This document shows, piece after piece, positions 1 through 64,000 of a DNA stretch of 64,000 nt (positions are counted from its first letter, which is position 1; the number at the start of each line of letters is the position of its first letter). The DNA comes from Candidatus Bathyarchaeota archaeon. Its GTDB lineage: Archaea; Thermoproteota; Bathyarchaeia; Bathyarchaeales; Bathyarchaeaceae. The notes beneath the pieces are model-generated. The model saw nothing but the letters and a program-made list of their open reading frames with translations, did no database searches and was not told the DNA's origin. The stretch covers positions 74,837 to 138,836 of the forward strand of contig JASFHP010000002.1 in assembly GCA_050123155.1 (NCBI GenBank). The letters are read 5' to 3'. Position numbers and translations under genes: made by a program.

Positions 1-161
1 CTTATTATTTTTCGCGTTTTGGGGGTTGATCTTACTTTTCCTGATCCATCACAGTTTGGGCATCGTTTTCTCAAATCCCCTTCACCTGTCGCGCCTGAAC
101 CATGGCAAACAGAACAGGTGACCATCCAATCTTCTGCACGCTCGTATGACCTTCTAGGCAC
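1..161 (-). CDS. Small DnaJ-type zinc-finger protein with two CxxCxGxG motifs; the 3' end runs off the window
   Basis: Own minus-strand translation from GTG at 161, with GAGGTGA 5 nt upstream: MPRRSYERAEDWMVTCSVCHGSGATGEGDLRKRCPNCDGSGKVRS... There is no stop before position 1. Preferred over the low-complexity + strand ORF 19..342. Confidence 0.4.
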   Translation of the reverse strand, partial: MPRRSYERAEDWMVTCSVCHGSGATGEGDLRKRCPNCDGSGKVRSTPKTRKII

Positions 162-541
162 AAAATTCACCTCGTTTATGTGTCCTCTGTATATGTGTAA
201 GATTATTGCGTTTTTACCTTTTCTGCTGCTTTTTCCTCCACGAATTCTACTCTTTGGCTGGACATTATGTTTGCTTGTTTTCGTTTCGCTCCTGTGGGAA
301 TTTGCATCTTTCTTGTTTCTAGAGCATATCTTTAACATTTAAACGTTTAAGCCAATACATTTATAAGCGCGTATGCATATAGTAGCTTATAGGAATAAGC
401 AGATTAGGGCGAATAAAAAAATGACAACAAAAACAAACGTAATACTTGACTCCAGCCGATTTGCTTATTGGAAAAATACTTAGCCTTTGGGGCTTGCAAA
501 AAAATATAAAATAATAAAAATTGGTGTAGTTGGTAATTGAA

Positions 542-685
542 ATGGGTAGAATAAGCGTGGCGATCTCTGATGAATTGGAAAAGGAGCTCAGGTTCAAGAC
601 AATCGAGCGATTTGGGGGTAAAAAGGGGGATCTGTCCAGAGCTGTCGAAGAAGCCATAAAGACATGGGTTGTCAAAGAAAAATAG
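542..685 (+). CDS. Ribbon-helix-helix (CopG/Arc/MetJ-like) DNA-binding protein, 47 aa; below the ORF-track cutoff
   Basis: ATG 542 to TAG 683-685 gives MGRISVAISDELEKELRFKTIERFGGKKGDLSRAVEEAIKTWVVKEK. This has the typical RHH pattern: an N-terminal beta-strand (ISVAIS) followed by two helices. An A/T-rich TATA-like stretch lies about 30-40 nt upstream. Confidence 0.6.
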   Translation: MGRISVAISDELEKELRFKTIERFGGKKGDLSRAVEEAIKTWVVKEK

Positions 686-949
686 GTGTGCACTCAAAAG
701 AGGCAAAAATAACACGCATCTTTTCCAAGAGATGCGCGCGCACTACACTACAAATTTCCTTTCGATAAGTCATTAGGAGGTTTTTCTTTTGTATGTTAGA
801 AATAAGTATAGAATGAGTATGTCAAATAGATTTAGCGGAGTTGAATGCGGGTGTTGTATGTACAAAGCTACCAGTTACTGTTGGCGGCAATGTTCACTTA
901 ATCGCTGGAAAACAAATATTTACTAGACTAATGATTGGGAGGTGAAAAG

Positions 950-1132
950 TTGACTGAAATACCGATAACTATGCAAGTAGAGAAAGTGCCAGAAACTAGT
1001 GATGCAGAAACATGGACAAAGTTCAACGAAAGATTAAACGACTTAGCAAAGCAAGGATTCACAGTGGCTTTTACAACAGACAGATACATTCTAATGAGGA
1101 GAAAGAGAGCCGCAACTAGACGGGAAGAATAA
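950..1132 (+). CDS. Hypothetical small protein, 60 aa from TTG 950 (the track ORF starts at 935)
   Basis: GGAGGTGA at 938-945 is followed 4 nt later by TTG 950. The product MTEIPITMQVEKVPETSDAETWTKFNERL... has a basic tail. No family recognised. Confidence 0.4.
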   Translation: MTEIPITMQVEKVPETSDAETWTKFNERLNDLAKQGFTVAFTTDRYILMRRKRAATRREE

Positions 1133-1271
1133 CTTGAAAAGGAATATTGAAAGGGGAATTCATGAGCGATTTTTGTTGGTTTCATCCTCGAAGCTCGCTC
1201 AGGATTATTCTCGGCGGAGACCATTCCGCCAACTGAAAAACGTAATAAAAAGTGTGGAGTAAGATCTAGAA

Positions 1272-1511
1272 TTGTCTACAAAAACTTGGAAATCTCATCC
1301 TCTATACACGACAATAGTGGAAATTTTGGAGCGAAAAGGTCCATTGACAGATGTAGAGCTCTTCGAGCTGATTAAGGGGTCCCATGGAGAAGCAGGATTT
1401 GGAGATCTGAACAAGACTTTGATGCGACTGGAAATACGAGGCAAAGTATACGTCTCTACTCATACAAAAGGAAAGAGAAGAGTTGAATTGACAGAAACGA
1501 CAGAACGTTAG
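1272..1511 (+). CDS. Small winged-helix-like protein, 79 aa
   Basis: Track ORF with a TTG start. The pattern IVEILERKGPLTDVELFELIK...RLEIRGKVYV resembles an HTH plus wing. Confidence 0.5.
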   Translation: MSTKTWKSHPLYTTIVEILERKGPLTDVELFELIKGSHGEAGFGDLNKTLMRLEIRGKVYVSTHTKGKRRVELTETTER

Positions 1512-1619
1512 CACATGCATTAACTCTCTTTTGACTTTTTGTTCAAAGTTTTCTAAATCTAACTTTACGAAATCGTGCTCTTTATATCGCACAACGTTCT
1601 TTGATTACTTAGTGACTAC

Positions 1620-1868
1620 ATGACTAAAGCAAAAAGAAAGAAGACTAAAATCATCGACACTGACGAAGCTGAACAACAGATTGAACGAGAAACGGGGGAC
1701 ATTTATGATGACACACAAAGAGGAGAAATGCTGAAAGCAGATGGAATTACCGCAGCCGAAAATTCTTTCATGCAAGGAAGAGAGATGACTGCAAAAAAGA
1801 GAAAACACCCCTCACATAAAGACACGATTTCAGTTGAACTCGCTGCAGACGAATACACTGAAGACTAA
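1620..1868 (+). CDS. Hypothetical highly charged protein, 82 aa
   Basis: Track ORF with an ATG start and a K/E/D-rich sequence. No recognisable family. Confidence 0.4.
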   Translation: MTKAKRKKTKIIDTDEAEQQIERETGDIYDDTQRGEMLKADGITAAENSFMQGREMTAKKRKHPSHKDTISVELAADEYTED

Positions 1869-1901
1869 ATCAGCATTCGCTGTCATTTCTCTTCTTACAT
1901 C

Positions 1902-2066
1902 TTATGACCGTGGATGTAGAAATTGAAATTTGCCGTTATCCGCTGAACAACCACAGGGTAACTTCTTGATTTCGTTCAAATTGATAGACTCCACGTTTTC
2001 AACCAATGTTCCTTTTGAGCCACATTTTTTGCAGTCATAGCTTACATTCGATTTTACTTCATTCAA
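1902..2066 (-). CDS. Zinc-ribbon protein, 54 aa; below the ORF-track cutoff
   Basis: Own translation from TTG 2066, preceded by GAGGTGATAAC: MNEVKSNVSYDCKKCGSKGTLVENVESINLNEIKKLPCGCSADNGKFQFLHPRS. Contains CxxC...CxC, and the TAA stop is at 1902-1904. Confidence 0.55.
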   Translation of the reverse strand: MNEVKSNVSYDCKKCGSKGTLVENVESINLNEIKKLPCGCSADNGKFQFLHPRS

Positions 2067-2093
2067 GTTATCACCTCGAACGTGCTACTTTTT

Positions 2094-2348
2094 TCATTTG
2101 TATTTTATTTTATATAATAGGATAATAAGAGCCTGGATAAAACCAACAAAATTGGCAATTATGATGGGCGAATTTTTCAACAAAATTCCATAAACTAGCC
2201 ACAAAAATATGCTACCCGAAAATATTGAAATCATTCCAAGAGAAATGTCTTTGGTAGATTTGGTCTTTAAAACCTTCAGTAATTGGGGAAAAAGTGATAT
2301 CCCACCCATTGCAGCTGCCACCAATCCAATTATGTTTATGTAATCCAT
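2094..2348 (-). CDS. SemiSWEET / PQ-loop (MtN3-type) three-TM sugar transporter, 84 aa
   Basis: From ATG 2348: MDYINIIGLVAAAMGGISLFPQLLKVLKTKSTKDISL... It has the PQ motif, three TM helices and the size typical of SemiSWEETs. The track ORF extends to 2414, but the N-terminal 22 aa look like non-coding read-in. Confidence 0.7.
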   Translation of the reverse strand: MDYINIIGLVAAAMGGISLFPQLLKVLKTKSTKDISLGMISIFSGSIFLWLVYGILLKNSPIIIANFVGFIQALIILLYKIKYK

Positions 2349-2361
2349 TTTCTCTTCCACT

Positions 2362-2844
2362 CTATGCGATATTTGACGCGCGCGCCACGCTATAGCTGAT
2401 GTAACATTCTGCAAGTTGCTTTTGTTTTGTACTAGGATTTAAACCGTTGCACATTTGAACAAACGTCTTCTGCAACTTCTCAACGTCTTCACTTGATATC
2501 TTGAAAGACAATTTATTCCACTCGTAAGCAGCTAACATTAATGACAGGCCATCGATGTACTTCCTATTTTCCATAATATTTTCACGTTTTTTCCTGAATG
2601 TTTTGAACCACCTTGAGACATTCTGATTGGTTATTCTGTCTATGCAGTTATAACACGCGTTCAGTCTACCGCCATCTTCGTTTCTAATAACTGAAACATC
2701 AATAATCGGATAGTTACCACAAACATCACATTTCATGTAACGTGATGAAACGAAAGTGTTATCTAAAAGATACTTTTTGCCTTTATACTGAAAAGATCCG
2801 ACGCCACGAACGTATTCAGGAATAGTTCTGCCTAACGCCAGCAA
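2362..2844 (-). CDS. Hypothetical protein with a CxxC...CxxC cluster
   Basis: Track ORF of 160 aa containing CDVCGNYPIID...NACYNCIDRI. Family not recognised and the start is uncertain (TTG 2844). Confidence 0.5.
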   Translation of the reverse strand: MLALGRTIPEYVRGVGSFQYKGKKYLLDNTFVSSRYMKCDVCGNYPIIDVSVIRNEDGGRLNACYNCIDRITNQNVSRWFKTFRKKRENIMENRKYIDGLSLMLAAYEWNKLSFKISSEDVEKLQKTFVQMCNGLNPSTKQKQLAECYISYSVARASNIA

Positions 2845-2886
2845 AATATCATCCGTTTTTGTCAGTTTGCACCACCTACTACACAG

Positions 2887-4044
2887 TTATGTTAACGGAA
2901 ATCTTCGCCTCAAATAATCCTTTACAAATTCATGGTCTTGTGCTAATTCTGTGCTTTTAATAATTTGACCCTCAAGCCTATCCAAAGCTAACCTGAAAGT
3001 CTGCTCGACACCCCAACCTTCACTTGAACTGAAAAAGGAGCCTTTCCGCGTTCTGAATTGCAATCGACAGTGAATCAACTGATCGCCCTTGAAATTTGTA
3101 CCATGTGTCTTCATGTAAACGAATAGTGTGCCAGACTCTAATGTTTCTCCGTATCTGTGCGTGAAAGATTCGAAATCTCCAATAATGTAGCCTCTTTGAA
3201 TTTCATCAATTTCCACGTCTTTAACTGAAAACTGCACCATAAGCCTTCTCGCTGGTTTTTCCATTTCAGCTAAAGGTTCAAGAAAGTCCCGTTTAGTCAA
3301 TATGCCGACAGGTCTTCCTTTGCTAACGATTACCAAAGAGGAAATGTCGAATTTGTGCATTTGATCTTCAGCTTCTGGCAATTTGGTTTCAGGCAAAACA
3401 GTGACCGCACGCTTCATTATACCCTTTGCGGGCATACTAAGAACAGGAACTTTCTCGCCCACTAGTTCCCCCCTCTTTTGACTCTGTCTCGGTTGAAAGA
3501 TATTCCTAATAATATCGAAAATACTCACAATTCCCACAAGTTTTCTATCTCTAACTATTGGAACGTGAGAGATTCCCTCTTCTCTAAAAAGGCTTAAAAT
3601 AGCCCCTACCGATTCGTCTTCTTCGATGACAAATGGCTTCTTAGTCATTATCTCCTCCACACGGGTATTGCTCCATTGCTCCGTTACGACTCCATGAATA
3701 ACATCATCATCTGTAACAAAACCCAAAAGTTTCTTTCCACTGTAGACTGGAAGTTGCCTAATCTCACTCTCAATCATCAACTTGGCGACCTTGCCGAGAG
3801 AATCATGCAGAGTAACAGCAGGCGCTGATCGCATCAAAGTCTTAACTTTAGTTCCAGAAGAATCAAAACTGGACCGTATTATCCATTTGCGGGAAATTAC
3901 CCCTTTATATTCACCTTTACTATTTAAGACGGCTAAAACAGGTGGCGTCTCTTTTTTGAAAAGTGATATACAAGAAGAAAGTGTATCATTTTCATGAACT
4001 TCTAAGAATCCTTGTGAAAAAACATCTTCCACGATCTTAACCAT
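2887..4044 (-). CDS. CBS-domain protein (two Bateman modules) with an extra C-terminal alpha/beta domain
   Basis: From ATG 4044 (MVKIVEDVF...). Four CBS repeats are present (for example GVISRKWIIRS, LGFVTDDDVIHG, VGIVSIFDIIRN, VGILTKRDFLE). The C-terminal ~110 aa is a separate domain (see finding). Confidence 0.8.
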   Translation of the reverse strand: MVKIVEDVFSQGFLEVHENDTLSSCISLFKKETPPVLAVLNSKGEYKGVISRKWIIRSSFDSSGTKVKTLMRSAPAVTLHDSLGKVAKLMIESEIRQLPVYSGKKLLGFVTDDDVIHGVVTEQWSNTRVEEIMTKKPFVIEEDESVGAILSLFREEGISHVPIVRDRKLVGIVSIFDIIRNIFQPRQSQKRGELVGEKVPVLSMPAKGIMKRAVTVLPETKLPEAEDQMHKFDISSLVIVSKGRPVGILTKRDFLEPLAEMEKPARRLMVQFSVKDVEIDEIQRGYIIGDFESFTHRYGETLESGTLFVYMKTHGTNFKGDQLIHCRLQFRTRKGSFFSSSEGWGVEQTFRLALDRLEGQIIKSTELAQDHEFVKDYLRRRFPLT

Positions 4045-4302
4045 AGAAAACCCTCTCAGTAATAGTATTCTCATTGAATGATTTAAACATTAAAAAAAAG
4101 TTGCATGTACACACTATAGGTGTACTAATGAACATAATTCGTAAATGCGCGGGCATCACTCTTCCAAAATAACAGAGAACCGGCAGAAAGACCTTATTTA
4201 ATCCACAAAGAAGCATAACTTTATCGGATGCATGATGCGCACGCACCACAACAAGGAAGCAAAGAGTTGCAAACACAAAACGGTATATTAGTGTAAGGAT
4301 AA

Positions 4303-4378
4303 TGGTAGCCCGGGGGAGATTCGAACTCCCGTCAGAGGCTCCAGAGGCCCCCATGATTGACCGCTACACCACCGGGCT
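4303..4378 (-). tRNA. tRNA-Gln (anticodon CUG), CCA encoded
   Basis: Hand-folded. The acceptor AGCCCGG pairs with CCGGGCT. The T arm is GGGAG-TTCGAAT-CTCCC. The anticodon stem GGGGC/GCCTC carries the loop CUCUGGA. Discriminator A is followed by CCA, 76 nt in total. Confidence 0.9.
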
Positions 4379-4526
4379 TAATCTTCTGCTATGTTACAGG
4401 AAAGTTCTTTTCTCATTAATAAATCTCTCATCACGTCTCTTTTCGGGAACCAAAATGGATGGAAAAAGAGGTTTCTGTACGTATTTGTTCACTTGATATC
4501 AAGTAAAGGATGACAAATCGTAATGC

Positions 4527-4534
4527 TTATATAT
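4527..4534 (+). promoter_or_regulatory. Candidate TATA box (TTATATAT) for tfb
   Basis: The context is cgtaatgcTTATATATttag. ATG 4571 lies about 37 nt downstream, consistent with a short-leader transcript. Confidence 0.35.
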
Positions 4535-4591
4535 TTAGTCATATCCTCAGGGTATCTACGGCGGGTCCAGATGTACGTTTCTGAACCCTGA

Positions 4592-5587
4592 AAGGAATCA
4601 AATCACGTTAGAAACGGAATTCTCGCCAGAAAAATTGCCGAGAGGCGAAAAGTTACGCAAAAAAAAGATATTTCCCGTAGAGTAAACGAAAAATGCCCTG
4701 AATGTGGAAGCCCCAACCTCATCCACGATTATGATACTGGCGAGACCATCTGCGGAGGCTGCGGTCTAGTTGTCCGAGAGCAGATGATGGATAAGGGTCC
4801 AGAATGGCGAGCCTTCACTCAAGAAGAAAAGGCATCTAGGAGCCGCGTTGGAGTACCCACCTCATATTCTGTTCACGACAAAGGATTATCCACAGCCATA
4901 GGACGCGTGGACAGAGACGCATTCGGACGCAAACTTCCCCTCTCCACAAGACTGCAGATGTGGAGACTCCGGAAATGGCAGATAAGATCCCGCGTTCACT
5001 CCTCCATAGACCGAAATCTTGCCCAAGCCATGGCAGAGCTGGACCGTCTTTCCGACAAATCATACATTCCTGGTCCAGTCAAGGAAAAAGCCGCAATAAT
5101 CTACCGTAAAGCCTTAGACAAAGGACTGGTGCGGGGCAGATCTATCGCTGCCATCGCCGCTGCTTCACTGTACGCTGCTTGCAGAACCACCGGAACCCCC
5201 AGAACCCTTCGGGAAATAGCTGAAGCCAGTTTTGTGGACAAAAAGGATGTGGCTCGCTGCTATCGCCTACTGCTAAGAGAGCTGAATGTTCAGATGCCAA
5301 TCGCTGATCCTCTCACCTACGTTTCTAAAATCGCTGAGAGAACAGGCATCTCTGGTCCGACACAGGGTCACGCCATCAAAATTCTTCACGAAGCTAGAAG
5401 AAGACGTGCCGCTGCCGGCAAGGACCCTATGGGTTTGGCTGCTGCTGCGTTGTATATTGCTTGTTTGGTGCAGAATGAGAAGAAGACTCAGAAGGATATC
5501 GCTGAGGCTGCGGGTGTAACTGAGGTTACTGTCCGGAACAGGTATAAAAGTTTGAGGCGACAGCTGGGCATAGAGCTGCCAGATTAG
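4592..5587 (+). CDS. tfb: Transcription initiation factor TFB (TFIIB homologue); the first canonical start in frame is ATG 4784 and the true start is unresolved
   Basis: The zinc ribbon CPECGSPNLIHDYDTGETICGGCG (4694-4762) is in frame with GPEWRAF and the two cyclin folds (track ORF 4784..5587). The open frame begins at 4592, after the TGA at 4589-4591, and has no ATG/GTG/TTG before 4784. Confidence 0.85.
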   Translation, partial: KESNHVRNGILARKIAERRKVTQKKDISRRVNEKCPECGSPNLIHDYDTGETICGGCGLVVREQMMDKGPEWRAFTQEEKASRSRVGVPTSYSVHDKGLSTAIGRVDRDAFGRKLPLSTRLQMWRLRKWQIRSRVHSSIDRNLAQAMAELDRLSDKSYIPGPVKEKAAIIYRKALDKGLVRGRSIAAIAAASLYAACRTTGTPRTLREIAEASFVDKKDVARCYRLLLRELNVQMPIADPLTYVSKIAERTGISGPTQGHAIKILHEARRRRAAAGKDPMGLAAAALYIACLVQNEKKTQKDIAEAAGVTEVTVRNRYKSLRRQLGIELPD

Positions 5588-5802
5588 CCTGTTTCCTCTG
5601 TTTTTGTCAGCTCCATAACTATTGGTCCCCTATACCCACAATCTGAGCACACATACTGTCTAGGGGTTATTCCGTACAACCATCGATTACTGTGAAGTAT
5701 GTTTTTGCTTCCACATTTTGGGCAAACGTTGATTGTTGCTTCGCCTGTTTTCTTGTGTTTCAGTTCTTTCAGTACTTCGCGGAAATCTGCGAGTAATCCC
5801 AT
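5584..5802 (-). CDS. Small double zinc-ribbon protein, 72 aa
   Basis: Track ORF containing CPKCGS...CSDCGY. It converges on the tfb stop with a 4-nt overlap. Confidence 0.55.
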   Translation of the reverse strand: MGLLADFREVLKELKHKKTGEATINVCPKCGSKNILHSNRWLYGITPRQYVCSDCGYRGPIVMELTKTEETG

Positions 5803-5819
5803 CTTGTTTCTCTCATCTG

Positions 5820-6128
5820 CTATTGAAGCTCAACGTTTTCTTCTGGGTAGCCCTGACGAATAAGGTATGTTCTGACTTTGTCTCGGTGGTCGCCTTGCAG
5901 GATGATTTCCTCGTTTTTTGCGGTTCCTCCGCAGGCGCAGAATGATTTGAGTTTCTGGGCTAGCCGGCTTAGGTTTGCTTCTTTGTTGCTGATGCCGTCG
6001 ACAATGGTTACTGCTTTTCCCCATTTTCTTGTTTCTAAACGCACTCGTATTCGTTGTTGTTCTTTGCCTATTTCTTCACAGACACAAATATCTGAGGGCA
6101 GTCCGCAGGTTGGACAAATTTCAGCCAT
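5820..6128 (-). CDS. Translation initiation factor aSUI1 (eIF1 family)
   Basis: From ATG 6128: MAEICPTCGLPSDICVCEEIGKEQQRIRVRLETRKWGKAVTIVDGI...GGTAKNEEIILQGDHRDKV. This shows an N-terminal zinc knuckle plus a SUI1 fold. Confidence 0.85.
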   Translation of the reverse strand: MAEICPTCGLPSDICVCEEIGKEQQRIRVRLETRKWGKAVTIVDGISNKEANLSRLAQKLKSFCACGGTAKNEEIILQGDHRDKVRTYLIRQGYPEENVELQ

Positions 6129-6326
6129 GATACTCAACTGTAAAAGGCACCGTTGACCTATATAAAATTTTCAATGCTCTCCGAGTTGATTGCCGTTGAC
6201 TATTTAAGAGTGGAGAAGGATGTTGCCGGCTCGTGGATATTACGGATTTTGTTTTATGGTGTTTATCAAAATAATGAATATCTTTGATCAGGTGAAGATA
6301 GGGGGCACCAGCTATAGACAAAAGAA

Positions 6327-6635
6327 GTGGCTGAATTGCATCTGCCCATAAGTAATCGATTTAGAGTTTCTGCTTTACTGGGAGTTCTGTTTCTGGTAAT
6401 TGGGGTCAGCCTTTTGGGACATTCGATTTCTGCGATTCAGGACAATGAGCGGCTGTCGAACAGCGCTGACTGGACGTTTGAACAGATGTGGCATTATGAC
6501 GGTTCTATTAGCTGGTGGAGAAGCGCTTCTGTTACATTGTTTCTTCCGTTGATAGCGGTCTTCCTGACGATAAGTGGGGTTATTCTGGTTTCCCAACAGC
6601 TTTTGGCGAGGTTGCGTCACAAAAGTGGGCTCTGA
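6327..6635 (+). CDS. Hypothetical membrane protein (two TM segments)
   Basis: Track ORF with a GTG start and two hydrophobic segments. No family recognised. Confidence 0.4.
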   Translation: MAELHLPISNRFRVSALLGVLFLVIGVSLLGHSISAIQDNERLSNSADWTFEQMWHYDGSISWWRSASVTLFLPLIAVFLTISGVILVSQQLLARLRHKSGL

Positions 6636-6720
6636 CCTTTAAAGATACGTTGGAAACACGCTTCCAAAGAAAATTTTGGTCAATTGACTGAAAAGATGAA
6701 GATGCAAAGAAGTTCAGTGT

Positions 6721-6960
6721 TCACTCTGTTTCCTCGACCACTATCATGGTTAAGGTTGACCTGACTTTGTCTAGGCTTCGCAGATTCCAAGTAACAATTT
6801 CCCTGAGTTTCTCCATTGTTTCTGCTTTAACCGTGGCTATAATGTCATAAACGCCGTAAACCATGTACGTCTCCTTGACACAGTCCATTTTTTTCAGGGA
6901 TTCCAAAACGCTGTTCACGGCATCCGTCTCTGTGGTTATCAAAACATACGCCATAGGCAT
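6721..6960 (-). CDS. Stand-alone Lrp/AsnC-type ligand-binding (RAM) domain protein
   Basis: From ATG 6960: MPMAYVLITTETDAVNSVLESLKKMDCVKETYMVYGVYDIIATVKAETMEKLREIV... This matches the RAM-domain pattern and carries no HTH. Confidence 0.65.
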   Translation of the reverse strand: MPMAYVLITTETDAVNSVLESLKKMDCVKETYMVYGVYDIIATVKAETMEKLREIVTWNLRSLDKVRSTLTMIVVEETE

Positions 6961-7081
6961 ATCAACATCTCCAAACCCATTTCTTACCCTTTTGATACCC
7001 AACATATCCCCCCAATCAGGATAAATAACTTACCCAACAACAAGCCAAAACCGGGTCTATTTTCGCCAGCGAATACACATT

Positions 7082-7135
7082 CATATTTGAAGACTAATAA
7101 CAGTGTATTGTTGAAAAACAGCTTTTTTCAGGAAA
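7082..7135 (+). repeat. Dispersed intergenic element, copy 1 (the most diverged copy)
   Basis: Sequence CATATTTGAAGACTAATAACAGTGTATTGTTGAAAAACAGCTTTTTTCAGGAAA. It abuts the methyltransferase stop codon at 7136-7138. Confidence 0.8.
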
Positions 7136-7975
7136 CTAGGCGGGCAAGTTTTTCTTTATTTGCTGTTCCGCGGTTTCTACATAGGATTCATCTATTTCGA
7201 AGCCGATGTAGTCGACGCCCAGCCTCTGGCAGGCAACCGCGGTGTTGCCGATTCCCATGAACGGGTCCAAAACAAGTTTGGTCCGTTCTAGTCCATGAAA
7301 CTTGATGCACATCATCGGCAGCTTAGGCGGAAACGCGGACGGATGCGGTCTCTGCCTCTTCCGGGACCATATTGTCTCATACGGAATAAACCATGTGTCC
7401 CCCCTGTCTCTCAGGTCTCGAACAGCCCTTTTCCACCGTCCAATGTTACTCTTATCCTGATACGGCACACCCACCGCCAACTTGTCAACCTTGACTTCGC
7501 CGTCTTTGGTGAACTGGAAAACATACTCATGGCATTTGTTCACGAAACGTTCACTGTTGACAGGCTTAAAGTGTCCCACCGCAATGTCCCCCCTGATGTT
7601 CGGGTAATCGCCAACGTCCTCCTTTGGTATGGCAATCGATTTTATCCAGTGAATAACGTTCTGCAGCACGAAATGCTTCCTGAACCTGAATGCCACCTCC
7701 CAAGCAACCCACGGGTCCCTAGGCTTGTATCCAATGTTCAAGAAGAATGAGCCGGAGTCGCTGAGAACCCGTTTGCATTCCTCTGCCACCGTTTCCATCC
7801 AATCAAGATACTGCCCTCTGGAAACCGAGTCATCATACACGCCATATTTTATTCCCAGATTATAGGGTGGAGATGTCACAATCACGTCCACTTCCCCATC
7901 CTCAAGGAACCGCCTCATCCCCTCAACGCAGTCACCGACGATTATCCTGTTCTTTTCACATCTCACCAAACTCAC
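7136..7975 (-). CDS. Beta-class DNA methyltransferase (N4-cytosine or N6-adenine), apparently orphan
   Basis: Motif IV ([10 protein letters not shown]) is near the N-terminus and motif I ([13 protein letters not shown]) is near the C-terminus, which is the beta-class circular permutation. No restriction endonuclease gene is adjacent. Confidence 0.85.
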
Positions 7976-8013
7976 GTCACCCTACAAACATCAAGTGACC
8001 AACAACAAACATT

Positions 8014-8068
8014 CATATTAGGAGCCTAATAACACTTCATTGTTGAAAACAGCCTTTTTTCAGAAAAA
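8014..8068 (+). repeat. Dispersed intergenic element, copy 2
   Basis: Sequence CATATTAGGAGCCTAATAACACTTCATTGTTGAAAACAGCCTTTTTTCAGAAAAA. It lies 39 nt from the methyltransferase start codon. Confidence 0.85.
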
Positions 8069-8192
8069 CCAAGCATCAACCCAAGAATCTTTCGAAATTG
8101 GACGCGCAACGAATAGTTTCAAAAGAATCACCCTATGTTGATTCGGTAACAAACGTTAAATAGAATATTCTTTGAGTTTTAAAGGGGAGAAA

Positions 8193-10493
8193 ATGAAAAT
8201 CAAGAAGGTTGCCAAACTTCTCCTGCTTATTTCATTGCTTTCTTCTCTAAGTTTAATCACGCCTGCACCCGCGAAGGCATCTTTTGACCCCTCTCAAGCA
8301 GCATACTACGAAGAAGTTAAGAGTGTTCTCTCCCTCTCTGCCGAGCAGGAGGAAATGCTTGAAACTTACGGCTTCATCGTCGTTGAGCTTTCAGCTCTTG
8401 AGCCAGACCCAGAACTGTCCGAGGACTATTTAGGGTTCGACCCTGCATTGCGTTTTGAAGACTTCTACTTCTATCAAGTTTACCATAATGATTTACCCGT
8501 ATTCGTCACCACGGACTCTCTTCTACACCTATTCCACGTAGTCTTTGACTGCTCACTGAAGCTTATAGAGAAACAGCATCTCTACCCCATGGCTCTTGAA
8601 CTCAGCCAGTATTGCTTCCAAAAATCACTAGACGACTACACAGCCATTCCCCATGACGGTTCCATACAATACTGGGCAACAAGAAACTCCACAGTCTACT
8701 TTGCAGTAGCCCTCTCCCTGCTAACAGGCGAAACCGCAAACGTGCCGACAGAGCTTTCAGCAGACTTGAACTTTTTCCTAGACAACATATACGCCGAGGA
8801 ACCCAAGTTCGTTACTGCAGCAGGGTGGAGTATCCCAGAGCCTCCCTTCGACATAACGATAAAATACGATTTCACCCAATTCACGGTGCGGGGACATTAC
8901 CTGGGCGACCCACAACTTGAACGATACTTCCGTGCCTTGATGTGGTTTGGTCGCTGCCCAGTTTTTGTTCCACGAAACGATGAGCACTATGAATGGTCTG
9001 TCAGACACTTTGACGACGCAAGCATGGTCTACATGAGAGACATCCTGAAAGCAAATTCGACAAATTATGAAAACTGGAAATTGCTGTATGATGTAACCAA
9101 CGCCCTCGTGGGAGAAAGCGACTCAATAAATCCGCTGACTCTCGACACTGCACTTCAGAATGCCTTCGGAGACTCCACCTATTACTTCAGCCACGTCGCT
9201 GCCGAGGGTGGGCTTACGGCTTTGAGGGAAGAATTGGGCAAACCAGAATACGCCCAGCAGATACTGGGTCAAGCTGTGTTAACGTATGGTGTGCTTCCAC
9301 GATACCCCATAGTTTACCAATTCATGGGTCAACGGTTTATACCCGATTCTTACATGTTCCAGCATCTCTGCTGGGATAAGGTGCTACCAAACTCTCATGG
9401 AGATCGACGGATAATGCCCAAAGGACTCGACGTATTCGCAGTTTTAGGCTCAGAGCGAGCATACCAGTTGTTGGCTCCAGATTTTGACTATGAAGGATTT
9501 GAAGAAAACCTCACAAATCTGACATCAGAATTTGCGGATTGGAGTAAAAGCGACTGGCAGAAGTCATCGTATACCTCTTGGATGTACGCCCTAGAAAGCC
9601 TGATTTACCCAACCTACTTCGACGAGTATCCCGAGTTTATGCAAACATTAGCATGGCAAGATGAGAAACTGAACACCGCATTGGGAAGCTGGGCTCAACT
9701 GAGACATGACACCATACTATACGCCAAACAAACCTACATACCAGCGTTAATCTGCAGCTACCCCGAAGCCTTCGCTGAACCCAACCCAGCCTTCTACTCG
9801 AGAATGCAGCAGTTATGCGAACAAACCATTGCAGCAGTAAACATCCTCGAGTCAGAGGAAGTGAACCCTACGATAACAGACTCGCTCCAAACATTGAAAG
9901 ATGCAACCCAAAAGCTTGAAGTTATCTCAGAGAAGGAGCTAGCCAAGGAGCCGCTTACAGAAGAAGAAGTTGACTTCATAAAAAAGCTGGTCTGGAATTG
10001 TGGCTCAGGCGGCTTCATAGGATGGTACGTGGACACAATCCACGCCATAGCTCAAGCAGCAAACAGCACTTCAACCCTAGAAGTTCCAGTAATAGCCGAC
10101 GTAGCAACCTTTCCGCCAGGCGACATACAATATCCGCCTCAGATACTGCACGTCGGCACCGGCTACGTAAACGCTTTGGTGGTTCTTTTCCCCAAGTCTG
10201 ATGGAACCTTAGTCGCGGCAGTGGGTCCAGTCTTCTCATACTACGAGTTTAGGCTGATAGGAACAGAGCGCCTGAACGATGATGAATGGAAGGAGATGCT
10301 AACCTGGAGCAACAGAACCGAGTACCTCCCAGAGTGGCTCCAAGACGTTTACGGAAGGGCAGAGCCGCTGCCAGTTCCCGAGGACCTCAACAGCACCGTG
10401 TTTGCTGTTTTAATGGTGGCAACTCTAACTGTCTTGACACTTTGGAAGGGAATCAAAGCCAAGAAAAAGTTTATTCGCACAAAAAGGGATTAA
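8193..10493 (+). CDS. Large secreted protein with a C-terminal TM anchor; it resembles the DUF3160 family (recollection, unverified)
   Basis: ATG 8193 follows GGGGAG. There is a signal peptide MKIKKVAKLLLLISLLSSLSLITPAPAKA, a C-terminal TM segment and a basic tail (VFAVLMVATLTVLTLWKGIKAKKK). The motif WAQLRHDTILYAKQ prompted the DUF3160 recollection. Confidence 0.6.
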   Translation: MKIKKVAKLLLLISLLSSLSLITPAPAKASFDPSQAAYYEEVKSVLSLSAEQEEMLETYGFIVVELSALEPDPELSEDYLGFDPALRFEDFYFYQVYHNDLPVFVTTDSLLHLFHVVFDCSLKLIEKQHLYPMALELSQYCFQKSLDDYTAIPHDGSIQYWATRNSTVYFAVALSLLTGETANVPTELSADLNFFLDNIYAEEPKFVTAAGWSIPEPPFDITIKYDFTQFTVRGHYLGDPQLERYFRALMWFGRCPVFVPRNDEHYEWSVRHFDDASMVYMRDILKANSTNYENWKLLYDVTNALVGESDSINPLTLDTALQNAFGDSTYYFSHVAAEGGLTALREELGKPEYAQQILGQAVLTYGVLPRYPIVYQFMGQRFIPDSYMFQHLCWDKVLPNSHGDRRIMPKGLDVFAVLGSERAYQLLAPDFDYEGFEENLTNLTSEFADWSKSDWQKSSYTSWMYALESLIYPTYFDEYPEFMQTLAWQDEKLNTALGSWAQLRHDTILYAKQTYIPALICSYPEAFAEPNPAFYSRMQQLCEQTIAAVNILESEEVNPTITDSLQTLKDATQKLEVISEKELAKEPLTEEEVDFIKKLVWNCGSGGFIGWYVDTIHAIAQAANSTSTLEVPVIADVATFPPGDIQYPPQILHVGTGYVNALVVLFPKSDGTLVAAVGPVFSYYEFRLIGTERLNDDEWKEMLTWSNRTEYLPEWLQDVYGRAEPLPVPEDLNSTVFAVLMVATLTVLTLWKGIKAKKKFIRTKRD

Positions 10494-10563
10494 CGCACTA
10501 AACCAAAAAACAGAATTTTCACGATACACGCATCATTTTCTGCATTTCTGTGATAAGCAATTT

Positions 10564-10641
10564 TGGTGGGGCCGCCCGGATTTGAACCGGAGTCCCGAGA
10601 GTCCAAGTCTCAGAGCCTGGACCAAGCTAGCCGACGGCCCC
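10564..10641 (-). tRNA. tRNA-Pro (anticodon UGG), CCA encoded
   Basis: Hand-folded. The acceptor GGGGCCG pairs with CGGCCCC. The T arm is TCCGG-TTCAAAT-CCGGG. The anticodon stem TGAGA/TCTCG carries the loop CUUGGAC. Total length is 78 nt. Confidence 0.9.
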
Positions 10642-10923
10642 TCTCTCTGCCTGAACAGAGAAACCACCAGATTCTGCAATCCAGTAAGCTTATGATGACC
10701 ACCAATTTACTATAAAACTTTGTGTTCGCTGGAAAAGACGCTGTCTATTATAGATGATGTTCTTGGTCACCTGCTTTCTATTCCAGCACGATAGACTTTC
10801 ATCTTGTCAAGAAATCTTGACATAAAATTCGCTGCTTTTTTCTCCTTAGTCAACAAAGCTTTACAAAAAATCTTTTAGGCTGAAGAAGACTGAGAAATAG
10901 CGTGTGTTTGGTGTTGTGTTGAA

Positions 10924-11550
10924 ATGAGTGAAAAGAAGGGTAGTGGTCGAAGAGTCACCTTTGAATCAATAGCCTGCATTGTTTTAATAACTGTAATAGT
11001 TACAGTGATTGCATTTTATAGTGAGATTCTAAGATACAAAGACGGCACTGTCGATTCTTTGAACTCTGAAATAGCTGATAAAGACGCACAGATTTCTTCG
11101 TGGGTTTCTTATAATGAGACTCTTCAAAGTCAGATTGACAGCCTGAAGTCCGATAAAGGCAATCTTCATGACCAGATCGATGACCTCACCGAGCAGATCA
11201 ACAACCTTACTGAAATAATCAACATGAACAAATCTGAAATTTGGATAGACGATTACTTCAGAAACATAGCTGCAGGCTCATACATCTCTTTGAATAGAAC
11301 GGTGGATTATGCCGGATACATCAAATTCGAACAAATTAGCGGTACAACAACAGAAACAGGCGAAATCTACGTTCAGGTGGTCTGGTCTAGAGGCGACCTT
11401 GTGTTCTACAATGAAAGAATGGTTGTTGGAGAAGAGACGTTTTTTAGATTTCCAGTCTTACCCACTTCAAGCTTAGAAGTAAGACTCGGCTATGAAGACC
11501 CATCAAACGGCACAGCAAACATAAGGGCAACTATAGTCTACGTCTACTAA
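10924..11550 (+). CDS. Membrane-anchored coiled-coil protein, hypothetical
   Basis: Track ORF with an N-terminal TM segment (ACIVLITVIVTVIAFY), heptad-like repeats (SLNSEIADKDAQI...QIDSLKSDKGNLHDQIDDLTEQINNL) and a beta-rich C-terminus. Confidence 0.6.
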   Translation: MSEKKGSGRRVTFESIACIVLITVIVTVIAFYSEILRYKDGTVDSLNSEIADKDAQISSWVSYNETLQSQIDSLKSDKGNLHDQIDDLTEQINNLTEIINMNKSEIWIDDYFRNIAAGSYISLNRTVDYAGYIKFEQISGTTTETGEIYVQVVWSRGDLVFYNERMVVGEETFFRFPVLPTSSLEVRLGYEDPSNGTANIRATIVYVY

Positions 11551-11577
11551 CCCCCCTCTTCTGAACGTGATTATGCC

Positions 11578-12153
11578 ATGAAGCTTCATATCTACCTCTT
11601 CAGGCACGGTGAAACCAACTTTAATAGAAGCAAAAGATTCACTGGACTGGTAAATTCGAGATTAACCCCTAAAGGAATAGAACAAACCAATTCCCTAGCT
11701 GAACAACTAAAAGAAAAAAAGTTTCAAACAGCGTTTAAGACAAGTCTTTCCCGTTCTTCCAACAGTCTCAAGATCGTCCTGAAATACCACCCAGAATGCA
11801 AGAAAGTCATCGTTGACGATAGAATGATAGAAAGGTCCTACGGAGACTTGGCGAGAAAACATCACAAAACTATCATCAAAAAATACGGCAAAAAACAATT
11901 TGACCTTTGGCACAGATCCTATGATGTTCCTCCTCCCGGAGGCGAATCGCTAAGAATGGTTGAAAAAAGGGTTTTGTCTTTCGTGAAAGATTTACTTACC
12001 CTAATGAAAAGAGAGAAAGTCAACGTTGCAATTTCTGCTCATAACAACTCGATGAGACCATTCAGAAGATACTTTGAGAATCTAACCATAAACGAAATGA
12101 TGACACTAGAGAATCCATACGACAAATACTTCGACTACACAATCGAATGTTAA
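11578..12153 (+). CDS. Histidine phosphatase superfamily protein (dPGM-like phosphoglycerate mutase family)
   Basis: It has the catalytic RHG motif (LFRHGETNFN), the ERSYGDL and PPGGES segments, and the late histidine (ISAHNNSMR). Confidence 0.8.
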   Translation: MKLHIYLFRHGETNFNRSKRFTGLVNSRLTPKGIEQTNSLAEQLKEKKFQTAFKTSLSRSSNSLKIVLKYHPECKKVIVDDRMIERSYGDLARKHHKTIIKKYGKKQFDLWHRSYDVPPPGGESLRMVEKRVLSFVKDLLTLMKREKVNVAISAHNNSMRPFRRYFENLTINEMMTLENPYDKYFDYTIEC

Positions 12154-12198
12154 CCTCATCTTTGAACACATGAATGAAAAACCTTCTAGAAAGGTGAA

Positions 12199-12422
12199 TG
12201 GTGGGGCCGGCCGGAGTTGAACCGACGACCTTTACCCGGAACAGTTCATCCCCGTCCCTACGGGTTTCTCCTCGCTCCAGAATCTCGTCATCCCAGATAC
12301 TGGTCAGCAAACCCATGCTTATTTCTGGAGCCCTTAACGGCTTGCACCGTTTGCCGGTACGACTGTCGTCATCCCTCTCTAGCGCCCCATCAAAAGACAG
12401 AGCGTGGCTAGACTACGGCCCC
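12199..12422 (-). tRNA. tRNA-like gene of 224 nt with about 146 nt of intervening sequence; anticodon and isotype not resolved
   Basis: The 5' end GGGGCCGTAGTCTAGCC (acceptor plus D-arm start) pairs with the 3' end AGGTC-GTCGG-TTCAACT-CCGGC-CGGCCCC-A-CCA (variable region, T arm, acceptor, CCA). No 5-bp anticodon stem with U33 could be built by hand. Confidence 0.6.
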
Positions 12423-12449
12423 ACATCCAACAACAATTTACAAGTTCAC

Positions 12450-12457
12450 AATATATA
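12450..12457 (-). promoter_or_regulatory. Candidate TATA box (TATATATT on the minus strand) for the intron-containing tRNA
   Basis: The minus strand reads GGAAACG-TATATATT, followed 27 nt later by the GGGGCC 5' end. This is typical archaeal TATA-to-TSS spacing. Confidence 0.45.
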
Positions 12458-12475
12458 CGTTTCCTGAACACAAGC

Positions 12476-12491
12476 GAAACATTAAAAAACC
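12476..12491 (+). promoter_or_regulatory. Candidate BRE/TATA (CGAAACATTAAAAAAC) for the 5S rRNA
   Basis: It is centred about 25-30 nt upstream of the 5S 5' end at 12511 and is divergent from the tRNA promoter. Confidence 0.4.
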
Positions 12492-12510
12492 AAACTTAAG
12501 CAAAGTAGTT

Positions 12511-12633
12511 GGGTTGCCGGCCATAGGGCGTGGGACCCACCTGATCCCATTCCGAACTCAGAAGTTAAACCACGCTCCGTTTCTGGTGCTAGTATGGTCT
12601 TCGGCCATGTGAAGCCAGAAAAGCTGGCAATCC
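12511..12633 (+). rRNA. 5S ribosomal RNA, stand-alone (no 16S or 23S in the window)
   Basis: The core GCCGGCCATAGGGCGTGGGACCCACCTGATCCCATTCCGAACTCAGAAGTTAAACCACGC matches the conserved 5S loop-B/C/helix-III signature. Helix I pairs GGGTTGCCGG with CTGGCAATCC. An oligo-T run (TTATTTTTG) follows. Confidence 0.85.
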
Positions 12634-12852
12634 ACTTAAACATCAAAACAGCCAACATCATCACCTTATTTTTGTGTCTGCGGCGTTAGGACAAAACTGC
12701 CTTACCACATTTGCCTTTCCTTCCTATTTCACAGGAAATGAGAATGCTCTCTGTGGAACATCCTATCCTTATTGCTCTAATCTTTTCGGAAAGTATTTCT
12801 TGGAAATACTCAAAATTTATTACTAACCTCGTAGTTTTTTGAGAAAGAGTGA

Positions 12853-13980
12853 ATGTTAATGCTTCTGTCTATTGTATCGATGCTGTTAGGCGGAAACGAT
12901 GTGATAGGGTGGATTGTGCAAATAATTTTTCTCGGGTTTTTCGTGGTTTTCATGTTTTATGGTCAGCGGTTCCAAATGATGGTGATGCTTAGAGAAGTTG
13001 AAACTCAGCTGCGCCGTCTCAAATTAATACGAGACGACGGTCGAAAGAAAGCCCTGGAGACAATAAAGGAGATAGGGAAACCCGTAGGCGATCCCAGCGA
13101 GAGGGTTGACCAATTTCTGGAGTACATAGCCATAGCGCCTCAGAGCATGGATCCTTCTGGCATAGTCTGGAAGTTGGAGCACGTCCTCGATGTTAGAGAC
13201 GTCCGCTTCAAAGACGAAGTGAAGCTTATGGCCCCAGAAGCAGATGAAGCGCAAATAAACAATCTAGAGAACACCTTGGAGGCTGCCATGGCACTAAACA
13301 TGATCTACAAGGTTATTCGACACTTCTATCTGCTAGGAAAAAAAACTCTAAGCCTGTACATCATCATGCAAATCCAGATGGTGTTACCCCTCATCATGAA
13401 GCAAGCAGAAGCATACGCCCAAGCATTAAGAGCCTTCTCGGTCGGCCAACCCATCGGCGACGGCGCTGGGCCTCTAGTCGCCGCCAAACTGATGCAAGGC
13501 CATAGAGTGAGAGAAATAGCTAAGGATGTGGTTGTAGCCAAGGTGCCAATAGACGGACGAACAGCCTACGTTCTTAAAGCTAAAGGTCCAGGAGGAAACG
13601 TGGGCAAGCCCGGAGAAGGCATAAAAAATCTCATAAAAGAGAAAAAAGGAAAAATCTCCACAATCATCATGATAGACGCGGCGCTGAAACTTGAAGGCGA
13701 AAAACCAGGGGAAGTAGCTGAGGGAGTAGGCGCTGCCATCGGCGGACCAGGAGTCGAACAGTTCAAGATAGAAGATGCAATACTTAAAAACAAGATTCCT
13801 GTGAACGCAATCGTTGTCAAGCAGGACATTGGAGACGCGGTTTCTCCAATGCGGAAAGAAATTTTCGACGCGGCTGATCCAGTGATAGAGAGAATAAAGC
13901 GGTTGATTCTGGAAAGAACAAAGAAGGGCGATAACGTCATAATCGCGGGAATCGGGAATACAATAGGAATTGGACAGTAG
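12853..13980 (+). CDS. Archaeal membrane-anchored protein; it resembles DUF1512 (recollection, unverified)
   Basis: Track ORF of 375 aa with two N-terminal TM helices followed by a soluble domain with G-rich loops (KGPGGNVGKPGEG, GAAIGGPG). Confidence 0.6.
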   Translation: MLMLLSIVSMLLGGNDVIGWIVQIIFLGFFVVFMFYGQRFQMMVMLREVETQLRRLKLIRDDGRKKALETIKEIGKPVGDPSERVDQFLEYIAIAPQSMDPSGIVWKLEHVLDVRDVRFKDEVKLMAPEADEAQINNLENTLEAAMALNMIYKVIRHFYLLGKKTLSLYIIMQIQMVLPLIMKQAEAYAQALRAFSVGQPIGDGAGPLVAAKLMQGHRVREIAKDVVVAKVPIDGRTAYVLKAKGPGGNVGKPGEGIKNLIKEKKGKISTIIMIDAALKLEGEKPGEVAEGVGAAIGGPGVEQFKIEDAILKNKIPVNAIVVKQDIGDAVSPMRKEIFDAADPVIERIKRLILERTKKGDNVIIAGIGNTIGIGQ

Positions 13981-14388
13981 GTGAAAAAGATGACTGATAA
14001 TGTTGGGAATGCTAAACAGGTTTCGCCCTTTCTTCTCGTGATAATACTGGTTTTCTTTGTTCTGTCGTTGATTGCTCTCTTTATAGCAGTGGAGTCAATT
14101 ATCGAGCAAACTGACTCCCTCAATTCATACTCTTTCTTGATTATAGGTTTCTTTGGATTAGCTCTATCGATATACATGCTGTTGCAGAGCAGGAGAAAAC
14201 CAATGCATGGAGCACTTGAGTTGCCGCGGGTGATAACCACGCTGGATTGTCCGAAATGTGACTTCAAAAACGTCCGAGACTTTCAGAGAGACGACTACAT
14301 CTTCAAAAAAACTGGCTCTTGCCAGAAATGCAACGAAACGATGAAAATAACTGCAATCTACCGTGAGGCTAAGAAAAAAGAAAGTTAA
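13981..14388 (+). CDS. Membrane protein with a C-terminal zinc ribbon
   Basis: The GTG start immediately follows the upstream stop. It has two TM helices and then CPKCDF...CQKCNE. Probably co-transcribed with 12853..13980. Confidence 0.55.
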   Translation: MKKMTDNVGNAKQVSPFLLVIILVFFVLSLIALFIAVESIIEQTDSLNSYSFLIIGFFGLALSIYMLLQSRRKPMHGALELPRVITTLDCPKCDFKNVRDFQRDDYIFKKTGSCQKCNETMKITAIYREAKKKES

Positions 14389-14391
14389 CCG

Positions 14392-15300
14392 TCAGGTTAA
14401 CACCATACACCCGTCTTTTGTTATCATAATGGTGTATTCTGCTTGTGCCACAAGGTTTCTGCTGGCTTCAACAAAAACGGGGTAGCTTATCACGGCTTTA
14501 GACGAAAGAAGCTCAGAGAAAGCGCTTTTGTAGCGGCTTGAGGACGCGAATTTTGTTAACCACCTTTCAGTGAAAGGGAGGGTCAGAAAATTCTGTTTTA
14601 TGTACTTCAGAATCTGTTTGGCATACGGGTCCTTCAGGGACTTGTGTTTTGAGTAACGGAAGATGTGGGCTTCCCGCAGTTCCTCAACTCTGCCCGCGGC
14701 ATCCGGAACTGTCACGAAGGGCTCAACCCCGTAGACTTCTCCCTCCTTTATTCTGGATGTGGACAGGTTAAAGACGTTGGGCAGAGACTTCCCCGCATGT
14801 ATTATGTATCGTCCAATCAGGTGTCCAGTGAGGTTGGAGACAGGCTTGAATCCCCGCGTCTTGATGACTTTCTGGATTTCTGAGCCGAAGCGGGTCATGG
14901 AGAGTCCGGGTCGAAGTATCTCCACAGCCTTTTCCAGTGCCTCTTCCGCCGTTTTGACCATGGCAACGTACTCTGGGTGGAAACAGACGGTTGTTGCCGT
15001 GTCAGCTATGAAGCCGTCAATGTGAACGCCGATGTCCACTTTAACTACTGCTCTTTCAGGTATGGTCTGCTTGTCATTTGGCGGCGACGTGTAATGGGCA
15101 GTGATTTCGTTAACGGAGACATTGCAGGGAAAAGCTGGTTTGCCTCCCTTTTCTCTTGTCAAGCCCTCTACTTTTTCGCAAATGTCAATGATGGGCATTC
15201 CTTCTCTGACGGTTCTCCGTATCTCTTCGCGAATTTCTCTTGCAATTTTGCAGGCGCGTTGCTGTTTCTGTAAATCCTCTTCAGGGACCGCCATACTCAT
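14392..15300 (-). CDS. map: Methionine aminopeptidase, type 2 (archaeal)
   Basis: The pita-bread fold signature is present, with the metal ligands in context: VKVDIGVHIDGFIADTATTV, NLTGHLIG, EPFVT, AEYTIMITKDG. Confidence 0.9.
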   Translation of the reverse strand: MSMAVPEEDLQKQQRACKIAREIREEIRRTVREGMPIIDICEKVEGLTREKGGKPAFPCNVSVNEITAHYTSPPNDKQTIPERAVVKVDIGVHIDGFIADTATTVCFHPEYVAMVKTAEEALEKAVEILRPGLSMTRFGSEIQKVIKTRGFKPVSNLTGHLIGRYIIHAGKSLPNVFNLSTSRIKEGEVYGVEPFVTVPDAAGRVEELREAHIFRYSKHKSLKDPYAKQILKYIKQNFLTLPFTERWLTKFASSSRYKSAFSELLSSKAVISYPVFVEASRNLVAQAEYTIMITKDGCMVLT

Positions 15301-15382
15301 ACACGAACTTCATTAAACCATGTGGAGAGTTAAAAGAGTTAAGTATACGGAGTTCAGGCGTGGGATGAATGCTGTCCTTTCG

Positions 15383-15396
15383 AAAACCTTTAAACA
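15383..15396 (+). promoter_or_regulatory. Candidate BRE/TATA (AAAACCTTTAAACA) upstream of trpS
   Basis: It lies about 40 nt upstream of TTG 15432. The same AAACCTTTAAA core recurs upstream of pheS. Confidence 0.4.
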
Positions 15397-15431
15397 TCTA
15401 AACTCTACGATTTAGCAAAGGTGAACATAAG

Positions 15432-16544
15432 TTGGCTGATGTTGACGATCGGAAGCCTGTGCTTGATCCCTGGGGAACAACGGTGGTTGAAGACTACAAT
15501 CACCTCTACGAAGAGTTTGGCATACAAAAATTCAAGCCCCTCCTATCGAAGATACCGAACCCAAGCATGTACATGCGGCGAGGCATCATCTTCGGTCACA
15601 GAGAATTCGACCGCGTTCTAGAAACTATGAAGCAGGGCGGAGACTTTGCGGTGATGAGCGGCATCAAACCAACTGGAGACTTCCATTTAGGAACCCTCCT
15701 GACAGCCCGACAGATCATTTATTTCCAGGAGCAAGGAGCCCAGGCCTTCTACGCCATCGCAGACATCGAAGCATACGAAGACAACAGACTGCCCTTCAAA
15801 GAAACCGAAAAACTCGCTGTCGGCAACGTTGCAGACCTGCTGGCCTTAGGCTTTGACCCCAAAAAAGGCTACATTTACAGGCAGTATAAGGAGCAGCGGG
15901 TTCGAGACTTGGCGATTCATTTCGGGGCTGGCGTGACTCTGGCCACGATGAGAGCAATCTACGGTGAGCGGCACATTGGTCTCTATCTTTCAGCTCTTGT
16001 GCAGGCGGGAGACATTCTTATGCCTCAGCTAGAAGATTTTGGGGGACCCAAACCGACAGTGGTTCCTGTAGGAGTGGATCAGGATGCTCACCTTCGTTTT
16101 ACCCGAGATTTAGCAAGCAAGTTTCGCCGCAAATTCAAGTTTGTTCCTCCATCTTCCACTTGTCACAAGATTCTGAAGGGGCTGGATGGTTCTCCGAAGA
16201 TGTCTAAGCGAAACCCCATGAGCTACTTCACGCTGAATGAGAGCCCCAAAAGTATAGGCAAAAAGATTATGAGCGCCTTCACTGGCGGAAGAGCCACTGT
16301 GGAAGAGCAGAAAAAACTTGGTGGTGTGCCGGAGATATGCCCCGTATACGAGATTGAGATGTGCCATTTCGTTGAAGACGACAATGATATGGTGGAAACC
16401 TACAAGTGCTGTAAATGCGGAAGCCTCATGTGTGGAGAGCACAAGGCTCGGACAAAAAAGATTATTCTGAAGTTTGTTGAGGACCACCAGAAAAAACGGG
16501 AGAAACTTGTTGACAAAGCACGGGAAATACTAGGAGTTAACTAG
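15432..16544 (+). CDS. trpS: Tryptophanyl-tRNA synthetase (archaeal/eukaryal type)
   Basis: The N-terminus reads LDPWGTTVVEDYNHLYEEFGI. The HIGH-like motif is PTGDFHLGT and the KMSKS-like motif is KMSKR. A C-terminal Cys cluster (CPVYEIEMCHF...CCKCGSLMCGEH) probably binds metal or an Fe-S cluster. The start is TTG. Confidence 0.85.
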   Translation: MADVDDRKPVLDPWGTTVVEDYNHLYEEFGIQKFKPLLSKIPNPSMYMRRGIIFGHREFDRVLETMKQGGDFAVMSGIKPTGDFHLGTLLTARQIIYFQEQGAQAFYAIADIEAYEDNRLPFKETEKLAVGNVADLLALGFDPKKGYIYRQYKEQRVRDLAIHFGAGVTLATMRAIYGERHIGLYLSALVQAGDILMPQLEDFGGPKPTVVPVGVDQDAHLRFTRDLASKFRRKFKFVPPSSTCHKILKGLDGSPKMSKRNPMSYFTLNESPKSIGKKIMSAFTGGRATVEEQKKLGGVPEICPVYEIEMCHFVEDDNDMVETYKCCKCGSLMCGEHKARTKKIILKFVEDHQKKREKLVDKAREILGVN

Positions 16545-16586
16545 GTCGAAAGTGGTTGTGACGTTTGTCTATCCGAATTCAGCGTT

Positions 16587-16599
16587 GAAACCTTTAAAG
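16587..16599 (+). promoter_or_regulatory. Candidate BRE/TATA (GAAACCTTTAAAG) upstream of pheS
   Basis: It lies about 75 nt upstream of TTG 16670 and shares its core with the trpS box. Confidence 0.35.
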
Positions 16600-16669
16600 C
16601 CTTCTTGCGAATAAAGCTAAACAAAGTTCCACTTCATATCTTAACTGGAGTGCCAAGGAGAGGAAACAG

Positions 16670-18187
16670 TTGCCTGAACTTCGAGAAAACGAGCAGAAAA
16701 CCTTGCTTGCCCTACAGAAGCTGAGAGGAAGAGCCCCAGTTGATCAGATAATAGAAACCAGCGGTTTAGCTCACGCAGCAGTTATGCGGGCTGCCCTCAC
16801 ACTAACAGAAAAAAAACTAACCACAACACATGAAACAAACCAAACCTTGATCATATTGAACGAGGAAGGGAGAACTTACGCCGAAATAGGGCTCCCAGAG
16901 AGGCGACTCCTCAATTCCCTAGTCAAGCTGGGCGGCGAAGCAAAGGTTAACGATGTTGTTGAAGAGGCAGGCTTAGAAAAGAAGTTTATATCCGTTGCTT
17001 TGGGGTGGCTTAACCGAAAGGGCTGGGCGACTATAAAACAGGGAAAACTCACAATTCCGAAGAAAAAATGGACACAACAATCTCCCGGAGATGACGAAAA
17101 ACTTCTGGAACTCCTATCTGAAAAGGGGTCTCTGACCTTTGAGGAATTAAACCCGAAAGAGCAGGAGGCTGTCGCTGTTTTGAAGGGACGGCAACTTGTG
17201 GAAACCGAAGAGAAGACCCTAAGAGAACTGGAATTGACCGACGATGGATGGAGTCTGGTCAAGAAGGGAATCAAAGTTCAGGAAGAAGTCAGCCAGCTAA
17301 CCCCCGAGCTCATCAGAACAGGAAACTGGCGGAAAGTAAAGCTTCGAAGGTTCAATGTGGAAGCTCCGGGTCCCGAAGCCCTTCTCGGAAAGATTCATCC
17401 AGCCCAGCAGATAATTCAGCACATCAGAGAAATCTTCTTGGAGATGGGCTTCACCGAGATTCGAGGATCCATAGTTCAGACGGCATTCTGGAACTTTGAC
17501 GCCCTGTTCCAGCCTCAGGATCACCCCGCCAGAGACGTGGTGGACACCTTCTATCTGGCTCATCCAGAAAAGGGGAAGCTGCCAGAAAAAGATGTTGTGA
17601 AGGCGGTTGCCGCCACCCATGAGAACGGCTGGACGACCGGTTCAAGGGGCTGGGAGTACCGTTGGAGCCCAGAAGAGGCAAAAAGATTGGTGCTCAGAAC
17701 CCATACAACAGCTGAAACTATCCATTACCTGTCTGAACATAAGGAGCCGCCAGTTAAGGTCTTCTCCGTGGACCGGGTGTACCGCAACGAGAAGCTGGAC
17801 TACAAGCACCTAGCCGAGTTCTATCAGATCGAAGGAATAATCATGGACAAGAAGGTGACGCTGCGGGACCTCATGGGAACCCTAACAGAATTCTACCATA
17901 AACTTGGGCTGGAAAAGGTGCAGTTCTGGCCCAGCTACTTCCCCTACACAGAGCCTTCCATGCAGTCCACAGTCTACGTTCCAGAGCTGAAAACTTGGAT
18001 TGAACTGTGCGGAATGGGCATTTTCCGCCCAGAGGTTTTGTCTCCTTTCGGGGTGAAGCATCCTGTTTTGGCTTGGGGAGGCGGCTTAGAGCGGCTGATT
18101 CTTCTTAAGCTCGGCATCGAGGACATCAGGCTGTTATACAAGAACGATTTGGGTTGGATAAGGAGGACGCCAGTATGCCAACGCTAA
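16670..18187 (+). CDS. pheS: Phenylalanyl-tRNA synthetase alpha subunit
   Basis: N-terminal winged-helix repeats are followed by class II motifs (FQPQDHPARD, RTHTTA, FYQIEG, GGGLERL). The start is TTG, after GGAGAGGAA. Confidence 0.9.
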   Translation: MPELRENEQKTLLALQKLRGRAPVDQIIETSGLAHAAVMRAALTLTEKKLTTTHETNQTLIILNEEGRTYAEIGLPERRLLNSLVKLGGEAKVNDVVEEAGLEKKFISVALGWLNRKGWATIKQGKLTIPKKKWTQQSPGDDEKLLELLSEKGSLTFEELNPKEQEAVAVLKGRQLVETEEKTLRELELTDDGWSLVKKGIKVQEEVSQLTPELIRTGNWRKVKLRRFNVEAPGPEALLGKIHPAQQIIQHIREIFLEMGFTEIRGSIVQTAFWNFDALFQPQDHPARDVVDTFYLAHPEKGKLPEKDVVKAVAATHENGWTTGSRGWEYRWSPEEAKRLVLRTHTTAETIHYLSEHKEPPVKVFSVDRVYRNEKLDYKHLAEFYQIEGIIMDKKVTLRDLMGTLTEFYHKLGLEKVQFWPSYFPYTEPSMQSTVYVPELKTWIELCGMGIFRPEVLSPFGVKHPVLAWGGGLERLILLKLGIEDIRLLYKNDLGWIRRTPVCQR

Positions 18188-19842
18188 CCTTGGATAGAGA
18201 CCGTTTCTCCTCTTATGTTGGACGAAACGTCACCGTGAAGGAGATGGCTAAACGGCTCCCGTGGCTGGGAACCGACACCGAAGAGGTTGGCTCCGACTAC
18301 GTGAAGATCGAGTATAACCCGAATCGAGTGGATTTCTGTAGCTACAGTGGAGTGGCCAGAGCCTATCGGGGGCTCATGGGCTGGGAAACTGGAATGCCCA
18401 ACTTTAAGGTTAAACAGGGAAAAATCACACTGAAGGTGGACAAGAGTGTGGCTGAGGTCAGACCATACGTTGTTTCCGCCGTTGTTCGAGACTTAAACGT
18501 TGACTATGAGGCAATCAAGGAGCTGATGGAGATGCAGGAGGCTCTCCACTGGATGATAGGCAGAGACAGAAAAAAAGCCTCCATTGGCGTCCACAACTTG
18601 GACGCTGTTAAGCCCCCCTTCTCGTATGTTACCTGTGCCCCAGACGAAATCAAGTTTGTTCCGTTAGACAAGACAGAAGAGATGACCCCTCAGGAAGTCT
18701 TGGAGAAACATGAGAAAGGCATGGCATACAAGAGTGAAGTGGACTGGGCTTCAAGGTACCCACTGATTGTGGACCGAAATGGCGATGTTCTCTCTTTTCC
18801 ACCCATAATCAACGGCGAATTAACCCGTGTTGTCGACGATACGCGGAACCTTTTCATTGACGTCACCGGCACCGAAATGAACGCCATATCAAGAAGCTTG
18901 AACGTTCTCGTCACTGCCTTAGCGGACATGGGCGGCACCATAGAAAGTGTTCCTGTTAAGTATTCTGACCAAGTTTTGGTTACTCCAGACCTTACTCCTC
19001 AAAAGATGAAACTGCACGTGGATTACTCCAACGAACGTTTGGGCCTCAACTTTTCGGAAGCACAAACCATAGAGGCTCTGCAGAAGTCTAGGCTTGACGC
19101 AGAAAAGGTTGAAAAAGGAGTTTTGGATGTTACGATTCCCGCGTACCGAACCGACATACTGCATGAAATCGATTTGGTTGAAGAGGTCGCCATCGGCTAC
19201 GGCTACTATAATTTGACGCCAACGATTCCGGCGACGGTGACAACGGGCAAGCAGCATAGGGTCAGTGAGGTAGCTGCGGATGTTAGGCAGATAATGGTTG
19301 GTTTAGGTTTTGTGGAAGCCCTGAATTTTGTTCTCGCCAACGAGGTTGACCATTACCAGAAGATGCGGCGAAAACCTGAGGGGCTTGTGACTTTGGCGAA
19401 CCCTGTTTCCACCGAATATTCGATGATACGGAACGATCTGCTGCCTAGCCTAATGAAGAACTTGGCAGACAGCAAACACCACGTTTTTCCTCAGCGAATG
19501 TTCGAAGTCTCCGACGTAATCAAACTCGACGACAACTCTGAGACAGGCACAGAACGGAGAATACATGTTGCAGCAGTTACATCGCATCCAACAGCCAACT
19601 TCACCGAAATCAAGTCCGCTCTGGAGGCTTTGTTGATGAACCTTGGCCTAAAAAAGTGGGCTGTAAAGGAGGCTGAACATCCGAGCTTCCTGCAGGGAAG
19701 AGCAGCCACGGTTTCATTCAAGGGCACAGAACTGGGTTTTGTTGGAGAGATTCATCCAGAAGTCCTCAACAACTTTGAACTGGAAAATCCTACAAGCGCA
19801 TTCGAAATAGACCTGCAAAAAATTGTAGATGCCGCCGAGTGA
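18175..19842 (+). CDS. pheT: Phenylalanyl-tRNA synthetase beta subunit
   Basis: ATG 18175 follows AGGAGGA and overlaps the pheS stop. The product MPTLTLDRDRFSSYVG... has the B3/4 and B5 domain pattern of the archaeal beta subunit. Confidence 0.9.
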   Translation: MPTLTLDRDRFSSYVGRNVTVKEMAKRLPWLGTDTEEVGSDYVKIEYNPNRVDFCSYSGVARAYRGLMGWETGMPNFKVKQGKITLKVDKSVAEVRPYVVSAVVRDLNVDYEAIKELMEMQEALHWMIGRDRKKASIGVHNLDAVKPPFSYVTCAPDEIKFVPLDKTEEMTPQEVLEKHEKGMAYKSEVDWASRYPLIVDRNGDVLSFPPIINGELTRVVDDTRNLFIDVTGTEMNAISRSLNVLVTALADMGGTIESVPVKYSDQVLVTPDLTPQKMKLHVDYSNERLGLNFSEAQTIEALQKSRLDAEKVEKGVLDVTIPAYRTDILHEIDLVEEVAIGYGYYNLTPTIPATVTTGKQHRVSEVAADVRQIMVGLGFVEALNFVLANEVDHYQKMRRKPEGLVTLANPVSTEYSMIRNDLLPSLMKNLADSKHHVFPQRMFEVSDVIKLDDNSETGTERRIHVAAVTSHPTANFTEIKSALEALLMNLGLKKWAVKEAEHPSFLQGRAATVSFKGTELGFVGEIHPEVLNNFELENPTSAFEIDLQKIVDAAE

Positions 19843-19913
19843 AAGCTCCTTCTTTGGATAGAAAGCTTAATGTTACCTTATGCCTGTCTCTTTATTTGCG
19901 ATGATAGTGGGCT

Positions 19914-20085
19914 GGAGCAATAATCCCGCCGGAACCTTAATGGGCTCATGCAGACGGACCCGACAGAGGCTGGTGACTTTCATCTACCGTTGACGGAGGG
20001 TTTACCCAGGCATGGGACACGGTGGGCGCGGGCAAAATCCAACCCACGTTTGAGAGAGCTCGTCTGAGAAGAGCGCCTTTGCTCC
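19914..20085. ncRNA. Candidate structured RNA or leader element between pheT and cdhA; strand and identity unknown
   Basis: The segment is visibly more G+C-rich than its spacer flanks. It is closed by GGAGCAA (19914-19920) pairing with TTGCTCC (20079-20085). Further complementary pairs exist inside (see finding). Confidence 0.3.
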
Positions 20086-20217
20086 ATCTGTGAGGATGAG
20101 AGTTAGTTGCGTGGGACACAAAGCCCGCGATACTTGCATTCCCAGAAAATAAATGGCAATTTCCGAAAAGTTAAATAAGACTCCTCATAATTTCCTTCAT
20201 TCTTAACTAGTTTAAAG

Positions 20218-22578
20218 GTGATTAATCGCTTGACTAAGAAAGGTTTGCACGTAAAAGCAAAAGAACTCAAAACAGACATTGCATTAGTAAAAGGCCTCGA
20301 GTTTTCCATCGGCAAAATTGTCGATGACTCTTGGGAAGAACCTATGGGTCCAACACCAATGCCCCACATAACTACGCTAAGAGATTGGGACCTGAAACTC
20401 CTCAACAAATACAAACCTTTTTACATGCCCGATTGTGACCTCTGCTGTCTCTGCACTTACGGCAAATGTGATTTGACAGCAGGAAAGCGCGGAGCATGTG
20501 GTTTAAACATAGCAGATCAATCTTCTCGTATTGTCCTTATTGCCTGTAGTATCGGTGCTGCAACTCATACAGGACACGCACGACACGTTGTCGATCACTT
20601 GATCGAAGAATATGGTCGGAATCATCCTCTTGACATAGGTGGCCTAAACGTTCAGGTTGAAGCTCCAGTAACCAGACTTGTCACTGGAATAAAACCCGAA
20701 ACACTTGGAGATTTAGACGAAGTTTTGACTTATTGTGAAACCCAAGTCACTCATCTGCTCTCAGCAGCTCACACCGGGCAAGAAGCTAATAACTTGGACT
20801 TTGAATCGAAGGCATTTCACGCTGGCAGGGTCGACCAAGTTGGTATGGAAGTCGCAGATATAGCTCAAGTTTCCGTTTTTGATTTTCCCAAGGCTGATCC
20901 TGAGGCTCCTCTCATCGAAATGGGGCTGGGAACAATCGACAAAGAAAAGCCAGTCATTTGTTGTATAGGTCACAACGTTGTTCCTTCGGTTGGAATCATC
21001 GATTACATGAAAGCGAATAAACTTGACAATAGACTGGAAGTTGTAGGTCTATGTTGTACTGCCATCGACAATTCAAGATACTTTGACCGTGCAAAAATTG
21101 TTGGCCCAATCTCATGGGAGCTACGTGTCATACGAAGCGGTATTGTTGATGTATTGGTTTTGGACGAGCAATGTGTCAGAACGGATTGTTCATTAGAGGC
21201 TGAACGCGTCAACGCGCCAGTTATCGCTGCCTCAGAAAAGAACTGCGTAGGCTACAAGGACCGCACAAACGACCCAGTTGACGAGATAGTCAAAGACTTG
21301 GTAAGCCGAAAAGTTCCTGGAGTCTTAATTTTAGACCCAGAAAAAGTTGGTGAAGTTGCAGTTAGAGTCGCACAGCAAGTAATGCCAATGCGCAAGAAAA
21401 TGAGCAGCTTGCCTTCTGAAGAAGAAATTGTCAAGCTAGCGAAAACCTGTCGTCACTGCAATTTATGCCAAAGAAGTTGTCCACAAGACCTCAAAATCCC
21501 CGCCGCTATGACCGCAGCCGCTGAAGGTAACCTCAAACCTCTAACCGAATTGTATGAAGAGTGCATTGGATGTGGACGATGCGAAGAAGCTTGTCCAGTC
21601 AAACTTCAAATCCACAGCTTCATACTAAAAGCTGGCCAGAAGTACATGCTTGAAGAAACAAACTTCTGCCGCGCCGGTAGAGGAGCAGTTCAAGACATCG
21701 AAATCCGATCTGCTGGCGGTCCAATTGTTCTCGGAGAAATCCCCGGCATCTTAGCAGCTGTAGGCTGCGCCAACTATCCGCACGGCGGAAAAGACGTTTA
21801 CGACATATGCCGCGAGTTTGCTAAACGCCGATTCATCGTAATGACTAGTGGCTGTTCAGCTATGTCCGCTGGTTCATACAGAAACGAAGAAGGACAAACA
21901 CTCTATGAAGAATTTCCAGGCTCCTTCGAAGCTGGCGGTGTGCTTAATGTTGGTTCTTGCGTTTCTAACCCTCACATCGCAGGTGCAGCAATAAAAGTTG
22001 CTAACATATTTGCTAAAAGAAACTTGAGAGGTAACTACGAGGAAATCGCTGATTACATACACAACCGAGTGGGAGCTGTAGGTTTAGCTTGGGGTGCATA
22101 TTCACAGAAAGCCGCATCTATTGCAGCAGGTTTCTGGAGTCTAGGCGTTCCTGTTCTTGTAGGTCCACACGGAAGCAAATACAGACGCATGCTTATGGGC
22201 AGAGCGGATAAGCCAGAAAACTGGGAAGTCTATGATGCCCGCACAGGCGATGTAGTTAATGTTGGACCAGCACCTGAGCATTTATTCCAAACGGTTGAAA
22301 CCCCGCAAGAAGCCATGGTCGCTATCGCAAAACTATGTATAAGACCGAATGACACTTGGAAGGGTAGATCAATAAAGCTATCGCATTACATTGACCTGCA
22401 CAAGCGTCACTATGGACGAATGCCAAAGGACATTCATCAGTTCGTGCGCACAATGGCCGATGTGCCAATGACCATGAAGGATGAAATCAAAGACATATTG
22501 GACGCAAAGGGCTGGAAAGAATCTGTTATTCCGGACCCCACACTGCTTCCAAGAATGATCAGGAGCAAAAAGGAGTGA
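20218..22578 (+). CDS. cdhA: CODH/ACS complex alpha subunit (CO dehydrogenase catalytic subunit)
   Basis: The N-terminal Cys cluster is DCDLCCLCTYGKCDL...GACG. There is an internal 2x[4Fe-4S] ferredoxin insert (CRHCNLCQRSCP, CIGCGRCEEACP) and C-cluster region motifs. The start is GTG 20218 or TTG 20230. Confidence 0.9.
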   Translation: MINRLTKKGLHVKAKELKTDIALVKGLEFSIGKIVDDSWEEPMGPTPMPHITTLRDWDLKLLNKYKPFYMPDCDLCCLCTYGKCDLTAGKRGACGLNIADQSSRIVLIACSIGAATHTGHARHVVDHLIEEYGRNHPLDIGGLNVQVEAPVTRLVTGIKPETLGDLDEVLTYCETQVTHLLSAAHTGQEANNLDFESKAFHAGRVDQVGMEVADIAQVSVFDFPKADPEAPLIEMGLGTIDKEKPVICCIGHNVVPSVGIIDYMKANKLDNRLEVVGLCCTAIDNSRYFDRAKIVGPISWELRVIRSGIVDVLVLDEQCVRTDCSLEAERVNAPVIAASEKNCVGYKDRTNDPVDEIVKDLVSRKVPGVLILDPEKVGEVAVRVAQQVMPMRKKMSSLPSEEEIVKLAKTCRHCNLCQRSCPQDLKIPAAMTAAAEGNLKPLTELYEECIGCGRCEEACPVKLQIHSFILKAGQKYMLEETNFCRAGRGAVQDIEIRSAGGPIVLGEIPGILAAVGCANYPHGGKDVYDICREFAKRRFIVMTSGCSAMSAGSYRNEEGQTLYEEFPGSFEAGGVLNVGSCVSNPHIAGAAIKVANIFAKRNLRGNYEEIADYIHNRVGAVGLAWGAYSQKAASIAAGFWSLGVPVLVGPHGSKYRRMLMGRADKPENWEVYDARTGDVVNVGPAPEHLFQTVETPQEAMVAIAKLCIRPNDTWKGRSIKLSHYIDLHKRHYGRMPKDIHQFVRTMADVPMTMKDEIKDILDAKGWKESVIPDPTLLPRMIRSKKE

Positions 22579-22585
22579 ATGAATA

Positions 22586-23128
22586 ATGTCATGTGAACCT
22601 TGGCAATGTGCAGAAATAGCTGCCACAAAGAAAGCACACCCCATAAACAAACCCGAAGTAGCAGTAGCAATGATAAAGCGGGCTGCCCGCCCCATTCTTG
22701 TTGTGGGCAGCAACGCTACAGAACGTACTTTGGAAGGGAAGCTATTAATTGACTACATAATAGACTTCGCCAGAGCATCAAACGTTCAGGTGGTTGCAAC
22801 AGCTCATATGGTTGCTGAATTCCTCAAAAGAGGCTATGAACCCGCTGACTTCATGTCTGCTATGGACATCGGCAATCGTCTTGTTGATCCGACTTGGCAA
22901 GGAGTAGATGGCAAAGGACACCCTGACTTGGCAATGTTCGTGGGACTTCCATACTATATGGAGGCTCTGATTCTGTCTGGACTAAAACATTTTGCCCCTG
23001 ACCTTAGGACAATGACTTTGGATAATCTATTTCACGTACATGCCAGCTGGTCATTTCCAAATGCACCAGCGAAAACATGGGCGGAAAATCTCACAGTCAT
23101 GATTTCAAAATTTAAAGGAGACAAATAA
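22586..23128 (+). CDS. cdhB: CODH/ACS epsilon subunit
   Basis: Its size (180 aa) and its position directly after cdhA fit the epsilon subunit. The N-terminus is MSCEPWQCAEIA... Confidence 0.8.
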   Translation: MSCEPWQCAEIAATKKAHPINKPEVAVAMIKRAARPILVVGSNATERTLEGKLLIDYIIDFARASNVQVVATAHMVAEFLKRGYEPADFMSAMDIGNRLVDPTWQGVDGKGHPDLAMFVGLPYYMEALILSGLKHFAPDLRTMTLDNLFHVHASWSFPNAPAKTWAENLTVMISKFKGDK

Positions 23129-23130
23129 AA

Positions 23131-24519
23131 ATGTCAATGTTTGAAGACATCCCAGTGGATGTTGGAGTAATCTACGAAGGAGAAAGAATCCGACGAAACA
23201 ACATGCAAATAGAATTAGGCGGACCAAAGCAGCCAGCAAAGTTTGAGCTAGTGCGCGCAAAGAAGATGGACGAAGTCGAAGACGAAAAAGTAACAATAAT
23301 TGGACCAGACCTCAAAGACTTGCCTGAAGGTGGCAATGTTCCTTTTGGCATCTACGTAGAGGTTGCCGGCAAAGACATCGAGGAAGAACTTGAAGGTGTA
23401 ATAGAACGTCGTATCCACGAATACTGCAACTTTGTTGAAGGAATCATGCACCTGAACCAGCGCTACGACATCTGGATACGTGTAAGCAAGAAATCGTTCC
23501 AGAAAGGACTGAACTCCTTCACATATGTTGGAAAAGTTTTGGCAAGACTCTACAAGAGCGAGTTGCCATTCATCGAAAAAATCCAGATCACCTTCATAAC
23601 TGACCCAGCGAAAGTCAAAGAAATGTATGACCAGGCAATGGAAATTTATGAAGCCCGAGACGCAAAAGCCAGAGGAATGAAAGACAACGAAGTTGACACA
23701 TTCTACGGCTGCACCCTGTGCCAATCCTTCGCACCAACCCACATGTGCGTAATCACTCCCCAACGATACTCTAACTGTGGCTCAATCAGCTGGTTCGACG
23801 GCAGAGCCTCTGCACAGGTCGACCCGAAAGGCCCAGTTTTCGCCATCAAAAAAGGCGAAATGCTTGACGCAGAAAAGGGAGAATTCTCTGGGGTCAACGA
23901 GTCCATCAAACAGAAGACCTTGGGCGCAGTTGACAAAGTCTGGATGTATACAGGCTTCGGTTATCCACACACCTCCTGTGGCTGTTTCGAGGCTATGGCA
24001 TTCTACATTCCCGAAGTAGAGGGTTACGGCATTGTTGACCGAGGATTCAAAGGCGTGACCGTGAACGGGCTGCCCTTCTCGACACTAGCTGACTCTGGCG
24101 CAGGAGGCAGACAAGTCGATGGCTTCCACGGCATATCCATCGAATACATGAGGTCACCCAAGTTCCTAGAAGCAGACGGAGGCTGGGACCGAGTAGTCTG
24201 GATGCCCCAAAGCGTTAAGGACCGCGTCAAAGACTTCATGCCCAAAGAAGCGGTTGAAAACGTAGCAACGGAAAACGACGCAAAAACAGTTGACGAACTC
24301 AAGGAATTCCTGAAAAAGAAGAATCACCCTGTTGTCAAAAGATGGAAAGAAAAAGCAGCTGAAGAGGCGCCTGCCGCTGAAGGCGAAGAAGCGCCAGAAG
24401 CAGCCGTGTTTCCGGTTTCATCAGCAACTGTTGCCGCTGGCGGATTCAAGATAATCTTCAAGAACGCTAAAATCCACGCAGAAAAAGTAATAATTAAACG
24501 GGATAAACCAAAGAGGTGA
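23131..24519 (+). CDS. cdhC: CODH/ACS beta subunit (acetyl-CoA synthase, A-cluster)
   Basis: It has the A-cluster Cys motifs (FYGCTLCQSFAPTHMCVITP...CG; HTSCGCFE) and an acidic/Ala-rich C-terminal tail. Confidence 0.9.
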   Translation: MSMFEDIPVDVGVIYEGERIRRNNMQIELGGPKQPAKFELVRAKKMDEVEDEKVTIIGPDLKDLPEGGNVPFGIYVEVAGKDIEEELEGVIERRIHEYCNFVEGIMHLNQRYDIWIRVSKKSFQKGLNSFTYVGKVLARLYKSELPFIEKIQITFITDPAKVKEMYDQAMEIYEARDAKARGMKDNEVDTFYGCTLCQSFAPTHMCVITPQRYSNCGSISWFDGRASAQVDPKGPVFAIKKGEMLDAEKGEFSGVNESIKQKTLGAVDKVWMYTGFGYPHTSCGCFEAMAFYIPEVEGYGIVDRGFKGVTVNGLPFSTLADSGAGGRQVDGFHGISIEYMRSPKFLEADGGWDRVVWMPQSVKDRVKDFMPKEAVENVATENDAKTVDELKEFLKKKNHPVVKRWKEKAAEEAPAAEGEEAPEAAVFPVSSATVAAGGFKIIFKNAKIHAEKVIIKRDKPKR

Positions 24520-24524
24520 AGTTC

Positions 24525-25730
24525 ATGCCCGAAAGGGCGAAAAAAGACTCTGACCTCAAAATTCCCCCAGAACTCTTAGACCTCCTTACAGGTGCCGATG
24601 ATCTGGAGCTTGAAGACGTCGACATCGAAGTGGATGAACTGGAGTTTGCATATCAGCCAGGATTCCTGCCTGCCATCAAAAGAATGGTTGCAGCGAAAGC
24701 CAAGCCAACATCCCTCTTGGATGCTCCGTTTACGCTTCCTGTACAGAAGTATCCAGGGCAAATTGTTGAAGTCACGCTTGGAGCCACAAAAAGCGAAGGC
24801 GGAACCCGCGGAAAATCTATCACTATCGGAGGAGAAAAATCTCCAGCCTTCTACACTTTCGAGAATCCTATGCTGAACAGGCCAGTAATCTCTCTTGACG
24901 TCTTCGACCAGAAAGTGCCCATACCCAAGGCTGTCAGAACCAACTTCAAAGACGCAATAGAGGACCCAGTGTCGTGGGCAAAATTTGCAGTTGACAAGTT
25001 TGGAGCACAAATGATTACTCTCCATCTGGTCAGCATAGACCCACTTAACCCGAAGCCTTCAACACCTGCCGAAGCCGCAAAAACTGTTGAAGATATACTT
25101 CAGGCAGTTGATGTGCCGCTTGTAGTCGGCGGATGTGGTGACCCTGAGAAAGACTTGGCGGTCTTTGAGAAAGTAACTGCCGCGGCTGAGGGTGAAAGAC
25201 TCCTAATCAGCACAGTTACGTTGGATATGGACATAGAGAAGTCAGCTAAATTGATCAAGAAGTATGGTCACGTTGCTTTGGCTTTCTCTCCAATGGACCT
25301 GAATCAGGCAAGAGAGCTGAACAGGCGCCTTCTCGAATTTCTGCCCAAAGAGCAAATAATAATGGACACAACAACAGCGGCGCTGGGCTATGGACTTGAT
25401 TACGCATACACTATCATGGAACGTGCCCGATTGGCTGGTTTGATGGGAGACCCTGAACTTCAGCAACCCATGTCATCTGGAACAACCAACGCTTGGGCAG
25501 CAAGAGAAGCTTGGCAGAAAATGGATCCTAAATGGGGCGCCCGAGAACTTCGTGGACCTCTATGGGAAGCCGTGACTGGCTTAACCTTGTTGCTGGCAGG
25601 TGTTGACCTGTTCATGATGTTACATCCTGCAGCCGTCAGAACTCTCAGAAACACCATCACCCAATTGACTAAGAAACGGGGCACCGCAGATGCTGCAAAG
25701 ATTGCTAACTGGGTGTCAGCGAAGTTTTGA
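24525..25730 (+). CDS. cdhD: CODH/ACS delta subunit (small subunit of the corrinoid protein)
   Basis: ATG 24525 lies 5 nt after GAGGTGA (the track ORF starts at GTG 24516). The TIM-barrel pterin-binding-like body and the gene position fit CdhD. Confidence 0.85.
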   Translation: MPERAKKDSDLKIPPELLDLLTGADDLELEDVDIEVDELEFAYQPGFLPAIKRMVAAKAKPTSLLDAPFTLPVQKYPGQIVEVTLGATKSEGGTRGKSITIGGEKSPAFYTFENPMLNRPVISLDVFDQKVPIPKAVRTNFKDAIEDPVSWAKFAVDKFGAQMITLHLVSIDPLNPKPSTPAEAAKTVEDILQAVDVPLVVGGCGDPEKDLAVFEKVTAAAEGERLLISTVTLDMDIEKSAKLIKKYGHVALAFSPMDLNQARELNRRLLEFLPKEQIIMDTTTAALGYGLDYAYTIMERARLAGLMGDPELQQPMSSGTTNAWAAREAWQKMDPKWGARELRGPLWEAVTGLTLLLAGVDLFMMLHPAAVRTLRNTITQLTKKRGTADAAKIANWVSAKF

Positions 25731-25741
25731 GGTGATATGAC

Positions 25742-27163
25742 ATGTCAGAAAAAGAAACTAAGGGCGGAATGAAGCAACTCAGCCCAATCGACGTTTATAT
25801 GCTGCTTCCCAAAACAAACTGCAAAGAATGTGGAGAAGACAACTGCATGGCTTTCGCCACAAAAGTGGTGAACAGAGAAGTTACTATAGACCAGTGTCCT
25901 CCACTTTTGACGAAGAAACATGAAAAGAATTACCTGAAGCTCAAGGAGATGCTTAAGCCAGCCGTCAAAGAGGTAACTGTTGGCGCTGATGACAGTGCAA
26001 TCAATGTCGGCGGAAAGCTGGTTATGTATCGCCACGAATTCACATATTTCAATCCAACAGCCATCGCCATAGACGTTACCGACGAAATGTCTGACAAGGA
26101 ATTGTCTGAACGCATAAAGAAGATTCAAGAATTCTCCTACATCTACATCGGCAACGACCTGAAACTCCAAATGATCGCCATCCGCTCCACTTCCGGCGAC
26201 CCCGACAAATTCAAAGCCGCAGTTAAGGAAGTCGCAGAAAAAACTAAGCTGCCAGTAATTCTGTGCTCCTTTGATTCGGCGATCATGGAAAGCGGTTTGA
26301 TGGCTATTCCTAAAGCCCGACCTCTCATCTACGCTGCCACAAAGGATAACTGGAATGAAATGGCGGAGTTGGCGTTGATGTATAAATGCCCGTTGGCTGT
26401 TTCTGCTCCAAACGACCTCAACCTCCTTAGATCATTAGTTAAGACCCTTAAGGAATACGGCGTCGAAGACCTTGTATTGGACCCAGGCACCTTCCCCAGT
26501 GCAGGTTTAGGAGACACAATAAACAATTTCACAATGCTTCGTCGAGCAGCATGCAACATGGGCGACGAATTGGTAGGCTATCCTCTAATTGGAACTCCTA
26601 TTGTAGCTTGGACTGAACCAGCAAACTCGCCGACAGTGAGCGCTTGGAAAGAAGCCCAAGTTGCCTCCATGCTCATAACCCGATATGCGGACATCTTGAT
26701 TATGCATGGCACCGAAGGCTGGGCTCTTCTTCCGTTGACTGTGCTGAGGCAGAACATCTACACTGACCCCCGAAAACCGGTTGCTGTAGAAGCAGGATTG
26801 AGAACAATTGGAACTCCCGATGAAAACTCTCCGGTAATGATGACATCAAACTTTGCGTTAACCTACTACACTGTGGAACAAGACATAGAATCCGCAGGTA
26901 AGTCTGCATATCTTCTGGTTGTTGATTCTGAAGGCACAGCTATAGACAGTGGAGTTGCTGGCAGAAAACTTACAGCAGACACTGTTGCGGATGCTATCAA
27001 AGAAAGTAAGGTCGAGGAAAAGGTGAAACACCGAAAACTGATAATACCTGGTAAAGCGGCGCGCATCAGCGGAGAAATAGAGGAACTATCCAACTGGGAA
27101 GTTCTGGTTGGACCACAAGACTCTTCAGGTATACCAAAATTCTTACAGGACAAGTGGAAGTAG
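25742..27163 (+). CDS. cdhE: CODH/ACS gamma subunit (large subunit of the corrinoid iron-sulfur protein)
   Basis: It has the N-terminal [4Fe-4S] motif LPKTNCKECGEDNCMAFA...CP followed by the corrinoid-binding body. Confidence 0.9.
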   Translation: MSEKETKGGMKQLSPIDVYMLLPKTNCKECGEDNCMAFATKVVNREVTIDQCPPLLTKKHEKNYLKLKEMLKPAVKEVTVGADDSAINVGGKLVMYRHEFTYFNPTAIAIDVTDEMSDKELSERIKKIQEFSYIYIGNDLKLQMIAIRSTSGDPDKFKAAVKEVAEKTKLPVILCSFDSAIMESGLMAIPKARPLIYAATKDNWNEMAELALMYKCPLAVSAPNDLNLLRSLVKTLKEYGVEDLVLDPGTFPSAGLGDTINNFTMLRRAACNMGDELVGYPLIGTPIVAWTEPANSPTVSAWKEAQVASMLITRYADILIMHGTEGWALLPLTVLRQNIYTDPRKPVAVEAGLRTIGTPDENSPVMMTSNFALTYYTVEQDIESAGKSAYLLVVDSEGTAIDSGVAGRKLTADTVADAIKESKVEEKVKHRKLIIPGKAARISGEIEELSNWEVLVGPQDSSGIPKFLQDKWK

Positions 27164-27177
27164 CTTATCCTCACTAC

Positions 27178-27209
27178 TTTCTTTTTTCGTTTCTTTTTTG
27201 TTGTTTTTA
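27178..27209 (+). terminator. Oligo-T terminator region after cdhE
   Basis: Three consecutive T runs (TTTCTTTTTTCGTTTCTTTTTTGTTGTTTTTA) begin about 15 nt after the TAG stop. This is the established archaeal intrinsic termination signal type. Confidence 0.5.
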
Positions 27210-27370
27210 TGTTCTGGCTTCGTTGCAACTTTGTATTTACCAACCACATTACATGAAATGTGACGCTAACTCTCGGTTTTTTAAGGGTTAATCCGCAGTA
27301 AATACGTAATATTCTATAGGATGATCACACCTCTAGAACAAACAGTGAAGCATAGGAGGAGATCACTGAA

Positions 27371-27832
27371 TTGCCCAAAAAGAGCGAGGATTCAAGTGTG
27401 AACATTTATGATCTCCTCTCGGAAGTTTCTGAGGAAAAAGAAGAAAAGAAGAGCAGACGGGCTGAGCTTCTGGAGTCCATGGATGTAACGGATCGATTTG
27501 AAGAGGGAAGTATCACGATTGACATGCGAACCTGCAGAGGAATAGAATGTAACTTGTGTGTAAAAGCCTGCCCCACCAACGCCCTCTACTGGAAAGCGGG
27601 AGAAATCGGAATTGAAGAAGATCTGTGCATCCACTGTACCGCATGTGTGCTCAGCTGCTGTGTAGACGATTGTATCAGGGTCACCAGAAAGCGTCCAGAT
27701 GGCAAAACAGAAAGTTTCAGCAAACCAACGGATGTTCTGAAGCTAAATCGTAACAAAATTTCCAAGAAAAAGCGGGAAGCCGTGAAGTCCATCCTCGAAA
27801 ATCCTGAAGAATACTACACAAGCCAAGAATAG
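27371..27832 (+). CDS. 4Fe-4S dicluster ferredoxin-domain protein with acidic N-terminal and basic C-terminal extensions
   Basis: It contains CRGIECNLCVKACP and CIHCTACVLSCCVDDC. The start is TTG, after AGGAGGAG. Confidence 0.7.
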   Translation: MPKKSEDSSVNIYDLLSEVSEEKEEKKSRRAELLESMDVTDRFEEGSITIDMRTCRGIECNLCVKACPTNALYWKAGEIGIEEDLCIHCTACVLSCCVDDCIRVTRKRPDGKTESFSKPTDVLKLNRNKISKKKREAVKSILENPEEYYTSQE

Positions 27833-27880
27833 GTAACTCCACACATGCTCCGCTGGTTAGGGCATTCGATTCCTTTGGCG

Positions 27881-28591
27881 TTAAGACCGTTTGGACTCGA
27901 GGAGTTTTCTTCTTTTGTCCTCTCCGGGCTTAAGCACGTCTTCCGCCATCTTGAACTGTCTCTCGTAAAGGTGGCAGTTCTTGCTGTGAAAAATGAGTTT
28001 GCCCGTTTTGATGCCTAGGTTTCCCCTTCTGTTAATCTCTGAAACTAGAGCTTCGTTGAATATCTGGATTCCAGCTATGTTGGCCGGCAGTCCTGCGTAG
28101 GCATCCCAAGACCTGAAGTAACATGTCAAGTTTAGTTGATTATCCAGTATTTCGGTGTCAATCAAACTCAAACATGGAGGCTCATGTTTCTTGTCATCAG
28201 CTAAGCTTTTTTTGATGTCTTCTGGTAGTCGAATCACAAAGGTCACCTGTCTGTCTCTCTTCTCCTCCGCGTATCTCTTAACGGCTTCTTCCACCTGATC
28301 CACAGGTTCTCTCATTCTGCTTCCATAAGTATACGTTTCGTCCTCTATTGCTCCAGACCATAGATACTTCAGAGCATACCATTGAACATACTTCATGTCG
28401 CAGGGAGCCATAAAATCAACTAAGGGACGATTCTCAGGATGGGCGATCTCGATGCTCAGGTTCAACTTCTTAGTCTTGGAAACCTCAGAGCCATATCCCA
28501 CCTCAAAGGAGTCTCCATTGACCCAGATCTCCTGTAAAACCTTGTACCAAGCATCTGGGCAATCAAAGGCTTTAACCACAGCATACTTCAA
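27881..28591 (-). CDS. thyA: Thymidylate synthase ThyA-family protein (divergent archaeal type)
   Basis: LNLTCYFRSWDAYAGLPANIAGIQIF aligns with the ThyA active-site segment (C..Q.YQRS.D...G.PFNIAS). The size is 236 aa. Confidence 0.7.
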   Translation of the reverse strand: MKYAVVKAFDCPDAWYKVLQEIWVNGDSFEVGYGSEVSKTKKLNLSIEIAHPENRPLVDFMAPCDMKYVQWYALKYLWSGAIEDETYTYGSRMREPVDQVEEAVKRYAEEKRDRQVTFVIRLPEDIKKSLADDKKHEPPCLSLIDTEILDNQLNLTCYFRSWDAYAGLPANIAGIQIFNEALVSEINRRGNLGIKTGKLIFHSKNCHLYERQFKMAEDVLKPGEDKRRKLLESKRS

Positions 28592-28724
28592 GAGGAACCC
28601 TCCACTCTGCTTACTTCTTGCAGGCGCCTCTTATAATTGCTTTTCACACTCCACGTTTGGGTGTGTGACAAAAAAAGGATTTAAAAAAGATTGAATTGTG
28701 AAGATAAGATTCTAGCTGATTAGC

Positions 28725-28877
28725 TTAATACCTATTTCTTCTCGGGGGTCTTCGTTTAGCATAACATTCTCGGCAGTATACCGGTCTGTTAGGGTCAGGT
28801 TTGAAAGGAACTTGACATTCTTTTCCGCACTCGGCGCAGACTGCATTGTGCATTTCTCTTGGTCTTCCATAAGACAT
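28725..28877 (-). CDS. Small zinc-ribbon protein with a basic tail, 50 aa; below the ORF-track cutoff
   Basis: ATG 28877 lies 7 nt after GGAGGTG: MSYGRPREMHNAVCAECGKECQVPFKPDPNRPVYCRECYAKRRPPRRNRY. It contains CxxC-x17-CxxC, and the TAA stop is at 28725-28727. Confidence 0.65.
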   Translation of the reverse strand: MSYGRPREMHNAVCAECGKECQVPFKPDPNRPVYCRECYAKRRPPRRNRY

Positions 28878-29093
28878 TCGGATCGCACCTCCTATTCATT
28901 AAGAGAATTAGCTTCTCAGAACACTAATTCGGAAATGGTTAACCCTAAACTCACTTATAAAGTTGTGCACAATCATCTAAAAATGAATTGCCAATTTAAT
29001 ACACTTGAGTAGGGGCGCTGACTTTTTTGTATGCAGTTAATCGTCCCGTGATTGCCTATTCAGGTAGTAATCTAATGTTACGGTATGTTTTCT

Positions 29094-29333
29094 CTAAGTA
29101 GAGATAATCTTAGGTTGCTTCCTTTTTTCAGAACTAGTTTCTGTTCTTAGTGCAACACTATTTCCACATTCTTTGCATTCAACCGCAACACTGTCCATGG
29201 AAATTAGCCTGAAAGGTGTTAACCGCCCACATTTTTGGCATTTAGCAAAACGGAGTCTTACCCGGTCTTTTTTATGGATGGTTTCAAGTAACGCCGTAAA
29301 TATGTTATAATCCTTTGGTTTTGAGATTCCCAC
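29094..29333 (-). CDS. Small zinc-ribbon protein, 79 aa
   Basis: Track ORF containing CQKCGR...CKECGN. It lies directly downstream of the wHTH gene 29340..29651. Confidence 0.5.
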   Translation of the reverse strand: MGISKPKDYNIFTALLETIHKKDRVRLRFAKCQKCGRLTPFRLISMDSVAVECKECGNSVALRTETSSEKRKQPKIIST

Positions 29334-29339
29334 GAGAAC

Positions 29340-29651
29340 TCACCGCAATAAAGCTTCTGTTTCAACAGGTTCTCCTGGTCTCAGAAGGTTTGACATTTCC
29401 CTGTAATTTTTGATGTATTGCTTACCTTTAGCGGTTGCTTCGTAAAACTTCTTTCCATTCTCTACGTAGACCCTAAGGAACCCTTTTTCAGTTAGAAAAG
29501 AAAGATACTCGTTTACTTGGCTGAAACTCAGATTTGCATTATACATGATCCTGGTCTTCAGCTGGCTTTCCCTCGTTGCTTCTATTATTTCCGCCATTAT
29601 ATGTAGTCGGTCTCTCCGGTCCCAAACTTTTTGCACAGCACGATTTATCAA
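29340..29651 (-). CDS. Archaeal winged helix-turn-helix protein
   Basis: IMYNANLSFSQVNEYLSFLTEKGFLRVYVENGKKFYEATAKGKQYIKNY shows the typical wHTH pattern. A paralogous architecture occurs at 42297..42689. Confidence 0.65.
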   Translation of the reverse strand: MINRAVQKVWDRRDRLHIMAEIIEATRESQLKTRIMYNANLSFSQVNEYLSFLTEKGFLRVYVENGKKFYEATAKGKQYIKNYREMSNLLRPGEPVETEALLR

Positions 29652-29816
29652 TACAATTCCTCGCTAATTCAGTTCAGTAATTTTTCTCTGTACTTGTCAT
29701 GGTTAAAATACTGTGCTTCCTCAGAAAACATATTACAAAAAAAAGAATATACCAAAACTTATCCGATGCATGTTTGCTTCGGCGCAACAGGTGTTTACTC
29801 TTTTGTGCGGAATCTG

Positions 29817-30374
29817 CTAAATAATTGCTAGGTGCTCGAGGAGTATTTTCAGTCCTATGGCTATTAAAATTAGACCGCCTAATGATTCCACTCTGTTTTT
29901 TAAGACGCGTCCAAATCTGCCGCCAATATAGACGCCGAAAAAAGACAGGGAAAAGGTAACAACTCCAGTTGTGATTGCAGGAGTTGTGGCTGAAACATTG
30001 AGAAGAGAAAGGCTGAGACCAACGGCTAAAGCGTCAATGCTAGTGGCAATCGATAATATCAACAATACTTTGATGCTGAGCGAGCTGACGAATCTAGCGG
30101 ATTCCTTTCGGATAGACTCATAAATCATTCTGGAACCAATAAATACTAGAAGAAAAAAAGCTACCCAATGATCATAGTCTGAAATCAAATCTATAAGATG
30201 TACGCCAGCATGCCATCCGATGATGAGCATGATTCCCTGAAAGAACCCGAAGAAGGCGGCTATTTTGAGGGCATTAGAGGTTTTGAATGTTTTAGTTGCT
30301 AATCCGTTTGCTATGGCTACCGAAAACGAGTCCATTGCCAATCCTAAAGCAATCAACAGTGTTGTTATGTCCAT
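29817..30374 (-). CDS. mntP: Manganese efflux pump MntP family (DUF204 repeats)
   Basis: The product MDITTLLIALGLAMDSFSVAIANG... has six TM helices, and a second repeat carries SIDALAVG. Confidence 0.8.
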   Translation of the reverse strand: MDITTLLIALGLAMDSFSVAIANGLATKTFKTSNALKIAAFFGFFQGIMLIIGWHAGVHLIDLISDYDHWVAFFLLVFIGSRMIYESIRKESARFVSSLSIKVLLILSIATSIDALAVGLSLSLLNVSATTPAITTGVVTFSLSFFGVYIGGRFGRVLKNRVESLGGLILIAIGLKILLEHLAII

Positions 30375-30519
30375 CAGTCTTCACTTTTGGATTTATAGTT
30401 TTTGAATAAGCGTACACCTAAAAACGTTTCTGAGCTAGAATTTCGAAGTCTTTCATAATTGAGAGCAATCTTAATAAGTGGAAAGTGGGTCGAGGTCGGT
30501 ATTCACGTTCGGGTAGTGT

Positions 30520-31626
30520 GTGACGGTAGTAATCTCTGAAACTGTCGACGATAAAACTGGAAACGGTCTTTCTATTCCCGTAGACTTGATTCGCACCTTC
30601 GGCATTATATTGGTGGTGCTGCTTCATGCATCCAACGAATACTACACTGCCATACAGCAGACCTCTCTTGAATTGCCGGTGTATTGGTGGTCATCCACCA
30701 TTTACAAGTCCTTTGCTCTGCCCTGCGTTCCCCTGTTCGTTATTCTGAGTGGCGCCCTGTTGCTTCAGCCCTCCAAAACTAACGAGCCTATCCGTGTTTT
30801 TTTGAAAAAGCGGTTTAATCGTATTGGTTTTGCTTTCATGTTCTGGACTGCAGTCTATCTTGTGTGGGCATTCCTAGTCAGCCAGACACCCGTCACTTTA
30901 GGCAATGTTGTCGAGGGGGCACTCTACAGTTTATTCTCTGGCTCTTACTATCATTTCTGGTTTCTTTATCTGATAGCTGGTCTGTACCTGCTTACCCCTA
31001 TTTTGCGTAAAATAGTGTCAGTTAAGGACCCTAAACTTCTCAAGTACCTCATACTTCTGTGGTTTGTAGATGTAGCCATTGTGCCCCTTATCCAATTGAT
31101 TACCGGGTATTCTCTGAACGACACTGTTTTTGTGGTTGGCGGATTCATAGGCTATTTCGTTTTGGGTGTATACCTGCAGAAGGTAAAGGTACGTTCTTCA
31201 ATTTTGCATGTGCTCCTTTTCTTGAGTTTCATTTTTACAATAGTTAGCACTTGGTTTATGCACTTTCATTTTCAGTCTATAGGCCAAAACTACTTCTTTT
31301 TTGGTTATCTGTCTGTGAATGTGATACTGGCGTCGGTTACTATGTTCTTGCTTTTGAGCAAGTTAACGGTCAATTGGTCAAGAGACGTTCATCCTCTTGT
31401 CACCAGGGTTGTGCATGCAATCGGCAGAAACACTTTGCCAATCTACATGCTCCATTTAATTGTTATGGAAACGCTTCAAAGAGGCTACCTTGGGTTTAAG
31501 TTGAGTCTCACAGTCATGAATCCGATTATTGGAATCCCGATTATAACAGTAGCTACCCTCTCCATCACGTTTGGATTAATTCTTCTCATGAAAAAAGTGC
31601 CTGTTTTGAGGACACTTATCGGCTAA
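30520..31626 (+). CDS. Membrane acyltransferase family 3 protein
   Basis: It has about 10 TM helices and the N-terminal motif IRTFGIILVVLLHA typical of acyltransferase_3. Confidence 0.7.
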   Translation: MTVVISETVDDKTGNGLSIPVDLIRTFGIILVVLLHASNEYYTAIQQTSLELPVYWWSSTIYKSFALPCVPLFVILSGALLLQPSKTNEPIRVFLKKRFNRIGFAFMFWTAVYLVWAFLVSQTPVTLGNVVEGALYSLFSGSYYHFWFLYLIAGLYLLTPILRKIVSVKDPKLLKYLILLWFVDVAIVPLIQLITGYSLNDTVFVVGGFIGYFVLGVYLQKVKVRSSILHVLLFLSFIFTIVSTWFMHFHFQSIGQNYFFFGYLSVNVILASVTMFLLLSKLTVNWSRDVHPLVTRVVHAIGRNTLPIYMLHLIVMETLQRGYLGFKLSLTVMNPIIGIPIITVATLSITFGLILLMKKVPVLRTLIG

Positions 31627-31651
31627 GCATGTACAAAAAAACATTGTGAAA

Positions 31652-32347
31652 TCAAGAGCTTTCCGTGGAAAGAATGATTGCCTCGTAAACTTCGTTGGCT
31701 ATGACTGCTGCTCCCTCGCTGTCAGGATGTATACCGTCCCAGAAATATTCTGGGTGATTTTCTAATGCGGCGTAAACATCAATAATGAGCAATCCTTCAT
31801 CGTTTGCTATCTCCTCAATCCGGGGGATTATCCCATCCAACAAGTTCTCATTTTTCAGTTCATATTCGTTGTCGAAAAGTGGAGGCGGTTTCGCGAGAAA
31901 AATTTTCGGATTACTTTCTAGTGCTTGGATTTCGTTTATCAGTTTCATGTAGTCGAAAACAAAATTTTCAATTGATTTGTAGTGGTCTGTGCGGGCATCG
32001 TTGGTTCCAAGCATGATAATGGCAATATCAGGCATGAAGTTTTTCGCTTTGACAAACTCAATCTGATCGATGTAGGGTTTGCCTGTGTCGAGCAAAACTG
32101 TTGAGCCGCCGACGCCGAAATTTCCAACTGTATAACTGGTTCCTAGAAGACTCTGTAGTTCATCTGGGTAGTAAGGCAGCTCTGTTATGCTGTCGCCGAT
32201 GCATGCAACACGGATTAAGTTGGCGCTGCTGTTGTTGTATACCGTGTTTTCAAGAATTATTGCTAATATACTCAGAGTTACTAGCAGAACGCAAATGCAT
32301 ACTACAACCTTTTTTACGTTTATGCTGATCCTTCCTCGAGTAAACAC
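31652..32347 (-). CDS. SGNH/GDSL hydrolase with an N-terminal membrane anchor
   Basis: Block I is ACIGDSITE, block III is GTNDA, and block V is DGIHP. Confidence 0.75.
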   Translation of the reverse strand: MFTRGRISINVKKVVVCICVLLVTLSILAIILENTVYNNSSANLIRVACIGDSITELPYYPDELQSLLGTSYTVGNFGVGGSTVLLDTGKPYIDQIEFVKAKNFMPDIAIIMLGTNDARTDHYKSIENFVFDYMKLINEIQALESNPKIFLAKPPPLFDNEYELKNENLLDGIIPRIEEIANDEGLLIIDVYAALENHPEYFWDGIHPDSEGAAVIANEVYEAIILSTESS

Positions 32348-32469
32348 AGGACTGTTGAACTTTACTATTCATTAATCTAAAAAGATTTCTGAGCAAGATC
32401 ACGAATAATACAACAGATTCAACCTATGCAATGCGCCCTTTTCTACGCGAAAGTCAAAAAGTTCTTGTT

Positions 32470-33012
32470 CTAAACGATGTATCGGTAGGCGACGTATTTT
32501 CCAGCAGTCTGACTTTTTCTAATAACCCTAACTATGTCTCCTGGTTTGCCGCCCACAGCTATGATGGCAGGGTCGTGAGCGTTGATTCTGGGCAACTGGT
32601 AAGGTTGCACTTTATGGTCTTCCAGAAATTTTTCTTTTTCCTCAGGTGTGAGAAGTTCATGTTTCGACACAAAATCGTGGTCGAAAATTTGGAACGACGG
32701 AAAGTTTTTGGGAATCAGTTCTATTCCGAGTTTTTTGGAGCGGGTCTTGGCGGTGTGGGTGTACTTTCCGATTGTGGTGATGATTCCCTTTTCAACTTTT
32801 GCATCATCCATGGCTTTCTTAAGTTGCGTAACGTACGCAACTCCCACTGTTCCGTCGGTGGTGACAGCCCACAAAATCGCTTTTTTGCCATTTTTCATTT
32901 TGAGTTTGTAGCTGATGGCGTTTTTTATGTCTTCCTTTTTTGTTATCTTGTAACCGCGAAGTTTTATGAGAACCTTGGTTTTCTTCTCTACCAACGTTTC
33001 TTTGGAACTCAA
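32470..33012 (-). CDS. rpoH: RNA polymerase subunit H with an additional N-terminal Rpb5-N-like domain, 180 aa
   Basis: The C-terminus HELLTPEEKEKFLEDHKVQPYQLPRINAHDPAIIAVGGKPGDIVRVIRKSQTAGKYVAYRYIV matches the RpoH/Rpb5-C signature. About 100 extra N-terminal residues are present (LRGYKITK...VGVAYV...KGIITT...ELIPKN). The start is TTG 33012, 7 nt after GAGGAA. Confidence 0.8.
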   Translation of the reverse strand: MSSKETLVEKKTKVLIKLRGYKITKKEDIKNAISYKLKMKNGKKAILWAVTTDGTVGVAYVTQLKKAMDDAKVEKGIITTIGKYTHTAKTRSKKLGIELIPKNFPSFQIFDHDFVSKHELLTPEEKEKFLEDHKVQPYQLPRINAHDPAIIAVGGKPGDIVRVIRKSQTAGKYVAYRYIV

Positions 33013-33102
33013 CTATTCATTCCTCAAGCTAGACAAGTATTTAGAGGGAAAGCCGTCTGCAAACCCTTAAACTTTACGCTATTTCAGCTTCACTTAAGAT
33101 GC

Positions 33103-33330
33103 TTATTCTTCGGTTACAGTGATCACAGCTGCGGGACAGGAATCTTCTGCCTCTCTGGCGTTTTCAATCTCTTCATCATCAAAGCCCCCCGAAGATGCGC
33201 TGGCATCGGTTTCTCCCCCTATCACGGTTGACTTTCCTTCCTCGTCAGGTTCGAAATGAGCCGGGTCTATGCTGTAACATGTGCCGCAGGCGATGCATCC
33301 CTCTCGTTCGATCTCAATCTTATACTTCAC
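33103..33330 (-). CDS. Small single-cluster ferredoxin, 75 aa
   Basis: CIACGTCYSIDP...SCPAAVITV is the pattern of a monocluster ferredoxin. An acidic stretch lies in the middle. Confidence 0.8.
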   Translation of the reverse strand: MKYKIEIEREGCIACGTCYSIDPAHFEPDEEGKSTVIGGETDASASSGGFDDEEIENAREAEDSCPAAVITVTEE

Positions 33331-33475
33331 TTGAAATCAACACCTAATGTTAGTAAAGTTTGACAATTAACCAATTAAAACTTGTCATCAGCCGCAATCG
33401 CCGTTTTGATGAAGGAAATAAACACACAACCGCAAACTTGGCAGCCCCAGAAGAGATACGGCAGAACCCCACTCG

Positions 33476-33530
33476 CATATTAGGAGCCTAATAAAGGTAC
33501 ATTGTTGAAAACAGTCTTTTTCAGAAAAAA
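33476..33530 (+). repeat. Dispersed intergenic element, copy 3
   Basis: Sequence CATATTAGGAGCCTAATAAAGGTACATTGTTGAAAACAGTCTTTTTCAGAAAAAAA. It lies 146 nt from the ferredoxin start codon. Confidence 0.85.
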
Positions 33531-33711
33531 ATAAAATGCTTGGTCTATTCCCCGCCTGATTACGCCCCGCGCGCATCAGTTACTGTACACAGTAGCGCAA
33601 AAGAAAAAGATGGTTTTTCAGGGTCTCCTTTACTTGAATATCACAATTTGCTTACCGCTATAGAAAGATGCGGGGGGGCATCGAAATAATTGGGGGAGTG
33701 GCTTTTTCCCT

Positions 33712-33930
33712 TTATTGAGAGGATGGTTTGCTTAGGTATACCCAGATCACTACAAAGAATGTAGTTATCAGAGCGCCTGCTATACCTGATATGACGATTT
33801 CTGATGCGAATAGCAGAGGAAAGTTAGCCACCAACCAAGGCCACACTGTGTGGAAACCGATGTTAGCGATTACTCCGCCAACGAAACCCAGCAGGGCAAA
33901 TACTCCTAGTATTTTTATTCTGTCACTCAT
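33712..33930 (-). CDS. Small two-TM membrane protein, 72 aa
   Basis: ATG 33930 follows AAGGTGA: MSDRIKILGVFALLGFVGGVIANIGFH... The track ORF extends to 34341, but that extension overlaps the cdvB-paralog promoter and start and looks non-coding. Confidence 0.5.
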   Translation of the reverse strand: MSDRIKILGVFALLGFVGGVIANIGFHTVWPWLVANFPLLFASEIVISGIAGALITTFFVVIWVYLSKPSSQ

Positions 33931-34156
33931 TCGTTTCACCTTGCTTTTAACAGTTAAATCTTCGCGCTTTTGAGTGTAACTTACACGAAACTGTTTATTT
34001 TCACCTATGCGCCCCATCTCTCTTTCAATCTTAAATTTAAAGCTCAAAACGGCGGCGGAATGGGTATAGTATGTCTGGTATATATGTAAATGTTCGTTGC
34101 ATATTAACAATGTAATAATACGCTTTAAACACACCTCCTTGCGTGAGGAAATTAGA

Positions 34157-34804
34157 ATGTCAGAAAAATTCGCAAAAAAATGGGGAGAAGGAGTTGACGA
34201 CACACCTCTCAGTAGCAGAATTAAGGACGCCGTTCGCCCTCCAGGTCCTCTGAAACCAAGATTAGATTTCGCAGTAAAAAGAATGGAAATGCAGATACAG
34301 AAACTCGACAAAGCAGCAGACCGCTTCACAGAACGCGACAAGTCGATATTCGCAAAAATTGTTCAAGCCTACACAAAGCACGATATGGCACGAGCCAACG
34401 TCTTCGCCAACGAACTAGCTGAAATACGAAAAATGGAAAAAATGATTATGCACTCTAGGCTAGCCCTAGAACAGATAGTTCTCAGACTAAGCACAGTTTC
34501 AGAACTAGGCGACGTAGTCAGTACCTTGGCTCCAGCAGTTAACGTATTGCGAAGCGTCAAGAGTGGAATGTCTACAGTCTTTCCAGAAGCAGAACGTGAG
34601 ATCGGAAGCATCGGAAACCTACTCAGTGGAATCATCATGGACGCAGGTTACAACTCAGGCATGGGCATTGACTTCCAGACAGCAGGAGAAGACGCTCAGA
34701 AGATACTGAACGAAGCAGCCACTGTTGCAGAACAGAAGGTCAAAGAGAAGTTCCCAGACTTGCCCACGGGCATCCCGTCATTTGGTGAAGCCAGTTCGCA
34801 ATAA
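34157..34804 (+). CDS. ESCRT-III (Snf7/CdvB-family) paralog without a winged helix
   Basis: ATG 34157 follows GAGGAA. The product MSEKFAKKWGEG...RPPGPLKPRLDFAVKRMEMQIQKLD...FANELAEIRKMEK... has the helical hairpin core. A paralog lies at 50909..51553. Confidence 0.8.
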   Translation: MSEKFAKKWGEGVDDTPLSSRIKDAVRPPGPLKPRLDFAVKRMEMQIQKLDKAADRFTERDKSIFAKIVQAYTKHDMARANVFANELAEIRKMEKMIMHSRLALEQIVLRLSTVSELGDVVSTLAPAVNVLRSVKSGMSTVFPEAEREIGSIGNLLSGIIMDAGYNSGMGIDFQTAGEDAQKILNEAATVAEQKVKEKFPDLPTGIPSFGEASSQ

Positions 34805-34856
34805 ACACACGTCTGTAAAAAACAAGGATGTACACGGAAATTAAGGAGGTGACACT

Positions 34857-35618
34857 GTGTCAAAATCCATTTCCAACCCCTTTCTTTTTGTTGGTAAACA
34901 AATAAAGGATGAATACGGGAGGCAAATTGGTCGAGTAGCATCATTCAAGGTAACACCCACCGGTCGCATAGACGGAATCTTTGTTGAGCACGGAGACGGA
35001 GAATTCCTAAGCTACACCAGTGATCAAATAAAACTTGACAACGGGGACCTAGTGATCTCGCCGACGCTCAAATTGAAAGCCAAATCTCTATGCAACGAAA
35101 TTCCACTGATATGGAGAAAAGACAGGGCTTTAAACGAGCTTGTGGAAAAGAAGAAGATTCCGCCTGAAATGTACGATGATCTACACAGCACTTTTGAAGG
35201 AGCTTTAAATCAACTAAAAGATAACGCCAAAGAACTCACAGAGAATATAGACAACGAAATTGACCGCTGCAACAAACAGATTCACTCACTTCACTCAGCA
35301 TTGATAAACCTAGAAATTGAACGCGAAATCGGCAGATTAAACGGCGAGGCATATGAGAAGGCTTTGGGAATAATCCAATGGGGCCTAAAGGGAGTCAACG
35401 CAGAAAAAAGCGACCTAGAAGCTTTGAAGAGCAAACTATCCAATCTCCTTCTCGGAGACCAAACTGCAAAGGCACCTGAAACAACAACACCTGAAGCACC
35501 CAAAACACAAAGCCCAGAACAACCGGAGATTCCGAAAGCACCAGCTCCTGTCTCTTCGAACCTTCCAGAACCCCCAGTAGTTGTTCATGTACGGAACCCA
35601 AGCAAACAAAGTTCGTAA
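34857..35618 (+). CDS. cdvA: CdvA (PRC-barrel-like N-domain, coiled coil, Pro-rich tail)
   Basis: GTG 34857 follows GGAGGTGA. The N-domain reads FVGKQIKDEYGRQIGRVASFKVTPTGRIDGIFVEHGDGEF. A long coiled coil follows, then the tail PETTTPEAPKTQSPEQPEIPKAPAPV...PEPPVVVHV. Confidence 0.75.
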   Translation: MSKSISNPFLFVGKQIKDEYGRQIGRVASFKVTPTGRIDGIFVEHGDGEFLSYTSDQIKLDNGDLVISPTLKLKAKSLCNEIPLIWRKDRALNELVEKKKIPPEMYDDLHSTFEGALNQLKDNAKELTENIDNEIDRCNKQIHSLHSALINLEIEREIGRLNGEAYEKALGIIQWGLKGVNAEKSDLEALKSKLSNLLLGDQTAKAPETTTPEAPKTQSPEQPEIPKAPAPVSSNLPEPPVVVHVRNPSKQSS

Positions 35619-35626
35619 TCTCTTAG

Positions 35627-36511
35627 TTCTGTGAGGGAAACTCCATCAAAAACCCTTTCCGCGCTTCCCCCAACTTTGAACACGTAGTTGTTGAGGCGGT
35701 ACCGAAGCTTAAGTCTCAACAGTTCAAACTAGGGCAGGTCATCATCAAACTCACTCGCAGAGATAAAATTCTCTTCAAAACGTGTGCAAAAGCTCTAAAA
35801 GAAAAAAACAAGGAACGCGCAGCAATCTTTGCTAACGAGCTTGCTGAAATCAGAAAACTCACCAAAGTCATCTATCACACTCAGATTCTTGTAGAACGCA
35901 TCATCTTACGGCTAGAAACACTCAAAGAATTCAACGCAGCCTTCGCGGATCTGAAACCAGTTCTCACGAACCTTCAATCAGTCACAAAAAGCCTCGGTTC
36001 CTTCATGCCCCAGATGGCCTTTGAAATGGAAAGGGTGAACGAGACCATATTCGAGGTCATATCCATGACCAAAATTGACACCTCAAAACTTGAAGTGCCG
36101 ACGGACGTTAAGACTCCTGGAGGTGAAGAAGTTCTTGCAGAAGTCGCCGAGTTCCTAGAGGAACAGATAACCGACAAACTGCCTGAACCTCCAACTTCCG
36201 CTCCGGTCATGGAAACGGCCCAACCTCAACGGGTAACAAAACAGAGAAAGATGGTTGCCCTCACTGCTTCCTGCTCAGAAATTTCTGAGCCAGTGAAGTC
36301 CCAGAACTATGTGTCCTATAAAGACACTGAAGTGAAACGAATCAGTTGGACGGTTAATGATGAATTAGAGGAATCAGTGTTGGAATATGCAAAAAGACGT
36401 GAAGGACAGTTGGACGTCACTCAATGTGCTAATGAATTGAACGTTGCATGCGGAGAAATCGAAAAGGCATTGGAGCAGTTGGGCGTGAAAGGCAGAATTA
36501 AGATTGCGTAG
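35627..36511 (+). CDS. cdvB: CdvB (ESCRT-III with a C-terminal winged helix); the open frame starts at 35627 but the first canonical start is ATG 36005
   Basis: Own translation of the frame upstream of track ORF 36005..36511 gives ...LTRRDKILFKTCAKALKEKNKERAAIFANELAEIRKLTKVIYHTQILVERIILRLETL... This aligns with the two paralogs. The C-terminus (EESVLEYAKRREGQLDVTQCANELNVACGEIEKALEQLGVKGRIKI) is wH-like. Confidence 0.7.
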   Translation, partial: FCEGNSIKNPFRASPNFEHVVVEAVPKLKSQQFKLGQVIIKLTRRDKILFKTCAKALKEKNKERAAIFANELAEIRKLTKVIYHTQILVERIILRLETLKEFNAAFADLKPVLTNLQSVTKSLGSFMPQMAFEMERVNETIFEVISMTKIDTSKLEVPTDVKTPGGEEVLAEVAEFLEEQITDKLPEPPTSAPVMETAQPQRVTKQRKMVALTASCSEISEPVKSQNYVSYKDTEVKRISWTVNDELEESVLEYAKRREGQLDVTQCANELNVACGEIEKALEQLGVKGRIKIA

Positions 36512-37701
36512 TGATTAAGATGAGTGCTTCTCAAGAACTTGAACAAGCTGCAACAAAATATGCTTTGGAGGCTGTCCGCCTTGACAAACAAGGTTCAAGG
36601 GGGATGGCCATCACAATGTACCAGAAAGGCATCTCTACTCTCCTGAAGCTCGTTAGATTATATCCGGACTATGGGTTAAACACGGTTTACATTCAACGTG
36701 CACAAGCGTATCAGGAGCGAATAAAGGCTCTGCAAGGAGAAAGACCGGTTCAGCCTATCCCGCCTCAGTCAGACAGCCAGATGGAGACAACGGAACCACC
36801 CCCAGCACAGACAGAAGGTGACGGAAAAGCAAGCTACGATGAACTTGTGCTCCAAGAGAAACCCAACGTAAACTGGACCCAGGTTGTGGGATTAGACCCT
36901 GCTAAAAAAGCCATCAAAGAAGCCATAGTGTACCCGGTTGAGAGACCGGACCTGTTTCCGTTAGGGTGGCCTAGGGGAATACTTCTTTTTGGTCCTCCCG
37001 GATGCGGAAAAACTCTGCTGGCAGCTGCTGTGGCAACAGAGATTGACGCTGCCTTCGTTTCAGTGGATGCAGCGTCGGTTATGTCGAAGTGGTTAGGCGA
37101 GGCTGAAAAGAACGTTGCACAACTGTTTGCTCAAGCCAGAAAGACTGCAGGTAATGGACGTCCCGCTATAATATTTATTGACGAGTTAGATTCGCTGATT
37201 GGTATGCACTCGAATGAGGTTGGCGGAGAAACCAGAGTTCGCAACCAGTTTCTCAAGGAGATGGACGGAGTTATGGATAAAGGCAAGAACATCCATGCGT
37301 ACGTTATCGGAGCCACCAACAAGCCTTGGGCTCTAGACTGGCCTTTCATACGTAGATTTCAGAAACGAATCATGGTTCCCCTGCCCGACCACGCGGCTCG
37401 ACTAAATATGCTTAAACTTTACACGCAGCATCTGAATCTGTCGCCGAAGGTGAACTTAGACGAGTTGGCTGGGATGGCTGCTGGCTTCTCTGGAAGCGAT
37501 ATACGGGACATTTGCCAGTCAGCGCACCTGCGGGTTATCGGAGAACTCTTTGACTCGGGTAAAGCAAGTGACAAGCACGCTAAGCCTAGACCTATAACCA
37601 TGGATGACTTCAAAGGCATCCTAGAAGATAGAAAGCCCAGCGTATCTCCACGCGTTATCTCAACATATAACGAATGGTCTGAAGCCTTCAAAGCACTCTA
37701 A
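36511..37701 (+). CDS. cdvC: CdvC / Vps4-type AAA+ ATPase with an N-terminal MIT domain
   Basis: The MIT-like three-helix N-terminus reads AATKYALEAVRLDKQGSRGMAITMYQKGISTLLKL. Walker A is GPPGCGKT, Walker B is IIFIDELD, and the second region of homology is present. The start is GTG 36511 (overlapping the cdvB stop) or ATG 36520. Confidence 0.9.
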   Translation: MIKMSASQELEQAATKYALEAVRLDKQGSRGMAITMYQKGISTLLKLVRLYPDYGLNTVYIQRAQAYQERIKALQGERPVQPIPPQSDSQMETTEPPPAQTEGDGKASYDELVLQEKPNVNWTQVVGLDPAKKAIKEAIVYPVERPDLFPLGWPRGILLFGPPGCGKTLLAAAVATEIDAAFVSVDAASVMSKWLGEAEKNVAQLFAQARKTAGNGRPAIIFIDELDSLIGMHSNEVGGETRVRNQFLKEMDGVMDKGKNIHAYVIGATNKPWALDWPFIRRFQKRIMVPLPDHAARLNMLKLYTQHLNLSPKVNLDELAGMAAGFSGSDIRDICQSAHLRVIGELFDSGKASDKHAKPRPITMDDFKGILEDRKPSVSPRVISTYNEWSEAFKAL

Positions 37702-37848
37702 CATGAAACTGGGAGGTTAACAAGCTCTTAAATGGGTGGTCTTGGAAAGGTTCAGAGAGGAACGATTCCTTCGAAGGTCCTGAAAAATCTCCTTTCTCTC
37801 TTCTTTCAGTGCTTTCTTTCTGAACCCCAAAAACGCCACTTGAGTTTG

Positions 37849-38571
37849 CTAGCCTCTTGACAACCGCTTGATGACTATCGAAACCTTCTCTTCCCCCTTT
37901 ATTTTCGCACCTTTTAAACTTGAGACCATGGCAAGAACAGCGTTTCTTATGATGTCTTGAACAAAATCGCCTAAGGGCACAAATTTTTCATCTATCTGTA
38001 TCGTGATTTTTTCTTCTCGCTTCCGTTTTTTTTCCACCAAAACTGCAACTTTGTTGGTCACCAAATCCACAAGTTTTTCTGGCTCTTTTTGTGCATCTAC
38101 ACAAAGGATTTCTGTTTCCACTTTTCCGTCTGGAATAGAAGTAAGAAAAGCTAGGATATTCTTGTAGAGTTCAGGAGCAGTTATTATTTCGTTAACAGTT
38201 TTTGCGGTTACAAGTTTAGGTATGCTTGAATCTTGTTCGACTAAGCCTTTGAATCCTTCAAGGATTATGATGTCAGCTTCGTCAGGGGTCTCTGCAACAA
38301 TCTGTTCTAGACTATATTCTGTGGTGTCAACCTTTTTGATGGCAGTCAGTTCTTTGGGGGCTACGCTTAAAACTGAGCTTGCTCCAGCCTTGGCGTACCT
38401 CCATGTGTCTTTGCCTTCTGTGTCTATCGTAAATTCAGGGTGGTTAGGAATATGCTTTGCAGATGCAATCGTGTAGCCTCTTTTTGTTAATCCCTTAATC
38501 AGGGCTTCTATAGCCGTGGTTTTTCCTGAATTGCTGTTTCCAGCAACAGCAACTATAACTCTGTTGAACAT
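37849..38571 (-). CDS. mobB: MobB-like P-loop protein (molybdopterin-guanine dinucleotide biosynthesis adaptor family) with a C-terminal extension
   Basis: The N-terminus VAVAGNSNSGKTTAIEALIKGLTKRGYTIASAKH matches the MobB Walker A context. Confidence 0.65.
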   Translation of the reverse strand: MFNRVIVAVAGNSNSGKTTAIEALIKGLTKRGYTIASAKHIPNHPEFTIDTEGKDTWRYAKAGASSVLSVAPKELTAIKKVDTTEYSLEQIVAETPDEADIIILEGFKGLVEQDSSIPKLVTAKTVNEIITAPELYKNILAFLTSIPDGKVETEILCVDAQKEPEKLVDLVTNKVAVLVEKKRKREEKITIQIDEKFVPLGDFVQDIIRNAVLAMVSSLKGAKIKGEEKVSIVIKRLSRG

Positions 38572-38717
38572 TTCTTGAGTCTCCTCTCAGCTAACTAGTC
38601 TGATTCGAAGATTTAAATTATCGGGGAAGGTGTACACTTGATGGGTCAGGGCAGCAAAGTACTTTGTAACACAAAGCTTTTTATAGTGTGATTTACTTTG
38701 TAGTGTGTGGTGAGCGT

Positions 38718-39362
38718 ATGACTGAAAAAGACAGTTTGAGGGAAATCGAGAAAAAGACTTACATGTCTTATCATCAAGACGGTTTGATTGACATATTTGT
38801 CGGCGTTTATGTTCTGTTGTTTGGTTTAGGCATCTTACTTGGGACTGTGACAGACTTTAGTACATGGTTTGTTATTCCAGCAATTTTTCCTGCGATAATG
38901 GTGCCTATTTGGATTTCAGTTAAAAAAAGAATTACAATGCCGAGGATTGGCTATGTGAACTTTGGAGTTAGAGGCGCAAACAAGCTAATGGCAATCTTCC
39001 TCGGACTAATGGTGGCAGGTTTGGGGGTATTCATGGTTTTCACTTTTGCATCAACCCAGTGGTCATGGGCATCGATGTTGAGGGATCTGATATTTTCAAA
39101 TGGCATGATCATCATAGGCATCGCAGCAGCTTCAATATCAAGCCTCTTCGCATATACTATGGGTCTCAAGCGGCTTTACGCATATGGACTGTTAACACTT
39201 GTGCTGTTTTTTGCAGGTTATTTCATTGCTTTTCCATTCGAATATATCCTTTTAGCCATTGGACTTGTTATTATCATCAGCGGATTTGTTCTTCTGATTG
39301 GATTCATACGAAAATATCCGCTACCACAAGGTGACAAAGACATTGCCCAAAAATCCTTCTAA
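38718..39362 (+). CDS. Hypothetical polytopic membrane protein
   Basis: It starts at ATG 38718 (MTEKDSLREIEKKTYMSY...) and has about 6 TM helices. Probably co-transcribed with the downstream wHTH regulator. Confidence 0.55.
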   Translation: MTEKDSLREIEKKTYMSYHQDGLIDIFVGVYVLLFGLGILLGTVTDFSTWFVIPAIFPAIMVPIWISVKKRITMPRIGYVNFGVRGANKLMAIFLGLMVAGLGVFMVFTFASTQWSWASMLRDLIFSNGMIIIGIAAASISSLFAYTMGLKRLYAYGLLTLVLFFAGYFIAFPFEYILLAIGLVIIISGFVLLIGFIRKYPLPQGDKDIAQKSF

Positions 39363-39657
39363 TCTAAAGAATCTAGACCGTTTGATACATGAACCTACTA
39401 GACTGATGCTCATGACCCAACTCTATGTGGTAGAAAGCGCAGACTTTCTCTTCCTCCAAAATCAACTTCAGTTGACTCCAGGTAATCTGTCAGCCCATTT
39501 AAGCAAGTTAGAAACTGCAGGTTATGTGGAAATAGTGAAAGAATTCATTGAACGAAAACCTCACACAGCACTTAAACTCACAAAAAAAGGACGCAATGCC
39601 TTTAAAGAATATCAAAAAAACCTAAAACAAGTGTTTAGCGATTTACCAAAAAAATAG
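39331..39657 (+). CDS. Winged-helix transcriptional regulator (ArsR/PadR-like)
   Basis: LDRLIHEPTRLMLMTQLYVVESADFLFLQNQLQLTPGNLSAHLSKLETAGYVEIVKEFIERKPHTALKLTKKG shows the wHTH pattern. The start is GTG 39331 or TTG 39298, both overlapping the upstream gene. Confidence 0.65.
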   Translation: MTKTLPKNPSNLKNLDRLIHEPTRLMLMTQLYVVESADFLFLQNQLQLTPGNLSAHLSKLETAGYVEIVKEFIERKPHTALKLTKKGRNAFKEYQKNLKQVFSDLPKK

Positions 39658-39668
39658 GAGATTGAAAG

Positions 39669-39857
39669 ATGGCCCTCAAGGATGAAAGTATTCTAGCCAT
39701 AGGTGCGATATCAATGGCTATCGGGATTCTGATTGACCGGTTTTTACACTTCGAATTTTCAGGCTTTTCGGTTTCAGCTTTTTCAAAAGGAGTGTTTACT
39801 GGGCTATCCTCAGTGATGAACATCACCTATCTTATTCGACTGCGATCAAAAAAGTGA
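39669..39857 (+). CDS. Small two-TM membrane protein, 62 aa
   Basis: Track ORF with an ATG start and two hydrophobic segments, immediately after the regulator. Confidence 0.35.
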   Translation: MALKDESILAIGAISMAIGILIDRFLHFEFSGFSVSAFSKGVFTGLSSVMNITYLIRLRSKK

Positions 39858-39904
39858 TATGTGTTGGGTTTGGGGGTTAGATTTAATCCAACCAAACTAA
39901 TTGT

Positions 39905-40468
39905 TCAATTCTTTGCTTTCTCGATGGCTAAAAGCTTGACTAGATCTTGTTCTAAGAAATTTACCCATCCTTTCTCGTAATGAAAATCAGCATTGTCACT
40001 AATTAATCTCACATCGCAAGTGTAATGACCGTCAACAAATCCCTTGCAATCAGAATCCTTTACGGGAACTTTGCCGCATTTTGCCTTACACAATTTCTCC
40101 ACATAATTACCTATTGTTAAGTAAAGCTGTTTCACCTTGAAATTAGGCGAAATTGCCTCAGAAACCGCTTCGATCTCAGCGTTTTTCATCTCTCTTTTCG
40201 CTGCGTTAGTGAATTTTTTTCCAATAAGGATGCCTTTGTCATAATTCTTTTTTTCCAGAAAATCAGTCATTTCCCGAACAGTATCCACACCAATGTATCC
40301 TGATTTTGATTTAGGTTCAGTTATCGCCCGTATCAAGATTTTCTCATCCTCCTCGGAAGGTGAAACCGTGAAATCAACCTTTCTCTCTTTACTCCTAGTT
40401 CTCTTCCTTTTGTAGTCTCTCATAGCCGAAATCAGTTCAGCTTTCTTAACCGTTTTTTCTTCACTCAT
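39905..40468 (-). CDS. Restriction-endonuclease-like (Mrr/Rpb5-N-like) domain protein with a Cys-rich C-terminal domain
   Basis: From ATG 40468 (MSEEKTVKKAEL...). The core ILIRAITEPKSKSGYIGVDTVREMTDFLEKKNYDKGILIGKKFTNAAKREMKNAEIEAV aligns by eye with the N-domain of the long RpoH at 32470..33012. The C-terminus reads CKAKCGK...CKGFVDGHYTC. Confidence 0.55.
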   Translation of the reverse strand: MSEEKTVKKAELISAMRDYKRKRTRSKERKVDFTVSPSEEDEKILIRAITEPKSKSGYIGVDTVREMTDFLEKKNYDKGILIGKKFTNAAKREMKNAEIEAVSEAISPNFKVKQLYLTIGNYVEKLCKAKCGKVPVKDSDCKGFVDGHYTCDVRLISDNADFHYEKGWVNFLEQDLVKLLAIEKAKN

Positions 40469-40608
40469 GTTGGCATTCACTTCAAAACTTATGTGAGTCG
40501 CACGAAAAACGTGAACTAACAATCCATTATTCACCATATTCTTTCGGTGCTTCATAAATGCTCAGGTAGGCGCATTAGAAAGTGTGTGAAAGGGCTAAAT
40601 TGGATGTT

Positions 40609-42117
40609 TCATGATTGGGCTCTTGCAGTTTTCAGTATTTTGATGTCCTCTTGGTTAACGTATCCTGTGTAGTATAGCAGTATAACATAGACTGCAATAC
40701 TTGCAATCAGCCCAAGAATCACTATAACTGAATTGGATTTGGGTATAATGAAGAGGATTCCCGCCAAAATGGCGCCCGAGAACAAAATTTTGTGAAGCCC
40801 AGAAAACACATCGACTTTCAGGTGGCGCTTAATAAAAAGCGGGATTAAAATAAGAGACGTAACGCCTGTTAGGGTCAGAGAAATCGCAGCTCCATCCAGA
40901 CCAAAGATGGGCACAAGAATGAAGAGCGAGACTAGGTATTGTGTAGCGGCACCTGCCAGTAACATTCCGGATAGTTTAGCTTTACCAATTCCGATTAATA
41001 TTGAAGAAAGAGTGCGTCCGAACATAAGAAGGAATGTTCCGATTATGAGAATTTGAAGAGGCAGTACGGCTCCTCGAAAAACAGTTCCATATATTCCTAC
41101 AACTATTGGTTCTGCTAAAGCAAAAATTATTATCGTCAAGGGTAAACCTAAAAGGAGAGGATATTTCACAGAAATTTTAACGTATTTTTCCATCAGGGCA
41201 TCGTCTTTTTTGCTCCATGCTTCAGACATAGATGAGAGAATTGGAAGAGAGAAAGCCGTCATAGAAAAAAGTACACTGGATACTGCGTCTGCAACACTGT
41301 AAACTCCCACATTGGCGTAATCAAAGAACAAATTGAGTATAGGTATGTCCAAGCTCTTCATTATCATGAACGAGATTTTTCCAACTGATATAGAAAAACC
41401 AAAAATGAGTATGTGCTTAAACTGCTTCAAATCCTCTAATACTGAATATTCCCTGTTTTTATTTGTAAAAAGGTCTATGTTATATGAAATCAGATCTTTG
41501 ATGTATGGCCTTAAAAAATATGTGCAAAGCAGTAATTGGCAGATAGGAGCAACCACCACCAAGACGGGCAATAGGTCAGTGGGTAAAGCTAACATCGCAA
41601 ATATTGTGCCAATTATTGAGACCGCATAAAATCCGCTAGACTGTATTATCGAAAGTTGTTTGCTTTTATGTAGTGACCCTATTATTGAGGACAGCGAGTC
41701 TTTTGTTCCTGAAAACAGGAATGCGAATGCCAGAGAGAGAAGCATTATCCGGAATATAATGTCTGATGTTTGAAAGGATAGAACGGCTAAGAAAATGAAT
41801 ATTACTAAACTTATCACCGTGAGATACCTCACATAGTTTGAGAAGTAGCGAGCGAGATTTGCGTCTTTTTTGGTTAAATATCCTGCACCAAAATGGATTA
41901 ACCCCTCAAATAGTCCCCCAAAAATGAGTGCCCACAAAAAATCGAACACTGAATAAGCCATACTGAATAAACCAAAACCAGAGGGTCCGTATACTCTGCT
42001 CACTTGAATTCCCAACAAAAGCCAGAAAACACCGCTTAGGATCATGAGTCCCAAGAACCAGACCCCGCCTGAAACTAGCCTTCCTGGTCCAACATTGCTG
42101 AGATCTTTTTCCATCAT
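40609..42117 (-). CDS. Polysaccharide biosynthesis / oligosaccharide flippase (MOP superfamily, Wzx-like)
   Basis: Its 502 aa contain about 14 TM helices, the typical topology and size for the family. Confidence 0.7.
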   Translation of the reverse strand: MMEKDLSNVGPGRLVSGGVWFLGLMILSGVFWLLLGIQVSRVYGPSGFGLFSMAYSVFDFLWALIFGGLFEGLIHFGAGYLTKKDANLARYFSNYVRYLTVISLVIFIFLAVLSFQTSDIIFRIMLLSLAFAFLFSGTKDSLSSIIGSLHKSKQLSIIQSSGFYAVSIIGTIFAMLALPTDLLPVLVVVAPICQLLLCTYFLRPYIKDLISYNIDLFTNKNREYSVLEDLKQFKHILIFGFSISVGKISFMIMKSLDIPILNLFFDYANVGVYSVADAVSSVLFSMTAFSLPILSSMSEAWSKKDDALMEKYVKISVKYPLLLGLPLTIIIFALAEPIVVGIYGTVFRGAVLPLQILIIGTFLLMFGRTLSSILIGIGKAKLSGMLLAGAATQYLVSLFILVPIFGLDGAAISLTLTGVTSLILIPLFIKRHLKVDVFSGLHKILFSGAILAGILFIIPKSNSVIVILGLIASIAVYVILLYYTGYVNQEDIKILKTARAQS

Positions 42118-42296
42118 TATACACCCTATTTTTTGCTCTAGGTTGTTGTGGTGTCATCCTTTCCAGTAAAGCTTCATTTCTTTAGGCGTTACTCTGATAT
42201 AAAGTTCTGGCAAAAACGAGTGATTTGAGGACAAATCGAAACTAAAAAGGGATAATAAGCATCGGCTAACTGGACATTTTTTGGATATTTGCAGTC

Positions 42297-42689
42297 CTAG
42301 GAGTAACCTGCTTTTGAAAGTGTGTTTGAGATTGTTTCAAGATCGCGCATTTGAAGCTTGTGTGCCTCTTTGATTATGGGGTTAACGACCTTGAGCACTT
42401 TTAAGCCCCTTGCAGTAACAATGTAAAAGATTTCGCTTTCACCCAAATTTTGTTGTTCAATGAGACCACGATCAATCAGCAACCTCAGATGCGGCATCAG
42501 ACGGAGTGTGTCAAGTTCAACTTTATACGACAGTTGGGTGAACCTCATGGGACCTTTAGAAACCAAAGCACAAAGAATGTCAATGCAGACAACCAACTTT
42601 GATCTGTATGGTTTCTCATCATTTTGCTTTCCAGTTTTTCCTTCCCTTCCGAGAATGAATGATTTGGCTTTATCTAATGTGTTTGGCAT
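42297..42689 (-). CDS. Archaeal winged helix-turn-helix protein
   Basis: CIDILCALVSKGPMRFTQLSYKVELDTLRLMPHLRLLIDRGLIEQQNLGESEIFYIVTARGLKVL shows the wHTH pattern. Confidence 0.6.
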   Translation of the reverse strand: MPNTLDKAKSFILGREGKTGKQNDEKPYRSKLVVCIDILCALVSKGPMRFTQLSYKVELDTLRLMPHLRLLIDRGLIEQQNLGESEIFYIVTARGLKVLKVVNPIIKEAHKLQMRDLETISNTLSKAGYS

Positions 42690-42908
42690 TTCTTTTCAGG
42701 CTATTAGTCTTTGCACTTTGTTTTATATGGATTGTGAATTCTAAATTTAAATCCAAAATCACAAAATTTTTACAAGGACAGTTAGCATCAAAACCAAACC
42801 TAGAATTTGAAAGAAACATTCCAGTTTTTCAATAAACTGGTGTGTGGAGCCAAAAAAAACTTAAACTGCTAGCCTTTTCCTGTTAGCTGTACGAAGAGGT
42901 AAACGGGA

Positions 42909-44288
42909 ATGAGGAAGCTTTCGGTGGCAAAATTCGGCGGAAGTCTCTTGAGCGATGAGGGCGAAAAGATACCTGCGATTTTGGATTGCATAAAATCACT
43001 CCGAAATCAGGATGATTTGGGTCCTGTGGTTGTTTTCTCTGCGCCAAACGGTTTCACGGATGCACTCATTCGAATAGGCGAATCTTACACTAATTCTAGG
43101 CCTCTCCCAATAGATTCTATCTTCAACACGTACGAGAGAATAGCAGGAACCTATGTCAAAGGCAAGTATCTGAAAGAGGCTGTTCATGAGTTACAGGAAT
43201 ATCGGCAGCAGATGGATGAATCTGTCTCTTCAATCAATAAGCGTTTTCGGGGAACCGTTAAAGCAAAAGTTCTAACCAATGGCGGAGAATTGCCCACATC
43301 TGTTCTTATGGAATACATCATGAAAAGCAGCGGTTTAGATTCCTGCCACATTCCTAAAGAGCAATGGCCTATTGTGACAGATGACAACTTCGAAAATGCC
43401 ACTCCCGATTACGAGCTGAGCAAAAATAGGATTAACCACCTTATTCAGTCACTGGAAGCTGGAAACGTAGTTGTGCAAGGTGGCTTCCTCGGCATCACAA
43501 GTGACGGGCTGGAGACAATGCTTGGAAGAGGCGGCTCCGATCTTACGGCAGTTTTTGTTTCGTGCCTGTTGGCGGAAAGATATAATGTTGAAACGGTTTT
43601 GTTCAAAGAAGTGTCTGTTCAAAGCGCTGATCCATCGATAGTTAAAGACCAGACAACCGAGCATCTGGCATCTCTCAGCTACAATGAAGCCCACAAAGCA
43701 TCCAAGATGGGAATGAAGATTGTTCAAGGCGAAGCCATCTCGATGGCAAAACAATTCAAGCAGCCCATAAAGGTGACGCCAATCTCTAGACCCGAAGAGT
43801 ATACGGTGATTCAGGCTGAAAGCGCTGGTGACCAAACCGTGAAGTGCGTAACCGGAAAAACAGGATGTGCAATTCTGACAATGGATGACCGGAACAGCCG
43901 ATCATTGGAGGATGCGCTGAGGATTTGGGAAAACTGCAACGACTTCCTTGATTTGGGAACCGAGACACTTGAGACTGGGAAGAGGATTCGAGATTTTCTG
44001 TTTCTTGATTCAGAGTTTCTGAGAAAAAATGAGGAACGGCTCAGAGGCTTTGATGAAGATTTAACAATCGAAGACGGCGTTGGCGTGGTTACCCTCATCG
44101 GAGACGGAATGAAATACTCGTCTGGAGTTGCTTCAATCGCCATAGGAGCCATACCTGGAATTAACATAAAGCGGGGCATCTTTGCGCCGCACACATCACA
44201 GATAATTTTGGTGGTCGACGAAAGCAATGTTGGCGCCACTGTTGCAGCAATCCATGCTAAAAGACCTGAAATGAACAAACCGCATTAG
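42909..44288 (+). CDS. Aspartate kinase (amino-acid kinase domain plus C-terminal ACT domains)
   Basis: The N-terminus is KFGGSLL. The GRGGSDLTA motif is present, and two C-terminal ACT-like repeats follow (AILTMDD..., VVTLIGDGM). Confidence 0.8.
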   Translation: MRKLSVAKFGGSLLSDEGEKIPAILDCIKSLRNQDDLGPVVVFSAPNGFTDALIRIGESYTNSRPLPIDSIFNTYERIAGTYVKGKYLKEAVHELQEYRQQMDESVSSINKRFRGTVKAKVLTNGGELPTSVLMEYIMKSSGLDSCHIPKEQWPIVTDDNFENATPDYELSKNRINHLIQSLEAGNVVVQGGFLGITSDGLETMLGRGGSDLTAVFVSCLLAERYNVETVLFKEVSVQSADPSIVKDQTTEHLASLSYNEAHKASKMGMKIVQGEAISMAKQFKQPIKVTPISRPEEYTVIQAESAGDQTVKCVTGKTGCAILTMDDRNSRSLEDALRIWENCNDFLDLGTETLETGKRIRDFLFLDSEFLRKNEERLRGFDEDLTIEDGVGVVTLIGDGMKYSSGVASIAIGAIPGINIKRGIFAPHTSQIILVVDESNVGATVAAIHAKRPEMNKPH

Positions 44289-44378
44289 TGTTATTTCTGA
44301 AGTTAATCGAAAGATAGATGAGCGGCATCACCCATTTTTGGTCAACAGATTCGACAAGAGTGTTGAAGGGAATAATCT

Positions 44379-44543
44379 ATGAAGATTTTAGCCATAGACA
44401 TAGGTGCTGGAACCGAAGACATCCTGCTTTATGATGACCAAAAACAGAGTGTCGAGAACTGCATGAAGATAATTACTCATACACCTTATCATAGAAAATT
44501 TAGTCTAAGTCATCCCATGGTCCAGGCCAATCAGGAAAAGTGA
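44379..44543 (+). pseudogene. N-terminal fragment homologous to the start of gene 46505..47575
   Basis: MKILAIDIGAGTEDILLYDDQKQSVENCMKI... matches MKILAIDIGAGTKDILLYNSVLENIENCIKM... at 46505. Similarity ends after about 30 codons, and the frame then runs into the 3' end of the convergent gene 44500..45825. Confidence 0.5.
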
Positions 44544-45825
44544 TGGTTGCATTTGCTTCTTTCATAAGCTTCAAGGGATCAACAGGCACTTGTACTCCAT
44601 CTTGCCACTGAAAGCCCATGACAATGGAGTGATCTGCATTTGGATCGTTAGCGTCCTTTCCCATCATCAAAGCATGCGATTCAGTGAAAACAAAATCTCT
44701 AGCATTAGAGGTTTCAACACTAGTCTCCTCCAAAGCCTCAATCACAGCATCAGTCTCAATAGTCCCAGCCCGTTCAATAGCATCTGTCAAAATAAACTTT
44801 ACACCATCATAAACAGTAGCTGCAGTCCAAGTAATAGCTTCACCCCACCTATTCATGTACGCATCTCTGGTCGGTAATGTTTTACTAGTAAATGGATAAC
44901 CTGTTGTAGTGGGAACATTGCCAAAATCCATATGATTACATTTTCCCTCTGTCCATTCCCAACCTCTAGGATCAGAAGCCAACAAATTAGTCCCCCCAAA
45001 AACAAGCATCGGAGATTGACGATCATAATACTCCTTAACGAAGGGTATACCCCCATCCATTGCAATCATCGGAACCATCACTTCTACTCCTGCAGCCTCA
45101 GCAGCAGCAAAATAGCTCGAAAAATCAACAGTTCCTAATGGAAACGTTCCTTTGTATACAAGCTCAAAACCATTTTCTGGAAGAAAAACATCCAAGCCTT
45201 CCTTCATGCCCATACTCCAACCCAAATCTTCAACCAAATAGCCAACTTTATTGAATCCAGTCATCTCTCTGATGTGAATGAGGCTATCTGTCATCCCTAA
45301 CTTTGCACAAGTATCATTGAACATGGTACTAAAATAGTACTTGAATGTGTCATAGTCATCCAAAACCCTCTGTGTTATCGCATCAGGGATTGACATTCCT
45401 GAAATGCAGATAATTTTGTGTTGAGCAATGATATCTTGTAATAGAATTTCCGATCCACCAGCCCCTCCCACAATAAAATCTACATTATGAATTGTTATTA
45501 GCTTGGTTAAGGCATTAGTTAGAATAACTGAATCTGTTCCCCCATCATGGTCCTCTCCAATCAATTCTACCTGTCTTCCTAATATGCCGCCTTCTGCGTT
45601 GATTTCTTCAACAGCCAATATTGCAGCTTGCCAATTCGGTTTACCCACTACACCATCTAAATCTCCTAAGAAACCTATCTTGATAGTTCCAGAAGTCTGC
45701 TCTTCTGCACCTAACAACACATATGTAACTCCTACACCTACTGCAGCAACAACAATTATAGCAACCAGAATAATTGTTTGAATTTTAGTTAATGCTCTGG
45801 AATTAAACAATGAGCTTCTCCCCAT
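44500..45825 (-). CDS. ABC transporter substrate-binding protein (branched-chain amino acid / LivJ-like type I PBP), membrane-anchored
   Basis: An N-terminal TM anchor is followed by IKIGFLGDLDG...GGILGRQVELIGEDHDG, the typical Peripla_BP_6 pattern. No permease or ATPase genes are adjacent. Confidence 0.8.
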   Translation of the reverse strand: MGRSSLFNSRALTKIQTIILVAIIVVAAVGVGVTYVLLGAEEQTSGTIKIGFLGDLDGVVGKPNWQAAILAVEEINAEGGILGRQVELIGEDHDGGTDSVILTNALTKLITIHNVDFIVGGAGGSEILLQDIIAQHKIICISGMSIPDAITQRVLDDYDTFKYYFSTMFNDTCAKLGMTDSLIHIREMTGFNKVGYLVEDLGWSMGMKEGLDVFLPENGFELVYKGTFPLGTVDFSSYFAAAEAAGVEVMVPMIAMDGGIPFVKEYYDRQSPMLVFGGTNLLASDPRGWEWTEGKCNHMDFGNVPTTTGYPFTSKTLPTRDAYMNRWGEAITWTAATVYDGVKFILTDAIERAGTIETDAVIEALEETSVETSNARDFVFTESHALMMGKDANDPNADHSIVMGFQWQDGVQVPVDPLKLMKEANATITFPDWPGPWDDLD

Positions 45826-45878
45826 ATAGAATTACATTGATTGGAAATCGAATATAACGTTTACTACGATAAAATTGA

Positions 45879-46295
45879 GTGAAAAATTATTTCAATACAA
45901 TCATTGGTAATAGTGGTTTGTTGATGGCTTTGCAGAACAGTAACTTGGAGCCTCTCCTAAAGAAAGCAAAAGAATATGAGAAAAAGTATGAATGGCTCCA
46001 AGCTGCGAAGTATTACAAAAAGGCTTCCGACTTGGCTCTTGCTGAAAAATGTGTTTTGAAAACAGCTGAATTTCAAGAGTGTTTAGGTTTATGTTTCAAT
46101 CGGGCTGCAAGTCAGGTTCAAACCAACCTTGAATATAAAAAATGCATAAAACAAGCCATAAAAGCTTATGAAAAAACGCTAAAACTTCTTCAGGAAGCTG
46201 AAGTAGAGGATAAGCAAGTGAGAATAAACCACGCCAATGCTTTTGCAGCCTTTTTTAAAGCTAAGCTGGAGAAGAACCCAATATGCTTAAGATAG
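45879..46295 (+). CDS. Hypothetical helical (TPR-like) protein
   Basis: Track ORF with a GTG start. It contains the helical repeats WLQAAKYYKKASDLALAEK and CIKQAIKAYEKTLKLL. Confidence 0.4.
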   Translation: MKNYFNTIIGNSGLLMALQNSNLEPLLKKAKEYEKKYEWLQAAKYYKKASDLALAEKCVLKTAEFQECLGLCFNRAASQVQTNLEYKKCIKQAIKAYEKTLKLLQEAEVEDKQVRINHANAFAAFFKAKLEKNPICLR

Positions 46296-46504
46296 AATTT
46301 GTCACATTCTGACTAGGAAAAATCATCAGACATTCTCTTGTACAATCAAAGTTAGCTAATTGGTAAACAGGTAGATAGCCAATAAAAATACTACGCACGT
46401 GCATTAGATTTACTGGTACGCTAATGCTCTATTTACTAAATGCTTATGTGTCTCTTTCCTAAGTGAGAGAATAACTAACGAATATCGTGAAGTTGTGAAA
46501 GTAC

Positions 46505-47575
46505 ATGAAGATATTAGCAATAGACATAGGTGCAGGCACTAAAGACATTCTACTTTATAATTCAGTACTCGAAAATATTGAAAATTGCATAAAGATGGTT
46601 CTGCCCTCCCCATCCCAAGTTTTTGCAGAGAAAGTAAAAACCGCAACTCGCAAAGGTAAGGACCTCTTTGTTAAGGGTGACACGATAGGCGGAGGCGCCT
46701 TTTCGCATGCCCTGAAAAAACATGTTGAAGCTGGATTTAGAGTCTGCATGACAGAAAATGCAGCATACACCGTAAGAAACAATCTGGGTCAAGTCAGAGA
46801 ACGGGGAATCGAAATCATCCACGATTCTGGACCAGAAAACTTCAAAGGAGAAACAATAATTCTTGAAGAAGTAAACATCGGTAAACTGCGTGGCTTATTG
46901 AAGTTTTTCGGAGAACCCTTTTCGGACATAAATTTTGTTGCTGTTGCAGTTCAGGACCATGGAGTTTTCCCAGAGGAAATGAGCAACAGACGGTTCCGCA
47001 TCAACAAAATTAGAGAACTGCTGGAAAAGAATCCGAAGCCTGAAGCATTCGCCTTCAGGGAAAACGAAATTCCCCCATATTATCCACGAATGAAGTCCTC
47101 TGTGCTTGCCTCGAAGAGACAGCTGCCGAATGCACAGGTGGTGGTTATGGACACTTCTCCGGATGCGATACTTGGGTGTCTAATGGACCCGGTTGTAGAG
47201 AAGGCTGATCCGATTCTGGCTGTTAATGTGGGCAATGGGCACACCATGGCTGCAATAATATCAGGGGACGAAGTCACCGCAGTATTGGAGCATCATACGC
47301 GACTGTTGAATCCGCAGAAGATGGAGAGGCTTCTAAGGGACTTTGCAGACGGAAAGCTCTGCGATGAAGAAGTTTTCGAAGACAATGGACACGGCATGTT
47401 CTATCTGAGCAAACCAGCGGGCTTCTCTGAAATCGAAAAAGTGGTGGTGACGGGGCCAAACAGGAAGGTCTTAGCCAAAACAAATCTCAATGTTCATTTC
47501 GCAACTCCTGCAGGCGACGTGATGATGACTGGGCCCATCGGCTTGGTTGAAGCAACCAAAAGAAAACTGTTGTAA
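46505..47575 (+). CDS. ASKHA (actin-like ATPase) fold protein; it resembles DUF1786 (recollection, unverified)
   Basis: The N-terminal phosphate-1 motif is MKILAIDIGAGTKD. A second nucleotide-binding-like motif is AVNVGNGHT. Confidence 0.55.
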   Translation: MKILAIDIGAGTKDILLYNSVLENIENCIKMVLPSPSQVFAEKVKTATRKGKDLFVKGDTIGGGAFSHALKKHVEAGFRVCMTENAAYTVRNNLGQVRERGIEIIHDSGPENFKGETIILEEVNIGKLRGLLKFFGEPFSDINFVAVAVQDHGVFPEEMSNRRFRINKIRELLEKNPKPEAFAFRENEIPPYYPRMKSSVLASKRQLPNAQVVVMDTSPDAILGCLMDPVVEKADPILAVNVGNGHTMAAIISGDEVTAVLEHHTRLLNPQKMERLLRDFADGKLCDEEVFEDNGHGMFYLSKPAGFSEIEKVVVTGPNRKVLAKTNLNVHFATPAGDVMMTGPIGLVEATKRKLL

Positions 47576-47586
47576 ATTAGGCTGTA

Positions 47587-48570
47587 TTATGGTTTGTAGC
47601 CATTTAGGTTGTTGATGGCTAACACTGCCTCGGTTATGTCCGCTGTTGTTCCTGGGCTCAGGTTGTGTTCTGGATCCCTTAGTTTGCCGTCCAGCTTCTG
47701 GAGCAGATTTCTTCCCAAAGGCGTTACTAAGCCCCCCTCCTTTAACACCCTTCCAGCCTCGGCTGAGATGATTTCCGCCTTAGCTTGACCCACCTTTCGG
47801 GAGATGAACGTGTCCGGCACTTCGGCGAGAATCTTCAGGAAAGCGTGGACAGTAGCCGTGTTGATGTCTCCTGTCTCTTCAAGCTGCTCAACGAAATAGG
47901 GGTAACCAAGATCGAAGGTGATTGGATAATTATGAACCCACTCAGATGCAATGGAGTCATATGCAGAAGCAATCTTAAACGTGTCAAACAGAGTCACGCC
48001 TTCATCCAGAATCCTCTTCTTTGATTCTGGGTCTGTCACATCCAATCTCTTAACCTTGTTCAATCCCCCAGGATTAAGGAGAGCTATCGCATCGTAAACA
48101 GCCACGGCATCGTCCGGAGTCGTCGACTCAACAACCACCTTGATGTTCCCTCTAAGCTTGGATAAAGAAAAACTGTTACTGATCATACCCGCCGCAGCCG
48201 CTATGGGAACAAGCAAAATTATTGCACCCAACAGAGTGTTGCCGCCGCTCTGGCTCCAGCTCATTCTTTCAACAGCGTCTTTGATTATGCCTCCGATGCC
48301 CGTCTCTGAGGGAACGATTTTTTCCTCAGAAACTTTGATTCCCTGTTCAGCTGCCTTCCTGAAGGATGGTGTTACTGCAACTGCTGACGCCAAAAAATGT
48401 TCATATCTGGTTTCTGGAAAGTCTGCTGTTCTGTGGATGTTTCCGGGCTTCGGGTAGCCGCTGACCTCTAGGAGAATGGCGAGTTCTAGGCATCTGGAGA
48501 TGTGATCAGTCTTCTCTGTGAGTGGGACATGATCCATGATAGCATACCTTTGGTTGCTGTTTGCTGTCAC
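47587..48570 (-). CDS. CitG-family protein (triphosphoribosyl-dephospho-CoA synthase-like)
   Basis: The signature LEVSGYPKPGNIHR (the E....PKPG motif of the CitG/MdcB family) is present, and the size is 327 aa. Confidence 0.7.
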   Translation of the reverse strand: MTANSNQRYAIMDHVPLTEKTDHISRCLELAILLEVSGYPKPGNIHRTADFPETRYEHFLASAVAVTPSFRKAAEQGIKVSEEKIVPSETGIGGIIKDAVERMSWSQSGGNTLLGAIILLVPIAAAAGMISNSFSLSKLRGNIKVVVESTTPDDAVAVYDAIALLNPGGLNKVKRLDVTDPESKKRILDEGVTLFDTFKIASAYDSIASEWVHNYPITFDLGYPYFVEQLEETGDINTATVHAFLKILAEVPDTFISRKVGQAKAEIISAEAGRVLKEGGLVTPLGRNLLQKLDGKLRDPEHNLSPGTTADITEAVLAINNLNGYKP

Positions 48571-48629
48571 TGTGTCAGCGTGATTTAATTAGTTTGCGTA
48601 AAAGCTTGTACACGATAAAAAGGGCACAG

Positions 48630-48684
48630 CATATTAGGAGACTAATAACAGAAGATTGTTGAAAAACAGCTTTTTTCAGGAAAA
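48630..48684 (+). repeat. Dispersed intergenic element, copy 4
   Basis: Sequence CATATTAGGAGACTAATAACAGAAGATTGTTGAAAAACAGCTTTTTTCAGGAAAA. It lies 60 nt from the start codon of the CitG-like gene. Confidence 0.85.
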
Positions 48685-48871
48685 GCGACAGCAAGAATTA
48701 ATATCATATCAACTTGGAAACCACCAAGTTAGGAACCAAAAAAGGTTTAAAAACTGCAAAGAAAGTTAAAAAGGAGAACATAGAAGGCAGATGCTTTAGA
48801 TTTAAGCTTGTTGAGGTTCAACTCTTAACAGTTTAAGATTTATTGTTCAAAAATGTAGTGTGAGTCTATAG

Positions 48872-50125
48872 ATGAAGAAAAAAACACCCAAAAAAAGAAG
48901 AATTTTAATGTTGTCAATTCACGGCGATCCCGCAACAAAGATCGGGTCAGAGGAGCAGGGTGGTCAACCTATATACATAAAAGATGTCTGTAGATTGCTC
49001 TCTAATCACTACGAAATTGACGTGTTCACAAGACTGAAAAGTGGGTCTGAAGAAGAACGAGTGAACTTGTTTCCTGATGTCAATGTTGTTCGGATAAAGG
49101 CGGGTCCAGTTGAATTTGTTCCCAAAGAAAAAATCTATCTGTATTTGAACGAGTTTTTTATGAACACCATAAGATGGATAGAAAAACATGATAAAAAGTA
49201 TTCTCTAGTTCATTCTCACTATTGGTACTCCGGCAGTGTCGCCCTAAAACTAAAAGACCACCTTGAAATACCAATGGTACACAATTGCCATTCCCTTGGT
49301 AGAGTGAAATACGACGTTTTACAGGAAATCAAACCAGACTTTGCAGACATGCGACTGCTAGAAGAAGAATTAATTTTGAAAAGAGCCAACGCAATAATTG
49401 CTTCAACACCACAAGAGGTAAAGAACATTTTGGATCTTTACAAGCTTACAGGAGAAAACATCGAGTTAATCCGAACTGGGGTCGATAAACGACTGTTTAG
49501 ACCCATCGCCGAAGAAATAGCGATAAAAGAAACTGGCTTAAATTTTAGAAACATCGTTTTATTTGTTGGCAGAATCACCAAAGCAAAAGGATTAAGAATA
49601 TTGGTTAAAGCGATTGCAAGAGTCAAAAACAAGTTTAATGAAGAAATGAAGCTTGTAGTGATCGGCGGTGACGTTTCCGGAGTTATGCATTCAGAAGAGG
49701 AAAGCAAAGAAAAGAAACGTTTACGAAGAGTGATAAGGAAACGGGATTTGGAAGAAGATGTTATCTTTGTAGGTCCTGTGAGAAGAGAACGACTTCCTTA
49801 TTTCTATTCCATAGCAGACGTTTGTGTAGTGCCTTCGTTATATGAATCATTTGGGTTAGTGGCTGTGGAGGCAATGTCTTGTGGAACACCGGTGATAGCT
49901 TCAAAAGTGGGCGGTCTTGCACATACAGTTCGAGATGGATATTCAGGACTACACTTTTTGCCAGGAAGAGCTGATCACTTAGCAAAGGCAATATTGAAGC
50001 TTATCACAGACGCCGAAAAAATGGATGAGATAGGCATAAACGCACGTTTAAGAACCGCTAGAGAATTCGGGTTAGAAAAAACTGTTAAACAGATAAAAGA
50101 CTTGTATGATCTGTTACTGTTCTAA
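48872..50125 (+). CDS. GT4 glycosyltransferase, sucrose-phosphate synthase-like
   Basis: The N-terminus LMLSIHGDPATKIGSEEQGGQPIYIKDV has the SPS-type HG...GGQ..Y motif. The C-terminal segment ESFGLVAVEAMSCGTPVIAS has the GT-B E-x7-E region. Confidence 0.7.
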   Translation: MKKKTPKKRRILMLSIHGDPATKIGSEEQGGQPIYIKDVCRLLSNHYEIDVFTRLKSGSEEERVNLFPDVNVVRIKAGPVEFVPKEKIYLYLNEFFMNTIRWIEKHDKKYSLVHSHYWYSGSVALKLKDHLEIPMVHNCHSLGRVKYDVLQEIKPDFADMRLLEEELILKRANAIIASTPQEVKNILDLYKLTGENIELIRTGVDKRLFRPIAEEIAIKETGLNFRNIVLFVGRITKAKGLRILVKAIARVKNKFNEEMKLVVIGGDVSGVMHSEEESKEKKRLRRVIRKRDLEEDVIFVGPVRRERLPYFYSIADVCVVPSLYESFGLVAVEAMSCGTPVIASKVGGLAHTVRDGYSGLHFLPGRADHLAKAILKLITDAEKMDEIGINARLRTAREFGLEKTVKQIKDLYDLLLF

Positions 50126-50827
50126 GTGATGCTAATGAAATACCTGCTTGTCTGTGATTTAGACGACACCTTGACCGGAGACAAAAAAGGGGTCAGAAAA
50201 TTTAACGAAGCCATAACATCCAAAAAGTTTTGTTTAGCCTACTCCAGCGGGAGATACAAGTCCTCCATGACCTCGTTAATAGTAAGAGCTGGTTTAACTA
50301 ACCCAGATTTTATGATTGCAAATCTTGGAACCGAGATTTATTGTGCTCCAAACTGGGACAAAGACGAAGATTGGGAAAAAACAGTCAAAAAAAGTTGGAA
50401 AAAAGAAAAAATCACTTCAATCCTAGAAGATTTCGATTTGCAACGCCAACCATATGACAAAAAGTTTGTAATACCATACTATGCCGAGGATGAGGCTAAA
50501 GTAAAAGAAATCGAAGAAAAAATTAGGGCTTGTAACGCTAAAGTTGTACATACTGGAAAACGATTTTTGGACATATTACCAGAGAGTGCGGGGAAAGGTA
50601 ACGCCGCTAAATATCTTGGAAGCAAATTGAAGCTGCCGATAATTTGTTGTGGAGATTCTGAAAACGATGAAGAGATGCTAGAAAAAAGCGATTATGGAAT
50701 ATTGGTGGGCAATGCGCCTGTTCATTTGCGAACGGAAATGTCGAAACATTCCCATGTTTATGTAGCTGAATCATTTTATGTGATGGGTGTAATTGATGGT
50801 CTAAGGCATCATGGCGTTATCTCATAA
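50126..50827 (+). CDS. HAD-IIB phosphatase, sucrose-phosphate phosphatase-like
   Basis: Motif I is LLVCDLDDTL, motif II lies in YSSGRY, and the segment NLGTEIY and the C-terminal GDSENDEEML are present. The start is GTG 50126 or ATG 50135, immediately after the GT4 gene. Confidence 0.7.
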   Translation: MMLMKYLLVCDLDDTLTGDKKGVRKFNEAITSKKFCLAYSSGRYKSSMTSLIVRAGLTNPDFMIANLGTEIYCAPNWDKDEDWEKTVKKSWKKEKITSILEDFDLQRQPYDKKFVIPYYAEDEAKVKEIEEKIRACNAKVVHTGKRFLDILPESAGKGNAAKYLGSKLKLPIICCGDSENDEEMLEKSDYGILVGNAPVHLRTEMSKHSHVYVAESFYVMGVIDGLRHHGVIS

Positions 50828-50908
50828 AACAGTCTCTTGAATGGTGAAGAAAAGAGGGGGTTGCTGTTTTTGTATTTCACTAAAATGATGTATTAATCCA
50901 TTAAGCCA

Positions 50909-51553
50909 TCATGTTTTAGTTAGAACTTTTTCCCTCGGCGTTTGAATGTCAGTAGGTATCTCTGGGAGTCGCTGTTTAATGTTTTGTTCTGCTGCATTCG
51001 CGGCTTCACTTAGTATCTTTTTAGTCTCATCATTCGGCGCTTCAAAATCGATGTCTATGCCTGCGCCTTGATTAGAGTCAGCAATTATTCCGTTGAGTAG
51101 GTCTCCAATCTGCCCCAACTCTCTTCCAGCTTCAGGCAAAGTGTTAGTCAGCCCCTTCCCGATGTTCTGGAGCACACTCACCGTTGGAGAGAGCATAGTC
51201 ACAACATCACCAAAATCTGAAACGGTGCCTAACCGGAGAGAAATCTGTTCTAAAGCAAGCCTAGTGTTCATAATTGTTTGTTCAGTTTTCCGTATCTCCG
51301 CCAGTTCGTTGGCATAAACTTTAGCGCGCACAAGGTCATGCTTTGAATATGCCTTAACTGTTCTCTTGAATAGCGACTTGTCTCGTTTCGAGAACCGATT
51401 AGCTGCCCTATTTAACTTTCTAATCTGAATTTTCACACGTTTATTGGCTTTATCAAGGCGCGGTTTTAAAGAACCTGGTGGACGAACTGTATCTTTTATT
51501 TGTTTATGGAATGGAGTTTTTTCCGTTTTTTTCCAGTTTCCAGCAAACTTCAC
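50909..51553 (-). CDS. ESCRT-III (CdvB-family) paralog without a winged helix
   Basis: MKFAGNWKKTEKTPFHKQIKDTVRPPGSLKPRLDKANKRVKIQIRKLN...YANELAEIRKTEQ... is collinear with 34157..34804. Confidence 0.8.
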   Translation of the reverse strand: MKFAGNWKKTEKTPFHKQIKDTVRPPGSLKPRLDKANKRVKIQIRKLNRAANRFSKRDKSLFKRTVKAYSKHDLVRAKVYANELAEIRKTEQTIMNTRLALEQISLRLGTVSDFGDVVTMLSPTVSVLQNIGKGLTNTLPEAGRELGQIGDLLNGIIADSNQGAGIDIDFEAPNDETKKILSEAANAAEQNIKQRLPEIPTDIQTPREKVLTKT

Positions 51554-51767
51554 AATTTATCCCTACACGAAGAAAAGGAATTTTGGAACTATTAGAGTGA
51601 TTAATATGCTAAAACTATGTAGCAGTATCTTTGTAAGATATGTTCGTGGTTACATTTTCACAGTTTGATGTTATACGTGTAAAAGGGGCAGGTCAAAAAG
51701 CTTATCTTTGAACAGAGTTATGCAAGGAATACGTGCACATACTTTCTGACAGTTGAAGGTTTTCTGG

Positions 51768-51971
51768 TCACTTATTTTCTAATGTTTTCACGAATGTTTG
51801 TTTCTTGGACGCCCACGGAGTTGTCGGTCTCCTGTAAGTTTTGACCAGTCCTGCATTCTTGAGATTGGGAATTGCACCCCACATCCTCTTGGGAATATTG
51901 GAAACCTACACGTCACCCTGAGCTTTGATGAAATCGTATACTTTCCTCTCAAAATCAGTTAACTTTGACAG
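51768..51971 (-). pseudogene. Small wHTH-like gene with an in-frame TAG (51906-51908) and no canonical start
   Basis: Own translation gives (L)SKLTDFERKVYDFIKAQGDV*VSNIPKRMWGAIPNLKNAGLVKTYRRPTTPWASKKQTFVKTLENK. AGGAGGGG lies upstream of a CTG codon. Confidence 0.4.
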
Positions 51972-52108
51972 TTACGTTCCCCTCCTATAAAATCCACATT
52001 AAAACAATTGGGGCGCCCCAGTATTAAATTATGGGCTCACATCCAAGCGAAGGCTGTTTTGAATGGCAAAGAATACAAAACGTTATCAATACACTAGATT
52101 ACTGCTTT

Positions 52109-52561
52109 TCAATTTTGCGCGCGAAGCACATAATGTGTGAAATCTTCCCATGCCTGAAAATATGCTGCGTCAAATGTGTTTTTGTTATCCAGAGTATCAG
52201 ATAACTCAGTGAACATATCTTTGACTTCTTGAAGTTTCTTGCTGCTATACTCTTTTAGTTTAACAATATATGGTTGAGGGGACGAATAAGATACCTTAAG
52301 GGCTGCAACCATTCCATTCAAGGCGTGGATGTAACCTTTAACCCACTCATCTTCCTCAATCTTTTTCACGGTCAGTTTCAAATTTTTCTCAGCTTTTGCC
52401 CATTGTCTCTTTTTAAGTAACGGAAAAAACTTCTGAATCGTCTTCAAAGAGAGTCGCCCGTGGGGTCCATGGATATCATGAGTTCTGGCTAAGTGCACAG
52501 ATAATCCTCTTTCCGTTTTGAACTTCTTGTTGCAGAGTAGGCAACGAAACATCTTAAACAC
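52109..52561 (-). CDS. C2H2 zinc-finger protein with a helical C-terminal domain
   Basis: The N-terminus FRCLLCNKKFKTERGLSVHLARTH is a classical C2H2 finger. Confidence 0.55.
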   Translation of the reverse strand: MFKMFRCLLCNKKFKTERGLSVHLARTHDIHGPHGRLSLKTIQKFFPLLKKRQWAKAEKNLKLTVKKIEEDEWVKGYIHALNGMVAALKVSYSSPQPYIVKLKEYSSKKLQEVKDMFTELSDTLDNKNTFDAAYFQAWEDFTHYVLRAQN

Positions 52562-52743
52562 AAAGGTTAGGTTTGCGTCGATTCACCAATGAAGCGCTTG
52601 TTACATTAGATTATTCTACTAATTCAAATATACTTTTAATCTGCTGCCCTCTGGAACGCTTTGTTGCTGTTCAGTTGGTATACCGATTAAGAAAATCGGG
52701 TTGGCTTTGGCAAGAGAAGACTATTATAGACTAAAAGCAACTG

Positions 52744-53766
52744 TTGACATCCATGAAAGCACGCGAAGGCGACCTCATAGAATCGAGGGGCAACATCGTT
52801 TTTGACGTTAAAGGGTTAGTTCATCCGCCGAACCGGGTGGTAGCCTTTATCCGCTACGTTCCAGACCCCAACGGCGGCAGAGAAAGAGACGGAACACGAT
52901 ACAGCAAATTCTACAGCCTCTCCAAACGTTACGCCCTCCTGAAACAGAAATACCCACAGTATCTAGTGAACGACCCAGTCTTCAACACGCTGCTCTGCGA
53001 AGTCCCAGTGGAGGATGTGAAACAGCATTACCTGCCCGCTCAAGGTTTACAGAGCCTCCGAAACAAGGACAGCTTGGACGATGCAGAGAAAACGGCTTTA
53101 CAGTTTATGGAAATCCTCAAAGAGCGCTCGGGGGTTCAATGGAGCAAGCTGGGCGTTTCTGGGTCCATCCTAGTCAGACTTCATGAACCGTCCTCTGACA
53201 TCGACCTCATCGTCTACGGAACAGAAACAGGCTACAGGGTACAGGCAACAATGAAAGAAATGTTGGAAGATAAAAACAGTCCATTTGAAGCGTATGATTT
53301 GGATGGTCTGCGGGAGCTGTTCGATTTCCGTTCGAAGGACACCAACGTATCTTTCGAAGATTTTGTTCGAACCGACAGCCGAAAGGTTTCCCACGGAAAA
53401 TTCAGGGGCAAACACTTCTTCATCCGCTTCGTGAAAGACCTGAACGAAATCAGTGAACAATACGGTAGCATCATCTACAAGCCGCAAGGCAACGCAAGAA
53501 TCAAAGCCACAGTGGTGGATGATTCAGAAGCGCTCTTCACGCCATGCAGCTACAATCTTGCCAACGTGGAAATTCTTGAGGGCACAACAGCTGAGCCTAT
53601 TGAGGAGATCGTGTCTTTTCGAGGAAGATTCTGTGAACATGCAAGAAGTGGCGAAACCGTGATTGCAGAAGGCAAAGTTGAAAGAGTGCAGCAAGAAGGA
53701 AGAGATGACCACTTCAGGTTGCTGTTGGGAAGCAAGACCTCGGATCACATGATTTTGGTCAAGTAA
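52744..53766 (+). CDS. Pol-beta-superfamily nucleotidyltransferase domain protein with a C-terminal OB-like domain
   Basis: The NTase motif GVSGSILVRLHEPSSDIDLIVYG (GS-x9-DxD) is present. A beta-rich C-terminus follows (ARIKATVVDD...VIAEGKVERV). The start is TTG. Confidence 0.6.
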   Translation: MTSMKAREGDLIESRGNIVFDVKGLVHPPNRVVAFIRYVPDPNGGRERDGTRYSKFYSLSKRYALLKQKYPQYLVNDPVFNTLLCEVPVEDVKQHYLPAQGLQSLRNKDSLDDAEKTALQFMEILKERSGVQWSKLGVSGSILVRLHEPSSDIDLIVYGTETGYRVQATMKEMLEDKNSPFEAYDLDGLRELFDFRSKDTNVSFEDFVRTDSRKVSHGKFRGKHFFIRFVKDLNEISEQYGSIIYKPQGNARIKATVVDDSEALFTPCSYNLANVEILEGTTAEPIEEIVSFRGRFCEHARSGETVIAEGKVERVQQEGRDDHFRLLLGSKTSDHMILVK

Positions 53767-53779
53767 TTGCTTTTTTTGG

Positions 53780-54001
53780 TTATTCGGTGTACAAGTCCAC
53801 AAGGTTTCGTGCCACGTTGCTGGATATGCCACGTTTTTTCAGTTCCATGTAGGACGTTTCAGTATCTTCTACCGAGACTTGCTCTATTTTGTTACATAAG
53901 GGAATTTTTGCTTCATTCCTAATTTGTTCTTCAATTTGATTGTTTGATGCTTTGGATGCCTCGGGTAGCAGATTGATTACGATAATGACTTTTTTGACCA
54001 T
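53780..54001 (-). CDS. Hypothetical small protein, 73 aa
   Basis: Track ORF with an ATG start, preceded by the conserved promoter-like module at 54062..54123. Confidence 0.4.
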   Translation of the reverse strand: MVKKVIIVINLLPEASKASNNQIEEQIRNEAKIPLCNKIEQVSVEDTETSYMELKKRGISSNVARNLVDLYTE

Positions 54002-54061
54002 ACAAGTGACCAGCTTACGAATTATGGTGACGCATAAATTAGGATATAAGATACGCCTTCT

Positions 54062-54123
54062 CTTTCATATAAATTTGATTTAATCAATACTGTCAAATTA
54101 TCTGTCATGGGCTTTCTTCTGAA
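54062..54123 (-). promoter_or_regulatory. Conserved upstream module A, containing ATTTATATGAAAG on the minus strand
   Basis: It shares the blocks CTTTCATATAAAT, TGATT, TACT, TGTCATG and TCTGAA, in the same order, with module B at 55752..55810. Both lie upstream of minus-strand genes. Confidence 0.5.
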
Positions 54124-54264
54124 TGTGTGCGTACTATAAATTACACGTCAACAACATGTCATGCTTCAGTTTGCGGGGGAAGAAAATGTGTTTTTAGCAA
54201 AATCAAACAGTTTGTTACCAAGCAAGAAATAACCAAACGCCGAAAGATTTCCTTCATCTCACGT

Positions 54265-55653
54265 TCAGTTTACGGTGAAAGTACACAGTGGAGTTTGCAC
54301 TACACCATTGTTGGTTAGCAGTTCTGTTGAAGCTGTGTTTTGACCAGATTCAAGCCCATAATAGCTTGGAGAAGTGTAGCCCCATTCCCATCTGCTAACA
54401 GAGTTTGCTGAAACAGTCCACTCTCTCCAGAAAGTGTTCCACCTATAAACTCTGCCGTTTATGGTCATTCTGTACTCTGAAATGGTAACTTCGCTGTCAG
54501 TTGGGTTGTCTGCAACAAAAACAAATCGCATTTCTCCGTCACTGTTAAATTCAACTACAGTGTTTGCTTCAAAATCCGCTGATACGTCACCTGACACTGC
54601 TATGAACTCTGTAACTTGTTCAGCCTCGAAATTTTCATCTCCAGCAAAAGCAACATTCAATGTGTAGTCTCCAGACTGTTGAGGCAAATCAAAGTTGAAA
54701 ACGTAGTTGCCCTGAGAGTCAGTGTTTACAGTCCTCTGTAGTCCCCAAGAGGTTGAAAGAGTTATTGGTGCTGCTTCGATGCTACCCTTCAGAGTATATG
54801 ATGGGTTATAGCTACCTGTCAGTTTTCCATCTACGTTTATGTTTTCGCCTGTTTTTCCGTTGGAGGGCGCATTCATTGTCAGTTCTGTTGTAACTACAGT
54901 TGAGGCTGGAGGCTGTGGAGGTGATGTCTGTTCTAAATCAAGGGTTTGGTTGACGGTTAACACGGGGATTCCCTTGGAGATTATGTAATCGAGAAGAGAT
55001 TCAAAGTCTTCTGTGGTTATCCATCCTCCACTTGTAGATTCGCCTCCGATGTTGTGAAAGTTCATGACTCCCCATTTTTTAGTTGAAGCTACGTCATCAA
55101 CAAACTGTTTGTACTGGGCAAGACTCCAGTCCCATCCGTTATGATGGATGTGAAATGCGGTAATAGGCAAATCCATTAATCCTCCTCCATACCTTCCGCT
55201 TCTGTAGTAGTCATCCACTATGCTGTCAACGTAACTGTTGGATGCTCCGAGCGGATAGGCGAAATTGGTGACTGCCGTGTCTAATTCATATTCTAAAGTG
55301 GCTTTTGAGTTCAAACATTCTGAGCGTATTTCTTCTTCGGTTAAAGTGGTGAAATCGCTGTGAGAAACGGTGTGGCTTCCAATCTCATTGCCAGCATCAA
55401 TCAACTCGGTTAACTGCTCAACATTCATGTGTGGATAAGAAAGCTTGCTTGAAATTATATAGAATGTTCCAACCATGCCTTTGCTCTGCATTACAGGAAA
55501 AGCGTTAGTGTACTGTGTGATGGCTCCATCATCAAAAGAGAGGGTGATTACTGGACCCAAATCTGTTTCGCTTAAAGCCACTTTCATGAAAATAGGACTT
55601 GATGCTGCTAATGCCAAAATTAGCATAATTACAAAAAATTTTTTGGTTTTCAT
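54265..55653 (-). CDS. Secreted polysaccharide deacetylase (NodB/CE4) with C-terminal Ig-like beta domains
   Basis: From ATG 55653 (signal peptide MKTKKFFVIMLILALAASS). The NodB motifs are TLSFDDG and GSHTVSH. The C-terminal half is beta-rich (GDYTLNVAFAGDENF...). Confidence 0.8.
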   Translation of the reverse strand: MKTKKFFVIMLILALAASSPIFMKVALSETDLGPVITLSFDDGAITQYTNAFPVMQSKGMVGTFYIISSKLSYPHMNVEQLTELIDAGNEIGSHTVSHSDFTTLTEEEIRSECLNSKATLEYELDTAVTNFAYPLGASNSYVDSIVDDYYRSGRYGGGLMDLPITAFHIHHNGWDWSLAQYKQFVDDVASTKKWGVMNFHNIGGESTSGGWITTEDFESLLDYIISKGIPVLTVNQTLDLEQTSPPQPPASTVVTTELTMNAPSNGKTGENINVDGKLTGSYNPSYTLKGSIEAAPITLSTSWGLQRTVNTDSQGNYVFNFDLPQQSGDYTLNVAFAGDENFEAEQVTEFIAVSGDVSADFEANTVVEFNSDGEMRFVFVADNPTDSEVTISEYRMTINGRVYRWNTFWREWTVSANSVSRWEWGYTSPSYYGLESGQNTASTELLTNNGVVQTPLCTFTVN

Positions 55654-55751
55654 GTTTGGTTTCTCACTTCCTAACATTTGAATGTAAACTTTTACTATAT
55701 TTAACGATTTCACCGACGCAATGCCCAAATAATCGATGTCTTAAAATTTAT

Positions 55752-55810
55752 CTTTCATATAAATCTGATTCTGAACCGGTACTAAGTTATTTGTCATGAC
55801 TTCATCTGAA
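55752..55810 (-). promoter_or_regulatory. Conserved upstream module B, containing ATTTATATGAAAG on the minus strand
   Basis: See module A. It is located upstream of the deacetylase gene. Confidence 0.5.
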
Positions 55811-55839
55811 CCAATTTAACATGAGAAACAGTCCCAATC

Positions 55840-56967
55840 TTACTGATTTGTGAGAACCCGAAGCCTCTTCACGGCATTAAGTTTCTCTTTGCCGCCAACC
55901 TTGGCTTGCTTCACAGCATTCTCTAGTATCTCAATGGTTTCATCGTAGGTAGCCCTGTCCACGGGGTAGGGAACCCCATCCTTTCCTCCCACACAGAAAC
56001 TGTATTTCACTGGGTCCTCCCAACATGGTTTCTCACCGTAGACCAAATCAGATACTAGAGCTAGGGCTCTGACTGTTGCAGGACCTATGCCCCTGATGCC
56101 TATCAGCTCCTCATAGTTTCTGGGCTGAAAATCATACGCTCGTTTAACCGCATTCCAGTTGAGGCTTCGAGGCATAGAGAAAGCATCAATTGCGTATTCT
56201 TTCCTTGGAGATGCTGGAATCCACTCCTGCAGAGACTTCTGATGGAGAGGACGAATGGACAGAAGTAGGTTCCTCAACTTTCTTGGTTCCTCCTTGGCGA
56301 TGTCAGTTGAGGTTTTTCGGCAGCCTTCACTCTCTCTTGCAGTCATGTCTAGCGCCACCTCTCTTTTTGTGTCTCCAACCACTGCGTCGTGAGGCTCAAC
56401 CACAAAATCCTTCACGTTTTCTGATAGCCAATGGTACCGCCGCGCCGACCTGTCCTCCGTGTTTATTCCCTGCTGAACCACAGCCCAATCCCCTTTTTCG
56501 GTAACGAAGAAGGCGTGATGATAGAGAGGATAGCCCGCCTGAACTGCGGTGGTGTCAACTTTGGCGCTCATTCGACTAGCATACACTAGACTGTCGAGTT
56601 TGCTTGACGAAAAACCATACTTTTCTCCCAACTGATCGATTTCCGCCGGAGTTTTACGGGAGGTTTTGCCCTTTCCGCCACAGATAGTCAATCCAAGTTC
56701 CATCTGGTTCACTGCAGTTTTCAGGACACCCGTTAAGACTGTGGTCACGCCGGATGAGTGCCAGTCATATCCTAAGACGCAGCCCAGAGCCTGAAACCAG
56801 AATGGGTCGGAGACTCGTCTCAGGAACGTGTCTACGCCGTACTCGTCTACGATTATCGTAACCATTTCTTTGGCTAGTTTTTGCATTCTGAAAGCAAGCC
56901 ATCTCGGAGCTTTACCGTAGTGAAGCGGAAGACTCGCAACCCCTGTTCTGTTCAAGGCATCAACCAC
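55840..56967 (-). CDS. Conserved archaeal protein with a helix-hairpin-helix motif; it resembles DUF763 (recollection, unverified)
   Basis: Track ORF of 375 aa. The N-terminus reads LPLHYGKAPRWLAFRMQKLAKEM and the HhH-like segment reads LIGIRGIGPATVRALAL. Confidence 0.55.
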   Translation of the reverse strand: MVDALNRTGVASLPLHYGKAPRWLAFRMQKLAKEMVTIIVDEYGVDTFLRRVSDPFWFQALGCVLGYDWHSSGVTTVLTGVLKTAVNQMELGLTICGGKGKTSRKTPAEIDQLGEKYGFSSSKLDSLVYASRMSAKVDTTAVQAGYPLYHHAFFVTEKGDWAVVQQGINTEDRSARRYHWLSENVKDFVVEPHDAVVGDTKREVALDMTARESEGCRKTSTDIAKEEPRKLRNLLLSIRPLHQKSLQEWIPASPRKEYAIDAFSMPRSLNWNAVKRAYDFQPRNYEELIGIRGIGPATVRALALVSDLVYGEKPCWEDPVKYSFCVGGKDGVPYPVDRATYDETIEILENAVKQAKVGGKEKLNAVKRLRVLTNQ

Positions 56968-57028
56968 ATGTCTGATTAAAATACATGTAAAAGAGGCTTA
57001 AAACAGTCTCCTATTTTGCAGAGGTGGA

Positions 57029-57499
57029 TCAGAGCAGATGGCCTTCTCTGTCTATTTCTTCGAACCAGATGCGGGTGGATGAGATTGGATAATGGTCTTC
57101 GGAGAGAACCATCTTCACTGTTATGATCGACAAGGGCGGCATTCCCATGCTCTTCCGTTTCTCGTTAATTTTGTGAGCACGCGGCTCCGTTTCCTCGCTC
57201 ACAACTATGGCGTCAATCCGTTTATCTGACAGTGTGAGCCCGTAAGCATCATCTATGGGGGTAATCTCCGCCCTTTCCAAAACGCCCTTCTTTTTCAACA
57301 AGCTTTTCAGTTCCTCAAGTCGCTTAGCGTAGGATGCGATTCCGTGAGGCTTCCTCATCTTCTTCACGAAATCGTCTGAGCAGATACCAACGAGAACACG
57401 GTTTCCAACCTTGAACGCCTTCCTCAGTAACGCTCGGTGACCGCTGTGAAACAGGTCAAAGGTTCCGCCCACAGCCACGGTCTCAAACCTTCTCTCCAT
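57029..57499 (-). CDS. coaD: Phosphopantetheine adenylyltransferase (archaeal cytidylyltransferase-fold PPAT)
   Basis: ATG 57499 lies 5 nt after GAGGT. VAVGGTFDLFHSGHRALL has the (T/H)xGH nucleotidyltransferase motif. Confidence 0.75.
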   Translation of the reverse strand: MERRFETVAVGGTFDLFHSGHRALLRKAFKVGNRVLVGICSDDFVKKMRKPHGIASYAKRLEELKSLLKKKGVLERAEITPIDDAYGLTLSDKRIDAIVVSEETEPRAHKINEKRKSMGMPPLSIITVKMVLSEDHYPISSTRIWFEEIDREGHLL

Positions 57500-57509
57500 G
57501 ATTACCTCA

Positions 57510-58439
57510 TCACCCAATCCTCACACCTTGAAGGTCAATGCTAGTTATAGTAATCTTTTCCACAGGTAAAAGTTTCTTGAAAGCCTCGTGAACACTTCCC
57601 ATCTTGTCAACTGTAACCAATGCATGAACAGCCTCACCCAGCATATTCTGTGCAGCACCAATGGCCCCCGCTTTCTCAGACAGTTCAATCAACTTTTGAA
57701 CCCGCTCTGTAGCAAAACCTGTCCCCACAGCAAATTCTTTACAGGCCCCCATAAAGTTCTCGAGGGATGGTTCTGCAAGGATTTTCTGGAGGGTTTTACG
57801 TCCCCACTCATTAATGATTTCTCTTTTTTCTTGGGAAGCAAGAATTTCCTTAGTTGGGTATGGTCTGAAGGTGCCTGCGATTATTCTGTGATTAGGAGAA
57901 ACTGGGATGCGGTCTAAACGGGCGTATCCGGGTGCTCCGGGTTCAAGGGTTAATCCGCATCCTCCAAACAATAATGGACCAACCGTCCCTAAGCCTGTTC
58001 GGCACTTCACCTCAGCCACGTGAGCTATTCTACCCAACTGATTATACGTCAAATTGAGACCCAAAGCTTTGCTGAGAGCCAAAGCAGCGCCTAGAGCACC
58101 AGCGGCGCTAGAACCAAACCCTGCTCCAATGGGCACCTCTATGTGATGTACAACAGTGACAGAGTAGTTACCAGAAACCTTCGCGGTTAACATTTCAACA
58201 ACAGACTTGGTTGTCTCAGCGTCTGGACAACATTCTCCGTTGATGAGCACTTGAACCTGCTTTTTTTCAGCCTCAGCCAAGGCAACCTCGGTTGAAACCC
58301 CCTTGTTTAATGCAAATCCCCCACCTCGAGCGCCAATCCGCTCAGGATCATCAATCATTTTTCCGTCAGGAGTTCGGTCACAGATTTCAAAAAAGCTGGA
58401 AACCCCCGTAGGACAGAATGCTTGAGCTCGCTTGAGCAT
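57510..58439 (-). CDS. GHMP-family kinase, probably pantoate kinase of the archaeal CoA pathway
   Basis: The GHMP motif II is PIGAGFGSSAAGALGAALAL. Adjacency to the PPAT gene supports a pantoate kinase assignment (inference). Confidence 0.65.
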   Translation of the reverse strand: MLKRAQAFCPTGVSSFFEICDRTPDGKMIDDPERIGARGGGFALNKGVSTEVALAEAEKKQVQVLINGECCPDAETTKSVVEMLTAKVSGNYSVTVVHHIEVPIGAGFGSSAAGALGAALALSKALGLNLTYNQLGRIAHVAEVKCRTGLGTVGPLLFGGCGLTLEPGAPGYARLDRIPVSPNHRIIAGTFRPYPTKEILASQEKREIINEWGRKTLQKILAEPSLENFMGACKEFAVGTGFATERVQKLIELSEKAGAIGAAQNMLGEAVHALVTVDKMGSVHEAFKKLLPVEKITITSIDLQGVRIG

Positions 58440-58453
58440 GTCAGTTGACTCCG

Positions 58454-59242
58454 TTATTCTTCAGGTTTTGGGGCTAACATCGGGAAGGCTCTGTAGCATG
58501 CTTCGAGAATTGGCGGTCCGAGGATTATGAGGAAGGGGATTTCTGTTGCGAAGGTCCACAGGAACAATATCAAAGCTGCGTAATATGGAAACTGGAAAGC
58601 CTGATTGTATAATGCGGGCATAAAGAACACTTGGCTGTACGCCCAGATTCCAACGCCGATGATGGCGCTTCCTATTAGGAGCCCTATTACCGAAGCAATT
58701 CCGTAGCTTCTCCATTTAGGTCTCAGGAAGCCAACAGCTAACACCAGAGCGTAACTGAAGACAAGAACCCCAACAATCAAGTTGATGCCCTCTAAAACTG
58801 TTGAAACTGCCATGCCAGTAACGCCAAGACGCGCATAATAGTCCACAACCAGATTTGGGTCAATCAAAAGATATGCAGCAACAAGGAAAACCGCGCATCC
58901 CACACCCAAACCGATAACTGTCTTTTTCCAGTTCAGATTCTTTTTGGATAATAAACCAACAAGGTAGAATCCAACGAAATTCGATGGAACACCAACAATT
59001 AAGCTTAGAAGCGGGTCGCCGTGTATCAACACATCACTTACGAATATGCCTAGCGCAGCACTGGTTCCTCCAGCCAAAGGACCAAAAAGAACTGCAACAA
59101 CCGCAGGGATGAACACGACAGGCCAGAACCTAACAACCCCCACGGCAGGTGCAACAACGGGAAAAACTGCAAATGCAATGTATCCGACGGCTGCGTAGAG
59201 TGCAGCGCCCACGCCAATCATCACAAGCTCTAAACTCCTCAT
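58454..59242 (-). CDS. Polytopic membrane protein, ECF S-component-like
   Basis: It has 6-7 TM helices, is Gly/Ala-rich, and shows the RFWPVVFIPAVVAVLFGPLAGG pattern seen in vitamin S-components. It sits upstream of the CoA genes on the same strand. Confidence 0.5.
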   Translation of the reverse strand: MRSLELVMIGVGAALYAAVGYIAFAVFPVVAPAVGVVRFWPVVFIPAVVAVLFGPLAGGTSAALGIFVSDVLIHGDPLLSLIVGVPSNFVGFYLVGLLSKKNLNWKKTVIGLGVGCAVFLVAAYLLIDPNLVVDYYARLGVTGMAVSTVLEGINLIVGVLVFSYALVLAVGFLRPKWRSYGIASVIGLLIGSAIIGVGIWAYSQVFFMPALYNQAFQFPYYAALILFLWTFATEIPFLIILGPPILEACYRAFPMLAPKPEE

Positions 59243-59401
59243 TTGTCTTGCCTCGACTTTCTAGATCTTAATTTTGCAACTATGCCTCATTTAATAATGG
59301 TTTCGTATGGATTCTTTGAACTCGTATAGACAACCAGAACAGTCTAAACAACCAACTTTTGGAACATGGTCAGCTAGCAACTGTTCTTTTTTGTCTCTTG
59401 G

Positions 59402-59457
59402 TTTTTCAGAAAAAAAGACTGTTTTCAACAATGTACCTTTATTAGGCTCCTAATATG
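59402..59457 (-). repeat. Dispersed intergenic element, copy 5 (inverted orientation)
   Basis: The reverse complement reads CATATTAGGAGCCTAATAAAGGTACATTGTTGAAAACAGTCTTTTTTTCTGAAAAA. Its first 46 nt are identical to copy 3. It lies 128 nt from the psmA start. Confidence 0.85.
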
Positions 59458-59584
59458 ATGTGCCCTTGTTTACTGAGGCTTCAATTTTTGTGGTGTGAAA
59501 TACAAGGATTGTTAACTGAAAATGGTGATAAATACGAAAAGGTTTTTAGTTCCGTCTTATTACATCAGAGACAAAACGTAGTTA

Positions 59585-60337
59585 ATGTATGAGGTGAATG
59601 GTTTGTCTGTATTTGCCGCACCAGGAGCTTACGATCGCGCCATTACCGTGTTTTCTCCAGACGGTCGCCTATTTCAGGTTGAATACGCCCTAGAAACAGT
59701 GAACCGTGGGGCAACAATAATCGGGATTGCCTGCTCAGAGGGAGTTGTTTTAGGAGCAGAAGAAAAAATTGAAACCAAACTTCAAGACACAGATTTCACA
59801 TGGAAACTCTACGCCGTCGACGACCATCTTGGAGCAGCGGTTGTTGGGTTGGGTTCTGACGCTCGAATACTCATTGACCAAGCAAGAATATACGCTCAAA
59901 GCAACCGACTGACGTATGATGAGCCAATCGATGTTGAAATGATGACCAAACGTGTCGGAGACATAAAGCAACTTTACACTCAGCACGCAGGAGTAAGACC
60001 CTTCGGAGTGTCAATCATCTTTGGTGGAGTCGACAAAACTGGAAGCAGAGTCTTCTCAACCGATCCAAGTGGCTCCTACAGAGGCTACAAGGCTGTGGCT
60101 GTGGGAATCGGTCGGGAAACAGTTGAGGGTATACTGAAGGAAGAGTACCGCGAAGACCTCAGCTTGGATGAAGCTGTCAAACTTGCCGTTAAATGTCTAA
60201 CTCAAGCCCTTGTAGCTAGGGGAGAGCCAAAAAGAATCAAAATAAATACGGTTCCATCAAAAACAAAGAAGCTCCAAGTAATAAGCGACAAAGAAATTGA
60301 AACCATTCAAAGAGGGCTTGAGGGCAGTGGAAGTTAA
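59585..60337 (+). CDS. psmA: Proteasome alpha subunit
   Basis: YDRAITVFSPDGRLFQVEYA is the N-terminal alpha-subunit signature. The size is 250 aa. Confidence 0.9.
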   Translation: MYEVNGLSVFAAPGAYDRAITVFSPDGRLFQVEYALETVNRGATIIGIACSEGVVLGAEEKIETKLQDTDFTWKLYAVDDHLGAAVVGLGSDARILIDQARIYAQSNRLTYDEPIDVEMMTKRVGDIKQLYTQHAGVRPFGVSIIFGGVDKTGSRVFSTDPSGSYRGYKAVAVGIGRETVEGILKEEYREDLSLDEAVKLAVKCLTQALVARGEPKRIKINTVPSKTKKLQVISDKEIETIQRGLEGSGS

Positions 60338-61026
60338 TGAGCGAACGCTACACCATCGCGCGCATCACTCATGATGGCGAACACTTCGAAATTCTAACAA
60401 AACCTGAACCCGCCCTCTCCTACCGACTAGGAAAAACCATCCCTGTTTCCCAAGTTCTCGCCACCGAAACAATCTTCACCGACGCTGGAAAAGGCACAAA
60501 AGCATCAGAAGAAACGCTGAAGCAAGTTTTCGGAACCACGGATTCCCTTGAAATAGCTGGAGTAATCCTTAAGAAGGGTACCTTACAGTTAACTACGGAA
60601 CAAAGGAAACAAATTGTTGAAGAAAAACGGAGACAAATAATTTCCTTCATATCACGTGAGTGCATTGACCCGAAAACAAATCTTCCCCATCCCCCCCTAC
60701 GGATTGAACAGGCAATGAAACAAATTCGCTTTTCCATCGACCCCTCCAAAGGCGTCGAAGAGCAAGCAAAAGAAATAATAAAGCTCCTACGCCCCGTTAT
60801 CCCACTCAAAATGGAGAAAATTTCAGTTGCAGTTCACATACCCCCCGAGCACGCAAGCAAAGCTTACGGAACCGTTAAGGGATTCGGCACAATAACGAGG
60901 GAACAGTGGCAGGCTGACGGGTCATGGTCTGCCATTGTGGAAATGTCAGCTGGCCTTTATGGGCCATTCTTGGATAAGCTGGGGAAGATGACTCGAGGAA
61001 ATATGGAAGCTAAAATGGTGAAATAA
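60337..61026 (+). CDS. SBDS-family ribosome maturation protein (Sdo1)
   Basis: The FYSH-domain N-terminus is ARITHDGEHFEILTKPE...ETIFTDAGKGTKASEE. The gene occupies the conserved position in the proteasome-exosome superoperon. Confidence 0.85.
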   Translation: MSERYTIARITHDGEHFEILTKPEPALSYRLGKTIPVSQVLATETIFTDAGKGTKASEETLKQVFGTTDSLEIAGVILKKGTLQLTTEQRKQIVEEKRRQIISFISRECIDPKTNLPHPPLRIEQAMKQIRFSIDPSKGVEEQAKEIIKLLRPVIPLKMEKISVAVHIPPEHASKAYGTVKGFGTITREQWQADGSWSAIVEMSAGLYGPFLDKLGKMTRGNMEAKMVK

Positions 61027-61052
61027 TTAAAAACTTTATTGAGGTGTTGAAT

Positions 61053-61754
61053 ATGCCCGTATTTTTTGAAAAAAAACAGCTTGTGGCTCCTGGCGACCTT
61101 CTCGCCGAAGGTGATTACGTGCCCGGAGAAAGTACCTATAAAGAGAATGAAAAAATCTATGCAAGCCGCCTTGGACTTGTTGATTATGATGGCAGAAGAG
61201 TTTACATCGTTGCCCTCAAAGCGTTCTACATTCCCGCTCCCGGAGACACGGTTATCGGAAAAGTTGTTGAAACCACGCCAGGCGGTTGGGTTATAGACAT
61301 CAAAGCTCCACAGTTTGCTAGGCTTAGAGCATCCGACGTCGTTGAACGTTCCTTCAAGCCTGAAACCACAGATTTGCCTTCCATCTTTGATGTGGGCGAT
61401 CTGATAATCGCGAAGGTGGTTGCTTATGACAGAACCCGTGACCCCCAGTTGAGTATCCGTGAACCTGGTCTAGGGAAGATCATGCGGGGGCAGCTCTTCG
61501 AGGTTACTCCCACCAAGATTCCGAGAGTTATCGGCAGACAGGGTTCAATGGTGAGCATGATAAAGAGGGAGACAGGCTGTCAGTTGACTATCGGTCAAAA
61601 CGGTTTGATTCTTATCAGCGGCAGGTCCCCTAAGGAGGAGCGGCTTGCTGTATTGGCTCTTCGCAAAATTGAAGCAGAGTCCCACACGAGTGGGTTAACT
61701 GATCAAGTGAATGAGATGATTAAAAAGGAAAGGAAAGCAGTTGAAAGCAAGTAA
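61053..61754 (+). CDS. rrp4: Exosome complex RNA-binding subunit Rrp4 (S1 plus KH)
   Basis: ATG 61053 lies 6 nt after GAGGTG. The S1 segment is [20 protein letters not shown] and the KH segment is [26 protein letters not shown]. Confidence 0.85.
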
Positions 61755-62520
61755 AAAGAAAACTAAAAAGAAGACAGAAAAAAAAGCAGATAAAAAACCT
61801 GAAAAATTAATTGATAAAAAGGGCATCAGATTAGATGGAAGAAAACTGGACGAGTTAAGACCCGTGAAAATGGAGGTCGGCGTGCTTCCAAACGCAAACG
61901 GCTCTGCATATCTGGAGCAAGGAAAAAACAAGATTCTGGTGGGCGTTTACGGTCCTAAAGAGGCGCATCCAAGACACATAGCACAACAGGACCGCGCCGT
62001 CATTCAATGCCGCTATCACATGGCACCCTTCTCAGTTGACGAAAGGAAGTCTCCGGCGCCTTCAAGACGAGACATTGAACTCTCCAAAGTGATTCGACAG
62101 GCTTTAGAACCCGCGATTTTCCTCGAATACTACCCCAAAACAGCCATTCAAGTATACATTGAAATCTTACAAGCAGATGGGGGAACAAGATGCGCGGGCA
62201 TCACTACGGCTTCTCTTGCATTGGCTGACGCTGGAATTCCTATGCGGGACTTGGTTGTGGCTTGCGCGGCTGGCAAAGCGGACGGAAAACTGATGGTTGA
62301 CCTTATGGACACCGAAGATAAGGTTGGCGACGCTGATGTGCCCGTGGCTTTTATGCCTAACCTGAACGCCATAACTTTGCTGCAGATGGATGGCAGCTTG
62401 TCGGTTGACGAATTCGAGAACGCCGTTAATATGGCTATTGACGGCTGCAAACAAATTTATGCCCTTCAAAAGGAGGCGTTAAAATCGAAGTATGTTGTTG
62501 AGGAGGCTAAAGAAGAATGA
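61741..62520 (+). CDS. rrp41: Exosome complex exonuclease Rrp41 (RNase PH fold) with a Lys-rich N-terminal extension
   Basis: The motifs [32 protein letters not shown] and [21 protein letters not shown] are present. TTG 61741 is the only canonical start in frame. Confidence 0.9.
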
Positions 62521-63320
62521 CAAATTCACCGATTGTTGTGCGCGTCAAGAAAAAACGAATCATTGAACTTCTGGCGAACGGAAAAAGAGTAGACGAACGA
62601 GAATTAACAGACTACCGAAAAATCGAAATAGATTCAGGAGTGATAGAGCGCGCTGAAGGCTCCGCTCGAGTGCGTCTAGGCAAAACCGACGTCATGGTGG
62701 GCGTCAAAATCGCAACTGGTACTCCATTCTCGGATATGCCCGACAAGGGTGTTCTCACAGTTAACGCTGAACTTGTGCCCCTTGCATCTCCACATTTTGA
62801 ACCTGGACCACCCGGCGAGGACGCGGTGGAGTTGGCTCGAGTAGTTGATAGGGGAATAAGGGAGTCAAAGGCTATAGATTTGGAGAAGCTTTGTGTCGAG
62901 TCTGGCAAACTGGTCTTCGTAGTTTTCATAGACGTTTACGTTCTCAACTACGACGGAAATCTTATAGACGCTTCGGCGATGGCAGCGTTGGCGGCTCTAA
63001 TCAACACTAAGATGTTCAAGTATGAAGTGAAAGACGGTGAGATCGTGAAGAAGCCGGGTTACAATCCTCTTCCCATAGTTAACTATCCCATATCTGTTAC
63101 TTTTGCTAAGATCGGCGACAAACTCGTATTAGACGCTGGATTGGATGAAGAAGAGGTTATGGATGCAAGATTAACAATGACTATGGACAAAGACGGAAAA
63201 ATCTGCGCCATACAGAAGGGCGGCGGTTCAGGCTACTTCACCAAAGAGGAGATATCGGAAGCCGCCAAGATTGCCCTAAAAAAGACTGAGGAACTGAGAA
63301 AACTCGTGGTTAAAAGCTGA
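62517..63320 (+). CDS. rrp42: Exosome complex subunit Rrp42 (RNase PH fold, inactive)
   Basis: The motifs [32 protein letters not shown] and [16 protein letters not shown] are present. Its ATG overlaps the rrp41 stop. Confidence 0.85.
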
Positions 63321-63595
63321 TGGGAAGAAAAACAAAGAAAGTAGGTATGACCAGAGGGCTTGGAACCCGTTACGGCGCAACGGTTAGAAAGCGTTACATA
63401 AAAGTAGTCACAGAAGCCAAAAAAACCCACAAATGTCCACAATGCGGGTCTGTTGCAGTTAAGAGGGAGAGCGTGGGCGTCTGGAACTGCAGAAAATGTG
63501 GTCTCACCTTCTCTGGAGGCGCCTACACGCCAGTCACGAAACTCGGGGTTGTGGCGAAGCGTCAAGTGAAAAGTCTGTCCTCTTCAGAAGCCTGA
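63320..63595 (+). CDS. rpl37ae: Ribosomal protein L37Ae (eL43)
   Basis: [26 protein letters not shown]...CPQCGSVAVKRESVGVWNCRKCG matches the eL43 zinc-ribbon signature. Confidence 0.9.
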   Translation: MGRKTKKVGMTRGLGTRYGATVRKRYIKVVTEAKKTHKCPQCGSVAVKRESVGVWNCRKCGLTFSGGAYTPVTKLGVVAKRQVKSLSSSEA

Positions 63596-63638
63596 GTGAA
63601 AACAGTAGGGCGAAGGCTTTCTGGGTCACCGTTCTTCG

Positions 63639-64000
63639 GTGAGGTGTCTGGCTTTGTTGTTGACTACCTCTCGGAGACCAACTGGAAGAATACGGACATT
63701 CTGTCGTGATTTAGCTAATTCTATCCCTGATGTTACGCGGGTTAACCGTGGGAAGATGAGTCTGGATGGCGTGGCTGAAAAGGCGATTGAGCTTGAGGCT
63801 GATTGTGTGGTTGTGGTTGATAGGTGGCATGGGGGACCCGGAAGAATCAATCTTTTTCAGGTATCCTCAACTGGACTAAAGTCTGTTCCTCCGCTAATGC
63901 TGATAGGGGAAATTCGTCTCCGAAGAGAGCTTAATGAAGGAAGGAGAGGCGTTCGATCCTCTGCAATTACATTGGAGCCTGCCGATTCAGCTGAACTAGC
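63639..64000 (+). CDS. Brix/Imp4-domain ribosome biogenesis protein, 3' end beyond the window; absent from the ORF track
   Basis: Own translation from GTG 63639 gives MRCLALLLTTSRRPTGRIRTFCRDLANSIPDVTRVNRGKMSLDGVAEKAIELEADCVVVVDRWHGGPGRINLF... This is the classic archaeal Brix pattern in the expected superoperon position. There is no stop before 64000. Confidence 0.7.
   Translation, partial: MRCLALLLTTSRRPTGRIRTFCRDLANSIPDVTRVNRGKMSLDGVAEKAIELEADCVVVVDRWHGGPGRINLFQVSSTGLKSVPPLMLIGEIRLRRELNEGRRGVRSSAITLEPADSAEL

Follow-up and report, generated by a model that had tools for sequence, protein, structure and literature searches.

A dispersed intergenic repeat of Bathyarchaeia and their tailed viruses that behaves as a REP/BIME-type element and recombination hot spot, not as a shared promoter

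The REP/BIME repeats of E. coli, Pseudomonas and Stenotrophomonas are short, palindrome-containing sequences that lie strictly outside genes, in many copies and in either orientation. They are biased towards gene 3' ends, occur singly or in mosaic clusters, and serve as substrates for rearrangement; in E. coli they are also protein-binding sites. MITEs and the Correia elements of Neisseria are small, non-coding, dispersed intergenic repeats with sub-families, and can carry promoter-like or terminator-like signals that act on neighbouring genes. Archaeal examples of MITEs include the SM elements of Sulfolobus and the Methanocaldococcus repeats. Bathyarchaeia are among the most abundant archaea of sediments. 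To our knowledge, Bathyarchaeum tardum is their only cultivated representative, and we know of almost nothing reported on their non-coding DNA. The analysis described here concerns a repeat element, termed E, in a 64-kb stretch of Bathyarchaeia DNA (the window, meaning the whole stretch that was analysed). E is a real, previously undescribed, lineage-restricted family of dispersed intergenic repeats of Bathyarchaeia and their tailed viruses. It behaves as a repeat of the bacterial REP/BIME type and as a recombination hot spot, not as a shared promoter.

The window holds five copies. Copy 1 (7082–7137, + strand), delimited by alignment and profile search, belongs to a TATTTG sub-type. At its GAAAA end it adjoins the stop codon of a DNA methylase gene (7136–7975, − strand), and its CATATT end points to the start of an AsnC-ligand-domain (AsnC/RAM-type) gene. 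Copy 2 (8014–8074, +) lies between the divergent methylase (−) and DUF3160 (+) genes and carries a right-hand extension, …GAAAAACCAAGCA. Copy 3 (33476–33530, +) comprises dyad 1 (33478–33493), a variable 6-nt spacer (33495–33500), the invariant ATTGTTG (33501–33507) and a second dyad made of an A-run and a T-run (33505–33524). Copy 4 (48630–48688, +) is situated between divergent genes for CitG (−) and a GT4 glycosyltransferase (+), and copy 5 (59398–59457, −) upstream of psmA. Copies 3 and 5 form the apparent left and right breakpoints of an inversion of ~26 kb discussed below. Domain identities of the flanking genes (AsnC/RAM-type ligand domain, N6/N4 DNA methylase, 4Fe-4S ferredoxin, CitG and proteasome alpha subunit) agree with those named in a first-pass annotation of this DNA. 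Its distances from the CATATT end to the start codon are likewise correct, at 77 nt (AsnC/RAM), 39 nt (methylase), 146 nt (ferredoxin), 60 nt (CitG) and 128 nt (psmA). The 16-nt palindrome motif has 10 strand matches in the window against 0.33 expected from dinucleotide-preserving shuffles, and the A-run/T-run pattern of module 2 has 5 against 0.20. An nhmmer profile built from 64 family members recovers exactly the five copies, at the places first annotated, and no weaker or additional ones in the 64 kb. Similarity in the five-way alignment begins abruptly at CATATT and ends after TTTTTTCAGRAAAA; the flanks are unrelated. The extent of ~55 nt originally given is right at its sharp left boundary and often ~8 nt too short at the right, where the element continues into …GAAAAACCAAGCA. 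Copies 3 and 5 are, as first noticed, 100% identical over 46 nt in inverted orientation. The density of E is ~1 per 13 kb, with all copies intergenic.

The family extends well beyond the window. One genome per species was scanned, covering 185,579 species, with the pattern CTAATAA-N5-8-ATTGTTGAAAA, and at least 111 stretches matched. Among the matches listed, at least ~65 are full-length copies with the same boundaries, and all full-length copies among them come from Bathyarchaeia MAGs: Candidatus Bathyarchaeum bin115 (CP070820.1), E44_bin4 and about a dozen other Bathyarchaeia bins. An apparent exception, a 2.7 kb E-bearing contig binned as Saccharibacteria, is probably mis-binned, because its flank matches a Bathyarchaeia locus. 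Bacterial matches of the scan share the pattern only, without flank similarity. A scan of metagenome contigs anchored only on module 2 added 42 further copies. With the search beyond the window that had been proposed as a check, the collection came to 131 distinct copies. They derive from more than 13 Bathyarchaeia MAGs, from metagenome contigs and from 10 related tailed-virus contigs, all within one Bathyarchaeia lineage and its viruses. The searched literature, including a paper on Bathyarchaeia viruses, holds no description of a Bathyarchaeia repeat like E, in keeping with the initial remark that it is not a described archaeal repeat family. Loci were compared as genome pieces of 8 kb and are given L-numbers (L025, L037 and so on) as labels. 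Pieces of related Bathyarchaeia MAGs are 82–88% identical to the window in nucleotide sequence, and the proteasome alpha subunit of the window is 93% identical to a Ca. Bathyarchaeum protein. These identities place the window itself in the E-bearing lineage.

E is 55–65 bp long and has sharp boundaries. A column census of the 131 copies gives its layout from left to right. (i) (T/G)-C-A-T-A-T-T-(A 101 / T 30)-G is followed by a variable centre of 4 nt. (ii) C-T-A-A-T-A-(A/G) leads into a variable spacer of 6 nt. (iii) A-T-T-G-T-T-G-A-A-A-A precedes a variable centre of 5–6 nt. (iv) T5-7-C-(T/A)-G-A-A-A-A closes the element, often with CCAAGCA after it. The two dyads, TATTAG-N4-CTAATA and TGAAAA-N5-6-TTTTTC, are joined by the 6-nt spacer and the invariant ATTGTTG. 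Near-invariant blocks (CATATT.G, CTAATAA, ATTGTTGAAAA and T5-7C) alternate with three variable windows, and about 40 positions are invariant, including CATATT, CTAATAA and ATTGTTG. This apparent invariance is inflated for the blocks that the search patterns fixed: CTAATAA in the genome scan, CATATT, ATTGTTGAAAA and TTTTT in the viral scan, and ATTGTTGAAAA and TTTTTC in the metagenome scan. Variation is confined to the three windows and is discrete, not diffuse. The spacer alleles TACTTC, CAGnnn and AGGTAC recur across genomes. The centre of dyad 1 is found in both orientations (GAGA/TCTC, GAGC/GCTC), and the terminal GAAAAAC also appears as GTTTTTC, mostly where another copy follows. Head-to-tail arrays of two to three copies with a period of 84–110 nt are present in some genomes. 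CAZJLG01 has the same dimer of an A-type and a B-type copy at four loci or more, and module 2 stands alone in L007. E is a mosaic, modular repeat.

The dyads are conserved as sequence, not as structure. Each position of the right arm CTAATA is kept in at least 130 of 131 copies and the left arm of dyad 1 varies, an asymmetry not expected of a stem. As RNA, either strand folds at only −4 to −7 kcal/mol, with z-scores against shuffles near 0 in six of eight folds; copy 4 gave −3.0 and −1.5. RNAalifold found no consensus structure for 54 diverse copies. In the same copies 86.5% of the cells of the specified dyad-1 helix can pair, and the departures are uncompensated: one position is T·T in 13 of 54, and 33 of the 54 leave the innermost pair unformed. 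Covariation in dyad 1 is absent (score 0.025, shuffle mean 0.041). Rfam gave no match at the gathering threshold and, at E ≤ 10, only noise with no CRISPR-DR family. A structured RNA, whether small RNA or riboswitch, was discarded on these four grounds: the Rfam null, the shuffle-like folding, the RNAalifold null and the lack of covariation. With it falls the earlier suggestion of a promoter-associated small RNA, and the compensatory changes that had been proposed as a check are not seen in either stem.

The reading preferred here, to which a probability of about 0.5 is given, is that E is a REP/BIME-like repeat, a module of duplex DNA recognized by protein, with recombination taking place among its copies. 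Recognition by protein is the step suggested by the pattern of conservation. Invariant half-sites around free centres would be the footprint of one or two sequence-specific proteins that bind duplex DNA, and the stretches CATATTAGGAGACTAATAA and ATTGTTGAAAACAGCCTTTTTTCTGAAAA are singled out as candidate binding sites. The putative binder might be an architectural, a recombination or a mobilizing protein. Gene conversion alone, acting without a protein partner, could also be behind the conservation of sequence.

The position of E relative to genes was tabulated with genes called by a longest-ORF rule (at least 100 aa), which makes the distances and counts that follow approximate. E-bearing intergenic regions, 28 tandem, 10 divergent and 12 convergent, are close to the intergenic background of 65/18/18% by count. 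In tandem regions E shares the strand of the genes in 15 cases and lies on the other strand in 17. Its CATATT end faces 28 starts and 28 stops, its other end 26 starts and 30 stops. At least ten long ORFs are directed into the CATATT end, their stop codons falling within 21 nt of it. The sampled copies are strictly intergenic, and they are nearer the 3' end of the upstream gene in 25 of 32 tandem regions. Stop codons lie at a median of 54 nt (18 of 58 within 25 nt) and start codons at a median of 200 nt (1 of 54 within 25 nt). Orientation is therefore neutral and position is not: E tends towards gene 3' ends and away from promoters. The first-pass annotation had stated that the CATATT end always faces a gene start. 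This is true of all five copies in the window, an outcome with a chance of ~3% under a 50:50 split, but not of the family. Three of the five lie in divergent regions, where either orientation faces a start; given this and the family-wide 28:28 split, the window's 5/5 is a small-sample pattern.

The bias to gene 3' ends bears on the main rival to the preferred reading, namely that E is a bidirectional gene-end module, a terminator or insulator that offers an oligo-T run from either side and confronts ribosomes with stop codons. T-runs are indeed kept on both strands (T5-7 on +, two runs of T4-5 on −), and a signal that works either way round suits the neutral orientation. Nearly a third of the adjacent gene ends (18/58) are within 25 nt. 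Three copies lie just 3' of tRNA genes, where E gives the first T-run (L029, L059 and L013), and the viral copies described below begin 1–2 nt past a stop codon at a module boundary. Yet 20% of copies, including three of the five in the window, are between divergent genes and have nothing to terminate. A T-run signal would not need ~40 invariant positions, and the hairpins of E are thermodynamically marginal. T5 runs between the stop codon and E number 11, against 9.9 expected from gene ends without E. These independent runs upstream of E are not depleted, and a replacement of terminators by E was rejected. On balance the terminator or insulator reading is unlikely.

The first-pass annotation had offered, as one of three options, a shared promoter/operator module. 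As a portable promoter read towards the CATATT end, E would supply TTATTAG as the TATA box and CTAATAT as a proximal element, with transcription starting a few nt beyond E and the palindrome serving as operator. The five start-facing copies of the window speak for this, as does the resemblance of TTATTAG to local TATA boxes (tRNA-Gln TTTATTAAT, tRNA-Pro GTTTTATAG and psmA GTTTTTAG). The TATA-like arm, CTAATA on the + strand, is moreover the most invariant part of E. Only 38 nt separate E from the methylase start codon, with no other obvious TATA there. A leaderless start at the terminal ATG of E was considered for this gene and discarded; that ATG and the methylase ORF are in different frames.

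The psmA locus weighs against this reading. A BRE/TATA-like block, ATACGAAAAGGTTTTTAGTTCCGT (59532–59555, +), lies 30–53 nt before the ATG and is invariant in an alignment of four genomes, including L129, which has no E upstream of psmA. Similar BRE/TATA regions precede the 5S rRNA and tRNA genes of the window. E sits 75 nt upstream of this block, and at about −130 of psmA, in the same position and orientation, in L124–L127 and L128. The psmA protein is 96% and 91% identical to that of the window in these E-keeping relatives (L124–127 and L128) and 87% in E-less L129; the comparisons were made via homologues, the exact psmA sequence of the window having no database record. Judged from this alignment, block 59532–59555 is the predicted core promoter of psmA, and E is not. 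The palindrome was rightly called TATA-like in appearance, while the promoter that can be assigned lies elsewhere. E copies at orthologous psmA sites carry different spacers (AGGTAC, TACTTC and CAGCGT), and the expected BRE position coincides with this variable spacer. Spacing to orthologous starts is not kept: E is ~39 nt from the methylase start in the window and ~150 nt in L025, and 146 nt from the ferredoxin start in the window and ~66 nt in L037. Few copies lie closer than 50 nt to a start, and the orientation bias that the first annotators had proposed to look for is absent, with as many stops as starts before the CATATT end and long ORFs running into it. Neutral orientation, variable spacing and a separate psmA promoter make a shared promoter or operator very improbable. 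E may contribute to individual promoters, for example that of the methylase gene; this is not what the family is for.

Copies of E persist at their sites and exchange sequence there. Both genomes hold E in six of six independent two-flank orthologous comparisons (flank identity 71–97%), and none shows an empty site; loci were picked for containing E, so that absence in relatives is under-sampled. L025 keeps an orthologue of copy 1, and its orthologue of copy 2 is 94.5% identical where the adjacent gene is 82% identical. In the window and in E44_bin4 alike, the methylase gene lies between two direct copies of E; the copies are 89% and 94.5% identical, the gene 82%. Orthologous copies are 84.8% identical, random pairs 78.5% ± 7.7%, and orthologues often carry different spacer alleles. 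The invariant positions hold at every site, and this exchange of variable windows among a few states is as expected from copy-to-copy conversion. Apart from psmA in L129, E is absent at window 20135–20217 where L111 (bin115) has it, and this difference coincides with a synteny break.

E also lies at junctions of rearranged DNA. L037 is a 6.9 kb contig of a related MAG (CAZYJH010000093.1) with a single copy of E. To the left of that copy it is collinear with window 28163–33379, on the ferredoxin side of copy 3. To the right it is collinear with the window from 59401 back to 53160, reversed, on the distal side of copy 5. The switch in collinearity is inside E. L037 joins the left flank of copy 3 to the distal flank of copy 5, and this arrangement indicates that the window carries an inversion of ~26 kb relative to L037 (segment 33531–59397, no strand assigned), bounded by the inverted copies 3 and 5. 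Comparable triples of the form X-E-Y, X-E-Z and W-E-Y were found twice. L034 agrees with L015 in the left flank and the copy, and with L106 in the copy and the right flank; L040 stands in the same relation to L067 and L085, respectively. The gene upstream of the psmA copy differs in all four genomes examined. In these rearrangements a copy of E is retained on both products, which matches exchange within E; a random break would leave it on just one of them. To explain the junctions, homologous recombination between short repeats is enough. A dedicated recombinase is possible, and none was found among the neighbouring genes. Synteny often breaks between operons anyway, and part of the association of E with junctions could be coincidence. 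A composite transposon between inverted copies in L013 was rejected, the interior consisting of core genes (tRNA, S12, S7 and EF-1alpha).

A different account of the dispersal is that E is a non-autonomous mobile element, REP/REPIN-like or MITE-like, with a putative enzyme that recognizes its hairpins on single-stranded DNA. Much in the family has this look: many strictly intergenic copies with sharp ends and neutral orientation, discrete sub-families common to several genomes, the repeated dimer of CAZJLG01, presence in viral genomes, and the site occupied in bin115 and free in the window. Flips of the dyad centres (GAGA to TCTC, GAAAAAC to GTTTTTC, and back) suggest hairpin or cruciform intermediates. 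The marks of such an element are nevertheless lacking. E has no terminal inverted repeats, evident target-site duplication or GTAG/CGTC tag, the six two-flank comparisons yielded no empty site, and the T·T mismatch of dyad 1 is uncompensated in stems without covariation. The recurrent gene families neighbouring E in the 8 kb pieces are ordinary metabolic and surface genes; no transposase, recombinase or binding protein recurs among them. Mobility by hairpin recognition is accordingly held to be doubtful.

E is common to host and virus DNA. A scan of IMG/VR found ten related head–tail virus contigs that carry one copy each, at the same conserved site, and encode a phage tail-tube protein, an HK97-gp10-like protein and a large terminase. 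One of them overlaps a Bathyarchaeia MAG contig. The flanks of the virus cluster are host-like genes (pyrF and an ABC ATPase). The stop codon of an 84-aa gene lies 1–2 nt before the viral copy, which is followed by a small ORF and then the terminase gene. A search of GenBank phages for E gave no match. Capture by recombination, a signal at a module boundary, and a packaging or recombination site are all possible explanations of the viral copy. A role as provirus att site was rejected, since both L121 and L116 carry the copy within the viral cluster and not at either edge. The single viral copy, directly upstream of the small ORF and the large terminase gene, sits where pac and cos sites lie. 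A more far-reaching proposal, rated as highly improbable, makes E a site of packaging initiation or recombination that the host chromosome has in common with a conserved ~10 kb head–tail virus-like cluster. Were the pac/cos reading true, about a hundred chromosomal copies would permit packaging or exchange of host DNA, as in transduction or a gene-transfer agent. Frequent transfer with subsequent recombination would then account for the shuffled alleles and for the rearrangements at E.

Under the preferred reading of E as a protein-recognized, recombining module, exchange between copies would produce their homogenization, the swaps of alleles and the head-to-tail arrays. Recombination between two copies would invert or reshuffle the DNA between them, as with the ~26 kb that copies 3 and 5 enclose. 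Effects on neighbouring genes would be side effects and not the reason for the family; they could arise from oligo-T runs, present on either strand, from stop codons in most of the frames and from the TATA-like TTATTAG. Several uses follow. E is a lineage marker, a bait with which a sequence-specific DNA-binding protein could be found, and a sequence link between Bathyarchaeia hosts and a family of head–tail viruses. It partly explains the poor conservation of gene order between close relatives, because its copies sit at the junctions of inversions and reshuffling. For annotators and assemblers it is a hazard: MAGs can be mis-joined through E, and the TATA-like and T-run motifs within it can be taken for promoters or terminators.

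Comparison with known systems sets E apart from several of them and places it nearest to one. The E end ATTGTTGAAAAC recalls the ATTGAAAG/C handle of CRISPR repeats, and its AGACTAA recalls a Pyrococcus repeat. A relationship to CRISPR repeats was discarded for want of a CRISPR-DR match, of array structure and of any CRISPR array in the examined loci. A CRISPR array has regular repeats of 24–40 nt and unique spacers of 30–45 nt, whereas E is mostly solitary and its rare arrays have a period of 84–110 nt, of which 55–65 nt are the conserved element. The SegB site of chromosome segregation is a 13 bp motif, TCTAGA-S-TCTAGA, situated mostly inside genes (bioRxiv 10.1101/2025.02.07.637068). It was considered and set aside; E does not contain the motif and lies strictly between genes. 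With archaeal BRE/TATA promoters E has in common TTATTAG and CTAATAT, which look like the TATA box and the proximal element of local promoters. Unlike them it keeps no fixed orientation or distance to genes, and the likely promoter of psmA is elsewhere. Core sites of recombinases and phage cos/pac sites resemble E in their dyad-symmetric arms around a free central spacer and in leaving a copy on both products of a rearrangement; the likeness to cos/pac includes a single copy directly upstream of terminase genes in a head–tail virus cluster. At ~1 per 13 kb, however, E is far too frequent for an att or dif site, and its arms are short (6–7 bp). In contrast to classical recombinase sites, it has no linked recombinase gene, and ordinary homologous recombination explains the junctions equally well.

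MITEs and Correia elements are like E in being small, non-coding, dispersed intergenic repeats with sub-families, and promoter-like or terminator-like signals are carried by E as well. Unlike a MITE, E lacks terminal inverted repeats, its left end CATATTAGG and right end CTGAAAAACC not being complementary. The profile of E has no flanking direct repeat, the orthologous comparisons gave no empty site (0/6), and no parent insertion sequence was found. The original suggestion of a REP/MITE-like element holds for behaviour, which fits REP/BIME; the features that define REPs and MITEs are missing. A bacterial REP is defined by a length of 20–40 bp and a GTAG or CGTC tag (PMC3733652). E has neither tetranucleotide (PMC3733652), its ends being CATATT… on the left and …CTGAAAA(CC) on the right. 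Instead of one imperfect palindrome of 20–40 bp it has two different A/T-rich dyads in 55–65 bp. Where a REP forms a stable G+C-rich stem-loop, E is thermodynamically weak (−4 to −7 kcal/mol, z near 0). Its clusters run head to tail, unlike the alternating clusters of BIMEs. In genomes with RAYT-associated REPs, copies flank a RAYT gene of the IS200/IS605 HUH type; no RAYT was found near E in the 8 kb pieces, and the host of E is an archaeon. Binding by protein, a property of REP/BIME in E. coli, is for E suggested by sequence conservation. The traits common to both are that E is short, contains palindromes, is strictly extragenic, occurs in many copies (five in 64 kb), uses both orientations (15:17), favours gene 3' ends (25/32), stands singly or in mosaic clusters, and acts as a substrate for rearrangement.

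An orphan N6/N4 DNA methyltransferase gene lies between two direct copies of the dispersed intergenic repeat (window positions 7082–8074). The same repeat–gene–repeat arrangement of the methyltransferase is found in E44_bin4, where the gene beyond the left copy is a different one. It is possible that the methyltransferase and its bordering repeats were transferred or rearranged together, as a single unit. A sub-family of the repeat has additional conserved flanks, TTCACAyGTTCaTGCTG on the left and CTGCGCTGCACAC…AGTTCACA on the right, which bring the whole unit to about 105 nt. In locus L013, two inverted units of this extended type (1668–1772 and 7673–7777) enclose a tRNA gene and the S12–S7–EF-1alpha operon. 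Further members occur in Ca. Bathyarchaeum bin115 and in four other loci (L060, L066, L080 and L007).

A G+C-rich non-coding block of approximately 240 nt is located on the plus strand of the window at 19893–20140, downstream of the ORF at 18154–19842. The block is about 97% identical to its counterpart in bin115, whereas the neighbouring genes are far less conserved (88%). Folding of the plus strand gave –87.7 kcal/mol (z = –1.9), and an Rfam search of the block returned zero matches, even at E ≤ 1. It is a candidate for an unclassified structured RNA. A repeat copy follows the bin115 counterpart by about 50 nt; the window carries no copy at that place.

Two other sequence similarities were detected within the window. 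(i) The 57-nt stretches at 44379–44435 and 46505–46561 are 84% identical. Because they sit at the starts of two ORFs, on opposite strands and 2.1 kb apart (44500–45825, minus; 46505–47575, plus), the resemblance suggests paralogous gene starts. (ii) Positions 12199–12224 (26 nt) share 92% identity with the 3′ end of tRNA-Pro (10564–10589), 1.6 kb away. This stretch, inside or beside the ORF at 12198–12467, received no tRNA call and may be a tRNA fragment of the kind an integration event leaves behind.

Outside the window, the repeat is carried by a 2.7 kb contig labelled as a Saccharibacteria MAG (CAYQWZ010000012.1). The flank of this copy is 78% identical to the Bathyarchaeia locus L055, and the contig is therefore probably mis-binned. 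A head–tail virus-like cluster of about 10 kb, absent from the window, is present in IMG/VR contigs L112–L122 (e.g. L121, 4817–14406), with 76–92% nucleotide identity across at least 10 contigs. One contig of the set shares an overlap with a Bathyarchaeia MAG. In the inspected parts of the cluster, no genes for replication or lysogeny were recognized. It encodes a tail tube, an HK97-gp10-like protein and a large terminase, is bordered by the host-like genes pyrF and ABC ATPase, and may represent either a provirus that has become defective or a cluster resembling a gene-transfer agent.
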